A DNA stretch of 43,676 nucleotides, from positions 1-43,676 of the forward strand of contig DJSP01000086.1 of the NCBI GenBank assembly GCA_002438065.1, given 5' to 3'. A model generated the notes under the pieces. The model worked only from the letters and a program-made list of their open reading frames with translations. It had not been told where the DNA came from and searched no databases. The stretch comes from Bacillales bacterium UBA6331 (GTDB taxonomy: Bacteria > Bacillota_I > Bacilli_A > RF39 > UBA660). Position numbers and translations under genes: made by a program. Of this stretch, positions 1 to 43,676 are shown piece after piece (within the stretch, counting starts at the first letter, position 1; the number at the start of each line of letters is the position of its first letter).

Positions 1-172
1 CAGTTAATAACTAATAAAATACAATCGATTAATAAAAAAAGAATGTACGGTAGCAAGTATCTCAAATTTAAGCCTGTGGAGAATAAAGGTTACTTTATCT
101 ATGAAGCAGGAAAATATAGGTGGAAGAAGAAAATAATAAATTTTAATTTATTATCTTTGTTCCTTAAAAATA
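1..172 (+). repeat. Copy 1 of a diverged ~170-bp direct repeat (partner at 19932-20100). It covers the 3-prime end of a plus-strand reading frame open from the window edge (stop TGA at 181-183), an AT-only hairpin (about 133-152) and the last ~12 nt of the minus-strand XRE gene.
   Basis: By-eye alignment with 19932-20100: most positions are identical with a few 1-5 nt indels. Shared blocks include aatgtacggtagcaa, caaatttaag, taaaggttactttatc, gaagcaggaaaatat and gaaaataataaattttaatttattatctttgttc. Confidence 0.8.
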
Positions 173-585
173 CTATCCATTGAAATATTATGGTTCTTAC
201 AAATTGTATATAAACTCATTGTAGAAATTAAATTATTACCTAACTCATAATTACTATAAGTAGTTTGAGATATCATACATTCATCTGCAATTTGTTGTTG
301 AGTTAAGTTTAAATCTTTTCTAATCATCTTTAATTTTTCACCAACCATTTTTCTATCAATGCTATCAATTTTATCATACTTAACATTCTCACTATTTAAC
401 TTAAGTAAATAATCCATAGAATACCCATACTTCAAACTAAATTTATATAAATGCTTTAAAGGAATAACATCTCTACCGGTTTCCCATCCACTATAAGTAG
501 ATTCAGCTACATTAAAAACACTTCCAAGTTCCTTTTGTGTCATTTCCATATATTCTCTAATATATTTAAAGTTATTTTCGTACAT
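151..585 (-). CDS. XRE-family transcriptional regulator with two tandem helix-turn-helix (HTH_3-like) domains
   Basis: Two repeats of the Cro/CI-type pattern (MTQKELGSVFNVAESTYSGWETG and LTQQQIADECMISQTTYSNYELG). Start moved to the internal ATG (MYENNF...) because GGTGG lies 7 nt upstream; the track start at 615 has no SD. Confidence 0.8.
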   Translation of the reverse strand: MYENNFKYIREYMEMTQKELGSVFNVAESTYSGWETGRDVIPLKHLYKFSLKYGYSMDYLLKLNSENVKYDKIDSIDRKMVGEKLKMIRKDLNLTQQQIADECMISQTTYSNYELGNNLISTMSLYTICKNHNISMDSIFKEQR

Positions 586-671
586 CTTACTACCACCTAT
601 TATTAATTTTTGCATTAAAAAAATAATTATTTATAAAACTTGGAACTATTTGGTAAAAATATGATATTATA

Positions 672-1397
672 GTGTATATAAATGAAAAGAAAATAGGTAA
701 TTATATGAATTATAAAAATAAAATACTACAATATCTTACAAGTACTAAGCCGAAATATTATGGAATAATGCAAGAATTAATTAACAACAGCATATTTGAT
801 AAAACTATAAAGAATATTTTTTTAAAACAAAATAAAAATCAAAATATCGAAGAATCATTTATTGAAAAATTAACTTTCTTTGTTGATTTCTTTCACAGTA
901 ACTTTCCATCAATTAAAGAAAAAGAACAAATTTTAGAGTTAATATTAACAACAAATATTCCTGAATTTTTAACTACATCAGCACCTTTAAAAGAATTCAA
1001 CGATAAGTGCATAGTTTATTCCATGAAAAAAACAATCGTTCACAATTTTCTAACAATTTTTAAACAAATAAGAAATAATATTTCAATTCAAGAATTAAAT
1101 AAATGTAAAATAAAATATAACTACAATTTAGATAAAGTAACCGATGCTGAAGAACTATTTAACCTATTAAAAGACTTGGTAACAACCAACATAACTAATG
1201 ATGATTACCTAATATACTTATTTGACAACTACGCTAACAAAATGACCAAAATAGAAAAAGAATACAACCTTAATAAACAAGATACAATCATTAAAATAAA
1301 TAGTGAATATACCTACTATTACAAAAAGATTTTTTATAATTATAAAAAAAGAATAAAAGTAATAAACTTAGCTAAATGTGTATATAAAATAACATAA
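672..1397 (+). CDS. Hypothetical protein, no recognisable domain; divergent from the XRE gene
   Basis: Long ORF with AT-rich Lys/Asn/Ile codon usage like its neighbours. The track start is GTG at 672; ATG at 705 (MNYKNKIL...) is an alternative start. Confidence 0.55.
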   Translation: MYINEKKIGNYMNYKNKILQYLTSTKPKYYGIMQELINNSIFDKTIKNIFLKQNKNQNIEESFIEKLTFFVDFFHSNFPSIKEKEQILELILTTNIPEFLTTSAPLKEFNDKCIVYSMKKTIVHNFLTIFKQIRNNISIQELNKCKIKYNYNLDKVTDAEELFNLLKDLVTTNITNDDYLIYLFDNYANKMTKIEKEYNLNKQDTIIKINSEYTYYYKKIFYNYKKRIKVINLAKCVYKIT

Positions 1398-1487
1398 TAA
1401 ATCAAATTAATACTTAACCTAACAATTAAATATATCAAAATTCTACTATCTAATGTTATAATTAATATAAGATAAGAGGTTGGCATT

Positions 1488-4400
1488 ATGGTTTTAACTA
1501 GTGAAGAGATAAAATCTAAAGATTTTGAATTATTAAAATTATATCAAAATCAAGTTAATGAACTATTACAAAAAGATAAATATATCTCTAAAAAAGAATA
1601 TCTAAAAATATATAAACAGCTAACACCCATAATTCATAAACTAAAAATAATGGAAAAAGAATCTATGCTTGAACTATGGTGTCAAAAAAATAAAGTAGAT
1701 TACTACGAAATAAAAAGTCTCATTAACTTCTATACAAACACTAATAAAATAATAGATGATAAAAACACACTTTATGTAAATAAACATTTAGAACTTGATA
1801 AAGAATACTTAGACACTATTCTTGCTAAAGAAGATCCAAATATTAAATTAGATAAAGAACAAAGAAAAGTAATCCTTTCTGATGAAGATTATACATTAGT
1901 GGTTGCGGGTGCAGGATCAGGAAAAACAACTACCATTGAAGCCAAAGTTAAATATCTTATTGAAAAACAGCGCATTGATCCAAATCGTATCTTAATAATC
2001 TCCTTTACTAGAAAAGCAACTAATGAATTACAAACAAGATGTAAGACCCTAGGGCTTCCTGCTAAAATATCAACCTTTCACTCTCTAGCTAATCAAGTTA
2101 TTGGATCAAATGAAGAATCCCATCATCAAATCACAACTGGAGATTTAATGTTCAAAACCATTAAAGAATATCTTATTAACAATGAAAACGATGAAGATTT
2201 TGTTAAAAAGATTCTTCTATTCTTTGCCAGTTACTTAAATGTCCCATTTGGCGAAGAAAATATAAGTTTATTATTCTCAGAACTAGCTAAAAACGATTGC
2301 ACAACCTTAAAATCTGACATAACAGCATCTCTTAATGAATTTAATAAAAAACAAATCAGTCAAAAATATACTTTAAAAAATGAAAAAGTTAAAAGTGTTG
2401 AAGAATGTCGTATTGCAAATTTCTTGTACATTAATGGTATAGACTATGAATATGAACCTGTCTATAAATATTGTTTTACCAATACAACAAAACCATACTG
2501 CCCAGATTTTATAATTAGACAATATGATAAAGAAATATATCTTGAACATTTTGGAATATCCGAAAGTGGAGAAAATCCTAGATATACTAAAGAAGAACTA
2601 GAACTTTACAAAAAACATGTTAATGACAAAATAATTTTCCACAGAGAACACGGGACTAAATTAATTTATACATTTTCAAAATATAATGACCATAAAGATA
2701 CAATAACTCATTTAAAAGAAGAATTAATAAAAGCAGGCATCTCATTCGAACCTAAAAGTCAAAAAGCAATTTACAAAGCTATCTTATCGAATTTAGAAGA
2801 TAAATATTTTAACAAACTAGTTCAGTTAATATGCGTCTTTATTTCTAGGTTCAAAACTAATAATTTTAGCCCATCCAAATTTGATGAATGGAAAATAACA
2901 TTATCAGATGAAAGAACAAAATTATTTATAAATATTTGTTATGAATGTTATTTAGCCTACTCTAGCGTATTAAAAAATACGGGTAGTATCGACTTTGAAG
3001 ATATGATTAATAATGCCTCTAATATATTAGATAAACTAATTGAAAAACACGAGGAGCTTCCATACGACTATATATTTGTTGATGAATATCAAGATATCTC
3101 TCTTCAAAGATTTAATTTATGTGAAAAATTATCAAAATGTTCTAATGCAAAAATAGTGGCTGTCGGCGATGACTGGCAATCCATATTTAAATTTAGCGGT
3201 GCTCAAATTGATTTATTTACTAAGTTTGAACAAACAATGGGTTATGCCAACATTCAAAAAATAACTAATACATACCGCAATTCCCAAGAACTAATTGATA
3301 TAGCCGGCAACTTTGTAATGGCAAATAAATATCAAATATCCAAAAAATTAAAATCAAATAAATCTATAAAAAATCCCGTTATTTTAATGACATATAATGA
3401 TAAAACAGACTACATCTCATACAAAGAAGGCGATACAGTAACAAAGAGATTAGGAAAAGCAATTGAACATGCCCTAGACAATATCGTTAAAGAAAATGGA
3501 ATAAATCAAAAAGTATTATTTATTGGTCGTTATGGATTTGAACAATATATATTATCAAATTATAAAAAAGGATTTACTTATAAAAGAAATAAACTATATT
3601 CCAACAAATATCCCAAATTAAACATTACCTTTTTAACTGCTCACTCATCAAAAGGATTAACATATGACAACGTAATAATAATGAATGGTAAAGATGCAAT
3701 TCTAGGTTTCCCATCAAGAATAGTCGATGATCCTGTTATGAAATTAGTTATCAAAGATGAAGAAAATTTTGAATATGCCGAAGAAAGAAGACTATTCTAT
3801 GTTGCTTTAACTAGAACCAAAAATAAAGTTTATATCTTAACTCCTAAATATAAACCATCGAAATTTATTTTAGAACTAAATAATAACTATAAAAATATTC
3901 TAGTAGTTGGTGAAAAAATAGAGTCAGAAGTTAACTATGGAAATTTACTAAAATGCCCTTTATGTGGCTATCCATTACAAAGAAGAAGTAATAATAACTT
4001 TAAAATCCCTGGAGAAATATGGATATGTTCAAATGATCCTGAAGTATGTGGATATATAACCAATAATCCAAGAGGTGGAAAAATGTCTATTTCTAAATGT
4101 CCAAAATGCTCTGATGGTTATTTGATTGTTAAAAAAGTTCAAAATTCAACTAAAGAAAAATATATTTTAGGTTGTACTAACTATTTAAAAGATGGAACCG
4201 GTTGTAATGCCTATTTAGTTGATAATAAATATACCCAAGATTTAGAACTAGTTAATTTAGAATTTTATGATAAAAATACTGATATTCAAAAATTAACTTA
4301 TTGTAATAAAAACTTTATAGAACTAGTAAACGCTATTATATATATTGTAAAATATTATGAAAAATATAAATTTAAAATAAGTCCTAGAACAATCTTAGAA

Positions 4401-4634
4401 ATATTAGTAGGTGCAAGTAGCAAACAAGTAGACGTATTCAAATTATATAAAAATAAATATTATGGTTATTTAAAAGTAGATGACAGGCAAAAATATTGGG
4501 CATTATTTAAAGCATTAACCAAAGAAGAAATTTTAAATATAGATGAAAGTAATTATAGTAATGTGACTGTCTCAAAAGATAAATTAACTTTAGATGATTA
4601 TAAAATTATTTATGCATCAATTAAAATAAGATAA
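1488..4634 (+). CDS. UvrD/Rep (SF1, helicase IV-like) DNA helicase with an embedded PD-(D/E)xK-like nuclease insert and C-terminal topoisomerase-type zinc ribbons
   Basis: Helicase motifs: Walker A AGAGSGKTTT, motif II FVDEYQD, VGDDWQSIF, TYRNSQ, TAHSSKGLTYD, VALTRTK. Insert between motifs I and II: NFLYINGIDYEYEP...CPDFII...IYLEHFG. Zinc ribbons: CPLCGYPL...CSNDPEVCGY and CPKCSDGYL...GCTNY...GCN. SD AAGAGG before the ATG. Confidence 0.85.
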   Translation: MVLTSEEIKSKDFELLKLYQNQVNELLQKDKYISKKEYLKIYKQLTPIIHKLKIMEKESMLELWCQKNKVDYYEIKSLINFYTNTNKIIDDKNTLYVNKHLELDKEYLDTILAKEDPNIKLDKEQRKVILSDEDYTLVVAGAGSGKTTTIEAKVKYLIEKQRIDPNRILIISFTRKATNELQTRCKTLGLPAKISTFHSLANQVIGSNEESHHQITTGDLMFKTIKEYLINNENDEDFVKKILLFFASYLNVPFGEENISLLFSELAKNDCTTLKSDITASLNEFNKKQISQKYTLKNEKVKSVEECRIANFLYINGIDYEYEPVYKYCFTNTTKPYCPDFIIRQYDKEIYLEHFGISESGENPRYTKEELELYKKHVNDKIIFHREHGTKLIYTFSKYNDHKDTITHLKEELIKAGISFEPKSQKAIYKAILSNLEDKYFNKLVQLICVFISRFKTNNFSPSKFDEWKITLSDERTKLFINICYECYLAYSSVLKNTGSIDFEDMINNASNILDKLIEKHEELPYDYIFVDEYQDISLQRFNLCEKLSKCSNAKIVAVGDDWQSIFKFSGAQIDLFTKFEQTMGYANIQKITNTYRNSQELIDIAGNFVMANKYQISKKLKSNKSIKNPVILMTYNDKTDYISYKEGDTVTKRLGKAIEHALDNIVKENGINQKVLFIGRYGFEQYILSNYKKGFTYKRNKLYSNKYPKLNITFLTAHSSKGLTYDNVIIMNGKDAILGFPSRIVDDPVMKLVIKDEENFEYAEERRLFYVALTRTKNKVYILTPKYKPSKFILELNNNYKNILVVGEKIESEVNYGNLLKCPLCGYPLQRRSNNNFKIPGEIWICSNDPEVCGYITNNPRGGKMSISKCPKCSDGYLIVKKVQNSTKEKYILGCTNYLKDGTGCNAYLVDNKYTQDLELVNLEFYDKNTDIQKLTYCNKNFIELVNAIIYIVKYYEKYKFKISPRTILEILVGASSKQVDVFKLYKNKYYGYLKVDDRQKYWALFKALTKEEILNIDESNYSNVTVSKDKLTLDDYKIIYASIKIR

Positions 4635-4755
4635 GAACTATTTTTTAATAACACAAACCAAAATATCATACATACTAGAAACTACATAAAATGTAGAAAA
4701 TAGATCTCATATTTCTTAGCTCAAAAATTTAATTAAAATTATATGCAAAGACGTG

Positions 4756-4783
4756 TTTACATTAATTTAAAATTTGATATAAT
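4756..4783 (+). promoter_or_regulatory. Putative sigma-A promoter of the arc operon
   Basis: TTTACA (4756-4761), 16-nt spacer, extended -10 TGATATAAT (TATAAT at 4778-4783), about 45 nt upstream of the arcA ATG. Confidence 0.5.
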
Positions 4784-4829
4784 AATTATAGATAGTAAAA
4801 AAGACTATTATTAGAAAGGTAGGAGAGAG

Positions 4830-6077
4830 ATGAGTAATATTCATGTGACCAGTGAAATAGGAAAATTAAAAAAAGTATTACTTCATAGACCGGGTAATGA
4901 GTTATTAAACTTAACTCCAGACACTTTGAATGAATTACTTTTTGATGATATTCCTTATTTACCTGAAGCACAGAGAGAACATGATATGTTTGCTAAGGCT
5001 TTAACGGATAATGGCGTAGAAGTTGTTTATCTTGAAGATTTAGTAGCAGAAGTAATTGATAGTAATGAAAAAATTCGTGATAAATTTATTCGTCAATTTA
5101 TTATAGAATCTGGAATTCATACTATAAAGTACCAAATTTTAACTTATAATTTTTTAGATAAAATAAAAGATTCTAAAAAATTAGTACTACAAACTATGGA
5201 AGGAATTCAAATTAAAGACTTTCCTTATAGAAAAAGGGAAGTAGAAAAAACTCTAGTAGATTTAGTAGATGAACCTGAAAAGTTTATAGCAGCTCCAATG
5301 CCAAATTTATACTTTACAAGAGATAATTTTGCAAGCGTTGGTGAAGGAGCAAATTTAAATCATATGTATTCAGTAACAAGAAACAGAGAGTGCATTTATG
5401 CTGAATATATCTTTAAATATCATCCAGATTTTAAAGATACACCTTTATATTATAATAGAGGTTATCATTGGCATACAGAAGGTGGAGATTTATTAAATAT
5501 TAATGAACACACTATAGCTATTGGTATTTCACAAAGAACTGAAGCATCAGCTATAGATCAAATTTCTAAAAATTTCTTTAAAGATCCAACTTGTAAAATT
5601 GATACAATTTTAGCATTTAATATTCCGGTATCTAGAGCGTTTATGCATCTTGATACAGTATTTACTCAAATAGATAAGTATACATTTACATATCATCCAG
5701 CAATTTCAGATACACTACAAGTATTTGAAATAACTGAAGGATTTGATCCTACAACTTATGAAGATTTAAATGTAAAAGAAGTAAAAGGGTCATTAAAGGA
5801 AATATTAGAAAAATATTTAGATCATCCAGTAACTCTTATTCCATGTGCTGGAGGAGATAAAGTAGCAAGTGAACGTGAACAATGGAATGATGGTTCTAAC
5901 ACATTATGTATAGCTCCGGGAGTTGTCGTTGTATATGATAGAAATGATGTAACAAATAAAGAATTACGTAAAGCAGGTCTGAAAGTAATTGAGATTTGTG
6001 GTGCTGAATTGAGTCGTGGACGTGGAGGACCAAGATGTATGTCCATGCCACTTGTAAGGGAGGATGTTGAATGGTAG
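4830..6077 (+). CDS. arcA: Arginine deiminase
   Basis: N-terminus [19 protein letters not shown] and C-terminal catalytic-Cys motif [22 protein letters not shown]. First gene of an ADI operon. Confidence 0.95.
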
Positions 6078-7066
6078 ATTTAAGAGGTAGAGATTTTTTA
6101 AAACTATTAGATTATACCCCTGAAGAGATAAGACATTTAATAGATGTAGCAATAGATTTAAAAAATAAAAAGAAAAAAAATATACCTCATAGATATTTAG
6201 AAGGTAAACAAATAGCAATGATATTTGAAAAAGACTCTACAAGAACTAGATGTGCATTTGAAGCTGGTGCTCATGATCTTGGAATGGCAGCAACCTATTT
6301 AGGCCCAACTGGTTCTCAAATGGGAAAAAAAGAAACTATTGAAGATACAGCACGCGTTTTAGCAAGTATGTATGATGGAATTGAATATCGTGGCTTTGAT
6401 CAAACAACAGTAGAAACACTAGCAAAATATAGCAAAGTACCTGTATGGAATGGTCTTACAAATGAATTTCATCCAACTCAAATGCTTGCAGATCTTATGA
6501 CCATCCAAGAAGAATTCGGTTCATTAAAGGGAAGAAAACTAGTGTTCTGTGGAGATGCTAGAAATAACGTAGCAAATTCACTTATGGTTGCATGTTCAAA
6601 ATTAGGAGTTAATTTTACATGTTGCGCACCGAAAACGCTTTGGCCAGATGAAGAGTTAGTTAATAAATGCAAAGAAATTGCTTATGAGACCGGTTCTGTA
6701 ATAAACATGACTGAATACATTATGGAAGGCGTAAAAGATGCAGATGCTATTTATACAGATGTATGGGTTTCAATGGGCGAACCAATGGAATTATGGAAAG
6801 ATAGAATTGAACTTTTAAGCCCATATCAAATAAATATGAACGTTATGAATAATGCTAACGAAAAAGCTATTTTCTTACATTGTTTACCTTCATTTCATAA
6901 TAATGAAACAACAATAGGTAAAGAAATAGAAGAAAAATTTGGAATAAAAGAAATGGAAGTTACAGATGAAGTTTTTGAGTCTAACAAATCTAGAGTATTT
7001 GAAGAAGCTGAAAATAGACTTCATACAATAAAAGCTGTAATGTTGGAGACTATGAAAAATGAGTAA
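6071..7066 (+). CDS. arcB: Ornithine carbamoyltransferase (catabolic context)
   Basis: Motifs STRTR ([10 protein letters not shown]), HPTQ and HCLP (FLHCLPSFH). Overlaps the arcA stop by 7 nt. Confidence 0.95.
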
Positions 7067-9443
7067 AATTGTTATTGCATTAGGAGGAAATGCATTAGGT
7101 AAAAATCCTCAAGAACAACATGATAAAATAGAAAACACAGTAAAATATTTAATAGATCTAGTACAGGCTGGAAATCAAATCGTTATTACGCATGGCAATG
7201 GTCCACAAGTTGGAATGATTTATGATTCTATGAAAGAAGATAAAATTCCATTTGCTGAAAGTGGAGCTATGTCACAAGGCTATATTGGTTATCAATTACA
7301 ACAATCTTTAAAAGATGAGTTAAACAAAAGAAACATAAAAAAAGAAGTTGTAACAGTAATTACCCAAGTAGAAGTAAATCCTTTGGACCCTGCTTTTAAA
7401 AATCCTACTAAACCAATAGGAGAATTTCTAACTCGTGAACAAGCAGTAGAAAAACAAAAACAAGATAAAGCCATTTATAAAGAAGATGCAGGAAGAGGAT
7501 ATCGAAAAGTAGTAGCATCTCCAGAGCCTAAGAAAATACTAGAGCTTAGTACAATTAAAAATTTAATTGAACAAGGCACCATAGTAATTGCCTGTGGAGG
7601 CGGTGGAGTACCTGTAGTTATGACAAAAACAAATGGCTACGAAGGAATAGATGCCGTCATAGATAAAGATAAAACAAGCGCATTACTTGCTAAAGATATT
7701 AATGCAGATACTTTACTAATATTAACTGATGTTGAAAAAGTATCTTATAATTATAAACAAAAAAATGAAGAAGAAATAAGTAAATTATCTGTAGCTGAAG
7801 CAAGAGTTGGTATTAGACATGACGAATTTAAAGAAGGAAGCATGTTGCCAAAAATAGAGGCTTCTATTGAATTTGTAAAAGCAACAGGAAATAAAGCAAT
7901 TATTACATCTCTATATAAAGCAAAAGAAGCCCTAGCTGGTAAAACAGGTACGGTAATTTATAAACCTGAAATAAAGAAAGAAGAAAAAAAGAAGAGAATT
8001 TCATTCTCTCTCAGTGCATTCACAATAATTTTAGCTTTAATATTTATACTTGCAATAATTACACATATACTTCCTAAAGCAACATATATTGGAGAAGAAC
8101 TCGTAAATGGTAGTGGAGTAGTAGGAGCAACATTAGCTCAAACATTATTAGCACCTATTCAAGGTTTTGCAGATGCTATTGATATTTGTGTATTTATCTT
8201 AATTCTAGGTTCATTCTTAAAAATAGTAAATTCTACACAAGCTATTGAAACAGGAATTCAAGTTTTAATAAAAAAACTTCATGGACATGAATTAGTATTA
8301 ATTCCTATACTTATGATATTATTTTCAATAGGTGGTACTACTTATGGTATGCTTGAAGAAACCGTTGGTTTCTATGCATTACTTGCTGCCGCTATGGTAG
8401 CAGCTGGTATGGATACAGTTGTATCTTCAGCAATTGTGCTTTTAGGAGCAGGATCAGGAGTTCTTGGTTCAACAGTAAATCCATTTGCTGTAGGTGTAGC
8501 AGTTGATGCAGCAAAATCCACATTACCGGAAGGAGTAGCTATTAATCAAGGAACAATAATTGGATTAGGAACACTATTATGGTTATCAACATTAATAATT
8601 TCCATAATATTCGTAATGCTATATGCCAAAAGAGTTATCAAGAAAAAAGGTTCAACAATATTAAGCCTACAAGAACAAAGAGACATGGAAGCTACTTATG
8701 GTGAAGATATTGAAAGAGCTGAAGCTAAATTAACAGGAAAACAAAAAGTAACCTTAATTTTATTTGCATTAACTTTTGTTATTATGATTATGAGTTTTAT
8801 TCCTTGGGAAGATTTTGGCATAACAGTGTTTGCAAACGCTAAAATATTTAGTTTATCTTGGTTAGTTGGTGTGCCAATTGGTCAATGGTATTTTCAAGAA
8901 GCAACTTTATGGTTTTTAATCATGACTATAGTAATTGCACTTGTTAATCGTATGAAAGAAAAAGAAATTGTAGATAAAATAATAGATGGTGCTGATGATA
9001 TGGTAGGTGTAATATTAATAATTGCACTTGCAAGAGGAGCATCAGTACTAATGAGTGAAACACACTTAGATAATTATATAATTTATAATGCAGCAAACTT
9101 ACTAAAAGTTTTACCAAAAGCAATATTTGCTCCATTAAATTATATTATACATGTTGGACTTTCTGTATTAGTTCCATCTAGTAGTGGACTTGCAACATTA
9201 TCAACACCAATTATGGCTCCAATTGCTCATCAAGTAGGATACAATGTTGAAGCCACTATAATGGGTATGGTAGCTGCAAACGGATTTGTAAATTTATTTA
9301 CACCAACATGCGGTGCAATAATGGGAGGTTTAGCTCTTGCTAAAGTAGAATACACAACTTGGTTAAAATGGGTATTTAAAGTGTTAGCTTGTATAATGAT
9401 TGCAAATTTAGTTATATTAACAATTGCAATGTTAGTTTTATAA
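7059..9443 (+). CDS. arcC: Carbamate kinase fused in frame to a YfcC/ArcD-type (C4-dicarboxylate anaerobic carrier family) polytopic membrane transporter
   Basis: The N-terminal ~305 aa carry [11 protein letters not shown] and [11 protein letters not shown]. From about nt 7990 there is a YfcC-like start ([20 protein letters not shown]...) and many hydrophobic helices ([17 protein letters not shown]). No stop or start codon at the junction. Confidence 0.85.
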
Positions 9444-9450
9444 AAATACT

Positions 9451-9474
9451 AAAGAGTTCAAAAGAACTCTTTTT
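9451..9474 (+). terminator. Rho-independent terminator after the arc operon
   Basis: AAAGAGTTC-AAAA-GAACTCTTT followed by a T-run. Confidence 0.8.
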
Positions 9475-9691
9475 ATACAATAGGAATTTCATACTAAAAA
9501 AATAATCCCGCTAAAAAGGCATGTAACAATATATTAAAAATGAACTAATGAATAATAAGAGTAAGATATATATAATTATTTTTAAGAATCTACTGCCAAA
9601 CTATTGCATTGGTTCTATGAAATTTAATGAAAAAAATATATCACTGAAGTAGAAAGAGAGGTGTAGTCGAGAATTATCCACTCGACATAGT

Positions 9692-11122
9692 ATGAAAAAG
9701 AAAGTGTTTACAATTGTATTGTTAATATTTACTATATGTATTATATTAACAGGATGCACAAGAAATAAAAAGGATGAACTTGTATTAGTGACAGAGGCTG
9801 GTTTTGCTCCATATGAATATTATTCAAATGGTAAAATAGTAGGGGTAGATATAGATATAGCCCGTAAAATTGCTAAATATTTAAATAAAGAATTAGTAAT
9901 TAAAGATGTTGCTTTTGATTCAATAATAAATGAAGTAAAAACTAAAAAGAGTGATATAGGCGCAGCTGGTATTTCCTATACAGAAGAAAGAGCCTTAGAA
10001 GTAGATTTTACAATTAATTATGCATCTAGTAAACAAGTAATAATAGTTAAAAAGGATAGTTTAATAACAGATGTGACTAATTTACAAGGCAGGGTTGCAG
10101 TTCAATTAGGAACGATCGCCGATTCCTATTTGACAGAAAACAATCCAAATATAAATTTAATTCGCGAAAAAAAATTTTTAGCTGCCATCCAAGATTTAAA
10201 AGACAATAAGGTTGATGCAGTTGTAATGGATGAGTTGCCAGCTAAAAAATTAATTACTAACGATATGATTATACTTCCCAATCCACTCGTAGTAGATAAC
10301 TATGGAATGGTAGTATCAAAAGATAATAAAGAATTATTAGATGCATGCAATACTGTAATTGAGCGAATGAAAAATAATGGTGAAATAGATAATATTATTT
10401 TAACTCATATGGGTATAGACCAAAAAGTAAATAAAAATACAATTATAGATAGATTTTATAACAGTATTATATTAGACGGAAGATATAAATATATCTTAAA
10501 AGGGTTATTAAATACATTAACAATAGCGTTGGGTGCAGTTATATTAGGAGTTCTTTTAGGTACATTTCTTGCTATTATTAGAAATTATTATGATAATACT
10601 AAAAAATTAAAAATATTAAATATAATCGCAAAATTATATATAACAATTATAAGAGGAACACCTAGTATATTACAACTTATGATTATTTATTATGTAATAT
10701 TTAAATCAGTTTCTATTAACATAGTAATTGTCGGAATACTTGCGTTTGGAATAAATAGTGCAGCTTACGTAGCTGAAATCATAAGAGCTGGTTTAAACTC
10801 AGTTAATAGAGGTCAAATCGAAGCAGGCTATGCACTCGGCTTAGATTATAAAAAAGTAATAAGATATATAGTCTTACCACAAGCAATAAAGAATATTATT
10901 CCTGCCCTTGGAAATGAATTCATAACACTTGTAAAAGAAACTTCAGTAGGTGCTTATATAGGTATAGTTGAACTTACCAAAGCAAGTGATATAATTGCAT
11001 CTCGTACTTATGATTATTTCTTTCCATTAATTATAATCGCAATCATATACTTAATTATTACTTATGGTTTAAGTAAAATAGTTAATCTAATTGAAAAGAG
11101 GTTAAAAAATGTTAAAAATTAA
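9692..11122 (+). CDS. Amino-acid ABC transporter, fused lipoprotein substrate-binding domain plus permease (GlnP/GlnH-like)
   Basis: Lipoprotein signal with lipobox LTGC. The family-3 SBP-like first half is followed by a polar-amino-acid permease half (EAA-like region [21 protein letters not shown]). Confidence 0.85.
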
Positions 11123-11834
11123 GTCTTTAAAGAAAAATTTTGGCTCTAAAAAAGTGTTAAAAGGTATTGATTTAGAAGTAAACAAAGGAGATATTGTGGG
11201 TATAATAGGACCTAGTGGTTGTGGTAAATCGACACTTTTAAGAACCATAAATTTACTTGAAATACCAACAAGTGGAATAATTAATTTTGAAGGTAAAAAT
11301 TTAGATTTTAAAGATAATTTAACTTTAGTTAGAAGAAAAATAGGAATGTTATTTCAACAATTTAACTTATTTAGTAATATGACTGTAATTGAAAATATAA
11401 TTTTAGCCCCAGTAAAACTAAAGATATTAAAACATGATGAAGCAGTAAAAGAAGCAACAAGATTATTAAAGAAAATAGATTTATACGATAAAAAAGATTA
11501 CTATCCTTATGAACTATCAGGAGGACAACAGCAAAGAATAGCAATTATAAGAGCTCTTATTATGCATCCGGATTTAATGTTATTTGATGAACCAACATCA
11601 GCCTTAGATCCCGAAATGATAAGTGAAGTAACTAATTTAATGAAAGAAATAGCAAGTCAAGGAATGACCATGATAGTTGTATCCCATGAAATGAATTTTA
11701 TAAAAAAATTTGCAACCAAAATAATTTTTATGGAAGATGGGAAAATAATAGAACAAGGTACTAAAGAAGAAATATTTAATCATCCCAAAGATGAAAGACT
11801 AAAATCATTTTTATCAAAAGTAAAAAATATATAA
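11109..11834 (+). CDS. Amino-acid ABC transporter ATP-binding protein (GlnQ-like)
   Basis: Walker [10 protein letters not shown], signature LSGGQQQR, Walker [13 protein letters not shown]. Overlaps the permease gene by 14 nt. Confidence 0.93.
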
Positions 11835-11845
11835 TTATTTAAAGG

Positions 11846-11877
11846 AAGAATTTGTAAGGTTTAATCAAATTCTTTTT
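11846..11877 (+). terminator. Rho-independent terminator
   Basis: AAGAATTTG ... CAAATTCTT stem followed by TTT. Confidence 0.6.
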
Positions 11878-12027
11878 ATATAAATTTATTAAAATTACTA
11901 ATGATTATGAATACAAGTAATAGTCTAAAATTAACTAAAATTAAAAAAATGCGTTTAAAAAAATTTACAACTAAAAATCTAAGTGTTATACTAAAAACAA
12001 TTTATTACAATTAGAAGGAGTATGAAA

Positions 12028-13662
12028 ATGGAATATGCAATAAAATATGTTAACATCAAAATAGATGAAGAAACAAATATCTTATTACCAAAAGAAATAA
12101 TAAAAGGTCGTGTAGAAGGTGAAAATTTTAAAACAAATAAGTATGCCTATAATTACATAACCAAGAGCAATATAAATACAAAATATTTAGTAGGTCCCTC
12201 ATTTACGATAGAACACATGAGAAATATGTATGCATTACCAGAAGAAGAATTTACTAATAAACAAGTTCTAGAACTAATTTTAATGGAAGCACAAGATACA
12301 ATAATCGTTTATAAAAATGGTAAATATGCCTTCTTAGATCTAAGTAGTTTAATTACCTCTTCTAAAAAGGTAGAATTATACCAAGTAATCGATGGTGAAT
12401 CATGCCTTTTCTTAAATCAAGATTCAGTTAATAATCTATTAACAATTAAAACAATAACCGAGTTAAAAGATAAGCTTAAATTTATGCGTGATAAAATATG
12501 TAAATTTGCTACGTATTCTGATAATTATGATATTGAAATTTTTGAACTAGCTGACGGTGTTAAAAGCAATATATACATGAAAGAAGTATTTGATGAAGAA
12601 GATAATCAAGAATTATTAAATGACGAAGTATCAAGTGAACTAGATAAATTAGACGATGTTAATACTAAAGATGATACATTCTCAGATATCAAAAATATGG
12701 TAACATCAACCAAAGAAACATCAGTTGAAGGACTATATAAATACTTAAAAGATAACATAATTGGGCATGATGAAGCCTTAAAAAAGATTGCAACAATTCT
12801 TTATATGAATTACACATCTAGTCCATTATTTGGAACTGAATCAATACTAATTCCTGGTCCAACTGGAACAGGAAAAACAGCCACATTCAACTGTGCTGCC
12901 AAGTACTTCGACGTTCCCTTTAGAAACATAAATACCTGTAATTTAGTCCCAGAAGGAATTGTCGGAACAACCCTAGAAGATGAATTCGAAGCCCTTATAA
13001 GTGAATGTAAAGGAAATATGAAATTAGCTGAAAAAGCAATTCTCGTATTTGATGAATTTGATAAAATCGGAGTAGATAAATTAGATACTAAGACTTCTCT
13101 AGTAAATATTTTCTTAAAAGCTTTAGAAGGTGGAAGATTCCCAATTTCTAGACAAATGAAAGAAACTCAAATATATAACACAGGTATGGCAAGTAAGATA
13201 TGTTTAGGTACATTCCAAGAAGCCTTCAAAAAAGAAACAGCACCAATTGGCTTTGGAAATAATGCACCTCTAGAAGAAGAACAATTTGATAAAACATTAT
13301 TGGTTAAAAAAGGATATTTTACATCAGAATTACTAACTAGATTTCAACATTTTATCCCTTACAAAAATTTAAGTGAAGAAGATAAAAAGAAAATTCTTTT
13401 AGAATCAAAACTAAGTTATTATCTAGCTAAAAAAGAAAGACTAAGTGTTCAATTTGGAATCGAAACAATAGGAGATGAAGAATTTGCTAAAGGAGTTCTA
13501 GAAGAAATAAAAAAACACGAAAAAAGCGTTAGAGACATGAACAACATAGTTGCTGATACATTCCTAGATATCGAATATGATATTTTATCAAATCAAGGAA
13601 AGTACAAAACATTAAAACTAACAAGAGATACCGTATCAAAAGGAAATTACGACTTATACTAA
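12028..13662 (+). CDS. Divergent ClpX-like AAA+ unfoldase with a novel ~240-aa N-terminal domain (no ClpX zinc-binding domain)
   Basis: Walker A GPTGTGKT, Walker B ILVFDEFDKI, pore-loop-like GIVG, IGF-like loop APIGFGN. Collinear with ClpX through the large and small AAA subdomains. Start set at the second ATG, 7 nt after GAAGGAG. Confidence 0.7.
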   Translation: MEYAIKYVNIKIDEETNILLPKEIIKGRVEGENFKTNKYAYNYITKSNINTKYLVGPSFTIEHMRNMYALPEEEFTNKQVLELILMEAQDTIIVYKNGKYAFLDLSSLITSSKKVELYQVIDGESCLFLNQDSVNNLLTIKTITELKDKLKFMRDKICKFATYSDNYDIEIFELADGVKSNIYMKEVFDEEDNQELLNDEVSSELDKLDDVNTKDDTFSDIKNMVTSTKETSVEGLYKYLKDNIIGHDEALKKIATILYMNYTSSPLFGTESILIPGPTGTGKTATFNCAAKYFDVPFRNINTCNLVPEGIVGTTLEDEFEALISECKGNMKLAEKAILVFDEFDKIGVDKLDTKTSLVNIFLKALEGGRFPISRQMKETQIYNTGMASKICLGTFQEAFKKETAPIGFGNNAPLEEEQFDKTLLVKKGYFTSELLTRFQHFIPYKNLSEEDKKKILLESKLSYYLAKKERLSVQFGIETIGDEEFAKGVLEEIKKHEKSVRDMNNIVADTFLDIEYDILSNQGKYKTLKLTRDTVSKGNYDLY

Positions 13663-13717
13663 AAGTTGTAATTTTTTTCTTTCCAAATAAATGATATACT
13701 TAAATTGGTGATAAACA

Positions 13718-14434
13718 ATGTTTATAAATGAATCATATCCAACTAAAACTTATGTGGAGGAAAACATAATAAACGAGATTAAAACAAAAATAACTTTTGA
13801 CATAGAATTAACACTAGAAGAAGAAAATATATTATTAGATTATTTGATAACCAAATGCTGGGAGGATATTGAAAATTATTTTAACATAGATACAACTTCG
13901 AATCCATTAACAAATAAATGTGATTATGCTCAGAAAGTTCTAGGAAAATCTTTAGAAAATTTAGGTATAACAGTTTATCCAAAAGAAACAGGTGAAACCA
14001 TAATGCCACATGTTATTGGACACTCATTTCTAATAGTTAAATTTTCTAACCATAGTTACATAGTTGATCCAACATACAGACAATTCTTAACTTTAAATGG
14101 TTGCAATCCTAAAAACTTTATAATATATAATAATCGAATTTTAAAAACACCAGATCCAGGATTATTTATAATTCAATCTGAACAAGGAAAAAGATTAGCC
14201 GATACATTAGTTGCAAAAGGATATATTACATTATCAGAAGAAAATGCAAAATTATATTGTGATTCATTCTATTATACAAATCAAGGCACATATTTAGAAA
14301 ATGGTAAAATTCCCATTTCAAACATTGATGGAAGCATTTACTTAAATAGTTTACTTAAAGAAAATCACAAATATGCGACATCGGATGAACGTTTCAACAA
14401 ATTATATCCATCAAAGAAAGAAGTGTCAAAATGA
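13718..14434 (+). CDS. Hypothetical protein, possible transglutaminase-like / papain-fold cysteine protease superfamily member
   Basis: Cys...His...Asp arrangement resembling a transglutaminase core: NKCDYAQKVLGKSLENLGI ... GHSFLIVKF...YIVDPTYRQF. Confidence 0.45.
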   Translation: MFINESYPTKTYVEENIINEIKTKITFDIELTLEEENILLDYLITKCWEDIENYFNIDTTSNPLTNKCDYAQKVLGKSLENLGITVYPKETGETIMPHVIGHSFLIVKFSNHSYIVDPTYRQFLTLNGCNPKNFIIYNNRILKTPDPGLFIIQSEQGKRLADTLVAKGYITLSEENAKLYCDSFYYTNQGTYLENGKIPISNIDGSIYLNSLLKENHKYATSDERFNKLYPSKKEVSK

Positions 14435-16635
14435 AGCATGAATTATTAGTCCCTGTTGGAAACAAAGAATCTTTAATATATGCAATAAATAATGGAGCCG
14501 ATGCCGTTTATCTTGCTGGTAAAAAATATGGTGCTCGCGCATTTGCTGAAAATTTTACCTTAGAAGAAATAGCAGAAGCAACAAATTTATGCCACCTTTA
14601 TGGTGTTAAAATTTTTATAACTGTAAATACCTTAATTTACGAATCAGAGTTTTCTTCCTGTCTAGAATATATTGAATCCCTTCACAAAATAGGAGTAGAT
14701 GCTTTAATTCTTCAAGATATCGGATTAATTTCGGTTGTTCATAAAATGTTTCCTAATTTAGAAATTCATGCTTCAACTCAAATGCACAACCATTCTAAAG
14801 AAAATATTAAATTTCTTGAAAGTCTAGGTGTAAAAAGAGTCGTTTTTACTAGAGAACTTTCATTAGATTTTATTAATGACTTAGATACCACAATGGAAAA
14901 AGAAGCATTTATTCATGGATCCTTATGCATTAGTTATTCTGGCCAATGTTATTTTTCTAAATGCATTCTAAATCGAAGTGCTAATCGTGGTGAATGTGCT
15001 GGAATGTGTAGATTAAAATATAACTTATTAGAAGATGATAGGCTTGTCAATAATTCTGACAAATATCTTTTAAGTCCTAAAGATTTATGCAGTGTTGAAA
15101 ACTTTAAGAAACTAATGGATTCCAATATCTATTCCTTTAAAATTGAAGGAAGAATGAAATCCCCTGCTTATGTTGGTATCGTAACTAAAATATATCGTAA
15201 TCTAATAGATGACTACGAAAATGGCAAAGAATTACAAGTCCTTCAAACTGACCTAGATGAGCTTAAATCAATTTTTTATCGAGGATACACTCCTGGATTC
15301 CTATTTAATAATGAAGATATAATGAACTATGAATCATCTAACCATATTGGTTTATATGCTGGTAAAATTACTAAAGTAACGCCTAAAAAACTTGCTATCA
15401 AATTAGATACCGATTTAAAACAAGGCGACTCAATTCGTTTCAAAAATATCAATAAAGGAATAACTTTAAACTTTATCTATGATTCTAAAGATAATCTAAT
15501 AAGTAACGGAACTAAAGGAACAACAATTTATTTAGATAATTTCTTAAATTTAACTAAAGAAGATGAAATATATCTTACATCTCCTAAACTCCAATTAGAA
15601 ACAAACATAACAAAGAAAATAAACATTTCTATGAATTTTACCGCTAACCTAAATGAAAAGATAAAATTAGAAGTAAGTGATGAAATAAATAATGTAACAG
15701 TTTATGGTGAGCCACCTCTAGAAGCAATTAACCAACCAATAACTAAAGAAAATATTGAAAAAAGTCTAACCAAAACTGGAACAACACCATACAAAGTAAG
15801 TTCTTTAAATATAAATATTTCTGATAATCTATTCATTCGTAACATCGATTTAAATAATTTAAGAAGAGAAGCTTTAGAAGAATTATCTCTAAAAAGAACG
15901 AAAGTTTCTAAAGAGTTTATTAAAAACAATTACAAAGAAAATTCACAAAATATTCCCAAAACAAAAGAAATATATGTTTTAGCAAGAACCAAAGAACAAA
16001 TTAATGTATTAAAAAACTATCCCGTTAAAATAATTGTTGATAAATTAGATTTACTTGAGCCAAACTTTATTTATAAAATTCCTAGAAACCTACTAACTTA
16101 TCCAAAATATACTGGAAAAGTTTTAAATACATCATATGCTAGCATGGTAGAAAATCCCGGCAACATCGGTGATTATTTCTTAAACATTACTAATCATTAT
16201 GCCCTAAATTTAGCACATAAGTACAACTCTATGGTAACTCTTTCATTTGAAAATGATTTTGACGAATTAAAAAACATAATGAAAAACTATCCAACTTCAA
16301 ATACTGGATTATTAATTTACGGTAAAATTGAACTTATGATTATGAAAGCCTGTCTTCTAAAAAACGCATTTAAAGAAAAAAACTGCCACATTTGTAAAGA
16401 CAACAAAACATATAAATTGATAGATCGTAACAAGGAAGAATACGAAATATTAACATCACCTCAAACTCATACATCCTACATTTTAAATTGTCATACTACT
16501 AACCTAATTGATAAAATACCAAACTATCAAGAACTAGGTATCACTAATTTCAGAGTAGATTTATCAAATGAAACAGCCAAAGAAACAGTAAATATAATAG
16601 AACAAATTATGTCAAAATTTAACATTAACAACTAA
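14431..16635 (+). CDS. Peptidase U32 family protein (long form)
   Basis: Near-match to the U32 signature, EAFIHGSLCISYSGQCYFS. ATGA overlap with the upstream gene. Confidence 0.88.
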   Translation: MKHELLVPVGNKESLIYAINNGADAVYLAGKKYGARAFAENFTLEEIAEATNLCHLYGVKIFITVNTLIYESEFSSCLEYIESLHKIGVDALILQDIGLISVVHKMFPNLEIHASTQMHNHSKENIKFLESLGVKRVVFTRELSLDFINDLDTTMEKEAFIHGSLCISYSGQCYFSKCILNRSANRGECAGMCRLKYNLLEDDRLVNNSDKYLLSPKDLCSVENFKKLMDSNIYSFKIEGRMKSPAYVGIVTKIYRNLIDDYENGKELQVLQTDLDELKSIFYRGYTPGFLFNNEDIMNYESSNHIGLYAGKITKVTPKKLAIKLDTDLKQGDSIRFKNINKGITLNFIYDSKDNLISNGTKGTTIYLDNFLNLTKEDEIYLTSPKLQLETNITKKINISMNFTANLNEKIKLEVSDEINNVTVYGEPPLEAINQPITKENIEKSLTKTGTTPYKVSSLNINISDNLFIRNIDLNNLRREALEELSLKRTKVSKEFIKNNYKENSQNIPKTKEIYVLARTKEQINVLKNYPVKIIVDKLDLLEPNFIYKIPRNLLTYPKYTGKVLNTSYASMVENPGNIGDYFLNITNHYALNLAHKYNSMVTLSFENDFDELKNIMKNYPTSNTGLLIYGKIELMIMKACLLKNAFKEKNCHICKDNKTYKLIDRNKEEYEILTSPQTHTSYILNCHTTNLIDKIPNYQELGITNFRVDLSNETAKETVNIIEQIMSKFNINN

Positions 16636-16665
16636 TTACATACATAATAATTAATAGGTGATCTA

Positions 16666-17040
16666 TTGGAAAAATATATTATCCTAACAATTATTATGTT
16701 TTTAATTATCACAAAATCTTTAATAACCGATTATCAAACAAGAATGTTAATAAATCAAAACTTATCAACATATTATTTAAAATATCAAAATATCGATAGT
16801 AGTTATATTGAAATAAAACATACCCAAAGCGAAAATAAAGTCTTCATTTCCATCTATCGCTTAACCACCTTTACCGGAACAATTACCAAGAAGAAAAACA
16901 ACGTTATTTACATTAAAGCCTTAGATCCTAATAACCATAATATTTACTTCAAGTTCAACTTAAATACGAAAATTTTAACAGTAACCAAATCCAACTGGCT
17001 TTATCTAAGCAAAGGTGATACATTTAACTTTAATCTCTAA
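16666..17040 (+). CDS. Hypothetical small membrane-anchored protein
   Basis: TTG start 4 nt after GGTGA; N-terminal hydrophobic helix; no known motif. Confidence 0.45.
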   Translation: MEKYIILTIIMFLIITKSLITDYQTRMLINQNLSTYYLKYQNIDSSYIEIKHTQSENKVFISIYRLTTFTGTITKKKNNVIYIKALDPNNHNIYFKFNLNTKILTVTKSNWLYLSKGDTFNFNL

Positions 17041-17085
17041 AATTCTAAAATACTAATTTCAAACATATATTTAATTGGTGATATC

Positions 17086-17856
17086 ATGAATTTTAAAATA
17101 GGTGATTTAGTTACTCGCAATAGTTATAATAATGATATAGTCTTTAAAATCATAAACATCTCTGATAGTATCGCTTACTTAAAAGGAACTAATATAAGAT
17201 TATATGCCGACAGTAAATTAGATGATTTAAAAATTTACGATAAACAAGATATTGATGATTTTGCCGATAGTATCGAAGAAGAACATTTAGATCGTGATTC
17301 ATTTTTTTATTTACCTGCTAAACTTTTACATCTTGATTCTGATGAAAGTTACATTAATAAATGTCTAAATTACTACAAACGAAACAAATTACAAGCCGTC
17401 GGAAAATTAGTAACTGAAGAAGAATTGCCCAATAAAATTATCAAATTTCTAAAAGAATACAATCCCGACATTGTCATAATTACCGGTCACGATTCCTACT
17501 TTTCCAAGAAAAATGATAAAAATAATCTCGATAACTATCGTAACTCTAAATATTTTTGCGAGGCCGTATCTAAAGCGAGAAACTATGAAAAAAATCATGA
17601 TAAATTAGTAATTATAGCTGGCGCTTGTCAAAGTAATTATGAAGCCCTAATTAAAAGTGGTGCTGACTTTGCATCAAGCCCTAAAAGAGTAAATATTCAT
17701 GCTCTTGATCCTGCTATAATTGCAACCACAATCGCACTAACCGATAAATCTAAACCAATAGATTTAATAAGTTTATTAAACAAAACCAAATATGGTTCAA
17801 ATGGAATGGGAGGCTTAATGGGAAATGGACTTATGTATGTGGGGTATCCAAGATGA
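17086..17856 (+). CDS. yabG: Sporulation-specific protease YabG (peptidase U57)
   Basis: Overall resemblance to YabG (VIITGHDSY..., AGACQSNYEAL, HALDPA) and the conserved yabG-veg synteny. Confidence 0.85.
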   Translation: MNFKIGDLVTRNSYNNDIVFKIINISDSIAYLKGTNIRLYADSKLDDLKIYDKQDIDDFADSIEEEHLDRDSFFYLPAKLLHLDSDESYINKCLNYYKRNKLQAVGKLVTEEELPNKIIKFLKEYNPDIVIITGHDSYFSKKNDKNNLDNYRNSKYFCEAVSKARNYEKNHDKLVIIAGACQSNYEALIKSGADFASSPKRVNIHALDPAIIATTIALTDKSKPIDLISLLNKTKYGSNGMGGLMGNGLMYVGYPR

Positions 17857-18062
17857 TTGATGCAATAAAAAATGATATAAAAAATCATTTAAATAGAGAA
17901 GTTAAAGTAGTTTCCAAAGAAAATCGTAACAAGACAGATGTATTTTACGGCTATGTATCTGAAATTTATTCACACGTTTTCTTAGTAAGTAATGGTAGTA
18001 GTAAAAAAAGTTATTCATATTCTGATATTCTAAGTAAAGATATTCAAGTCACTTTTATGTAA
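17853..18062 (+). CDS. veg: Veg protein
   Basis: Veg-like sequence including SYSYSDILSKDIQVTF (compare B. subtilis SYSYADILT..V.LTF). Overlaps yabG by 4 nt. Confidence 0.85.
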   Translation: MIDAIKNDIKNHLNREVKVVSKENRNKTDVFYGYVSEIYSHVFLVSNGSSKKSYSYSDILSKDIQVTFM

Positions 18063-18138
18063 AATCTATTGCTTTTTTTTAAATCATAGAATAAAATTAA
18101 ATTAAAGATTGAAGACAATCTTGAAAGGAGTGAATGTT

Positions 18139-18396
18139 ATGAAGATTACATCTGTAAACGTTCGTAAAATTGAAAAAGACGGTTCTCGTATGAAAGGTAT
18201 AGCATCTGTATTATTAGATGATGCATTCGCTGTACATGATATTAGAATCATAGAAGGAGATAATGGTTTATTTATAGCTATGCCTAGTAGAAAAACTAGC
18301 ACTGGCGGTTACAAAGATATTGCTCATCCAATTAATCCTGAAGTACGTAAACAATTTGAAGACGCTATTTTAGAAGCATATAAAACAGCTGAATAA
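18139..18396 (+). CDS. spoVG: Septation / stage V sporulation protein SpoVG
   Basis: [11 protein letters not shown]...[33 protein letters not shown]...HPIN is strongly SpoVG-like. Start moved to the ATG preceded by AAAGGAG. Confidence 0.93.
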
Positions 18397-18457
18397 ATTC
18401 ACTTTCATAGTGAATTTTTTTATTTCCATATTCATATATTTAAACTGGAGGATATCT

Positions 18458-18739
18458 ATGGAAAAAATGATTGAAGTACCTAACATGTCTCATATAATAA
18501 AACTTAATGAAAGAAAAAACATAATTATCAGTGGTATTAAAAAAATCAACAATTTTGATGACAAAGAATTTAGTTTAGATTCCATAATGGGAGGAATTAT
18601 CATTAAAGGTGAAAATCTCGAAATGATAAAACTAGACACAGTTGAAGGTAATGTATCAATTAAAGGAAAAATAAATAGTTTTTACTATACCGATAATGTT
18701 TCAAAAGAAAATAGTCTATTAATGAAGTTATTTAAATGA
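18458..18739 (+). CDS. yabP: Sporulation protein YabP
   Basis: YabP-like LNERKNIIISGIKKINNFDDKEF...IIIKGENLEMIKLDTVEGNVSIKGKINSFYY. Start moved to the ATG after GGAGG. Confidence 0.85.
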   Translation: MEKMIEVPNMSHIIKLNERKNIIISGIKKINNFDDKEFSLDSIMGGIIIKGENLEMIKLDTVEGNVSIKGKINSFYYTDNVSKENSLLMKLFK

Positions 18740-18984
18740 TCCAATTTTTATTAATAATTTTATCAATAATTTATGGCTTTATTTATGGAATAATAACCTC
18801 TTTATTAAAAAAGAATCTTATATTATTTAGTCTATTTTCTATCTTAGCAACTTTTTTATATGTATTTATTTTATATAAATTATATAATGGTAATATCTCT
18901 TTATTATTAAAAATATCATTAATAATCGGCTTTATACTATGTAAAGTTTTAGAAAAAACTGTCAAATTTAAAAAACTTAAGTAA
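18736..18984 (+). CDS. yabQ: Spore cortex biosynthesis membrane protein YabQ
   Basis: Small multi-helix hydrophobic protein immediately after yabP (ATGA overlap), matching yabP-yabQ-divIC synteny. Confidence 0.7.
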   Translation: MIQFLLIILSIIYGFIYGIITSLLKKNLILFSLFSILATFLYVFILYKLYNGNISLLLKISLIIGFILCKVLEKTVKFKKLK

Positions 18985-19033
18985 CAAACATTAAAATATT
19001 TGCTATAATTAACACTGAATAGAAAGGTATATT

Positions 19034-19324
19034 ATGGCAAAGAGAACAAAAAAAGATAAAAGACGTATTTTATTAGGCACTCTAGTTATTTTAATAATGA
19101 TTTGTTATTTAAGTTTTTTTGTTTATAGATATTGGAATCAAATATTATCTAACAACAACGAAAAAAAGATTTTAGAAGCCAAATATGAAGCTTTATTAAA
19201 AGAAGAAGATGAACTAAATAATGAAATAACTAAAATGCAAGATTCTGAATATGCTGCCAAATATGCTAGAGAAAAATATGGCTATTCAAAGGATAATGAA
19301 GTAATAATCAAGTTCGATGATTGA
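19034..19324 (+). CDS. divIC: Septum formation initiator, FtsB/DivIC family
   Basis: Basic N-terminus, single TM helix and coiled coil (EAKYEALLKEEDELNNEITKM), then YAREKYGY. Position after yabQ. Confidence 0.75.
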   Translation: MAKRTKKDKRRILLGTLVILIMICYLSFFVYRYWNQILSNNNEKKILEAKYEALLKEEDELNNEITKMQDSEYAAKYAREKYGYSKDNEVIIKFDD

Positions 19325-19349
19325 TATTTTTCTTAAAATATGCTAACAT
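19321..19349 (+). promoter_or_regulatory. Putative sigma-A promoter of ssrA
   Basis: TTGATA, 17-nt spacer, TAACAT, ending 8 nt before the tmRNA 5-prime GGGG. Confidence 0.55.
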
Positions 19350-19357
19350 TTTAGCAC

Positions 19358-19710
19358 GGGGTCGTTTATGGTTTCGACAGGGTATAGTTTTGTATTATAT
19401 GCAGTGGTGGTTAAACCTAAATAACAAACAGTTAAAATAACTGACAATACAAATTATAATACTGCTTTAGCATTTGCCTAATTAAAGGTAGCGAGCACTG
19501 GCCTAAAACTAAATCTACAGAGTTTTAACGCTGGTTCATAATAGTAGATTATATTTAATAAATTGCTTAGTTTATTAAACGAATCCTATAAGCTTAGTTA
19601 ATGATATTTTGATGGTTTTTTACCATTAATGAAACAACAAATCATCTAAACTTGTAGATTATAATATGAAAGTATCTTGGACAAGGGTTCAACTCCCTTC
19701 GACTCCACCA
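19358..19710 (+). ncRNA. ssrA: tmRNA (transfer-messenger RNA)
   Basis: The 5-prime GGGGTCGTTTATGGTTTCGACAGGG pairs with the 3-prime CGACTCCACCA, giving a 7-bp acceptor stem with a G3:U pair. T-arm GGGTTCAACTCCC. Internal tag frame ends ...DNTNYNTALAFA-TAA (stop at 19479-19481). Confidence 0.95.
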
Positions 19711-19725
19711 AATATTGATTACATT

Positions 19726-19747
19726 GAACTTAAATAGTTCTTTTTTT
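19726..19747 (+). terminator. Rho-independent terminator after ssrA
   Basis: GAACT-TAAAT-AGTTC followed by T7. Confidence 0.65.
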
Positions 19748-19931
19748 ATAATAGAAATTTCACACTTAAAGAAAAAATATAAAAAATGTACGATTTTCAT
19801 TGATAAACATATGTATGCTTTGTGTAATATTAATTACAACTTAAAAAAGGTAGGTGATATTATACAAAATGATATAAATATTTAAAATATATCTAAATAA
19901 TGATTAAATCATATTAAAGAATAAAATTTAA

Positions 19932-20100
19932 TAAGTAATAACTAATAATAATACAATCAAAAAAATAATGTACGGTAGCAAATATCACAAATTTAAGTCT
20001 GCATGAGACTAAAGGTTACTTTATCGTGTGAAGCAGGAAAATATCGGCGAAAGTCGAAAATAATAAATTTTAATTTATTATCTTTGTTCTTAGTAAAATA
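19932..20100 (+). repeat. Copy 2 (decayed) of the ~170-bp repeat seen at 1-172
   Basis: Same blocks as copy 1, but the reading frame that is open in copy 1 is broken here by 1-nt indels and stops (ATG TAC GGT AGC AAA TAT CAC AAA TTT AAG TCT GCA TGA). It retains the hairpin and ttatctttgttc (the XRE gene tail) with no XRE gene attached. Confidence 0.8.
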
Positions 20101-20178
20101 TAAAAAAGTTATACCAGTACACTGGAATAAATAAATGCAATATATAATATTATAAAATAACCCTCAAAGGAGCACATT

Positions 20179-20718
20179 ATGAAATATATATTCTTAGATT
20201 TTGATGGTGTAATTAATAATTGGTACCAAATGGAAGGCGTATCACTAGAAAATGCCAAGACATTAAAACAAATAATAGACTTAACTAATGCTAGAGTTAT
20301 AGCAACAACCTCTAACAAATACTCATTTCAACAACGTGGAATTGATTACTATAAATCAATATTTTACAAAAATTATGTTATTCCACTAAAAGAACTAGTT
20401 ATTGAAATATATGAAGTTGCACCTTTTAAAAATAACTCAAAAATACTAGAAATTAAAGATTACATAGAGAGTCACAAAATTGAAGACTATCTCATCCTAG
20501 ATGATGAATTAATTAATGATAGTGAGTTGCAAAAACATCAAGCTTTACCAGATTTATATCTCGGATTACAACCACATCACATAGAGCCTATAATTAATAT
20601 ATTAAATGGTCATTTAGGGTTTTATCCACCAAATTATAAATTAAACGAAACAGCCGAAGAACAAGCTATCAAAATTAATGAATATCACAACAAATATACA
20701 AAAAATACCCATAAATAA
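20179..20718 (+). CDS. HAD-superfamily phosphatase-like protein
   Basis: N-terminal DxD motif FLDFDGVINN and a later LILDDE acidic motif. SD AAAGGAG. Confidence 0.65.
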   Translation: MKYIFLDFDGVINNWYQMEGVSLENAKTLKQIIDLTNARVIATTSNKYSFQQRGIDYYKSIFYKNYVIPLKELVIEIYEVAPFKNNSKILEIKDYIESHKIEDYLILDDELINDSELQKHQALPDLYLGLQPHHIEPIINILNGHLGFYPPNYKLNETAEEQAIKINEYHNKYTKNTHK

Positions 20719-20769
20719 TTGATTATTACGAAAAAAACAAGTAAAATAAAAATTAGGGAGGAATAGAAA

Positions 20770-21594
20770 ATGGAAAAAGTTAAAAAATTGTTATTACCTG
20801 TAGTTCTTATTATTATTTTACTATTACCAATTATTATTAATTATGTAAATAACAAAAAGATTTCAGTAATTTCATATGATAAATACACATCTAATGTGTC
20901 AAAAGAAAAAGTAACACTTACATATTTTGGTGATACTAATTCAGAAGAATATGCTAAAATCAAAGAAGAATTACTTAATTTAAAAAGTAAATATTCAATT
21001 GAAGTTAGTGCTGTAAATACACCGAAATTAAGTACAGAAGAAAAACAAAAATTAACTAGTTCAAATGAAAAGTTTAATAGCAAATCAGTTTTTGTTATAA
21101 CACAAGATGGTAATACAGTTAAAGTAGTAGATAAAGAAAAAGAAAATGTTAACTTAGATGCTCAATTAAACAAATATATTAACAATGTAATTCCAGATGA
21201 TGAAATTGCTTATAAAACAGTTTCAACATATAAAGAATTTATGAAATTATATAAGAGTAAAAAAGTAACAATGCATGTTTTTGGACGTAACTCATGTTAT
21301 TATTGTAATATCTTTAAACCAGTATATAACGATGTTGCAGCTGAAAATAATTTAGATATTTACTACTATGATTCAGACAGCTTTAATAGTGATGAATATA
21401 ATAAAATATTAAATTCAGGTATAAACATTCCAGCCGAATGTACATCGTCAAAAGAGGAAACTCCTTTATCATCAGGTTTTGGAACACCACTAACATTATA
21501 TTTAAAAAATGGTAAAGTAGTAGGATGTATTTCTGGATATGTTAACAAAGAAAAGTTAGAAACTAAGTTAAAATCAGTTGGAATGATGAAATAA
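20770..21594 (+). CDS. Membrane-anchored thioredoxin-fold protein
   Basis: N-terminal TM helix. C-terminal thioredoxin-like region with a CxxC motif (FGRNSCYYCNIFKP). Confidence 0.65.
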   Translation: MEKVKKLLLPVVLIIILLLPIIINYVNNKKISVISYDKYTSNVSKEKVTLTYFGDTNSEEYAKIKEELLNLKSKYSIEVSAVNTPKLSTEEKQKLTSSNEKFNSKSVFVITQDGNTVKVVDKEKENVNLDAQLNKYINNVIPDDEIAYKTVSTYKEFMKLYKSKKVTMHVFGRNSCYYCNIFKPVYNDVAAENNLDIYYYDSDSFNSDEYNKILNSGINIPAECTSSKEETPLSSGFGTPLTLYLKNGKVVGCISGYVNKEKLETKLKSVGMMK

Positions 21595-21606
21595 AGGAGA
21601 ATATAA

Positions 21607-22047
21607 ATGGCGTCTACTTATGAAATTATAAAAAAATTTAAAGATAAATATCCCGGCACAATATGTTGGAGAATTAAAAAACATGCAAAATTAGTTGACG
21701 AAAATTTATATCCCGATGAAGTTGTAAATTATGCCTTTGCTGCTCAAAATAATGCAACTCATGGAAGTATATTTGATACAGCCGTACTAGCTATCACCAA
21801 TAAAAGACTTATAATTGCTCAAGATTATATTTTGGTAGGATATGATTTAAACTCAATTACACCAGACTTATACAACGATATGCAAATACATGCTGGAATT
21901 ATTTGGGGAATGATAATTATTGATACAATGAAAGAAACTATTTATTTTTCTAATATATCAAAAAAAGCATTACCAGAAATTCAAAAAGAAATAACATCAT
22001 ACATGATGGAAGCAAAAGCAAAATACTACAAAAAAGAAGTAAAGTAA
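21607..22047 (+). CDS. Bacterial PH-domain (YokE-like) protein
   Basis: Resembles bacterial PH-like domain proteins (IFDTAVLAITNKRLIIAQ...). Recall-based call only. Confidence 0.45.
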   Translation: MASTYEIIKKFKDKYPGTICWRIKKHAKLVDENLYPDEVVNYAFAAQNNATHGSIFDTAVLAITNKRLIIAQDYILVGYDLNSITPDLYNDMQIHAGIIWGMIIIDTMKETIYFSNISKKALPEIQKEITSYMMEAKAKYYKKEVK

Positions 22048-22050
22048 ATA

Positions 22051-22077
22051 AAGAGTTCAATTAAGAATTCTTTTTTT
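22051..22077 (+). terminator. Rho-independent terminator
   Basis: AAGAGTTC-AATTAA-GAATTCTT (one G:U pair) followed by T-run. Confidence 0.65.
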
Positions 22078-22092
22078 CTAAAATGGAGAAGT

Positions 22093-23202
22093 ATGAAAAA
22101 AATTAATAAAAACGTTAAATTTATATTTGTATTACTATTATTAGTAATTATCTATGTCATCATACTATACACGCCAAAAAACTATGAAATAGATTACATT
22201 ATTAATAAAGTAAAAATAAATGAAAAATATGACAAATACACTAAAAAATATACCTTTATTTTAACCTATGAAAATACCGATTATCCTCTTATAGTAAATT
22301 CTAAATATTTAAAAAAACGTAAATTAATTGAAAATATTAAAATAGTATCAGACGAAAAAGATACTTGTTTAAACACTGACTATCTAGATAATAATAAAAT
22401 TATTTGTAGCGATTCATCAGGCTTAAAAGATTATCACCTAATTAATGATAAACTTTATAGTGAAAATTACGAGAAAGTTATTAAACCAATCAAAGAAACA
22501 ACTTATGAAAATATTAAGATTTATAATAACGACGAAACATATCTTATTTGGAATTATAATGGCTATTTAAAGATATCTGAAAATAATGAAAAAATTAATA
22601 TTTTAAACGAAGAAAAATATAATAATCAATCAACCTATCAAAATGATCGTTACCTAATTATTCCAGACTATGACTCATCATATTACTTTAAGAAAATATA
22701 TATTTATGACACCGAAAAGAATAATTTGTCAAATATAACCTTTAATTATGAAATATCATACAATCTTTTATATCTTGGAACATTTAAAAATAAAGTTTAC
22801 TTTTTAGATCTTAAAAACAAGAACGAATATGAATTAAATTTAAAAAAGAAAATAATTAAACTTTTAAATGAAAAAAATAATTATGGATTATTTCTAAATG
22901 GTAAGAAATTAGAACACGTTAAAGTTGATACTTTAATTAAAAATGAAGAGATATTTGCTAGTGAAATTAACAATAATTATAGTTTACAAGATAATACATT
23001 ATATAAAAATATAGATAGATATAAACTAAAAGTAAGTAATAAAAAAATAACTGAAATAGTTAGAATAATAGATGATACAGTTTATTACTTAGTAGATGAT
23101 ACCTTATATAGATATAATGAAGAAACCGGAGAAGAACAACTACTTAAATACAAAGAATGGAAATATAATTATCAAAATCAAATATTTATCTTTAACAAAT
23201 AA
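22093..23202 (+). CDS. Hypothetical membrane-anchored protein
   Basis: N-terminal TM helix and a repetitive Asn/Tyr/Lys-rich ectodomain. No confident family. Confidence 0.5.
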   Translation: MKKINKNVKFIFVLLLLVIIYVIILYTPKNYEIDYIINKVKINEKYDKYTKKYTFILTYENTDYPLIVNSKYLKKRKLIENIKIVSDEKDTCLNTDYLDNNKIICSDSSGLKDYHLINDKLYSENYEKVIKPIKETTYENIKIYNNDETYLIWNYNGYLKISENNEKINILNEEKYNNQSTYQNDRYLIIPDYDSSYYFKKIYIYDTEKNNLSNITFNYEISYNLLYLGTFKNKVYFLDLKNKNEYELNLKKKIIKLLNEKNNYGLFLNGKKLEHVKVDTLIKNEEIFASEINNNYSLQDNTLYKNIDRYKLKVSNKKITEIVRIIDDTVYYLVDDTLYRYNEETGEEQLLKYKEWKYNYQNQIFIFNK

Positions 23203-23238
23203 TTAATTTAAGAATATCCTATACTAGGGGATGAAAAA

Positions 23239-23574
23239 ATGATTGATATGTATAATGTAAATCAAGATGCCAATAATTACTTTGATTATTATAAAATAAA
23301 AAAGGGAGATAATTTATACCAGATAGGTAAAAGTTACAATGTGAATCCTGCTTTAATTGCAATTCTTAACGGTCTAAATCTAAATGATTATATTTATCCA
23401 AATGAAACTATAATGGTTCCTAAAGAAGGATATTCATATTACGTAACTAAATCAGGAGATACCCTTAACTTAGTAGCAAATACATTTAATACCAGTGTAT
23501 CAAACATTCTAAGAAACAACGAAACAATCTATTTACAAGAAGGTCAATTAATAGTTAATAAAATAAGCGAATAG
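23239..23574 (+). CDS. Small protein with two LysM peptidoglycan-binding domains
   Basis: Two LysM repeats: YKIKKGDNLYQIGKSYNVNPALIAILNGL and YVTKSGDTLNLVANTFNTSVSNILRNN. Confidence 0.8.
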   Translation: MIDMYNVNQDANNYFDYYKIKKGDNLYQIGKSYNVNPALIAILNGLNLNDYIYPNETIMVPKEGYSYYVTKSGDTLNLVANTFNTSVSNILRNNETIYLQEGQLIVNKISE

Positions 23575-23629
23575 TTTATTTTATTTTTTTTGCATGATAT
23601 AATTTATTTAAGATAAGGGGCCACAATTT

Positions 23630-25222
23630 ATGATTTTAAAAAAACCATATGCATTTTTAATAAAGAATTTCAAAATAATACACATAATTATCTTTTTATT
23701 AGCACTCTTAATTAATGACTATTATGTTAAGATTTATAAATTCTTTAAAAATTATTCATCAAATAATTTCTATGATTACAATATTGCCAAAGATTATTTA
23801 CCAACATTTATATTCATAGCCGTAATCTTCCTAATCGGATTTTTAAGCATAATGTTTTATTTAATGGCAAAAAAGAAAAAACCAACTAAATTATACATTT
23901 TTTCTATAATTTATTATATTGTATTATTAATATCAATGATGTTTATTTATAACAAAATAAATACATTATATGAAGCAACACTAACCCAAAGAGTAAGCAG
24001 ATTTTATCAAGATATATACTTTCTTTTAAATTTACCCCATTACTATTTTTTATTTATGTATTTAGTAAGAGGTATTGGCTTCGATATTAAAAAATTCAAT
24101 TTTAGTAAAGATATGCAAGAACTTGAAATAAAAGCAGAAGATAACGAAGAATTTGAGTTTGAGTTTGGTAAAGATAATTATTTAATAAAAAGAAAAATTC
24201 ACAGATTATATCGTGAAATAATTATCTATTATAAAGAAAATAAATTTTTAATAAATATAGTCGGAGGTTCAATTCTCTCAATTATTCTAGTGACAATTTT
24301 TATTAACACATCTATTTCAATTCACAAGTATCATGTTGGAAGTTCTTTAAAAGCTGATAAGTTTATTTATAAATTAAATAATGCCTATGTAACATCTTAT
24401 GACTATAAAAATAAACAAATTAGTAGTACTAATAAATATATCATATTAGATATGACTTTAACAAACAAAGGCAAATATATTTTAAAACCTGAAGAAATGT
24501 ACATAATTTATAATGGCAACAAAGAATCAGTATACAAATCAAGCCTTTCAAATAGTTTTTCCGATTTAGGAACAGTCTATAATGGCGATTTAATTCCTAA
24601 TACACCAACAAATTTATTATTTATTTATGAAGTACCAAAGGAAGCTAAAGTAAATAATTTAAAACTTATGGTATATAAAGGATATGAATATAAAAATGGA
24701 GTTACTAATAACATTTATCGTGAATATAAATTTAGTGCTAATAATTTAGATAAAGAAATAAAAACGCAAAAATCATCATTAAATACACTAAACTATCTCG
24801 GAAGAACTCTATATGGTAACACAACCATAAAAATTAACAATATTGAAATAAAAGAAAGATATGAATATACTTATCAAAAATGTATAGATGAAAATAATTG
24901 CCAAACATTAACAGATATAATTATTCCTGATAATCGTAATCAATATGATCTCTTAATTGTTGATTATGAATTAAATGTTGATGAATCATCTCTTCTTGCT
25001 AGAAGCACTAATAATGATATTCAATCAATTATTAATAAATTTTCTAAGATAAATTATAATATTAACAATAGTGAAAGAACATCAACTATATATGGTAAAA
25101 CATACTCAAATTTAGAAAACAAAATATTTTTTGATATTCCAAATAACATTAAAGATAAATCAGCATCAAAAAGTTATGTAATTAAAACTAGAGAAAATGA
25201 GTATTCATATGACTTTAACTAG
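23630..25222 (+). CDS. Hypothetical polytopic membrane protein with a large extracytoplasmic C-terminal domain
   Basis: Several N-terminal hydrophobic helices, a further helix near aa 205-225, then a soluble domain. SD AAGGGG. Confidence 0.55.
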   Translation: MILKKPYAFLIKNFKIIHIIIFLLALLINDYYVKIYKFFKNYSSNNFYDYNIAKDYLPTFIFIAVIFLIGFLSIMFYLMAKKKKPTKLYIFSIIYYIVLLISMMFIYNKINTLYEATLTQRVSRFYQDIYFLLNLPHYYFLFMYLVRGIGFDIKKFNFSKDMQELEIKAEDNEEFEFEFGKDNYLIKRKIHRLYREIIIYYKENKFLINIVGGSILSIILVTIFINTSISIHKYHVGSSLKADKFIYKLNNAYVTSYDYKNKQISSTNKYIILDMTLTNKGKYILKPEEMYIIYNGNKESVYKSSLSNSFSDLGTVYNGDLIPNTPTNLLFIYEVPKEAKVNNLKLMVYKGYEYKNGVTNNIYREYKFSANNLDKEIKTQKSSLNTLNYLGRTLYGNTTIKINNIEIKERYEYTYQKCIDENNCQTLTDIIIPDNRNQYDLLIVDYELNVDESSLLARSTNNDIQSIINKFSKINYNINNSERTSTIYGKTYSNLENKIFFDIPNNIKDKSASKSYVIKTRENEYSYDFN

Positions 25223-25301
25223 TCCATTTTATATTGACTTTAAAAAAATTATATAATACAATATTCTTGCAATGCCAAATATTGCATATATTGTATTAGA
25301 T

Positions 25302-25375
25302 GGGGCTTTAGCCAAGTGGTAAGGCAAGGGACTGCAACTCCCTGAGCACCGGTTCAAATCCGGTAGGCCCCTCCA
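25302..25375 (+). tRNA. tRNA-Cys (anticodon GCA)
   Basis: Cloverleaf: acceptor GGGGCTT/AGGCCCC, anticodon loop CTGCAAC, T-arm CCGGTTCAAATCCGG, encoded CCA. TTGACT-17-TACAAT promoter at about 25233-25261. Confidence 0.93.
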
Positions 25376-25421
25376 TTATAAAAAATTGCTCGAACTTTAA
25401 CGCTTGAGCTTAATAAAAAAA

Positions 25422-25453
25422 ATATCAATTTCAAAATGAAGTTGATATTTTTT
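25422..25453 (+). terminator. Rho-independent terminator after tRNA-Cys
   Basis: ATATCAATTTC-AAAAT-GAAGTTGATAT (one mismatch) followed by T5. Confidence 0.65.
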
Positions 25454-25585
25454 AAAATTATAGTTGAAATAGGTAAGTTAAAAAATAAAGCAGGTAGCAA
25501 TAAGTTTAAAATAACAGCTCAAAAATGGATTAAAGAAAAAATGGAATAATTTAATCAAAAATCCACTTTTTTCATGTGCAATTTT

Positions 25586-27205
25586 TTAATTTTTTTTGCG
25601 TATGTTATTTTGCAAAAATATTACATTTCCAGTTGAAATATTCAAAGAATAATCAGCATTTAAAATTTCATTATATTTTCTATTATGTGAAATACTAATT
25701 ATTGTTCCTGGATATGATTCTACAAGTTCATAAATTAAATCTAATGCTTCCTTATCTAAATGATTAGTAATTTCATCTAAAACAAGAACGTTTATTTTAT
25801 GAAAAGCAATTTTAACTAAGTTTACTCTTGTTCTTTGTCCAGGAGATAACATAAAATATTTTTTATCTTTACCATTGTAATTAAAACCAAAATTACTAAG
25901 TAAGGTAAAAACTAATGAGGATTCTACTTTATCTAAACCTGATGTTATATATTCGTACACACTAATATTTTTATTATCTATAATAGTATCTTGTGATATA
26001 TATCCTATTTTAACATCGTTGCCAATTATAACTTTTCCTTCAATAGGTTTAATTAAACCAAGTATTGTTTTAATAAATGTTGTTTTACCACTGCCATTCG
26101 GTCCTTTGATATTAATTTTACTTCCAAAATTTATGTTTAAGTTAATAGGAAGAGTTTGAAATGAATCATATCCACATATTAAGTTATCTATATAAATGTT
26201 CTTGTTTCCTTTTTCATTATCTAATAAGTCTAAGAAAAAATTAATTTTTTTTCTTTCTTGGAATGTTGGAATATCTATCTCTTCCAATGCTTTTGACAAC
26301 TTAGAGACTTCAGAAGAACGAGTTCTTTCTTTAGCAAAATTGTTAGCAATTTTATCATTGTCATTGTGTGCTTTAGAATATGTGCCTCGATTTGACCAAT
26401 CCTTAGCCTTCTGTAATCTAGCCTTAATTCTCTTTCGTTCTTCTATTGCACTTAAATAATTTAGTTTATTTTTCTGATATTCAAGATCTTTTTGTTTTAA
26501 ATAATCTTCATAACTTAAATTATATTCATTTAACATACCATCAGAAATTTCAAATATTTTATTAACAATATTATTCAAAAATGCTTCATCATGTGAAACT
26601 ATTATAATGGTTTTTTTTAGATTACGTAAATAATTTTCCAACCAGTTAATTGCTTCGATATCCAGATTATTCGTCGGTTCATCCAATAATAAAATATCTC
26701 CGTTACTAAGAAGCATAGTACACAATAAAACTTTAATTTTTTCTCCGCCAGAAAGAGTAAAAATTTTACTATCTAAACTTTTATTTAAATGTAAACCATT
26801 TATTATATTTTGCAAATTATTTTCAAATGAATAACCATCAAGTAGTAAAAATTTATTTAATATATCACTATATTCAATCATATTATTTTCTGTTAAATTA
26901 TTTTCAAGTTCATGAAGTCTGATTTCTAATTTTTCAATACCTGTTTGATTTTTTATATAAACTAATATTGAAAAATTGTCAAATTCATGAGATATTTCTT
27001 GTTTTAAATATGCGATGGTTTCATTTTCTAATTTAATTTTTCCAGAGTCTAATTGTAGTTCATTTGCTAGAACTTTAAGAAGAGTAGATTTACCACTTCC
27101 ATTTGACCCTACTAATCCAACTTTTTCACCTTGTGCTAAATGAAAACTTATATTTTTTAATAATTCATTGTTATTAAATTCAATTTTTAAATTACTTACC
27201 TGCAT
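25586..27205 (-). CDS. ABC-F family ATPase (two nucleotide-binding domains joined by a basic helical linker, no transmembrane domain)
   Basis: NBD1: GSNGSGKST, LSGGEKIK, LLLDEPTNNLD. Linker of ~100 aa rich in K/R/E (EERKRIKARLQKAKDW...). NBD2: GPNGSGKTT, LSPGQRTR, LVLDEITNHLD. No hydrophobic helices. The ATG overlaps the upstream gene by 14 nt, with AAGGAG 10 nt upstream. Confidence 0.9.
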   Translation of the reverse strand: MQVSNLKIEFNNNELLKNISFHLAQGEKVGLVGSNGSGKSTLLKVLANELQLDSGKIKLENETIAYLKQEISHEFDNFSILVYIKNQTGIEKLEIRLHELENNLTENNMIEYSDILNKFLLLDGYSFENNLQNIINGLHLNKSLDSKIFTLSGGEKIKVLLCTMLLSNGDILLLDEPTNNLDIEAINWLENYLRNLKKTIIIVSHDEAFLNNIVNKIFEISDGMLNEYNLSYEDYLKQKDLEYQKNKLNYLSAIEERKRIKARLQKAKDWSNRGTYSKAHNDNDKIANNFAKERTRSSEVSKLSKALEEIDIPTFQERKKINFFLDLLDNEKGNKNIYIDNLICGYDSFQTLPINLNINFGSKINIKGPNGSGKTTFIKTILGLIKPIEGKVIIGNDVKIGYISQDTIIDNKNISVYEYITSGLDKVESSLVFTLLSNFGFNYNGKDKKYFMLSPGQRTRVNLVKIAFHKINVLVLDEITNHLDKEALDLIYELVESYPGTIISISHNRKYNEILNADYSLNISTGNVIFLQNNIRKKN

Positions 27206-27875
27206 CTATTCCACACTCCTTACATTTAGAATTTTTTTTCCAATTTATAATTTCTGCTTGATATGTGAATAAATTAAACATTAAAGTCTTACCGACTAAA
27301 CTTGTTTCCTTATATTTAGCAAAATAATTAATAATTTCATTGCTCACTAAACTAGAGATTAATAAACATAGAGGTCCAAATGATGGTACTGGTTCAACAT
27401 TATTTAAAGGTACTTCAAAACTTTGTTTTTCAATACAACTCAAACATGCAGTTGTTTTAGGCACAACAAAAGGTCCAATCATAGCAACATATTCCGAAAA
27501 GCTGCAAAATAATACTGGCTTACCATTTTTAACACATAATTTATTTATTAATCTTCTTATTATTCTTTGAGGTTTATCAACCGTGCATAATACAAAATCT
27601 GCTAGTTTAATTTCATTTATAATATCCTCTTCCTTGATTATTTTTAAATTTTTACATTTAACCAGACTGTTTGTTAACTTTTCTTTCATTATTTCTGTCT
27701 TTAATTTTCCCAAATCATTACAATTATATGGAAATTGTCTTATTAAATTAGATTCATCAACGACATCATAATCAACTAAAGTAAAATTATTAAATCCAGC
27801 TCTTTCTAAAACTATTGCTACATTGGCTCCAATACCGCCTAATCCAAGAATTAAAATATTTTTATATTTAAAATA
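27192..27875 (-). CDS. E1-like (ThiF/MoeB/MccB-type) adenylyltransferase domain. This frame is open but has no start codon before its nucleotide-binding loop, so it must be joined to 27851-28222 by a -1 frame change.
   Basis: Frame is open from 27875. It encodes ILILGLGGIGANVAIVLERAGFNNFTLVDYDVVDESNLIRQ (GxGxxG plus D.D.V..SNL.RQ), DLGKLKTEIMKEKL, and paired CxxC motifs (CLSC ... CKEC, ~74 residues apart). The track ORF (27192-27713) begins at an internal TTG. Confidence 0.85.
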   Translation of the reverse strand, partial: YFKYKNILILGLGGIGANVAIVLERAGFNNFTLVDYDVVDESNLIRQFPYNCNDLGKLKTEIMKEKLTNSLVKCKNLKIIKEEDIINEIKLADFVLCTVDKPQRIIRRLINKLCVKNGKPVLFCSFSEYVAMIGPFVVPKTTACLSCIEKQSFEVPLNNVEPVPSFGPLCLLISSLVSNEIINYFAKYKETSLVGKTLMFNLFTYQAEIINWKKNSKCKECGIDAGK

Positions 27876-28222
27876 TTAATTAAATATTTTATATTCATCA
27901 TTAAATATACTGAAAACAAATTTTGTCTATTATATTTTGTATCATTAATCAATCTTTGATATTTTTCAAATTCTATAATGAATTTTTCACCTACTAAATA
28001 ATCTCTTGCCGATTTAATTTCCTTCTTGTTAATACCAGTTTCTTCATTAACCTTATTAATTAAATCATTTATAGATATTGGCTTTTGTATATTATTGAAA
28101 ATGCTTAAAATACCTTCATCGTCGTATTCAATTTCTTTTCCAGTATCAGTAAAATTTCCCATTCTGATAATTTTATTGATATTATCTATATAAAATGGTT
28201 TGTTTTTATTTATTATTAACAT
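27851..28222 (-). CDS. PqqD/RRE-like peptide-recognition domain plus the start of the E1 domain (N-terminal part of the frameshifted RRE-E1 protein)
   Basis: Begins MLIINKNKPFYIDN... at the ATG 4 nt after GGAGG. A winged-helix-like segment (ISINDLINKVNEETGINKKEIKSARDYLVGEKFII) resembles PqqD-type RiPP recognition elements. It ends with the E1 N-terminal motif KYNRQNLF and stops (TAA 27851-27853) just after an A5 run. Confidence 0.65.
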   Translation of the reverse strand: MLIINKNKPFYIDNINKIIRMGNFTDTGKEIEYDDEGILSIFNNIQKPISINDLINKVNEETGINKKEIKSARDYLVGEKFIIEFEKYQRLINDTKYNRQNLFSVYLMMNIKYLINILNIKIF

Positions 28223-28240
28223 ATAACCTCCAAAAATAAT

Positions 28241-28262
28241 AGAGTTCAACACGTTGAACTCT
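28241..28262 (-). terminator. Intercistronic hairpin (probably a leaky terminator or attenuator) between the small ORF and the RRE-E1 gene
   Basis: Perfect inverted repeat AGAGTTCAAC/GTTGAACTCT. On the mRNA it is followed by AUUAUUUUUGGAGG, so the U-rich tract runs into the next gene's SD. Confidence 0.6.
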
Positions 28263-28281
28263 ATACTGTAATCAAAACCAA

Positions 28282-28347
28282 TTAACAGTTTTGATCAACG
28301 TGACAAGCAAATTTTACAACTCTTAGTTTTTTAACGCCAAATTTCAT
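28282..28347 (-). CDS. Unannotated 21-aa ORF, MKFGVKKLRVVKFACHVDQNC; candidate precursor peptide (or leader peptide)
   Basis: ATG 9 nt after a perfect AGGAGG. About 50 nt downstream of a near-consensus promoter. Followed by a hairpin and then a peptide-recognition-domain enzyme gene. Too short for the ORF track. Confidence 0.6.
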   Translation of the reverse strand: MKFGVKKLRVVKFACHVDQNC

Positions 28348-28403
28348 AACAATTTTCCTCCTTCAATTGAAAGCACAATATAATGATTCGACTTCTAGCA
28401 ATT

Positions 28404-28431
28404 ATTATACATTTTTTTATATTTTTGTCAA
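28404..28431 (-). promoter_or_regulatory. Near-consensus sigma-A promoter driving the small ORF operon
   Basis: On the minus strand: TTGACA (28431-28426), 16-nt spacer ending in TG, TATAAT (28409-28404). Confidence 0.65.
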
Positions 28432-28884
28432 TTTATTTGGCAAGTTTGACCAATTATGTAATAATAATTTTTTAAATAAAAATATTTATGCTAATATGAC
28501 TTTAATGGGGTGAAAATATATAATGCAATTAAATCTTAACGAAAATATATAAAATGTTATTCTAAATATTTTAAAAAAGTGATTTTCCAAATACGTATAT
28601 GTATGTTATGAATTAAATATATTGCTTTTATGCGTAAAATAAAAGAAAAGTGAATACTATAAATTTTATTATATATGAAAAAAATATTTTAATTTAAAGA
28701 ATATAAAAGTTTTGGTTACTTGGTTAAGTGATATTAAAATCATAAAAAAATATGCATCTATTTATATATAAATTGATATTAAAATATTAAATTTTTAAAA
28801 TTAGTTAATCTATATCAAAAATTAACTAAAAACATAAATATTTATGTTAAAATATAATATATAATTAATGAAAGAGGAATATCC

Positions 28885-29814
28885 ATGAAAACATGCGTAT
28901 TAATTTATAACCCCAATAGTGGCCACGTATTTAAAACAAAATATCTAAAAGAATATAAAGATATTTTAATAAAGAATGGTTATAATCCTAAATTTATTGC
29001 TACATGTTATCAAGGTCACGCCAAAGAAATTATATCTCACCTAGAAAAAGTAGATTTAGTTATAAGCATGGGTGGAGATGGTACCTTTAACGAAATAATT
29101 TCAGGTAATTTAGAACGAAAAGAGCCATTAATTGTATCCCATATTCCTGTTGGAACTACCAATGACATAGGCGTCATGTTTGGCTATGGAAAAGATGTTA
29201 AAAATAATTTAAAACTTTTACTTAAAGGTTGCATCAAAGAAATGGATATTTGCCTAATAAATAATCAACCATTCGTCTATGTTGCCGGTTTTGGTAAATT
29301 TATGCAAGTTCCTTATCAAACACCTCGTAAATTAAAGAAAAAATATGGATACATTGCCTACCTAATTGAAGGAATAAAAGACTACTTTAGCCCTACCAAG
29401 TTATATAAAATAAAATATAACGTTAATGGTATATCTAAAACAGGATATTACTCATTTATATTAATATCTAATGCAAATCGAATCGCAGGAATAAATAACT
29501 TCTATCGCAATGTTAAACTAGATGATGACCAATTTGAAGTCTTACTATGCAACTTTAATCGCCGCATTGATTTAATTAAAACATTCTCATTATTAATGAC
29601 TATGGATGCATCTAAAGTATCAGGCGTAGAATTCTATAAAACCAATCATCTTGAATTAGAGTTTGAAGATTATCCTAAGCATGGATGGTGTATCGATGGA
29701 GAAAAATTAAAATATCGAACTCTAAAATATGACATTAAAAATATTAATCATATCAAAATCATGTTACCAACTAAAAATATAAATAAAATATTTGTAAATA
29801 AAAAAATTGATTAA
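28885..29814 (+). CDS. Diacylglycerol/lipid kinase family protein (DagK/YegS-like)
   Basis: GGDGT motif (VISMGGDGTFNEI) and PVGTTND. SD AAAGAGG. Confidence 0.88.
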   Translation: MKTCVLIYNPNSGHVFKTKYLKEYKDILIKNGYNPKFIATCYQGHAKEIISHLEKVDLVISMGGDGTFNEIISGNLERKEPLIVSHIPVGTTNDIGVMFGYGKDVKNNLKLLLKGCIKEMDICLINNQPFVYVAGFGKFMQVPYQTPRKLKKKYGYIAYLIEGIKDYFSPTKLYKIKYNVNGISKTGYYSFILISNANRIAGINNFYRNVKLDDDQFEVLLCNFNRRIDLIKTFSLLMTMDASKVSGVEFYKTNHLELEFEDYPKHGWCIDGEKLKYRTLKYDIKNINHIKIMLPTKNINKIFVNKKID

Positions 29815-29832
29815 ACTACCTAATCAATTTTT
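29803..29832. terminator. Bidirectional hairpin shared by the convergent lipid kinase and yfhO gene ends
   Basis: AAAAATTGATTA ... TAATCAATTTTT spans both stop codons. Confidence 0.5.
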
Positions 29833-32365
29833 TCTTTTTTAATATCACATATCCAATAATTATTGATAATGATCCAATAGATATTCCTATACCTGTTTTA
29901 AAATAAGGAATTTTATATTCTAATGTAATTTCATGTTCTCCTTCCGTAACATTAAATCCCAAAAGTGAATTACCAATTAGAAAAGTATCAGTTTTTATGC
30001 CATCAACATAAACATTCCATCCCTCATCATAAGGTATAGAAGTATATATTGTACCTTCCTTACCTGAAGTGGTACCATTAATTTTATCTTCTTCAAAATT
30101 ACTTAGTGCTACTTTATTATTACTAACTAATTTATTAACTTTATTTAATTTATTATTATCCACATAATAAATATAAGCATCACTATAAGCATCACTTTCT
30201 ATCTCATTACTATATGAAATATAAATTGTATCACAATTAGTAAAATGTATGATTTTATTCTCACTTACATTTTCCGAAACATTATAATCATAAGTAGTAT
30301 CGATATTAGAATTTTCACCCTCTCTAACATACAAAACATTATTAACAATTAAAGAATTAATTGAATTTCCAAAATAAATATACCCTTCATTTTTATTTAG
30401 TTTATACTTATGAACAATACCGTCATCAAATTTTACTATTGTATCATTAACAACTTTATTTTTAACTAAAACGTTATCAATTTCATACGCTTTTTTTACA
30501 AAATTATTTTGATTTTCAAATGGATCATCACTTAAAAATTCCCAATTAACTATATCCTTGTTAACTTTATACATTAAATCTGAATAATACTTAGATTTAT
30601 ATACATAATTATCATTAATTACATCAGTAAAAAATAAATCATAATTCATATTTTCACTCATATCTCCAATAATGTATTTTAAATTAAACATTATATTATA
30701 TATTGGTGTATTATCTCCAAATGAAAAACTATTAATTAAATTACCAGGCATTCCCAAATTGTATTCAAGTACAGCCAAATTTTCATATTCCATTGAACTA
30801 AAAGCCGTTATACCATAATAACCATACCACGAAGGGTCATTAAACGTTTTCATATCTTTTTTTTCAATTCTATAAAATAATTCCGCATCATTATCTTTAA
30901 TATAATCTAAATCGCTTTCTATAGTGTTATAATCAAAGTAAAAATTATTTAGATTCTGATCAATATTCCAACAACCGTTGATACTAATAATTGCTTCTAA
31001 ACAAACCGTTATAATACCAATAATAGGTATAAACTTACTTTTTTCATTAAAAAACTTATAAATAACATAAAGCAAAAACCATAAAATAACAATTATAAAA
31101 TTAAAGACAATAGTCGTATCTAAAATATTAAAACTTTTAATAAAATAAACAGAACCAGCAAATAGTAAAGTAAGAACAAAAATAATTATTACAATATATT
31201 CCTTAACTATAACTATCTTATGAATAGAATATGCACTAATAATTAAAAATATAAATGGATAAATAAATGAATATCTATAAGGTAAATCATTTGGTACATG
31301 AAAGGCATGCCATATAAAATCTAAAGGAGCCCAAAAGAAACTTAAAATCATTATTCCAAGCATCAAACTATAACCAATTTTAACTCTTATTTTAATATCT
31401 TTATTAAACAAAAATAATACAAATAAAGGTAGCACTATAATACTACTAGATATATTTGGAGCGTTTATAGCATCACTTTTAAATACTGTAGTTGTTACTC
31501 CACTTAAATGATTATAAATAAACTCTATCAATGTAAAACTATAATATTGACTACTTGGCCATACATCACTAGTTGCACTTATTCCAGATAATGATTTAAA
31601 CATTGGTATTAAAGCAACTGCACATAATCCCCCAGCAAGTAACGAACAAATGCCAAACTTTAAACACTTTTCTAAGTATATTTTTATTTTTAACTTATCT
31701 TTAACAACAAACAAATATATTAAAAAATAAATTAAACTAAATATACATAACATAAAGCCAATAAAATAATTACTAAATAGCATGCATGCTAAACTAAAAA
31801 TATAAAGACAATATTTATCCTCATCAACTAGTTTTTCAATTCCCATAACAACTATTGGAAGCAGTACCAAACCATCAAGCCACATGATATTCCAGTAATA
31901 AGCTGTAAAATAATTATTAAAAGCATAAATAATCGCAATTATTGAATGAATATAATTTTTCTTTTTAAATTTATAATTAAGAAATATATTCATAGCAACT
32001 GCTGATACAACTGCCTTAAGTCCAATTATAACAGAATATGATGCTAGTAAATTTTCTCTTTTTACAAAAAATAATATAATATTAAAGAAACTACTCATAT
32101 AATTAAAATAATTTCTAAAAAACGGAAGCCCCATCCCCATGTTAAAAGAATAGATAAAATTACTGCCGTTTTTAACTCTATCAAAGAACTCTCCCATCAT
32201 TGGACCATATTGATGATAAAAATCAACTGCTAGCATTGAATATTTTCCAAATGGAGCTACCTCATTAATTACATACAAGATAATTATAACGACAAGAGCA
32301 CATATAAATGTTAACAACAAATTTTTATAATTTTTCCATATGTTTTTAATACTTATTTTTTTCAT
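29816..32365 (-). CDS. yfhO: YfhO-family polytopic membrane protein (putative glycosyltransferase for cell-envelope polymers)
   Basis: 849 aa. About 12 or more N-terminal TM helices, a large extracytoplasmic domain and a C-terminal TM anchor, which is the typical YfhO architecture. Confidence 0.8.
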   Translation of the reverse strand: MKKISIKNIWKNYKNLLLTFICALVVIIILYVINEVAPFGKYSMLAVDFYHQYGPMMGEFFDRVKNGSNFIYSFNMGMGLPFFRNYFNYMSSFFNIILFFVKRENLLASYSVIIGLKAVVSAVAMNIFLNYKFKKKNYIHSIIAIIYAFNNYFTAYYWNIMWLDGLVLLPIVVMGIEKLVDEDKYCLYIFSLACMLFSNYFIGFMLCIFSLIYFLIYLFVVKDKLKIKIYLEKCLKFGICSLLAGGLCAVALIPMFKSLSGISATSDVWPSSQYYSFTLIEFIYNHLSGVTTTVFKSDAINAPNISSSIIVLPLFVLFLFNKDIKIRVKIGYSLMLGIMILSFFWAPLDFIWHAFHVPNDLPYRYSFIYPFIFLIISAYSIHKIVIVKEYIVIIIFVLTLLFAGSVYFIKSFNILDTTIVFNFIIVILWFLLYVIYKFFNEKSKFIPIIGIITVCLEAIISINGCWNIDQNLNNFYFDYNTIESDLDYIKDNDAELFYRIEKKDMKTFNDPSWYGYYGITAFSSMEYENLAVLEYNLGMPGNLINSFSFGDNTPIYNIMFNLKYIIGDMSENMNYDLFFTDVINDNYVYKSKYYSDLMYKVNKDIVNWEFLSDDPFENQNNFVKKAYEIDNVLVKNKVVNDTIVKFDDGIVHKYKLNKNEGYIYFGNSINSLIVNNVLYVREGENSNIDTTYDYNVSENVSENKIIHFTNCDTIYISYSNEIESDAYSDAYIYYVDNNKLNKVNKLVSNNKVALSNFEEDKINGTTSGKEGTIYTSIPYDEGWNVYVDGIKTDTFLIGNSLLGFNVTEGEHEITLEYKIPYFKTGIGISIGSLSIIIGYVILKKKKLIR

Positions 32366-32510
32366 AAAACCTCCTAAAAAAGTATAGCATAGAATAAGGA
32401 TAATATAAAAGCCTAAAATGTGTCCAATGTGTGCATAAACATGCGATTTTTCTTGACTTTTTACCCTATTTTGTAGTAGTATGTACTATGTTTGGAAAGA
32501 GGGAAAGATT

Positions 32511-34310
32511 ATGGATAAAATAATTAATATAGCCGTTGTAGCCCATGTAGATGCTGGTAAAAGTACTTTAGTTGATGCATTACTAGAACAAAATGGTGCA
32601 TTCGGTGAAAGAGATCAAATTGTAGACTGTGTTATGGATAGTAACGATATTGAAAGAGAAAGAGGAATTACAATTTATTCTAAAAACTGTTCAATAAGAT
32701 ATAAAGACTATAAAATTAATATAGTTGATACACCCGGACATGCAGACTTTTCATCAGAAGTTGAACGTGTAATTAAAACAGTAGATACAGTTATTCTTTT
32801 AGTAGACTCATCAGAAGGACCAATGCCTCAAACAAGATTCGTTCTTAAAAAAGCATTAGAACATAATCTAAGACCTATCTTATTTATTAACAAAATCGAC
32901 AAAAAAGATGCTAGACCTGAAGAAGTAGTTAATATGACCTTCGATTTATTCTGTGAACTTAACGCTACCGATGAACAATTAGATTTCCCAATTATTTACG
33001 GAGTTGCTAGAGATGGAATTGCTAAATATTCTTTAGATGACGATAGTACTACTATTGAACCATTATTAGAAACAATTTTAAAGCAATGCAAACCATATGA
33101 AGGAAGTATAGACGATAAATTACAATTACAAATTTCTAACTTAGGATATGATGAATATATCGGAAGATTAGGAATTGGTCGTATTACTAAAGGTGTAGTA
33201 AAATCAGGTGAAACAGTATCATTAGTTAAAAACGATGGAACAATTACTAATTTTAAAATAACTAAATTATTTGTTAATGAAGGAATTAAAAAAGTTGAAA
33301 AACAAGAAGCTTATTATGGAGATATCGTAACAATTGCCGGATGTTCTCATATTTCTATTGGAGATACAATTAACGAACTTAACTGCATTGATCCATTACC
33401 TCCAATTGAAATAGAAAAACCAACTCTATCAATGAATTTCGTAGTAAACAATGGTCCATTTGCTGGCCAAAGTGGTAAATTCTTAACAACTAGACATATT
33501 AAAGAAAGATTAGAAAGAGAATTAGAAACTAACGTTGGTTTAGAAGTAGAAGAATTACCATCATCAGACGGATTTAAAGTAAGCGGTAGAGGAGAACTAC
33601 ATTTATCAATTCTTTTAGAAAACATGAGAAGAGAAGGATATGAATTATGTGTATCAAAACCAGAAGTTTTATTTAAAGAAATAGATGGTAAAAAATGTGA
33701 ACCATTTGAAACAGTTATCGTAAATGTTCCTAATGATTATGCAAGTACTGTAATTAATGCCCTACAAGAAAGAAAAGGTATGCTTCTTAAAATGGAAAAT
33801 GAAGAAAACTATACTCATTTAGAATTTGAAGCTCCAACAAGAGGATTACTAGGTTATCGTAGTGCTTTCATAACTGATACTAAAGGAGAAGGAATTATGG
33901 TTAGATCATTCAGTGATTATAAACCATATGCTGGACCTATTGCATCAAGAAAAAATGGTGTATTAGTATCTATGGAAACAGGTAAGAGTTTAGGTTATTC
34001 TCTATTTAACCTACAAGAAAGAGGTACTTTACTTATTGGACCAGCTACTGATGTATATGTTGGTATGATAGTTGGTATTAACAATAGAGATAATGATTTA
34101 AATGTTAACCCATGTAAAAATAAAGAAATGTCTAATACCAGAAGTAAATCAAGTGACGAAGCAATTAACTTAATTACACCAAAAACATTTAGTTTAGAAG
34201 AATCACTAGAATTTATTGCTGATGATGAATACGTTGAAATAACTCCTGCGGTTATCAGATTGCGTAAAAAGATATTAGATCCAAAAGCACGTTTTAGAGT
34301 AAGTAGATAA
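32511..34310 (+). CDS. typA: Translational GTPase TypA/BipA
   Basis: [17 protein letters not shown] and NKID(K)KD motifs. EF-G-like domains without domain IV. Start moved to [12 protein letters not shown] after a purine-rich SD. Confidence 0.95.
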
Positions 34311-34317
34311 TAATTAA

Positions 34318-34346
34318 GTAGAATTTAATTTAGATTCTGCTTTTTT
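34318..34346 (+). terminator. Rho-independent terminator after typA
   Basis: GTAGAAT ... ATTCTGC followed by T6. Confidence 0.65.
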
Positions 34347-34477
34347 AATACTAAATAAGTAATTATGTTTTCCTACAGGAAAACATATAATAAAAACGTC
34401 AATTATATTTTCCTTAAAGAAAACATAATTGACAAACAACATATAAAATTATATAATTACATTGAGGCGATACTTTT

Positions 34478-35680
34478 ATGGTAAAAAGAGAAAAATATTT
34501 ATCTCAAATTAGAGATTTTTATGATAAAGATATAATAAAAATAATTACCGGAATAAGACGTTCTGGCAAATCAGTATTATTAAAACAAATAATAGATGAA
34601 CTATTACAACTAGGAATAGACAGCAATCATATTATATATATCAATTTTGAAGATGTTAAATATGCAAATATAACTAATTTTATGGATTTAAATAATTATG
34701 TAACATCATATATGCAAGATGATAACAAATATTATTTATTTTTTGATGAAATCCAACAAGTTGATAAATGGGAAAAAACTATTGTATCGCTTAAATCTAC
34801 TCGTAACACATCTATTTTTATCACCGGCTCAAATTCAAAATTATTATCTGGAGAACTTGCTACTTTACTTTCCGGAAGATATGTATCATTTAGAATAGCC
34901 CCATTTAGCTTTAAAGAAATTGTTGAACTAAAAAATTTACAAACAAAAGAAGAAATAAAGCAAGAATTTTTAGAGTACATTTTATGGGGAGGAATGCCTC
35001 AAAGATTTGAATTTCCAAATGAAGAATCAATGAAAACATTTCTAAAAGATATATTTAATTCCATAGTACTAAAAGATATAGTTAAAAGATATAATATTAA
35101 GAATGTTACAATATTTGAAAGAATAATGGAGTATCTTGTTACCAATCCTTCACAAGTTTTTTCCATTAAAAATATGTTAGCAGAATTTGAAAAAGAAAAT
35201 ATTCCTATTTCAACTAAAACAGTTTATGAATGTCTAGATTATGCCGAAGTGTCAATGCTTATGATAAAAGCATCAGAATATGATATAAGAGGTAAAAGAA
35301 TATTATCCAGAAAAGACAAATATTATTTAACTGATTTAGGACTTGGCCAAATATTAAACACCAATAAAAAAGCCCAATATGGTGCTTATCTAGAAAACAT
35401 AGTTTTTAATGAATTACTATATAGAGGATATGAAGTAAGCATCGGAAATAATAATGGTAAAGAAATAGATTTTGTTGCAACTAAATATAATCAAAAAGAA
35501 TATTATCAAGTTTGTTACTATCTAAATGATGAACAGGTTGTGGAAAGAGAATTTGGTGCATATTCTGATATTAATGATAATTATCCAAAATATGTAATTT
35601 CAATGGATGAATTAGATTTTTCTCAAAATGGAATTATTCATAAAAATATAATTGATTGGTTATTAACTAAACAGCAATAA
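34478..35680 (+). CDS. AAA-type ATPase, AAA_14 + DUF4143 architecture
   Basis: Walker A GIRRSGKS, Walker B YLFFDEIQ, and the C-terminal DUF4143-like region typical of this family. Confidence 0.8.
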   Translation: MVKREKYLSQIRDFYDKDIIKIITGIRRSGKSVLLKQIIDELLQLGIDSNHIIYINFEDVKYANITNFMDLNNYVTSYMQDDNKYYLFFDEIQQVDKWEKTIVSLKSTRNTSIFITGSNSKLLSGELATLLSGRYVSFRIAPFSFKEIVELKNLQTKEEIKQEFLEYILWGGMPQRFEFPNEESMKTFLKDIFNSIVLKDIVKRYNIKNVTIFERIMEYLVTNPSQVFSIKNMLAEFEKENIPISTKTVYECLDYAEVSMLMIKASEYDIRGKRILSRKDKYYLTDLGLGQILNTNKKAQYGAYLENIVFNELLYRGYEVSIGNNNGKEIDFVATKYNQKEYYQVCYYLNDEQVVEREFGAYSDINDNYPKYVISMDELDFSQNGIIHKNIIDWLLTKQQ

Positions 35681-35685
35681 CTATT

Positions 35686-35708
35686 AAGTAAGTAAATATC
35701 ACTTACTT
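35686..35708. terminator. Bidirectional hairpin between convergent genes
   Basis: AAGTAAGT-AAATATC-ACTTACTT followed by TTTTA. Confidence 0.5.
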
Positions 35709-36005
35709 TTTATTTGCCTCAATTAATTTATCAATTTCTTCTTTCATTATATTTATCGCTTCTTCTATTTGTTCCAAATCAAGCTCATTTTTCATATCAT
35801 TATTGTTTTTATTATTATTACTATTATCATATTGATACATTTGTAAAAAAGCTGCATTAGTTTCAAGAATTTGTCCAATTAACATCAACCAGTTTCCCAA
35901 AGCATTTTGTACATAACTATTAAAAGGATACGTAAGAGCATAACCTATAATTAATGCTGCTAAAGTATCAACTCTAGAAGCAGTTTCCTCTTCCTTGCTA
36001 TTCAT
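35703..36005 (-). CDS. Hypothetical small protein (hydrophobic N-half, Asn-rich linker, acidic helical C-terminus)
   Basis: ORF only; no family recognised. Confidence 0.4.
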   Translation of the reverse strand: MNSKEEETASRVDTLAALIIGYALTYPFNSYVQNALGNWLMLIGQILETNAAFLQMYQYDNSNNNKNNNDMKNELDLEQIEEAINIMKEEIDKLIEANKK

Positions 36006-36076
36006 AATAAAGTATATGTTCGCTTGATATCAAATATTAAAAAATGGTATAATTAACAAGGAAAGAAGGAATTAAA

Positions 36077-36616
36077 ATGGAATTAAAAGGAAGTAGAACT
36101 GAAACAAATTTATTAGCTGCTTTTGCTGGTGAAAGTCAAGCACGTAATAAATATACATTCTATGCATCCCAAGCAAGAAAAGATGGCTATGAACAAATAG
36201 CATCAATATTTGAAGAAACAGCAAATAATGAAAAAGAACATGCCAAACTATGGTTTAAAGAATTACATGGTGGTAAAGTTCCATCTACAATAGATAACTT
36301 AAAAGACGCTGCAAATGGTGAAAACTATGAATGGACTGAAATGTACAAACAATTTGCTGAAATTGCTAGAGAAGAAGGCTTTGATAAAATAGCAGAATTA
36401 TTTGAAAAAGTAGGCGAAATTGAAAAACATCATGAAGAAAGATATTTAAAATTAGTAGGAAACATAAATGATAACCTAGTGTTCCAAAGAGGAGAAGAAA
36501 AAGTATGGATTTGCCGTAACTGCGGTCATATTACTTATGGAACAACCGCTCCAGAAGTATGTCCAGTATGCAATCATCCTCAAAGTTATATGGAATTAAA
36601 AGCTGAAAATTACTAA
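36077..36616 (+). CDS. rbr: Rubrerythrin
   Basis: Ferritin-like ExxH pairs ([16 protein letters not shown]) plus a C-terminal rubredoxin-like CRNCG...CPVC. TTGATA-18-TGgTATAAT promoter upstream. Confidence 0.93.
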
Positions 36617-36621
36617 TACAA

Positions 36622-36649
36622 AAAGAGATTCAAAAAAACGAATCTCTTT
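36622..36649. terminator. Bidirectional terminator between rbr and the femAB-like gene
   Basis: AAAGAGATTC-AAAAAAAC-GAATCTCTTT. Confidence 0.75.
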
Positions 36650-36653
36650 AATT

Positions 36654-37877
36654 TTATTCAAATTTATGAGAAGGTAAAAATTCCTTACTAAGTAATCCTT
36701 TAGACTGAATCTTCTTAAATAATAGTTCATTAAGAACAATATCAAACTCCCCAATAAACTCATAAATAACAGGATTAAAATCTAACTTAACCTTATTAAA
36801 ATCAAAATATTTATATTGATCACTAAAATTACTAGATAACCCGTTTAATTCAATAAAATCATAACTATTCTTAAAAGTACTAATCAAATAATTATATAAA
36901 TAATACTGTGCATAAACATTATCGTTATCATAATCTTCTAAAACAATACTAACCCTATTTTGATATTTAACAATAACAACACCACCTACATACTTAAACT
37001 TATTATATTTAAGTCCAGCTGTAGCATCAACAACCTGATTTTTATATTTTAATAAATCCTTATCACTTTGCATCTTCTTATTAACAGTATCATCACTATT
37101 GTCAGTTTGAATTAATTCATTATAATAATTATTATTTTCCAGTTCCTTATTATATCTTTCTCTAGCATTAATCAAACACTGTTCATAATTAACCTTTACA
37201 AGTATTAATTCTGCCGAATCAAAATAATTTAAAATACTCTTATAATAAGAAATACTTTGATAACTATCTTTACTAGCAATATCATATAAAATATCAAGAT
37301 CTTTTTTATCCATAACTTCAATGCTTAACCCATTTTCATTAGCAATATTCATTATTTCTTTAATTTCATTATTTTCTACATATTTCTTTAAATTAATATA
37401 AGGATTAATTCTTGGAAACATAAAATCTAAAGGATATATTTCTCTTCTTCTTTTAAAACCCATATTTTTAAGTTCATCAATAATACTAACATTTTGATTA
37501 TAGTTAGAAGAATAATTACTCTTTTTATTTATTTCTCCAATAATAATTTCCGGATTAATCTTCAAAAAAGAGTATCCTTTCCTTTTATAATGTGCATTTA
37601 AATCTTTAATAAACATCTTTAATATTTCCGTTTTATAATAATCAACTAATACTCCTTTAGGTGCATAAACATATTTAGCAAAAGTACCAATTTTTTTCTT
37701 TAAAATTAAAGAAGCACCGACTAAGTTATTACTATCATCTTTATATCCAATTAAATCATAAGTATATCCCATATCGCTCATAACCTTAGCATATTCTATA
37801 GTTTGACAATAATTTCTAAGTGGATGATTATTTACAAATTCAGTAAATTCATTTGATTTTAAATTAACTATTCTCAT
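36654..37877 (-). CDS. FemAB-family peptidoglycan interpeptide-bridge aminoacyltransferase
   Basis: Length of about 400 aa. FemA/MurM-like N-terminus (FVNNHPLRNYCQTIEYAKVM...GASLILKKKIG) and a central coiled-coil insert. Confidence 0.75.
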   Translation of the reverse strand: MRIVNLKSNEFTEFVNNHPLRNYCQTIEYAKVMSDMGYTYDLIGYKDDSNNLVGASLILKKKIGTFAKYVYAPKGVLVDYYKTEILKMFIKDLNAHYKRKGYSFLKINPEIIIGEINKKSNYSSNYNQNVSIIDELKNMGFKRRREIYPLDFMFPRINPYINLKKYVENNEIKEIMNIANENGLSIEVMDKKDLDILYDIASKDSYQSISYYKSILNYFDSAELILVKVNYEQCLINARERYNKELENNNYYNELIQTDNSDDTVNKKMQSDKDLLKYKNQVVDATAGLKYNKFKYVGGVVIVKYQNRVSIVLEDYDNDNVYAQYYLYNYLISTFKNSYDFIELNGLSSNFSDQYKYFDFNKVKLDFNPVIYEFIGEFDIVLNELLFKKIQSKGLLSKEFLPSHKFE

Positions 37878-37935
37878 ATAAGCACACCTCTACTACAATA
37901 TTTTAACAAATTTTTAATTAAAAGTCTTTATGTTT

Positions 37936-39156
37936 TTATTCCTTACAACTTAATACAGAAGATACCGGTATAATTAAATTATTATTATCTAAACTTATTA
38001 AATCATCATAAAAACAAATTATTCCCCCTGTTCCAATTTCTTTTCCTGATTTTTTTAAACAATCAAAATTTTTTATCATTGATTTATTAGGACTTGCCGT
38101 TTTTTTAATTTCAAATGGATACAACTTATTATTATTATAAAAAATCAAATCAATTTCATTCTTTTCCTTATCTCTATAATAAGAAATGTTAGGATTTATT
38201 CCTCTTGCGTTATAAGATTTAATGATATCACTTATTATATAACATTCTAAATAATGCCCAGCACTACTACTTAATTGTAAATCTCTTGCACTTTGCCATC
38301 CAGCTAAATAAGCAGCAAGCCCAGTATCCATAAAATATATTTTTGGTAAGTGAGTTAATCTTTTAATTTCACTTGATCTATATGGCTCCAATAAATAAAC
38401 AAGGCCAGAAGCAGTTAATACCGATAACCAAGCCTTAGCAGTTGGTACCGTAATCCCTGCATCAAGTGCAAGAGAAGTATAATTTAATTGCTCTCCAATT
38501 CTAGAAGCAACACTTACAATAAAAGTTTTAAATGCTTCTACATTTCCTATATCTAATATTGACCTTACATCTCTTGCAATATAAGTGTCTATATAAGATT
38601 GAAAATATACATTCCTATTAATTCCTTCAGTATTATATAACTCAGGCATTCCTCCATTATAAATAATTTCAAATAACTTATTTACATCAATATTTGGTGC
38701 TTTTTTTATGTTATTAGGACTAAATAATTCCTTCTTATTACATTTAGAAATTTCTCCATATGTAAAACTATTTAAATTTATTATTCCAACTCTTCCCGCT
38801 AAAGATTCACATGCATTTTTCATTAAATGAAATTGTTGAGAGCCAGTAATCCAATATAATCCTTTTGAATTAGATTCATCTACTTTAATTTTTATATAAT
38901 TAAATATTTCTGGGACATATTGTGCTTCATCAATTAATAGTGGAGCAGGATGTTCTTCTAAAAATAATTTGGGATCTTCCTTTGCTTGATCTCTTAAAAC
39001 TTTATCATCAAATGTAACATAATTCATATTATCTGGCTTTAATTTCATAAGTAAAGTTGTTTTTCCAACCTGCCTAGGACCAGTAACCAATAAAACTTTA
39101 AATGTTTTACTAATGTTCTTAATTATATCTTCTGCTTCTCTATATAACATAATCAT
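37936..39156 (-). CDS. AAA-type ATPase, AAA_14 + DUF4143 architecture (second, divergent copy)
   Basis: Walker A GPRQVGKT, Walker B LLIDEAQ, DUF4143-like C-terminal half. Confidence 0.8.
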   Translation of the reverse strand: MIMLYREAEDIIKNISKTFKVLLVTGPRQVGKTTLLMKLKPDNMNYVTFDDKVLRDQAKEDPKLFLEEHPAPLLIDEAQYVPEIFNYIKIKVDESNSKGLYWITGSQQFHLMKNACESLAGRVGIINLNSFTYGEISKCNKKELFSPNNIKKAPNIDVNKLFEIIYNGGMPELYNTEGINRNVYFQSYIDTYIARDVRSILDIGNVEAFKTFIVSVASRIGEQLNYTSLALDAGITVPTAKAWLSVLTASGLVYLLEPYRSSEIKRLTHLPKIYFMDTGLAAYLAGWQSARDLQLSSSAGHYLECYIISDIIKSYNARGINPNISYYRDKEKNEIDLIFYNNNKLYPFEIKKTASPNKSMIKNFDCLKKSGKEIGTGGIICFYDDLISLDNNNLIIPVSSVLSCKE

Positions 39157-39180
39157 TAAATCCTTTCTCTAATTAATCCA

Positions 39181-39209
39181 ATTTTATCATCCAATTTTAA
39201 ATTAGTCAA
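39181..39209 (-). promoter_or_regulatory. Putative sigma-A promoter for the 37936-39156 gene
   Basis: On the minus strand: TTGACT (39209-39204), 17 nt, TAAAAT (39186-39181). The -35 lies inside repeat copy 1. Confidence 0.5.
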
Positions 39210-39254
39210 TATGTATATTTTAAATTAGTCAGTATCATCACTTTAAATTAGTCA
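39196..39254 (+). repeat. Three exact direct copies of TTTAAATTAGTCA with exactly 23-bp phasing
   Basis: Copies at 39196-39208, 39219-39231 and 39242-39254. Confidence 0.9.
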
Positions 39255-39356
39255 TATTAACAATCATCAACTTTACACCAATATTATAAAAATTATAAAA
39301 ATAATTGCGTCATCCATATTAAAATACTATAATTAAATTAAGATAAAGGAGACATT

Positions 39357-40592
39357 ATGAAAATAATAGATTTAAAATCAAGAGAAATATTAGATAGTAG
39401 AGGCAATCCAACTGTAGAAACAGATATGTATTTAGAAGATGGTACCTTTGTAAGAGCAAGTGTTCCCTCAGGTGCATCAACAGGTTCTAATGAAGCCTTG
39501 GAATTAAGAGATAATGATAAATCAAGATATAATGGAAAAGGTGTTTTAAAAGCAGTTAATAACGTAAATACTATCATAAGAAATAATCTAATTGGACTAG
39601 ATCTAAATCAACAAGAAATAGATAAATTATTAATTAAATTAGATGGTACTAAAAATAAATCTAACTTAGGTGCTAACGCTATTTTAAGCGTGTCATTATG
39701 TGTTATGAAAGCAATGGCTAAAATTAAGCATAAAGAGCTTTACGAATTATTTGCAGGCCCATATACCATGCCACACCCAATGATGAATATAATTAATGGT
39801 GGAGTTCATGCATCAAGTGGTTTAGAATTTCAAGAATTCATGATTGTGCCTAAACAAGACACTTTTAAAGAAAGATTAAGATGTGGTTCTGAGATATTCC
39901 ATAAATTACAAGAACTACTAAAAAAGAATGGTTTTTCTACAGCAGTAGGAGATGAAGGTGGCTTTGCTCCAAACTTAGATAAAATAGAAGATGCCCTAGA
40001 TTACATAGTTAAAGCTATGAAAGAAGCAGGCTATACTCCAGGAGTAGATGTATTTATCGCCTTAGATGCTGCTGCAACTGAATTTTATGATGGTGAATTT
40101 TATACAGTTAACAAAACCAAAATAACCAAAGAAGAATTAATAAATTTTTACAAAGATCTAATCAAAAAATATCCAATTATAAGTATTGAAGATGCAGCAT
40201 CTGAAAATGACATTGAAACAATTAAAACCTTAACTAAAGAAATAGGCGATAAAATAATGTTAGTAGGCGATGATTACTTTGTTACTAATATAGATTATCT
40301 AAAACAAGGAATAGAACAAAAATATAACAATTCAATCTTACTCAAAGCCAATCAAATAGGAACAATATCCGAAATGCTTCTAACAATTAAATTAGCTAAA
40401 GAACATAACTTTAAAACAATAATTTCCCATCGTAGTGGCGAAACCGAAGATACATTTATAGCAGATTTAGCAGTAGGACTAAATCTAGGCTATATTAAAA
40501 CAGGATCTCTATCAAGAGGAGAAAGAATTGCAAAATATAACGAGTTGCTTAGAATTGAAGAACAATTAGAAAATAAAACTTGGAATATGTAA
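39357..40592 (+). CDS. eno: Enolase (phosphopyruvate hydratase)
   Basis: [68 protein letters not shown]. Confidence 0.97.
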
Positions 40593-40595
40593 CCT

Positions 40596-40622
40596 AAACT
40601 CTATCATATTGGTAGAGTTTTT
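40596..40622 (+). terminator. Rho-independent terminator after eno
   Basis: AAACTCTA ... TAGAGTTT followed by TT. Confidence 0.65.
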
Positions 40623-40729
40623 CATAATTTATGTAAAATATTTGTTAATAAATAAACAAGTATACGTAAACCCAATTGCACAAAATAAAATAATATATTA
40701 AAATTTAAATAAGTAAGGATTGATAATAT

Positions 40730-42025
40730 ATGAATAAAAACAATAAAAAAACAATTTTATTTTTATCAATTTCAATTGTAATAATGTCTACATTGTTTAT
40801 TTCAATTGCTTATTCTTATTTTGTTGCCAAAATAAAAAATAATGAATCTGAATCTACCATATCTGTTGCTGGTGGAGAAATGATAATTAATTACCAAGAC
40901 AATACTGGTACAATTACTGCATCAAAAATAATACCATCATGGACAACTACAAAAAAGTTTACTGTTTCCGGCAAAAATGATACTGAAATAAATGATGTTA
41001 CAACTGATAATAATATGTATTATAAAATAGTTCTTGTAATAGATAATAATACTTTTAGTAAAGGTGCTTTAACATATAGCTTAGAACAAGACTCTTCTTC
41101 AGCAAGTAATGGACAAATGGCAACGAATACATCAGGCACAATAAATCAAAGTGGAGAACAATATCTAGGCCACGGTTACTTTTCAACAACATCCACATTT
41201 GTAAACCATACTTACAATTTAACAATATCATTTCCCGATACCGGAAAAGACCAATCAATAGATAACGCTAAATCATTTGCCGGTCATATTGTGATATCAG
41301 AATATACATTTTCAACACCATTTGATCAAGCTAGTTGGGATGAAATAGCAAATAATGTTAAAGCAGGTAAGGCTGAACAATTATATCCAGTAGGATCCGA
41401 AAAAGAAGTAAAAATAGATGGAAAGAGTTATACAGTTAGAGTAGCAAATAACACAACACCAGATGAATGTAACGGAGAAGATTTTTCCCAAACTGCCTGC
41501 GGATTCGTAGTAGAGTTTGTCGATATAGTTGAAAATAGAACAACTGGATTAACTAATGAAAATACTAAAACATATGTTGATAGCGAAATTAGAACATATC
41601 TAAATAATGACTTTTATAAAAAATTACCATCAGATTTACGTAGTTATATAATTCCTACTAATGTAAAATCTCTCATAGGAAACTGGAATGTTCAATTTCG
41701 AAACTATGAAGAAGTAACATCAAAAGATAAAATATTTTTGTTAAATTCTACGGAATTGACTGGAAAATATGTATATTATCCAACTTTCATTGCATCAACT
41801 AGACAATTAGACTATTATTATTCCAAACAATATGACAGTTCCACAAATCAATCCATTGCCATCAAACAATACAACAATAACGCTTCTAGTTGGTTACTTC
41901 GAGATAGATTAATACATATGGAAACTGGAAATGATTTAGTAGCAATCAATAATTCTGGATCAGCTACATACTTTACAACTTTAAATAATAGTTATGGAGT
42001 AGCACCAGCGTTCCGTATTGGATAA
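40730..42025 (+). CDS. Secreted protein with a SipW-cognate/TasA-camelysin-like N-terminus and a DUF6273-like C-terminal domain
   Basis: TM signal followed by AYSYFVAKIKNNESESTISVAGGEM (TasA-type signal/N-terminal strand pattern). The C-terminus has SWLLRD ... VAPAFRIG. Confidence 0.6.
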   Translation: MNKNNKKTILFLSISIVIMSTLFISIAYSYFVAKIKNNESESTISVAGGEMIINYQDNTGTITASKIIPSWTTTKKFTVSGKNDTEINDVTTDNNMYYKIVLVIDNNTFSKGALTYSLEQDSSSASNGQMATNTSGTINQSGEQYLGHGYFSTTSTFVNHTYNLTISFPDTGKDQSIDNAKSFAGHIVISEYTFSTPFDQASWDEIANNVKAGKAEQLYPVGSEKEVKIDGKSYTVRVANNTTPDECNGEDFSQTACGFVVEFVDIVENRTTGLTNENTKTYVDSEIRTYLNNDFYKKLPSDLRSYIIPTNVKSLIGNWNVQFRNYEEVTSKDKIFLLNSTELTGKYVYYPTFIASTRQLDYYYSKQYDSSTNQSIAIKQYNNNASSWLLRDRLIHMETGNDLVAINNSGSATYFTTLNNSYGVAPAFRIG

Positions 42026-42058
42026 AAAATATAATAATCTATATAGAAAGGACATACT

Positions 42059-43606
42059 ATGAATAAAATAAAAAAATATGAAATGCCAATATTAATTTCA
42101 ATTTCCATTTTAGTGTTTATTGCACTAGTAAGTGTTTCATATGCTTATTTTAAAGCTAGAATAAACAATTTAGAATCAGTTTCAACTATTGCGTTTACAT
42201 CTGGCGAAATGACTATTAACTATGAAAATAATTCTGCTGTCTTAACAGGTACTAATATTACACCTGGTTGGAGTACAACTAAAACGTTTACATTAAAAGG
42301 AAAAAACGATTCAAAACCAACCGATACACAACCAGATAACAATATGTACTATAAAATAGGTATTGCCGTTGATATTAATACATTTACACAAGATGCAATA
42401 AAATATTTGCTAGAAAAAGATAGCACATCTTCCGCAAATGGACAGATGCAAGATGCAACATATGGAAGTGTTCCTCAAACTGGAACTAAATATATTGGTA
42501 AAGGGTATTTTACTGAAACATCAACTTATGTAAATCATATTTATAAATTAACAATATCTTTTCCCGATAATGGCGAAAATCAATATAAAGATAATGATAA
42601 ACAATTTGCCGCTCATGTTGTAATAGAAAAGTCATCAAGTTCTGAAACTATTGATACACCATCAGTGCCAACTGCCACATATTACATTGCAAATTTATAT
42701 GAAACATCGGCAGATAATGAAGGGTTGGAACAAGATGATACAGATGATAAAAATATAAGATATGTAGGAGCAACACCAAAAAACTATATTAAATTTAATA
42801 ATGAAACATGGAGAATAATCGGCGTATTTAACGATATTACAACTATAGATGAAAACGGAAACAAAAACCAAGAATCATTGATAAAAATAATAAGAAATGA
42901 ATCATTAGGGGAATATTCCTGGGACACATGTGAATCTAGCATAAATTCAGGAAATGGAATTAATGAATGGAGCCAAGCTGATTTAATGTATGAACTAAAT
43001 TGTGATGGAAACGAAAATTCATTATATTGTCGTGAAGATATAGTAGATGGTTATTTATCATTAAATCCAACAACCGAATCACCAACATGGTACAATGGAA
43101 CAAACAATACAAAAACTGCAACTTATGATTATGGAAAAAATATAAAAAGCAGTGAAGTAGGTAAAATCGCAAATGTAATATGGAATTTAGGAGGCTATTC
43201 GACTGCTATTGTAACAGCCTATGATATGTATAACCATGAAAGAGGTTATGAATATATAAGTAATCCATCTGATGGTGAAAATAGAACAACAGAGTGGAAT
43301 GGAAAAATTGGACTTATGTATCCAAGCGACTATGGCTATGCATCAACTGATACAACATGTAGATCAAATTTAAATGATATAAGTTGTTCAAATTTAAATT
43401 GGTTATTTAATAATGAGCATCAATGGACACTAACACCAAGTTCAAATCTATCTACAGGAGCATTTTATTTATATCAAGCAGGATATTTTGGAAACAGGGC
43501 ATACGTTCGTAATACTGAAGCTGTTCGCCCAGTACTTTTCTTAAAATTTAATGTGGTCATAACAGCAGGAGTAGGAGAAGTAGAGGATCCTTATATCATT
43601 GGATAA
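42059..43606 (+). CDS. Paralog of the preceding gene: the same TasA-like N-terminal module with a longer, different C-terminal domain
   Basis: By eye the N-terminal ~190 aa match 40730-42025 at roughly half of positions (for example PDNNMYYKIGIAVD, SSANGQM, YVNHIYKLTISFPD). The C-terminus has QWTLTPSS ... AVRPVLFLK. Confidence 0.6.
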   Translation: MNKIKKYEMPILISISILVFIALVSVSYAYFKARINNLESVSTIAFTSGEMTINYENNSAVLTGTNITPGWSTTKTFTLKGKNDSKPTDTQPDNNMYYKIGIAVDINTFTQDAIKYLLEKDSTSSANGQMQDATYGSVPQTGTKYIGKGYFTETSTYVNHIYKLTISFPDNGENQYKDNDKQFAAHVVIEKSSSSETIDTPSVPTATYYIANLYETSADNEGLEQDDTDDKNIRYVGATPKNYIKFNNETWRIIGVFNDITTIDENGNKNQESLIKIIRNESLGEYSWDTCESSINSGNGINEWSQADLMYELNCDGNENSLYCREDIVDGYLSLNPTTESPTWYNGTNNTKTATYDYGKNIKSSEVGKIANVIWNLGGYSTAIVTAYDMYNHERGYEYISNPSDGENRTTEWNGKIGLMYPSDYGYASTDTTCRSNLNDISCSNLNWLFNNEHQWTLTPSSNLSTGAFYLYQAGYFGNRAYVRNTEAVRPVLFLKFNVVITAGVGEVEDPYIIG

Positions 43607-43620
43607 ATTATTATTATTTC

Positions 43621-43651
43621 AAAAAAATTCAACATGTGGTTGGATTTTTTT
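43621..43651 (+). terminator. Rho-independent terminator
   Basis: AAAAAAATTCAAC-ATGTG-GTTGGATTTTTTT. Confidence 0.65.
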
Positions 43652-43676
43652 AATGTTTTTTATTTTCTCCAATTTT

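Follow-up and report, generated by a model that had tools for sequence, protein, structure and literature searches.

What is a cassette that joins a 21-codon ORF, an E1-like enzyme and a ribosome-binding type of ATPase doing in an uncultured gut bacterium, and do its three genes belong together? The window we analyzed is a 43,676-nucleotide stretch of contig DJSP01000086.1 (assembly GCA_002438065.1, Bacillales bacterium UBA6331), and the locus lies on its minus strand between positions 25586 and 28431. The original prediction read it as an undescribed peptide-modification operon. Every sequence feature that it listed is present, so the observation itself is confirmed, and the arrangement is a real, widely conserved three-gene cassette that recurs in more than 60 independent contigs of low-GC gut "Bacilli/Tenericutes". 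In this genome, however, the enzyme gene is broken by two mutations.

The locus begins with a sigma-70-type promoter, TTGACA-16-TATAAT, at 28431..28404 (-), which is the only 12/12 consensus match in 25400-28900; comparable promoters sit upstream of the peptide gene in homologous loci. A small 5'-UTR stem-loop follows at 28370..28395 (-). It is weak in this window (AGAAG...CUUUC), but a stem-loop of 5-9 bp with differing sequence lies between the promoter and the Shine-Dalgarno sequence in most homologous loci, for example GAAAGC...GCTTTC in locus L004 and ACTTATC...GATAAGT in locus L026 (L numbers denote individual loci of the comparative set). We infer that it is probably an mRNA-stabilizing 5' hairpin. 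The Shine-Dalgarno sequence AGGAGG (28362-28357) precedes the 21-codon ORF at 28347..28282 (-), which encodes MKFGVKKLRVVKFACHVDQNC.

Between the small ORF and the enzyme gene is an intrinsic terminator (28230..28264, -), with an 11-bp stem and 4-nt loop at 28264..28239, the tail TATTTTT, and a T-run that abuts the Shine-Dalgarno sequence of the enzyme gene. It is the only terminator-like site in the region, where shuffled sequences give a mean of 0.4. A hairpin plus T-run is present at this position in about 28 distinct homologous loci with unrelated stem sequences, and the mccA-mccB terminator has the same arrangement (PMC4231749). The layout of small ORF, terminator and ABC-F gene also resembles the attenuators of vmlR, vga and msr-type genes, and in about half of the loci the stem starts no more than 11 nt after the stop codon, within a ribosome footprint. 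We therefore considered whether the ORF is a regulatory arrest peptide, on which ribosome stalling would control read-through into a resistance ABC-F, with the E1-like gene as an unrelated passenger. There is no consistent antiterminator, however, and the distance from stop codon to stem varies from 0 to 22 nt. The N-terminal half of the peptide is also conserved, and the enzyme carries a peptide-binding domain. The ABC-F gene occurs without the ORF and without a leader in L042, whereas the same peptide core and enzyme occur without any ABC-F in L054, L057, L058, L082 and L100. The comparative data already contradict this reading, which we consider very improbable.

The E1-like gene (28222..27192, -) contains the GLGGIG, SNLIRQ, CLSC and CKEC motifs, and matches Pfam ThiF at 2e-38. 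Intact homologues are 343 aa long, and the ATP-binding and Zn tetracysteine residues are invariant in 35 homologues. The best PDB sequence hit is MccB (3e-27). An AF2 model (pLDDT 92) gives a full-length Foldseek match to MccB with TM 0.80-0.82 that includes the N-terminal peptide-clamp/RRE; PaaA is next, and ThiF and MoeB match only the C-terminal domain. The protein is thus a two-domain ThiF-like adenylyltransferase (TLAT), as the original prediction of an RRE-fused MccB-like E1 had it. That it might instead be an ordinary ThiF/MoeB sulfur-carrier activating enzyme of thiamin or molybdopterin metabolism, with the small ORF as noise, is refuted by the comparative and structural data: although the protein matches the NCBIfam MoeB/ThiF models as well as Pfam ThiF, all MoeB/ThiF equivalog scores lie far below their cut-offs (86 against 266 bits, and similar), the extra N-terminal domain matches MccB and PaaA, no ThiS/MoaD gene is nearby, and the small ORF is conserved at the amino-acid level in more than 60 loci.

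The original prediction implied a single lesion in this gene, but there are two. A DNA alignment to intact, 88%-identical homologues shows that one T is missing from the run at 27916-27913 and that the restored frame contains a nonsense codon, TAA, at 27878-27876, where homologues have CAA. The identical 1270-bp allele occurs in four independent assemblies, indicating a real pseudogene allele and not a sequencing error, and we are nearly certain that the TLAT gene is a pseudogene here. This particular locus is most likely non-functional for modification, a point that the original prediction missed.

Is the peptide gene truly coupled to the enzyme? The small ORF, hairpin, E1 and ABC-F genes recur together in 33 species-representative genomes, and the peptide gene is conserved in every homologous locus with an intact 5' side. 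The consensus is M-K-[FI]-x-[VI]-[KR]-K-[LIV]-x3-[KQ]-F-[ASE]-C-H-V-D-[QE]-[NH]-C, and synonymous codon variation in the invariant residues shows selection at the amino-acid level. A blind scan for the DNA of the core pattern alone returned 43 metagenome stretches, of which 40 carry such an ORF in the recurring arrangement, with a TLAT gene 45-100 nt downstream almost every time, wherever the contig extends. The same C-H-V-D-(Q/E)-x-C core also occurs with divergent TLATs in unrelated clades (24-57% GC), where the third gene is a PqqD-fused M50/daptide-like intramembrane protease (L054, L058), an ABC-2 exporter (L058) or a TMD-type ABC exporter (L100) instead of ABC-F. Leader charge and RRE-domain charge are roughly complementary between clades. 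We are highly confident, therefore, that peptide and TLAT are a RiPP precursor/maturase pair. A SAM-methyltransferase-fold gene is adjacent in 11 loci and shares contigs with the TLAT; it is an ancestral fourth member of the cluster, overlooked in the original prediction, that has been lost here.

That MccB is the closest solved structure raises the possibility of a microcin C-type cluster, in which the TLAT would attach a nucleotide to the peptide's C-terminus through an N-P bond to give a Trojan-horse aminoacyl-tRNA-synthetase inhibitor. The short precursor followed by a terminator mirrors mccA, and there is no leader peptidase, as in McC. However, the C-terminal residue is an invariant Cys and the penultimate residue varies (N/H/R), so the Asn-succinimide route is unavailable. 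No MccC, MccD, MccE or MccF homologues are present, identity to MccB is only 23-25%, and published sequence similarity networks separate McC-type TLATs from those whose precursors do not end in Asn (bioRxiv 10.1101/2024.05.13.593846). This reading is very unlikely, in agreement with the original prediction that the locus differs from microcin C-like clusters.

The third gene encodes an intact ABC-F ATPase (27205..25586, -; 539 aa, two NBDs, no TMD) that overlaps the TLAT stop by 14 nt. All Walker A/B, signature and H-loop motifs are intact, and the linker tip is conserved. It forms its own subfamily, 31-33% identical to any named ABC-F. Its best profile match is NCBIfam NF000355, 'ribosomal protection-like ABC-F', at 378.6 bits, just below the cut-off of 380, against at most 271 bits for the YbiT, Uup and EttA models. 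The linker is 164 aa, against 172 in Vga(C) and 143 in YbiT, with the extension at the tip as in Vga(C). ABC-F lies immediately downstream of the TLAT in all loci of this clade that extend far enough, and so is genetically linked rather than a stray housekeeping gene.

The pattern of decay bears on its role. The TLAT and peptide have been lost or have decayed independently at least seven times (in the window, L009, L014, L032, L037, L039, L042, L044 and L046, loci scattered over the ABC-F tree), while no locus has an intact TLAT with a decayed ABC-F, and ABC-F was never seen lost. That is an orphan-immunity pattern, and ABC-Fs acting in self-resistance of producers or in regulation are established for antibiotic clusters (PMC8546547, PMC10201436). 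Conversely, ABC-F orthologues at 61-65% identity persist without any TLAT, once directly after KsgA-like and other rRNA-modification genes (L042; Methyltrans_SAM, PseudoU_synth_2, RrnaAD), which fits a housekeeping translation factor as well as it fits orphan immunity. It is possible, then, though less likely than our main reading, that peptide and TLAT make a RiPP while ABC-F is a lineage-specific translation factor or regulator that merely shares the operon, or that it transduces a ribosome-borne signal, as LmrC does (PMC8546547). The product would then be a signal, a metal-binding peptide or a cofactor-like molecule acting inside the cell or in communication. The core is almost invariant from 24% to 57% GC organisms, which is more typical of cofactor-like or signaling RiPPs (PQQ, mycofactocin) than of antibiotics; Cys-His-Asp-Cys is a classic metal-ligand set; the cassette has no exporter; and the related TLAT products enterofaecin and GRC are proposed quorum-sensing effectors (PMC12250964). 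Against this alternative, only about 33 of the species-representative genomes carry the module, which makes it accessory, the linker is ARE-like in length, the ABC-F subfamily is tied to the TLAT, with remnants of the TLAT 3' end lying upstream of 'orphan' ABC-Fs in L044 and L046, and the exporters or proteases of sister clades imply an extracellular product.

Taken together, we favor, with a probability of roughly 0.58, a TLAT RiPP operon of a previously undescribed precursor family whose ABC-F protects the producer. Our analysis shows a strong promoter driving a short transcript that carries the precursor gene and ends at an intrinsic terminator, TLAT and ABC-F genes with overlapping coding regions immediately downstream, an obligate pairing of peptide and TLAT across several bacterial clades, and ABC-F as the constant third gene in the low-GC gut Bacilli clade. 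The remainder of the model is inferred from sequence and by analogy. Read-through of the terminator would transcribe the TLAT and ABC-F genes, and the 14-nt overlap would couple their translation. The RRE/peptide-clamp may bind the K/R-rich leader (V-[KR]-K-[LIV]), and the adenylation domain would use ATP to activate either the C-terminal carboxylate of Cys21 or the Asp18 side chain. A Cys thiol could then attack to give a small thiolactone-type macrocycle, by analogy with GrcB; this chemistry is tentative. In some lineages the methyltransferase-fold protein may tailor the product further. The product would act on the large ribosomal subunit, and the ARE-like ABC-F would shield the producer's ribosomes by target protection, a role we regard as about as likely as not. 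The clade has neither exporter nor leader peptidase in the cassette, so the model does not explain how a product would leave the cell, and because the sister clades carry no ABC-F, a ribosome target is not implied there. In this window the precursor and ABC-F genes are intact while the TLAT gene is dead, suggesting that the strain is most likely a non-producer that keeps the putatively protective ABC-F.

The interpretation originally offered is thus only partly supported: the conserved minimal peptide-modification cassette holds, as does the linked, ARE-like ABC-F, while a translation target and self-immunity are still inferences, strengthened by the asymmetric decay and weakened by the solitary ABC-F orthologues. 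No paper that we found describes this peptide family or a TLAT/ABC-F pairing. The enzyme class, by contrast, is known, since RRE-ThiF RiPP enzymes are now a recognized and actively mined superfamily with thiolactone, imide and indolylamide chemistries (PMC12250964, PMC12596934, PMC12150305), which the original prediction did not take into account.

Among known systems, the E. coli microcin C7 operon (mccABCDEF) shares the two-domain enzyme with its Zn tetracysteine, the very short precursor gene with a terminator before the enzyme gene, and the lack of a dedicated leader peptidase, but has a precursor ending in Asn and an MFS exporter where this uncultured low-GC gut Bacilli lineage has an ABC-F ATPase. 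GrcB of Streptococcus pneumoniae is the best precedent for the proposed chemistry: an RRE-ThiF enzyme acts on a precursor with a C-terminal Cys and an acidic residue a few positions upstream (Glu35...Cys39 in GrcA, Asp18...Cys21 here), making a side-chain-to-Cys thiolactone (PMC12250964, PMC12596934). The spacing here is D-x-x-C, not E-x-x-x-C, with an extra invariant Cys15-His16, and the cassette has no radical-SAM enzymes, stand-alone RRE, transporter or quorum-sensing regulator. EnfB of enterofaecin (WWIII-type) and IndF (NWYFI-type) provide a parallel in precursors of 21 residues, in an N-terminal [VI]-[RK]-K-x leader motif required for recognition ((V/I)RKA in EnfA), in the absence of a leader peptidase, and in the use of one ATP to activate the C-terminus as an acyl-AMP before intramolecular cyclization (bioRxiv 10.1101/2024.05.13.593846; PMC12150305). 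Their cores are WWIVI or NWYFI rather than CHVDQNC, their clusters carry several transporters and regulators where this one has none and an ABC-F instead, and none of the six published precursor types (WWIII, NWYFI, VEGR, NICxxxK, CxxxC, GxxQY) matches this peptide. Finally, the ABC-F resembles the ARE target-protection proteins (Vga, Lsa, VmlR, Msr) and the producer ABC-Fs (LmrC, OleB/CarA, Ard1) in its two NBDs joined by a long helical linker without a TMD, although its identity to them is low and any resistance it confers is inferred. Like LmrC and Ard1 it is encoded inside a biosynthetic cluster (PMC8546547, PMC10201436), here a RiPP/TLAT cluster rather than one for a macrolide, lincosamide or nucleoside.

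On the minus strand of the window, which is about 25% G+C, the gene arrangement described in the original prediction is confirmed in full. A perfect TTGACA-16-TATAAT promoter lies at 28431..28404 and is the only 12/12 match in 3.5 kb. It is followed by an AGGAGG element and a 21-codon ORF at 28347..28282 encoding MKFGVKKLRVVKFACHVDQNC, and then by a terminator hairpin at 28264..28239 with an 11-bp stem, a 4-nt loop and a T-run, the only terminator-like site in the region. The E1-like gene ends at 27192, and the 539-codon ABC-F gene (27205..25586) overlaps its stop by 14 nt. The E1-like gene is not merely frameshifted. The single-site repair at the A5 run that had been proposed for it gives an open frame, but one in which 17 residues are wrong, and alignment with intact 343-aa homologues shows two lesions located elsewhere: one T is missing from the run at 27916-27913, and in the restored frame there is a TAA at 27878-27876 where relatives have CAA. 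The same 1270-bp allele, carrying both lesions, is present in four independent assemblies from different samples, which rules out sequencing error and identifies a genuine pseudogene allele of a circulating lineage.

A scan of the locus against Rfam found only a tRNA-Cys(GCA) gene at 25302-25375 (+), convergent to and just downstream of the ABC-F gene, and hence no known leader or riboswitch. Although the precursor ends in an invariant Cys, flanking genes other than the E1-like and ABC-F genes are not shared between distant loci, in a comparison that did not include tRNA genes, and the adjacency looks coincidental. A run of poorly annotated genes at 20770-25222 (+) comprises a PedC-like/thioredoxin-fold protein, a bPH_3 protein, a 369-aa protein with no Pfam hit, a LysM protein and a 530-aa membrane protein. 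A PedC-like thioredoxin and an Rce1-like (CAAX protease/bacteriocin-immunity family) gene also flank the cassette in L040 (homologous loci are designated by L numbers), and a link to bacteriocin handling is possible. Farther away, the window carries a tmRNA gene at 19358-19710 (+) with the predicted tag peptide DNTNYNTALAFA, and at 1488-4634 (+) a 1048-aa UvrD-type helicase with C-terminal zinc-ribbon and RQC-like domains, an unusual domain combination.

The restored E1-like protein matches Pfam ThiF at 2e-38, whereas all MoeB/ThiF equivalog models score far below their cut-offs. The GLGGIG loop and residues D151, N159-Q163, K175 and D216 are invariant in 35 homologues, although in the window itself the reading frame is broken upstream of this domain. 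The best solved relative by sequence is MccB (3e-27, from residue 62 to the end), followed by MoeB, ThiF and PaaA. An AlphaFold model of the intact homologue P0003 from L001, which is 88% identical to the restored window gene, (pLDDT 92, pTM 0.90) matches MccB over both domains in a Foldseek alignment of about 355 columns (TM 0.80-0.82) and PaaA at TM 0.74, while ThiF and MoeB cover only the C-terminal domain. A PqqD/RRE-like N-terminal domain had been set beforehand as an expectation for this protein; the N-terminal domain has no PqqD hit in Pfam, and its identification as an RRE/peptide clamp fused to the adenylation domain comes from the predicted structure. The protein thus belongs to the class that recent literature calls ThiF-like adenylyltransferases (TLATs) (PMC12250964, PMC12596934, PMC12150305).

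The ABC-F protein has two ABC_tran domains with intact Walker A/B, signature and H-loop motifs, and no hydrophobic transmembrane domain is apparent on direct reading of its 539-aa sequence. It scores 378.6 bits on the NCBI 'ribosomal protection-like ABC-F' model NF000355, just under the cut-off of 380, against at most 271 bits for the YbiT, Uup and EttA models, and NCBI names an 84%-identical homologue 'ribosomal protection-like ABC-F family protein'. As in ARE-type proteins, in which an extended linker (ARD) reaches the peptidyl-transferase centre, the interdomain linker is long: 164 residues here, and 163-165 in the four family members whose first H-loop motif was assigned correctly, measured from H-loop 1 to Walker A 2. 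The corresponding distance is 172 in Vga(C), 150 in a staphylococcal ABC-F and 143 in YbiT. The extra residues align with the Vga(C) tip, and the tip is conserved within the family, although length alone does not prove function. We were unable to place the protein in a named subfamily. Hits in the PDB are roughly equidistant (YbiT, YheS, Uup, Sal-type, EttA, PoxtA and VmlR), plasmid and E. coli ABC-F proteins are all only 31-33% identical, and the best 120 hits of a homologue search were all at least 58% identical and so were uninformative about the boundary of the family. No assignment beyond 'ARE-like' was possible.

The module recurs widely. The TLAT has 148 homologue clusters at 90% identity; most full-length members are 337-360 aa, with identities from 88% down to 30%. 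In a search of one genome per species we found 33 loci, nearly all in low-GC gut MAGs labelled Bacilli, Tenericutes, Erysipelotrichaceae or Clostridium sp. CAG:628, with a few bins carrying other labels (Muribaculaceae, Sphaerochaetaceae), from hosts that include human, rabbit, sheep and deer. In every one of these loci that extends far enough, the ABC-F gene follows the TLAT gene, either overlapping it or separated by a gap of a few to about 40 nt, while the flanking genes differ completely between distant loci. The small ORF is present in every locus with an intact 5' side, with the consensus M-K-[FI]-x-[VI]-[KR]-K-[LIV]-x3-[KQ]-F-[ASE]-C-H-V-D-[QE]-[NH]-C. Synonymous variation occurs in the invariant codons and both TAA and TAG stops are used, so selection acts on the peptide. 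A terminator hairpin with unrelated stem sequences follows the ORF in essentially all loci, and a small 5'-UTR stem-loop precedes the Shine-Dalgarno sequence in most. As an unbiased test, we scanned metagenome contigs for the degenerate DNA pattern of the core alone. Of the 43 stretches returned, 40 are such ORFs, and a TLAT gene starts 45-100 nt downstream wherever the contig continues.

The most informative comparison comes from other clades, in which the same core is paired with divergent TLATs in the absence of ABC-F. In L054 (24% G+C) the precursor is MTIEVKEVEKVETTCHVDENC, and the TLAT gene is followed by a gene for a 381-aa PqqD-fused, M50/daptide-like intramembrane HExxH protease (1244-2389). 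In L058 (28%) the precursor is MELDIEEIEEVETTCHVDQRC, and the same protease (2939-4054) is accompanied by an ABC-2 exporter nearby. These membrane proteins, of about 375 aa with an N-terminal PqqD-like domain, give weak hits to Peptidase_M50 and to the daptide intramembrane metalloprotease, and are probably the leader peptidase for the CHVDxxC core. In L100 and L070 (about 31%) the precursor is MIKSVKKVKAINDTPLLCHVDQNC, and a TMD-type ABC exporter follows in L100, whereas L070 ends within the TLAT gene. The contigs of L057 and L101 (50-57%; MITIEVKPVEEVSTTCHVDQNC) end at or within the TLAT gene, and that of L082 (25%; MIKNIKKMTKEEAIAVTCHVDQNC) ends within it. Peptide plus TLAT is thus the conserved functional pair, and the third gene is clade-specific. 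This refutes the idea that the ORF is only a leader peptide for ABC-F, as would be expected of a transcription attenuator. In further disagreement with attenuation, ABC-F also occurs without the peptide, and a search for antiterminators found no consistent pairing of the 5' arm of the terminator with upstream sequence. The gene content of the sister clades implies that there the product is processed and exported. Leader charge and RRE-domain charge are roughly complementary between clades, but the sample is small and this is only suggestive.

A fourth gene adds to the reading of the locus as a biosynthetic cluster. A Cys-rich protein of about 215 aa lies divergently upstream, or just downstream, of the cassette in 11 loci, about a third of those found and including the most divergent members (for example L012 3115-3753 (-), L014 3049-3702 (-) and L031 3050-3700 (-)). 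It has no Pfam, NCBIfam or PDB sequence matches, and its family (57 clusters) shares contigs with the TLAT. Only its predicted structure (pLDDT 95) suggested an identity, a class I SAM-methyltransferase fold, with matches that include small-molecule N- and O-methyltransferases and the plantazolicin methyltransferase at E about 1e-7 to 1e-6 and TM about 0.5. It is a plausible tailoring enzyme. The gene is absent from the window, where a roughly 450-nt AT-rich non-coding gap (28432-28884) separates the cassette promoter from a divergent diacylglycerol-kinase-family gene. In L014 and L065 this position holds the methyltransferase-fold gene, and L009 keeps a 71-codon remnant; the gap is probably a deletion scar, although tblastn finds no remnant in the window.

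The biosynthetic genes have decayed repeatedly next to an intact ABC-F gene. In the window lineage the TLAT carries the frameshift and nonsense codon and the peptide gene is intact. In L009 the TLAT has multiple frameshifts and the peptide is internally deleted; L014 has a frameshift; in L032 the N-terminal domain and the peptide are deleted; and L039 shows a frameshift and 5' loss. In L037 (~700-1110) the 5' part of the TLAT gene and the precursor gene have been replaced by a YoeB-like toxin gene (…RINYQHRLVYEVDESNKEIFILRMW), and the remaining TLAT fragment is frameshifted. Only the last 80-120 codons of the TLAT remain in L046 and L047, only about 20 nt remain in L044 and L045, and no trace is left in L042 and L043. 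These loci are scattered over the ABC-F tree, so the losses are independent. In contrast, no locus with an intact TLAT has a decayed ABC-F. Two metagenome contigs appeared to break the linkage, but L064 (1245-1925) switches from ABC-F to an FtsE-like sequence exactly at the Walker A motif and is an assembly chimera, and L093 has only 1.8x coverage. Loss of production with retention of protection is the classic signature of orphan immunity. It is, however, equally expected if ABC-F has an autonomous role, and L042 (188-5108) speaks for a translation-related or resistance role independent of the peptide: there, an ABC-F orthologue (62% identical; its 90% cluster has 534 member sequences) lies directly after genes for Methyltrans_SAM, a pseudouridine synthase and a KsgA/Erm-family RrnaAD methyltransferase, and before TetR and MMPL genes.

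Taken together, our analyses establish the operon architecture, the class of the enzyme, the obligate pairing of peptide and TLAT, the linkage of ABC-F to the TLAT in this clade, and the pseudogene state of the TLAT in the window. The remainder of the mechanism is inferred. The terminator may yield an abundant short precursor mRNA and a minor read-through transcript for TLAT and ABC-F, as shown for mccA (PMC4231749). The RRE would bind the V-[KR]-K-[LIV] leader, comparable to the (V/I)RKA motif that EnfB requires in its 21-residue precursor (bioRxiv 10.1101/2024.05.13.593846). In ATP-dependent modification of the precursor, the adenylation domain would activate the C-terminal carboxylate or Asp18, and a Cys thiol would close a small ring, by analogy with GrcB (a Glu35-Cys39 thiolactone) and with EnfB/IndF (cyclisation through the C-terminal acyl-AMP) (PMC12250964, PMC12596934, PMC12150305). 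The product would then hit the 50S subunit and the ABC-F would confer protection, for which the cluster-encoded ABC-Fs LmrC and Ard1 are precedents (PMC8546547, PMC10201436). In the window the TLAT cannot be made, so this strain is most likely a non-producer. The original interpretation of the locus is therefore supported only in part: the RiPP cassette is strongly supported, whereas ABC-F as immunity and the ribosome as target are plausible inferences from sequence and gene context alone.

It is possible to go further and to speculate that the CHVD(Q/E)xC peptides are a new class of TLAT-made, cyclised RiPPs that bind the large ribosomal subunit, and that the linked ABC-F is a new antibiotic-resistance (target-protection) subfamily dedicated to a ribosomally made peptide. 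We consider this somewhat less likely than not (probability roughly 0.4). In this view, uncultured human and animal gut Bacilli would be engaged in dynamics between producers and immune non-producers, with the strain of the window among the latter. If the reading is right, this would be the first RiPP cluster that uses an ABC-F target-protection protein; the pairing would predict the target, the ribosome, of an uncharacterised natural product from bacteria that cannot yet be grown, and it would add a new ABC-F subfamily to the gut resistome. It would also add a TLAT substrate family whose unusually invariant Cys/His/Asp/Cys core is tractable for in vitro reconstitution from synthetic genes, and the repeated decay of the biosynthetic genes with retention of ABC-F would offer a natural experiment on bacteriocin 'cheating' in the gut. 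Even if ABC-F is not immunity, the conserved coupling of a peptide maturase with a ribosome-binding ATPase would point to an unknown link between a small modified peptide and translation.

The enzyme itself belongs to a known and actively mined superfamily: in a profile search of 1.84 billion representative proteins, 738 scored at E <= 1e-30 and form a continuum of two-domain relatives. In the literature we searched, no paper contains the peptide sequences or links a TLAT or MccB with an ABC-F, and we infer that published RefSeq-based mining would largely miss these MAG-only lineages. The cassette does not fit the microcin C-type clusters, in which the precursor ends in the Asn required for the succinimide and N-P bond. 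The C-terminal residue is Cys in all of the roughly 70 precursors and the penultimate residue is N, H or R; only the TLAT and ABC-F are shared between loci, and no MFS, GNAT or S66 peptidase gene corresponding to the MccC exporter or the MccD/E/F tailoring and immunity functions is conserved. With respect to the GRC-type thiolactone RiPPs, which combine an acidic residue and a C-terminal Cys in the core with the radical-SAM partners GrcC/D and a stand-alone RRE, an invariant Asp18 and an invariant C-terminal Cys21 are present here, and no radical-SAM or stand-alone RRE genes were found in any locus. None of the published precursor types (Asn-terminal McC, EEN pantocin, GRC, WWIII, NWYFI, VEGR, NICxxxK, CxxxC and GxxQY) matches CHVDxxC. 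What is apparently new, therefore, is the precursor family and a cluster architecture that joins a TLAT of a known superfamily to an ABC-F, here represented by a decayed specimen.

Follow-up and report, generated by a model that had tools for sequence, protein, structure and literature searches.

The window analyzed here, positions 1 to 43,676 of contig DJSP01000086.1 of Bacillales bacterium UBA6331 (GCA_002438065.1), carries on its minus strand a very short open reading frame with its own expression signals, followed by a ThiF-family gene that is disrupted and by an intact gene for an ABC-F ATPase. The features, in the order in which they are transcribed, are as follows.

28404..28431, minus strand: sigma-70-type promoter, TTGACA (28431..28426), a 16-nt spacer and TATAAT (28409..28404).
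28357..28362, minus strand: Shine-Dalgarno sequence AGGAGG, 9 nt before the ATG.
28282..28347, minus strand: predicted precursor-peptide gene, 21 codons plus TAA (ATG at 28347-28345, TAA at 28284-28282), with the product MKFGVKKLRVVKFACHVDQNC; the leader is approximately residues 1-14, and the invariant core C15-H-V-D-Q-N-C21 lies at the very C-terminus.
28230..28264, minus strand: intrinsic-terminator-like hairpin (28264..28239, 11 bp, loop 4) plus T-tract (28238..28230), between the peptide gene and the enzyme gene.
27192..28222, minus strand: MccB-like ThiF/E1 adenylyltransferase gene (343 aa in intact homologues), here a pseudogene.
25586..27205, minus strand: ABC-F ATPase (539 aa, two ABC domains, no membrane domain), overlapping the E1 stop by 14 nt; intact.

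A first-pass annotation made from the sequence alone had proposed that this unannotated ORF bears the expression signals of a RiPP precursor or bacteriocin gene, and all of the elements it described were confirmed at their positions. The promoter is the only 12/12 consensus match in 25400..29000, and its -10 hexamer ends 56 nt before the ATG. The hairpin, which is followed by TATTTTT, was the only terminator-like site found in the same 3.6-kb scan, against 0.3 expected. It begins 17 nt after the stop codon, so the earlier description of a hairpin that follows directly is slightly generous. A 21-codon ORF alone carries no weight here, as there are 66 ORFs of at least 20 aa in 7 kb; it is the signals together, and above all the conservation, that place this ORF far beyond chance. 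The DNA motif of the core occurs once in the window, with 0 expected, and no Rfam family matches the region.

Seventeen nucleotides after the T-tract, a GGAGG and an ATG (28222) open the ThiF-family gene (PF00899, 132 bits). Aligned with relatives, this gene lacks one T in the run at 27916..27913 and has a premature TAA at 27878..27876, where relatives have CAA, AAA or GAT. The first-pass annotation missed that the enzyme gene is a pseudogene. In an effort to determine whether the lesions reflect sequencing error, we inspected four assemblies from four samples. In all four, the 1282 nt from the promoter to the E1 end are identical to the window, lesions included. Together with the presence of two independent lesions, a 1-nt deletion and a C-to-T nonsense change, this identifies a fixed pseudogene rather than an assembly error. 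A programmed frameshift was also rejected, as there is neither a compensating indel nor a canonical slippery site. The downstream ABC-F, likewise missed previously, scores 378.6 bits against the NCBIfam model NF000355 for ribosomal protection-like ABC-F proteins, just below the cut-off of 380. Its best solved relatives are a mix of housekeeping and resistance proteins (YbiT, YheS, Uup, an ARE ABC-F, EttA and PoxtA), and it is not close to any characterized resistance ABC-F. The protein is found 100% identical on at least 20 contigs.

To test whether the ORF is maintained as a coding sequence, we collected homologous loci through the downstream enzyme only. A query rebuilt across the lesions, in which the two frames were joined artificially at the A-run and which served only for searching, finds 148 homologues, most of them 343 aa long and the best 88% identical over 100% of the length. 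A scan of one genome per species returned 31 loci, all from uncultured gut MAGs labelled Bacilli, “Tenericutes”, Erysipelotrichaceae or Clostridium sp. CAG:628. The 26 of these loci with sequence upstream of a full-length E1 all have the ORF, as 20-21 codons ending in KF[A/S/E]CHVDQ[N/H]C-stop, with one locus (L003) carrying a shortened form in which an in-frame deletion leaves MKFACHVDQNC next to a broken E1 and a broken ABC-F. In 24 distinct 66-nt coding sequences, codons 15-22 (CHVDQ[N/H]C-stop) vary almost only at third positions, with entropies of 0.05, 0.00 and 0.74 bits at codon positions 1, 2 and 3. All of the third-position changes are synonymous, and N20H is the only replacement. Identity is 87% in the core, whereas the 24 nt on either side of the ORF are only about 36% identical. 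Across 69 loci there are 38 distinct peptides, in which residues 1-14 vary but stay basic and hydrophobic, in line with the leader and core division proposed in the first-pass annotation. That annotation would have been contradicted had homologous regions conserved only an RNA structure and not the reading frame; the comparison came out the other way and shows selection on the peptide.

The expression signals are conserved as features rather than as sequence. TTGAC...TATAAT-like promoters sit at the same place in most homologous loci, and GGAGG-like sites precede the peptide ATG. By a strict rule, a hairpin with a T-rich tail follows the stop in 43 of 51 distinct loci, and the remaining eight have visible hairpins with weaker tails. 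The hairpin sequences are unrelated to each other, and the distance from stop to hairpin is 1-44 nt with a median of 13. An alignment-based consensus structure for the 5'UTR could not be obtained, while folding of individual sequences shows hairpins in many loci but not significantly in the window.

We next asked what the peptide travels with. The cassette of peptide, hairpin, E1 and ABC-F recurs in about 60 gut-metagenome loci with unrelated flanks. The ABC-F follows E1 in 28 of 29 genome loci, while the flanking genes differ; no function could be assigned to one recurrent neighbor (c4). An independent scan of metagenome contigs, using only the DNA pattern of the core plus the stop codon, gave 43 hits, of which three are GC-rich chance matches and 40 are this ORF. 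In the 39 of these 40 with enough downstream sequence, an E1 gene starts 45-140 nt after the stop. Among these hits is a divergent clade that keeps CHVDQNC with different leaders, for example MIKSVKKVKAINDTPLLCHVDQNC from oral metagenomes, and also MIKNIKKMTKEEAIAVTCHVDQNC and MTTIEVKPVEEVSTTCHVDQHC, and whose E1 is only 28-32% identical. No ABC-F was detected in the sequence examined for this clade. In one of its loci (L075) a small hydrophobic protein, putatively a membrane protein, overlaps the E1 stop instead, and in another (L074) the E1 is cut by a transposase. The peptide therefore tracks the enzyme and not the ABC-F. Two further loci (L077 and L078), with an E1 at 32% identity to the divergent clade followed by an ABC exporter, had no CHVDQNC peptide upstream and are uninformative.

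The enzyme family most closely resembles MccB. A profile built from 27 homologues and searched against the PDB hits MccB at 165 bits (E = 2.5e-47), well ahead of MoeB (99 bits), ThiF (89 bits) and PaaA (88 bits). The AlphaFold2 model is confident (pLDDT 90.4, pTM 0.87), and its best Foldseek matches are all MccB chains, with TM 0.77-0.80 over all 343 residues (about 355 aligned columns, and so including the N-terminal peptide-clamp domain), followed by PaaA; MoeB and ThiF match only the C-terminal 240 residues. Identity to MccB is nonetheless only about 23%. The enzyme has the MccB two-domain architecture, an N-terminal, RRE-like peptide clamp and an adenylation domain. Invariant in the family are the glycine-rich loop (GxGGxG), D151/D153, N159, Q163, K175, D216 and four Zn cysteines, which include the ATP/Mg and Zn ligands, as well as N5, K8, Y11 and G22-N23-F24 of the N-terminal strands, while R162 is nearly invariant (90% or more). 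A search for anti-phage E1-E2 systems with PADLOC gave only generic E1-domain hits of at most 50 bits, with no E2 or JAB partner.

Taken together, these data favor the interpretation, to which we assign a probability of about 0.78 in the absence of expression, peptide or activity data, that the ORF encodes the ribosomally made precursor of an undescribed family of peptides modified by a ThiF-like (MccB-like) adenylyltransferase. The gene is real and under purifying selection on its amino-acid sequence; the mechanism is inferred. In this model, the basic, beta-strand-like leader (M-K-F/I-x-V/I-K-K-h-x-x-x-K-F-x) docks on the clamp domain, and the enzyme uses ATP to adenylate a carboxylate of the core, either the free C-terminal carboxylate of Cys21 or the side chain of Asp18. 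An internal nucleophile would then capture the adenylate, most likely a Cys thiol (Cys15 or Cys21) giving a thiolactone macrocycle by analogy with GrcB, or alternatively an amide nitrogen as in EnfB or IndF. The strong promoter and the hairpin after the stop would yield a short, abundant peptide mRNA and a minority read-through transcript carrying the enzyme and ABC-F genes, as in mccA-mccB, where a terminator between the two genes sets the peptide:enzyme ratio (PMC4231749). The translationally coupled ABC-F most likely shields the ribosome of the host from the product, which implies a translation-targeting peptide. This last inference rests on the family assignment of the ABC-F, on its coupling in the main clade, and on its remaining intact where E1 has decayed (the window and the genome loci L025 and L030), the pattern expected of an immunity gene; the role remains conjecture. 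A bacteriocin, one of the possibilities named in the first-pass annotation, in the sense of a secreted antimicrobial, is not shown, and the lack of an exporter, protease or regulator in the conserved cassette of the main clade is odd for a secreted antibiotic.

ThiF-like RiPP enzymes are known to adenylate a carboxylate that is then attacked by varied nucleophiles (PMC12596934, PMC12150305, PMC12250964). Characterized chemistries are those of microcin C (an N-P bond on a C-terminal Asn), pantocin A, GrcB (a Glu side chain joined to a C-terminal Cys as a thiolactone), EnfB (macrocyclic imide or amidation) and IndF (indolylamide), and the predicted motif classes are NWYFI, VEGR, NICxxxK, CxxxC and GxxQY (PMC12250964, PMC11256085, PMC12150305, PMC12596934). 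None of these has a CHVDQNC core or an ABC-F partner. The microcin C7 system shares a very short precursor gene with its own strong promoter, an intrinsic terminator between precursor and enzyme genes, and an enzyme with a peptide-clamp N-domain and a ThiF-type adenylation domain with a tetracysteine Zn site. No leader protease is needed in McC, and none is seen here. The present precursor is 21 aa rather than 7, and there are no MFS exporter, aminopropyl-modification or MccE/MccF immunity genes. In the GRC-type system of Streptococcus pneumoniae (GrcA/GrcB), a ThiF-like enzyme with an N-terminal RRE acts on a peptide whose core ends in Cys with an acidic residue a few positions upstream (Glu35...Cys39 there, Asp18...Cys21 here), and the adenylate-then-thiol chemistry would fit (PMC12596934). 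The present cassette has no radical-SAM partners, stand-alone RRE, transporter or quorum-sensing regulator, its spacing is i+3 rather than i+4, and a second invariant Cys lies at i-3. The enterofaecin/WWIII and IndF (NWYFI) types and the predicted classes are likewise minimal clusters with precursors of about 20-30 aa (EnfA is also 21 aa) and a conserved motif at the extreme C-terminus activated by a MccB-like enzyme (PMC11256085, PMC12150305, PMC12250964), although they occur in Lactobacillales rather than in uncultured gut Bacilli MAGs, and with membrane transporters and peptidases where an ABC-F is found here. The motif occurs in no searchable paper, literature searches combining MccB, ThiF or RiPP with ABC-F found nothing relevant, and NCBIfam has no model for the peptide.

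The best-surviving alternative, though an unlikely one, is that the ORF is a cis-acting ribosome-arrest leader peptide, in which stalling at the conserved KFxCHVDQNC-stop in response to an antibiotic or metabolite controls read-through of the hairpin and so induces the ABC-F, as leader ORFs regulate the resistance genes vmlR, lmo0919 and msr (msrD). The layout of a short ORF, a terminator-like hairpin and an operon containing an ABC-F is compatible with this reading, conservation is strongest in the last 10 residues before the stop, the part that would sit in the exit tunnel, and in many loci the hairpin begins within the footprint of a ribosome on the stop codon. ABC-Fs are also known within biosynthetic clusters, as in the self-resistance proteins OleB, CarA and LmrC, although no RiPP cluster with a dedicated ABC-F turned up in our searches. 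However, the ABC-F is never adjacent to the ORF, as the E1 gene with its peptide-clamp domain always intervenes, and the core peptide persists with a distant E1 in loci where no ABC-F was detected. Pairing between the ORF region and the 5' arm of the terminator is no better than for shuffled arms (median z 0.2, with 0 of 43 loci below -2), and the extra hairpin within the 3' end of the ORF seen in the window exists only in close relatives. This reading also leaves the MccB-like enzyme without a substrate. These analyses do not exclude a secondary regulatory effect of translation on termination, as shown for mccA (PMC4231749).

A canonical microcin C-type peptide-nucleotide, in which the E1 attaches AMP or CMP through an N-P bond and the processed product inhibits an aminoacyl-tRNA synthetase, is less likely still. 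MccB is the closest solved relative by profile and by fold, and the gene-terminator-enzyme layout is the same, but the defining C-terminal Asn is replaced by an invariant Cys, and the penultimate Asn is His in several loci (L011, L017, L042, L064, L074 and others), so that it cannot be essential as in microcin C. No MccC, MccD, MccE or MccF-type genes are in the cassette, and an ABC-F would not be expected to protect a tRNA synthetase. Equally improbable is a small carrier or tag, whose C-terminus would be adenylated to form a thiocarboxylate (ThiS/MoaD-like) or to be ligated to a target protein (ubiquitin/Pup-like), possibly on the ribosome. E1/ThiF enzymes classically perform such reactions, the core is strictly at the free C-terminus, and the enzyme has family-specific invariant cysteines, C286 among them. 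There is, however, no Gly-Gly C-terminus, no beta-grasp fold is possible in 21 residues, no sulfurtransferase, E2 or ligase partner is in the cassette, and the N-terminal domain aligns with the MccB/PaaA peptide clamp of RiPP enzymes and not with carrier-protein E1s, which lack it. Finally, although twenty-codon ORFs are abundant in this window, a chance ORF overlying a conserved RNA element is refuted by the third-position-only substitutions, and is further opposed by the invariant stop position, the 38 peptide variants sharing one core, the absence of an Rfam match and the unrelated hairpin sequences.

ThiF-like enzymes are an emerging source of new peptide chemistry, with five or six reaction types known, most of them found since 2021. 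The family described here combines an invariant seven-residue core, a 21-aa probable substrate that is easy to synthesize and a single enzyme, and it lives in uncultured, small-genome gut Bacilli that are absent from the RefSeq-based mining surveys, which is probably why it has been missed. It is possible, though tentative, that the three-gene cassette makes a C-terminally cyclized or activated peptide that acts on the ribosome, with the ABC-F as its dedicated immunity or partner factor. This would be the first RiPP family paired with an ABC-F and a new ThiF-like chemistry on a Cys-His-x-Asp-x-x-Cys core, and the cassette would be a natural peptide/ABC-F pair useful for studying how ABC-F proteins recognize and evict ligands. 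Because no exporter is present, the peptide might even act inside the producer as a ribosome regulator rather than as a secreted antibiotic. In this genome and in several others the enzyme gene is broken. The system is dispensable and often decaying; the strain in the window can at most make unmodified peptide while keeping the ABC-F, an immunity-only state, and under the tentative reading above such strains would be “cheaters”. The repeated decay of the enzyme while the ABC-F survives hints at producer/cheater dynamics in the human gut.

Three further regions of the window lie outside the peptide cassette.

7059..9443 (+), carbamate kinase gene of the arginine deiminase operon (arcA 4830..6077, OTC 6071..7066)
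34478..35680 (+) and 37936..39156 (-), two genes of about 400 aa for paralogous AAA-ATPase-like proteins
40730..42025 and 42059..43606 (+), two adjacent genes for paralogous secreted proteins

The carbamate kinase appears to be fused to a large multi-pass membrane domain (794 aa in total), an unusual fusion if it is real. The two AAA-ATPase-like genes flank a small region that includes a rubrerythrin gene, and they look like mobile or defence-associated ATPases. The paired secreted proteins share a similar N-terminal domain of about 190 aa and TasA/SipW-type signal peptides, while their C-terminal parts have diverged.

An uncharacterised protein of about 212 aa flanks the cassette in nine homologous loci, including distant ones (L006, at 4115-4753 on the minus strand, and L008, L010, L020, L021, L023, L024, L026 and L028), but is absent from the window. 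The protein has many invariant cysteines and a faint SAM-methyltransferase-like motif (Pfam E = 0.04), with no PDB hit and only weak, sub-threshold NCBIfam matches in a few members. It may be a tailoring or resistance gene. Additionally, a divergent copy of the peptide and the MccB-like enzyme gene (E1) in locus L055 (3260 nt) lies on a contig that also encodes relaxase/MobC-like proteins, which suggests that some versions are plasmid-borne or mobile.

Many homologous loci, L004, L006, L019, L023 and L059 among them, have a stem-loop between the -10 box and the Shine-Dalgarno sequence (often GAAAG...CTTTC), and in 19 of 48 loci the fold z-score is below -1.5. The equivalent 5'UTR of the window (28363..28403, minus strand) folds only weakly (z = +0.9). 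This element may be a 5' mRNA-stabilising hairpin.

The MccB-like enzyme gene of the window (27192..28222, minus strand) is a fixed pseudogene, carrying a 1-nt deletion in a T-run (27913..27916) and a CAA>TAA change (27876..27878), and is identical in four independent metagenome assemblies. The peptide gene and the ABC-F gene stay intact. Notably, the cassette decays repeatedly in other lineages (L003, L025, L030, L062, L071 and L074), where E1 is truncated or frameshifted or, in L074, cut by a transposase. Locus L003 has an in-frame deletion leaving an 11-aa peptide, with both E1 and ABC-F broken, while ABC-F stays intact in L025 and L030. The pattern resembles loss of production with retention of immunity.
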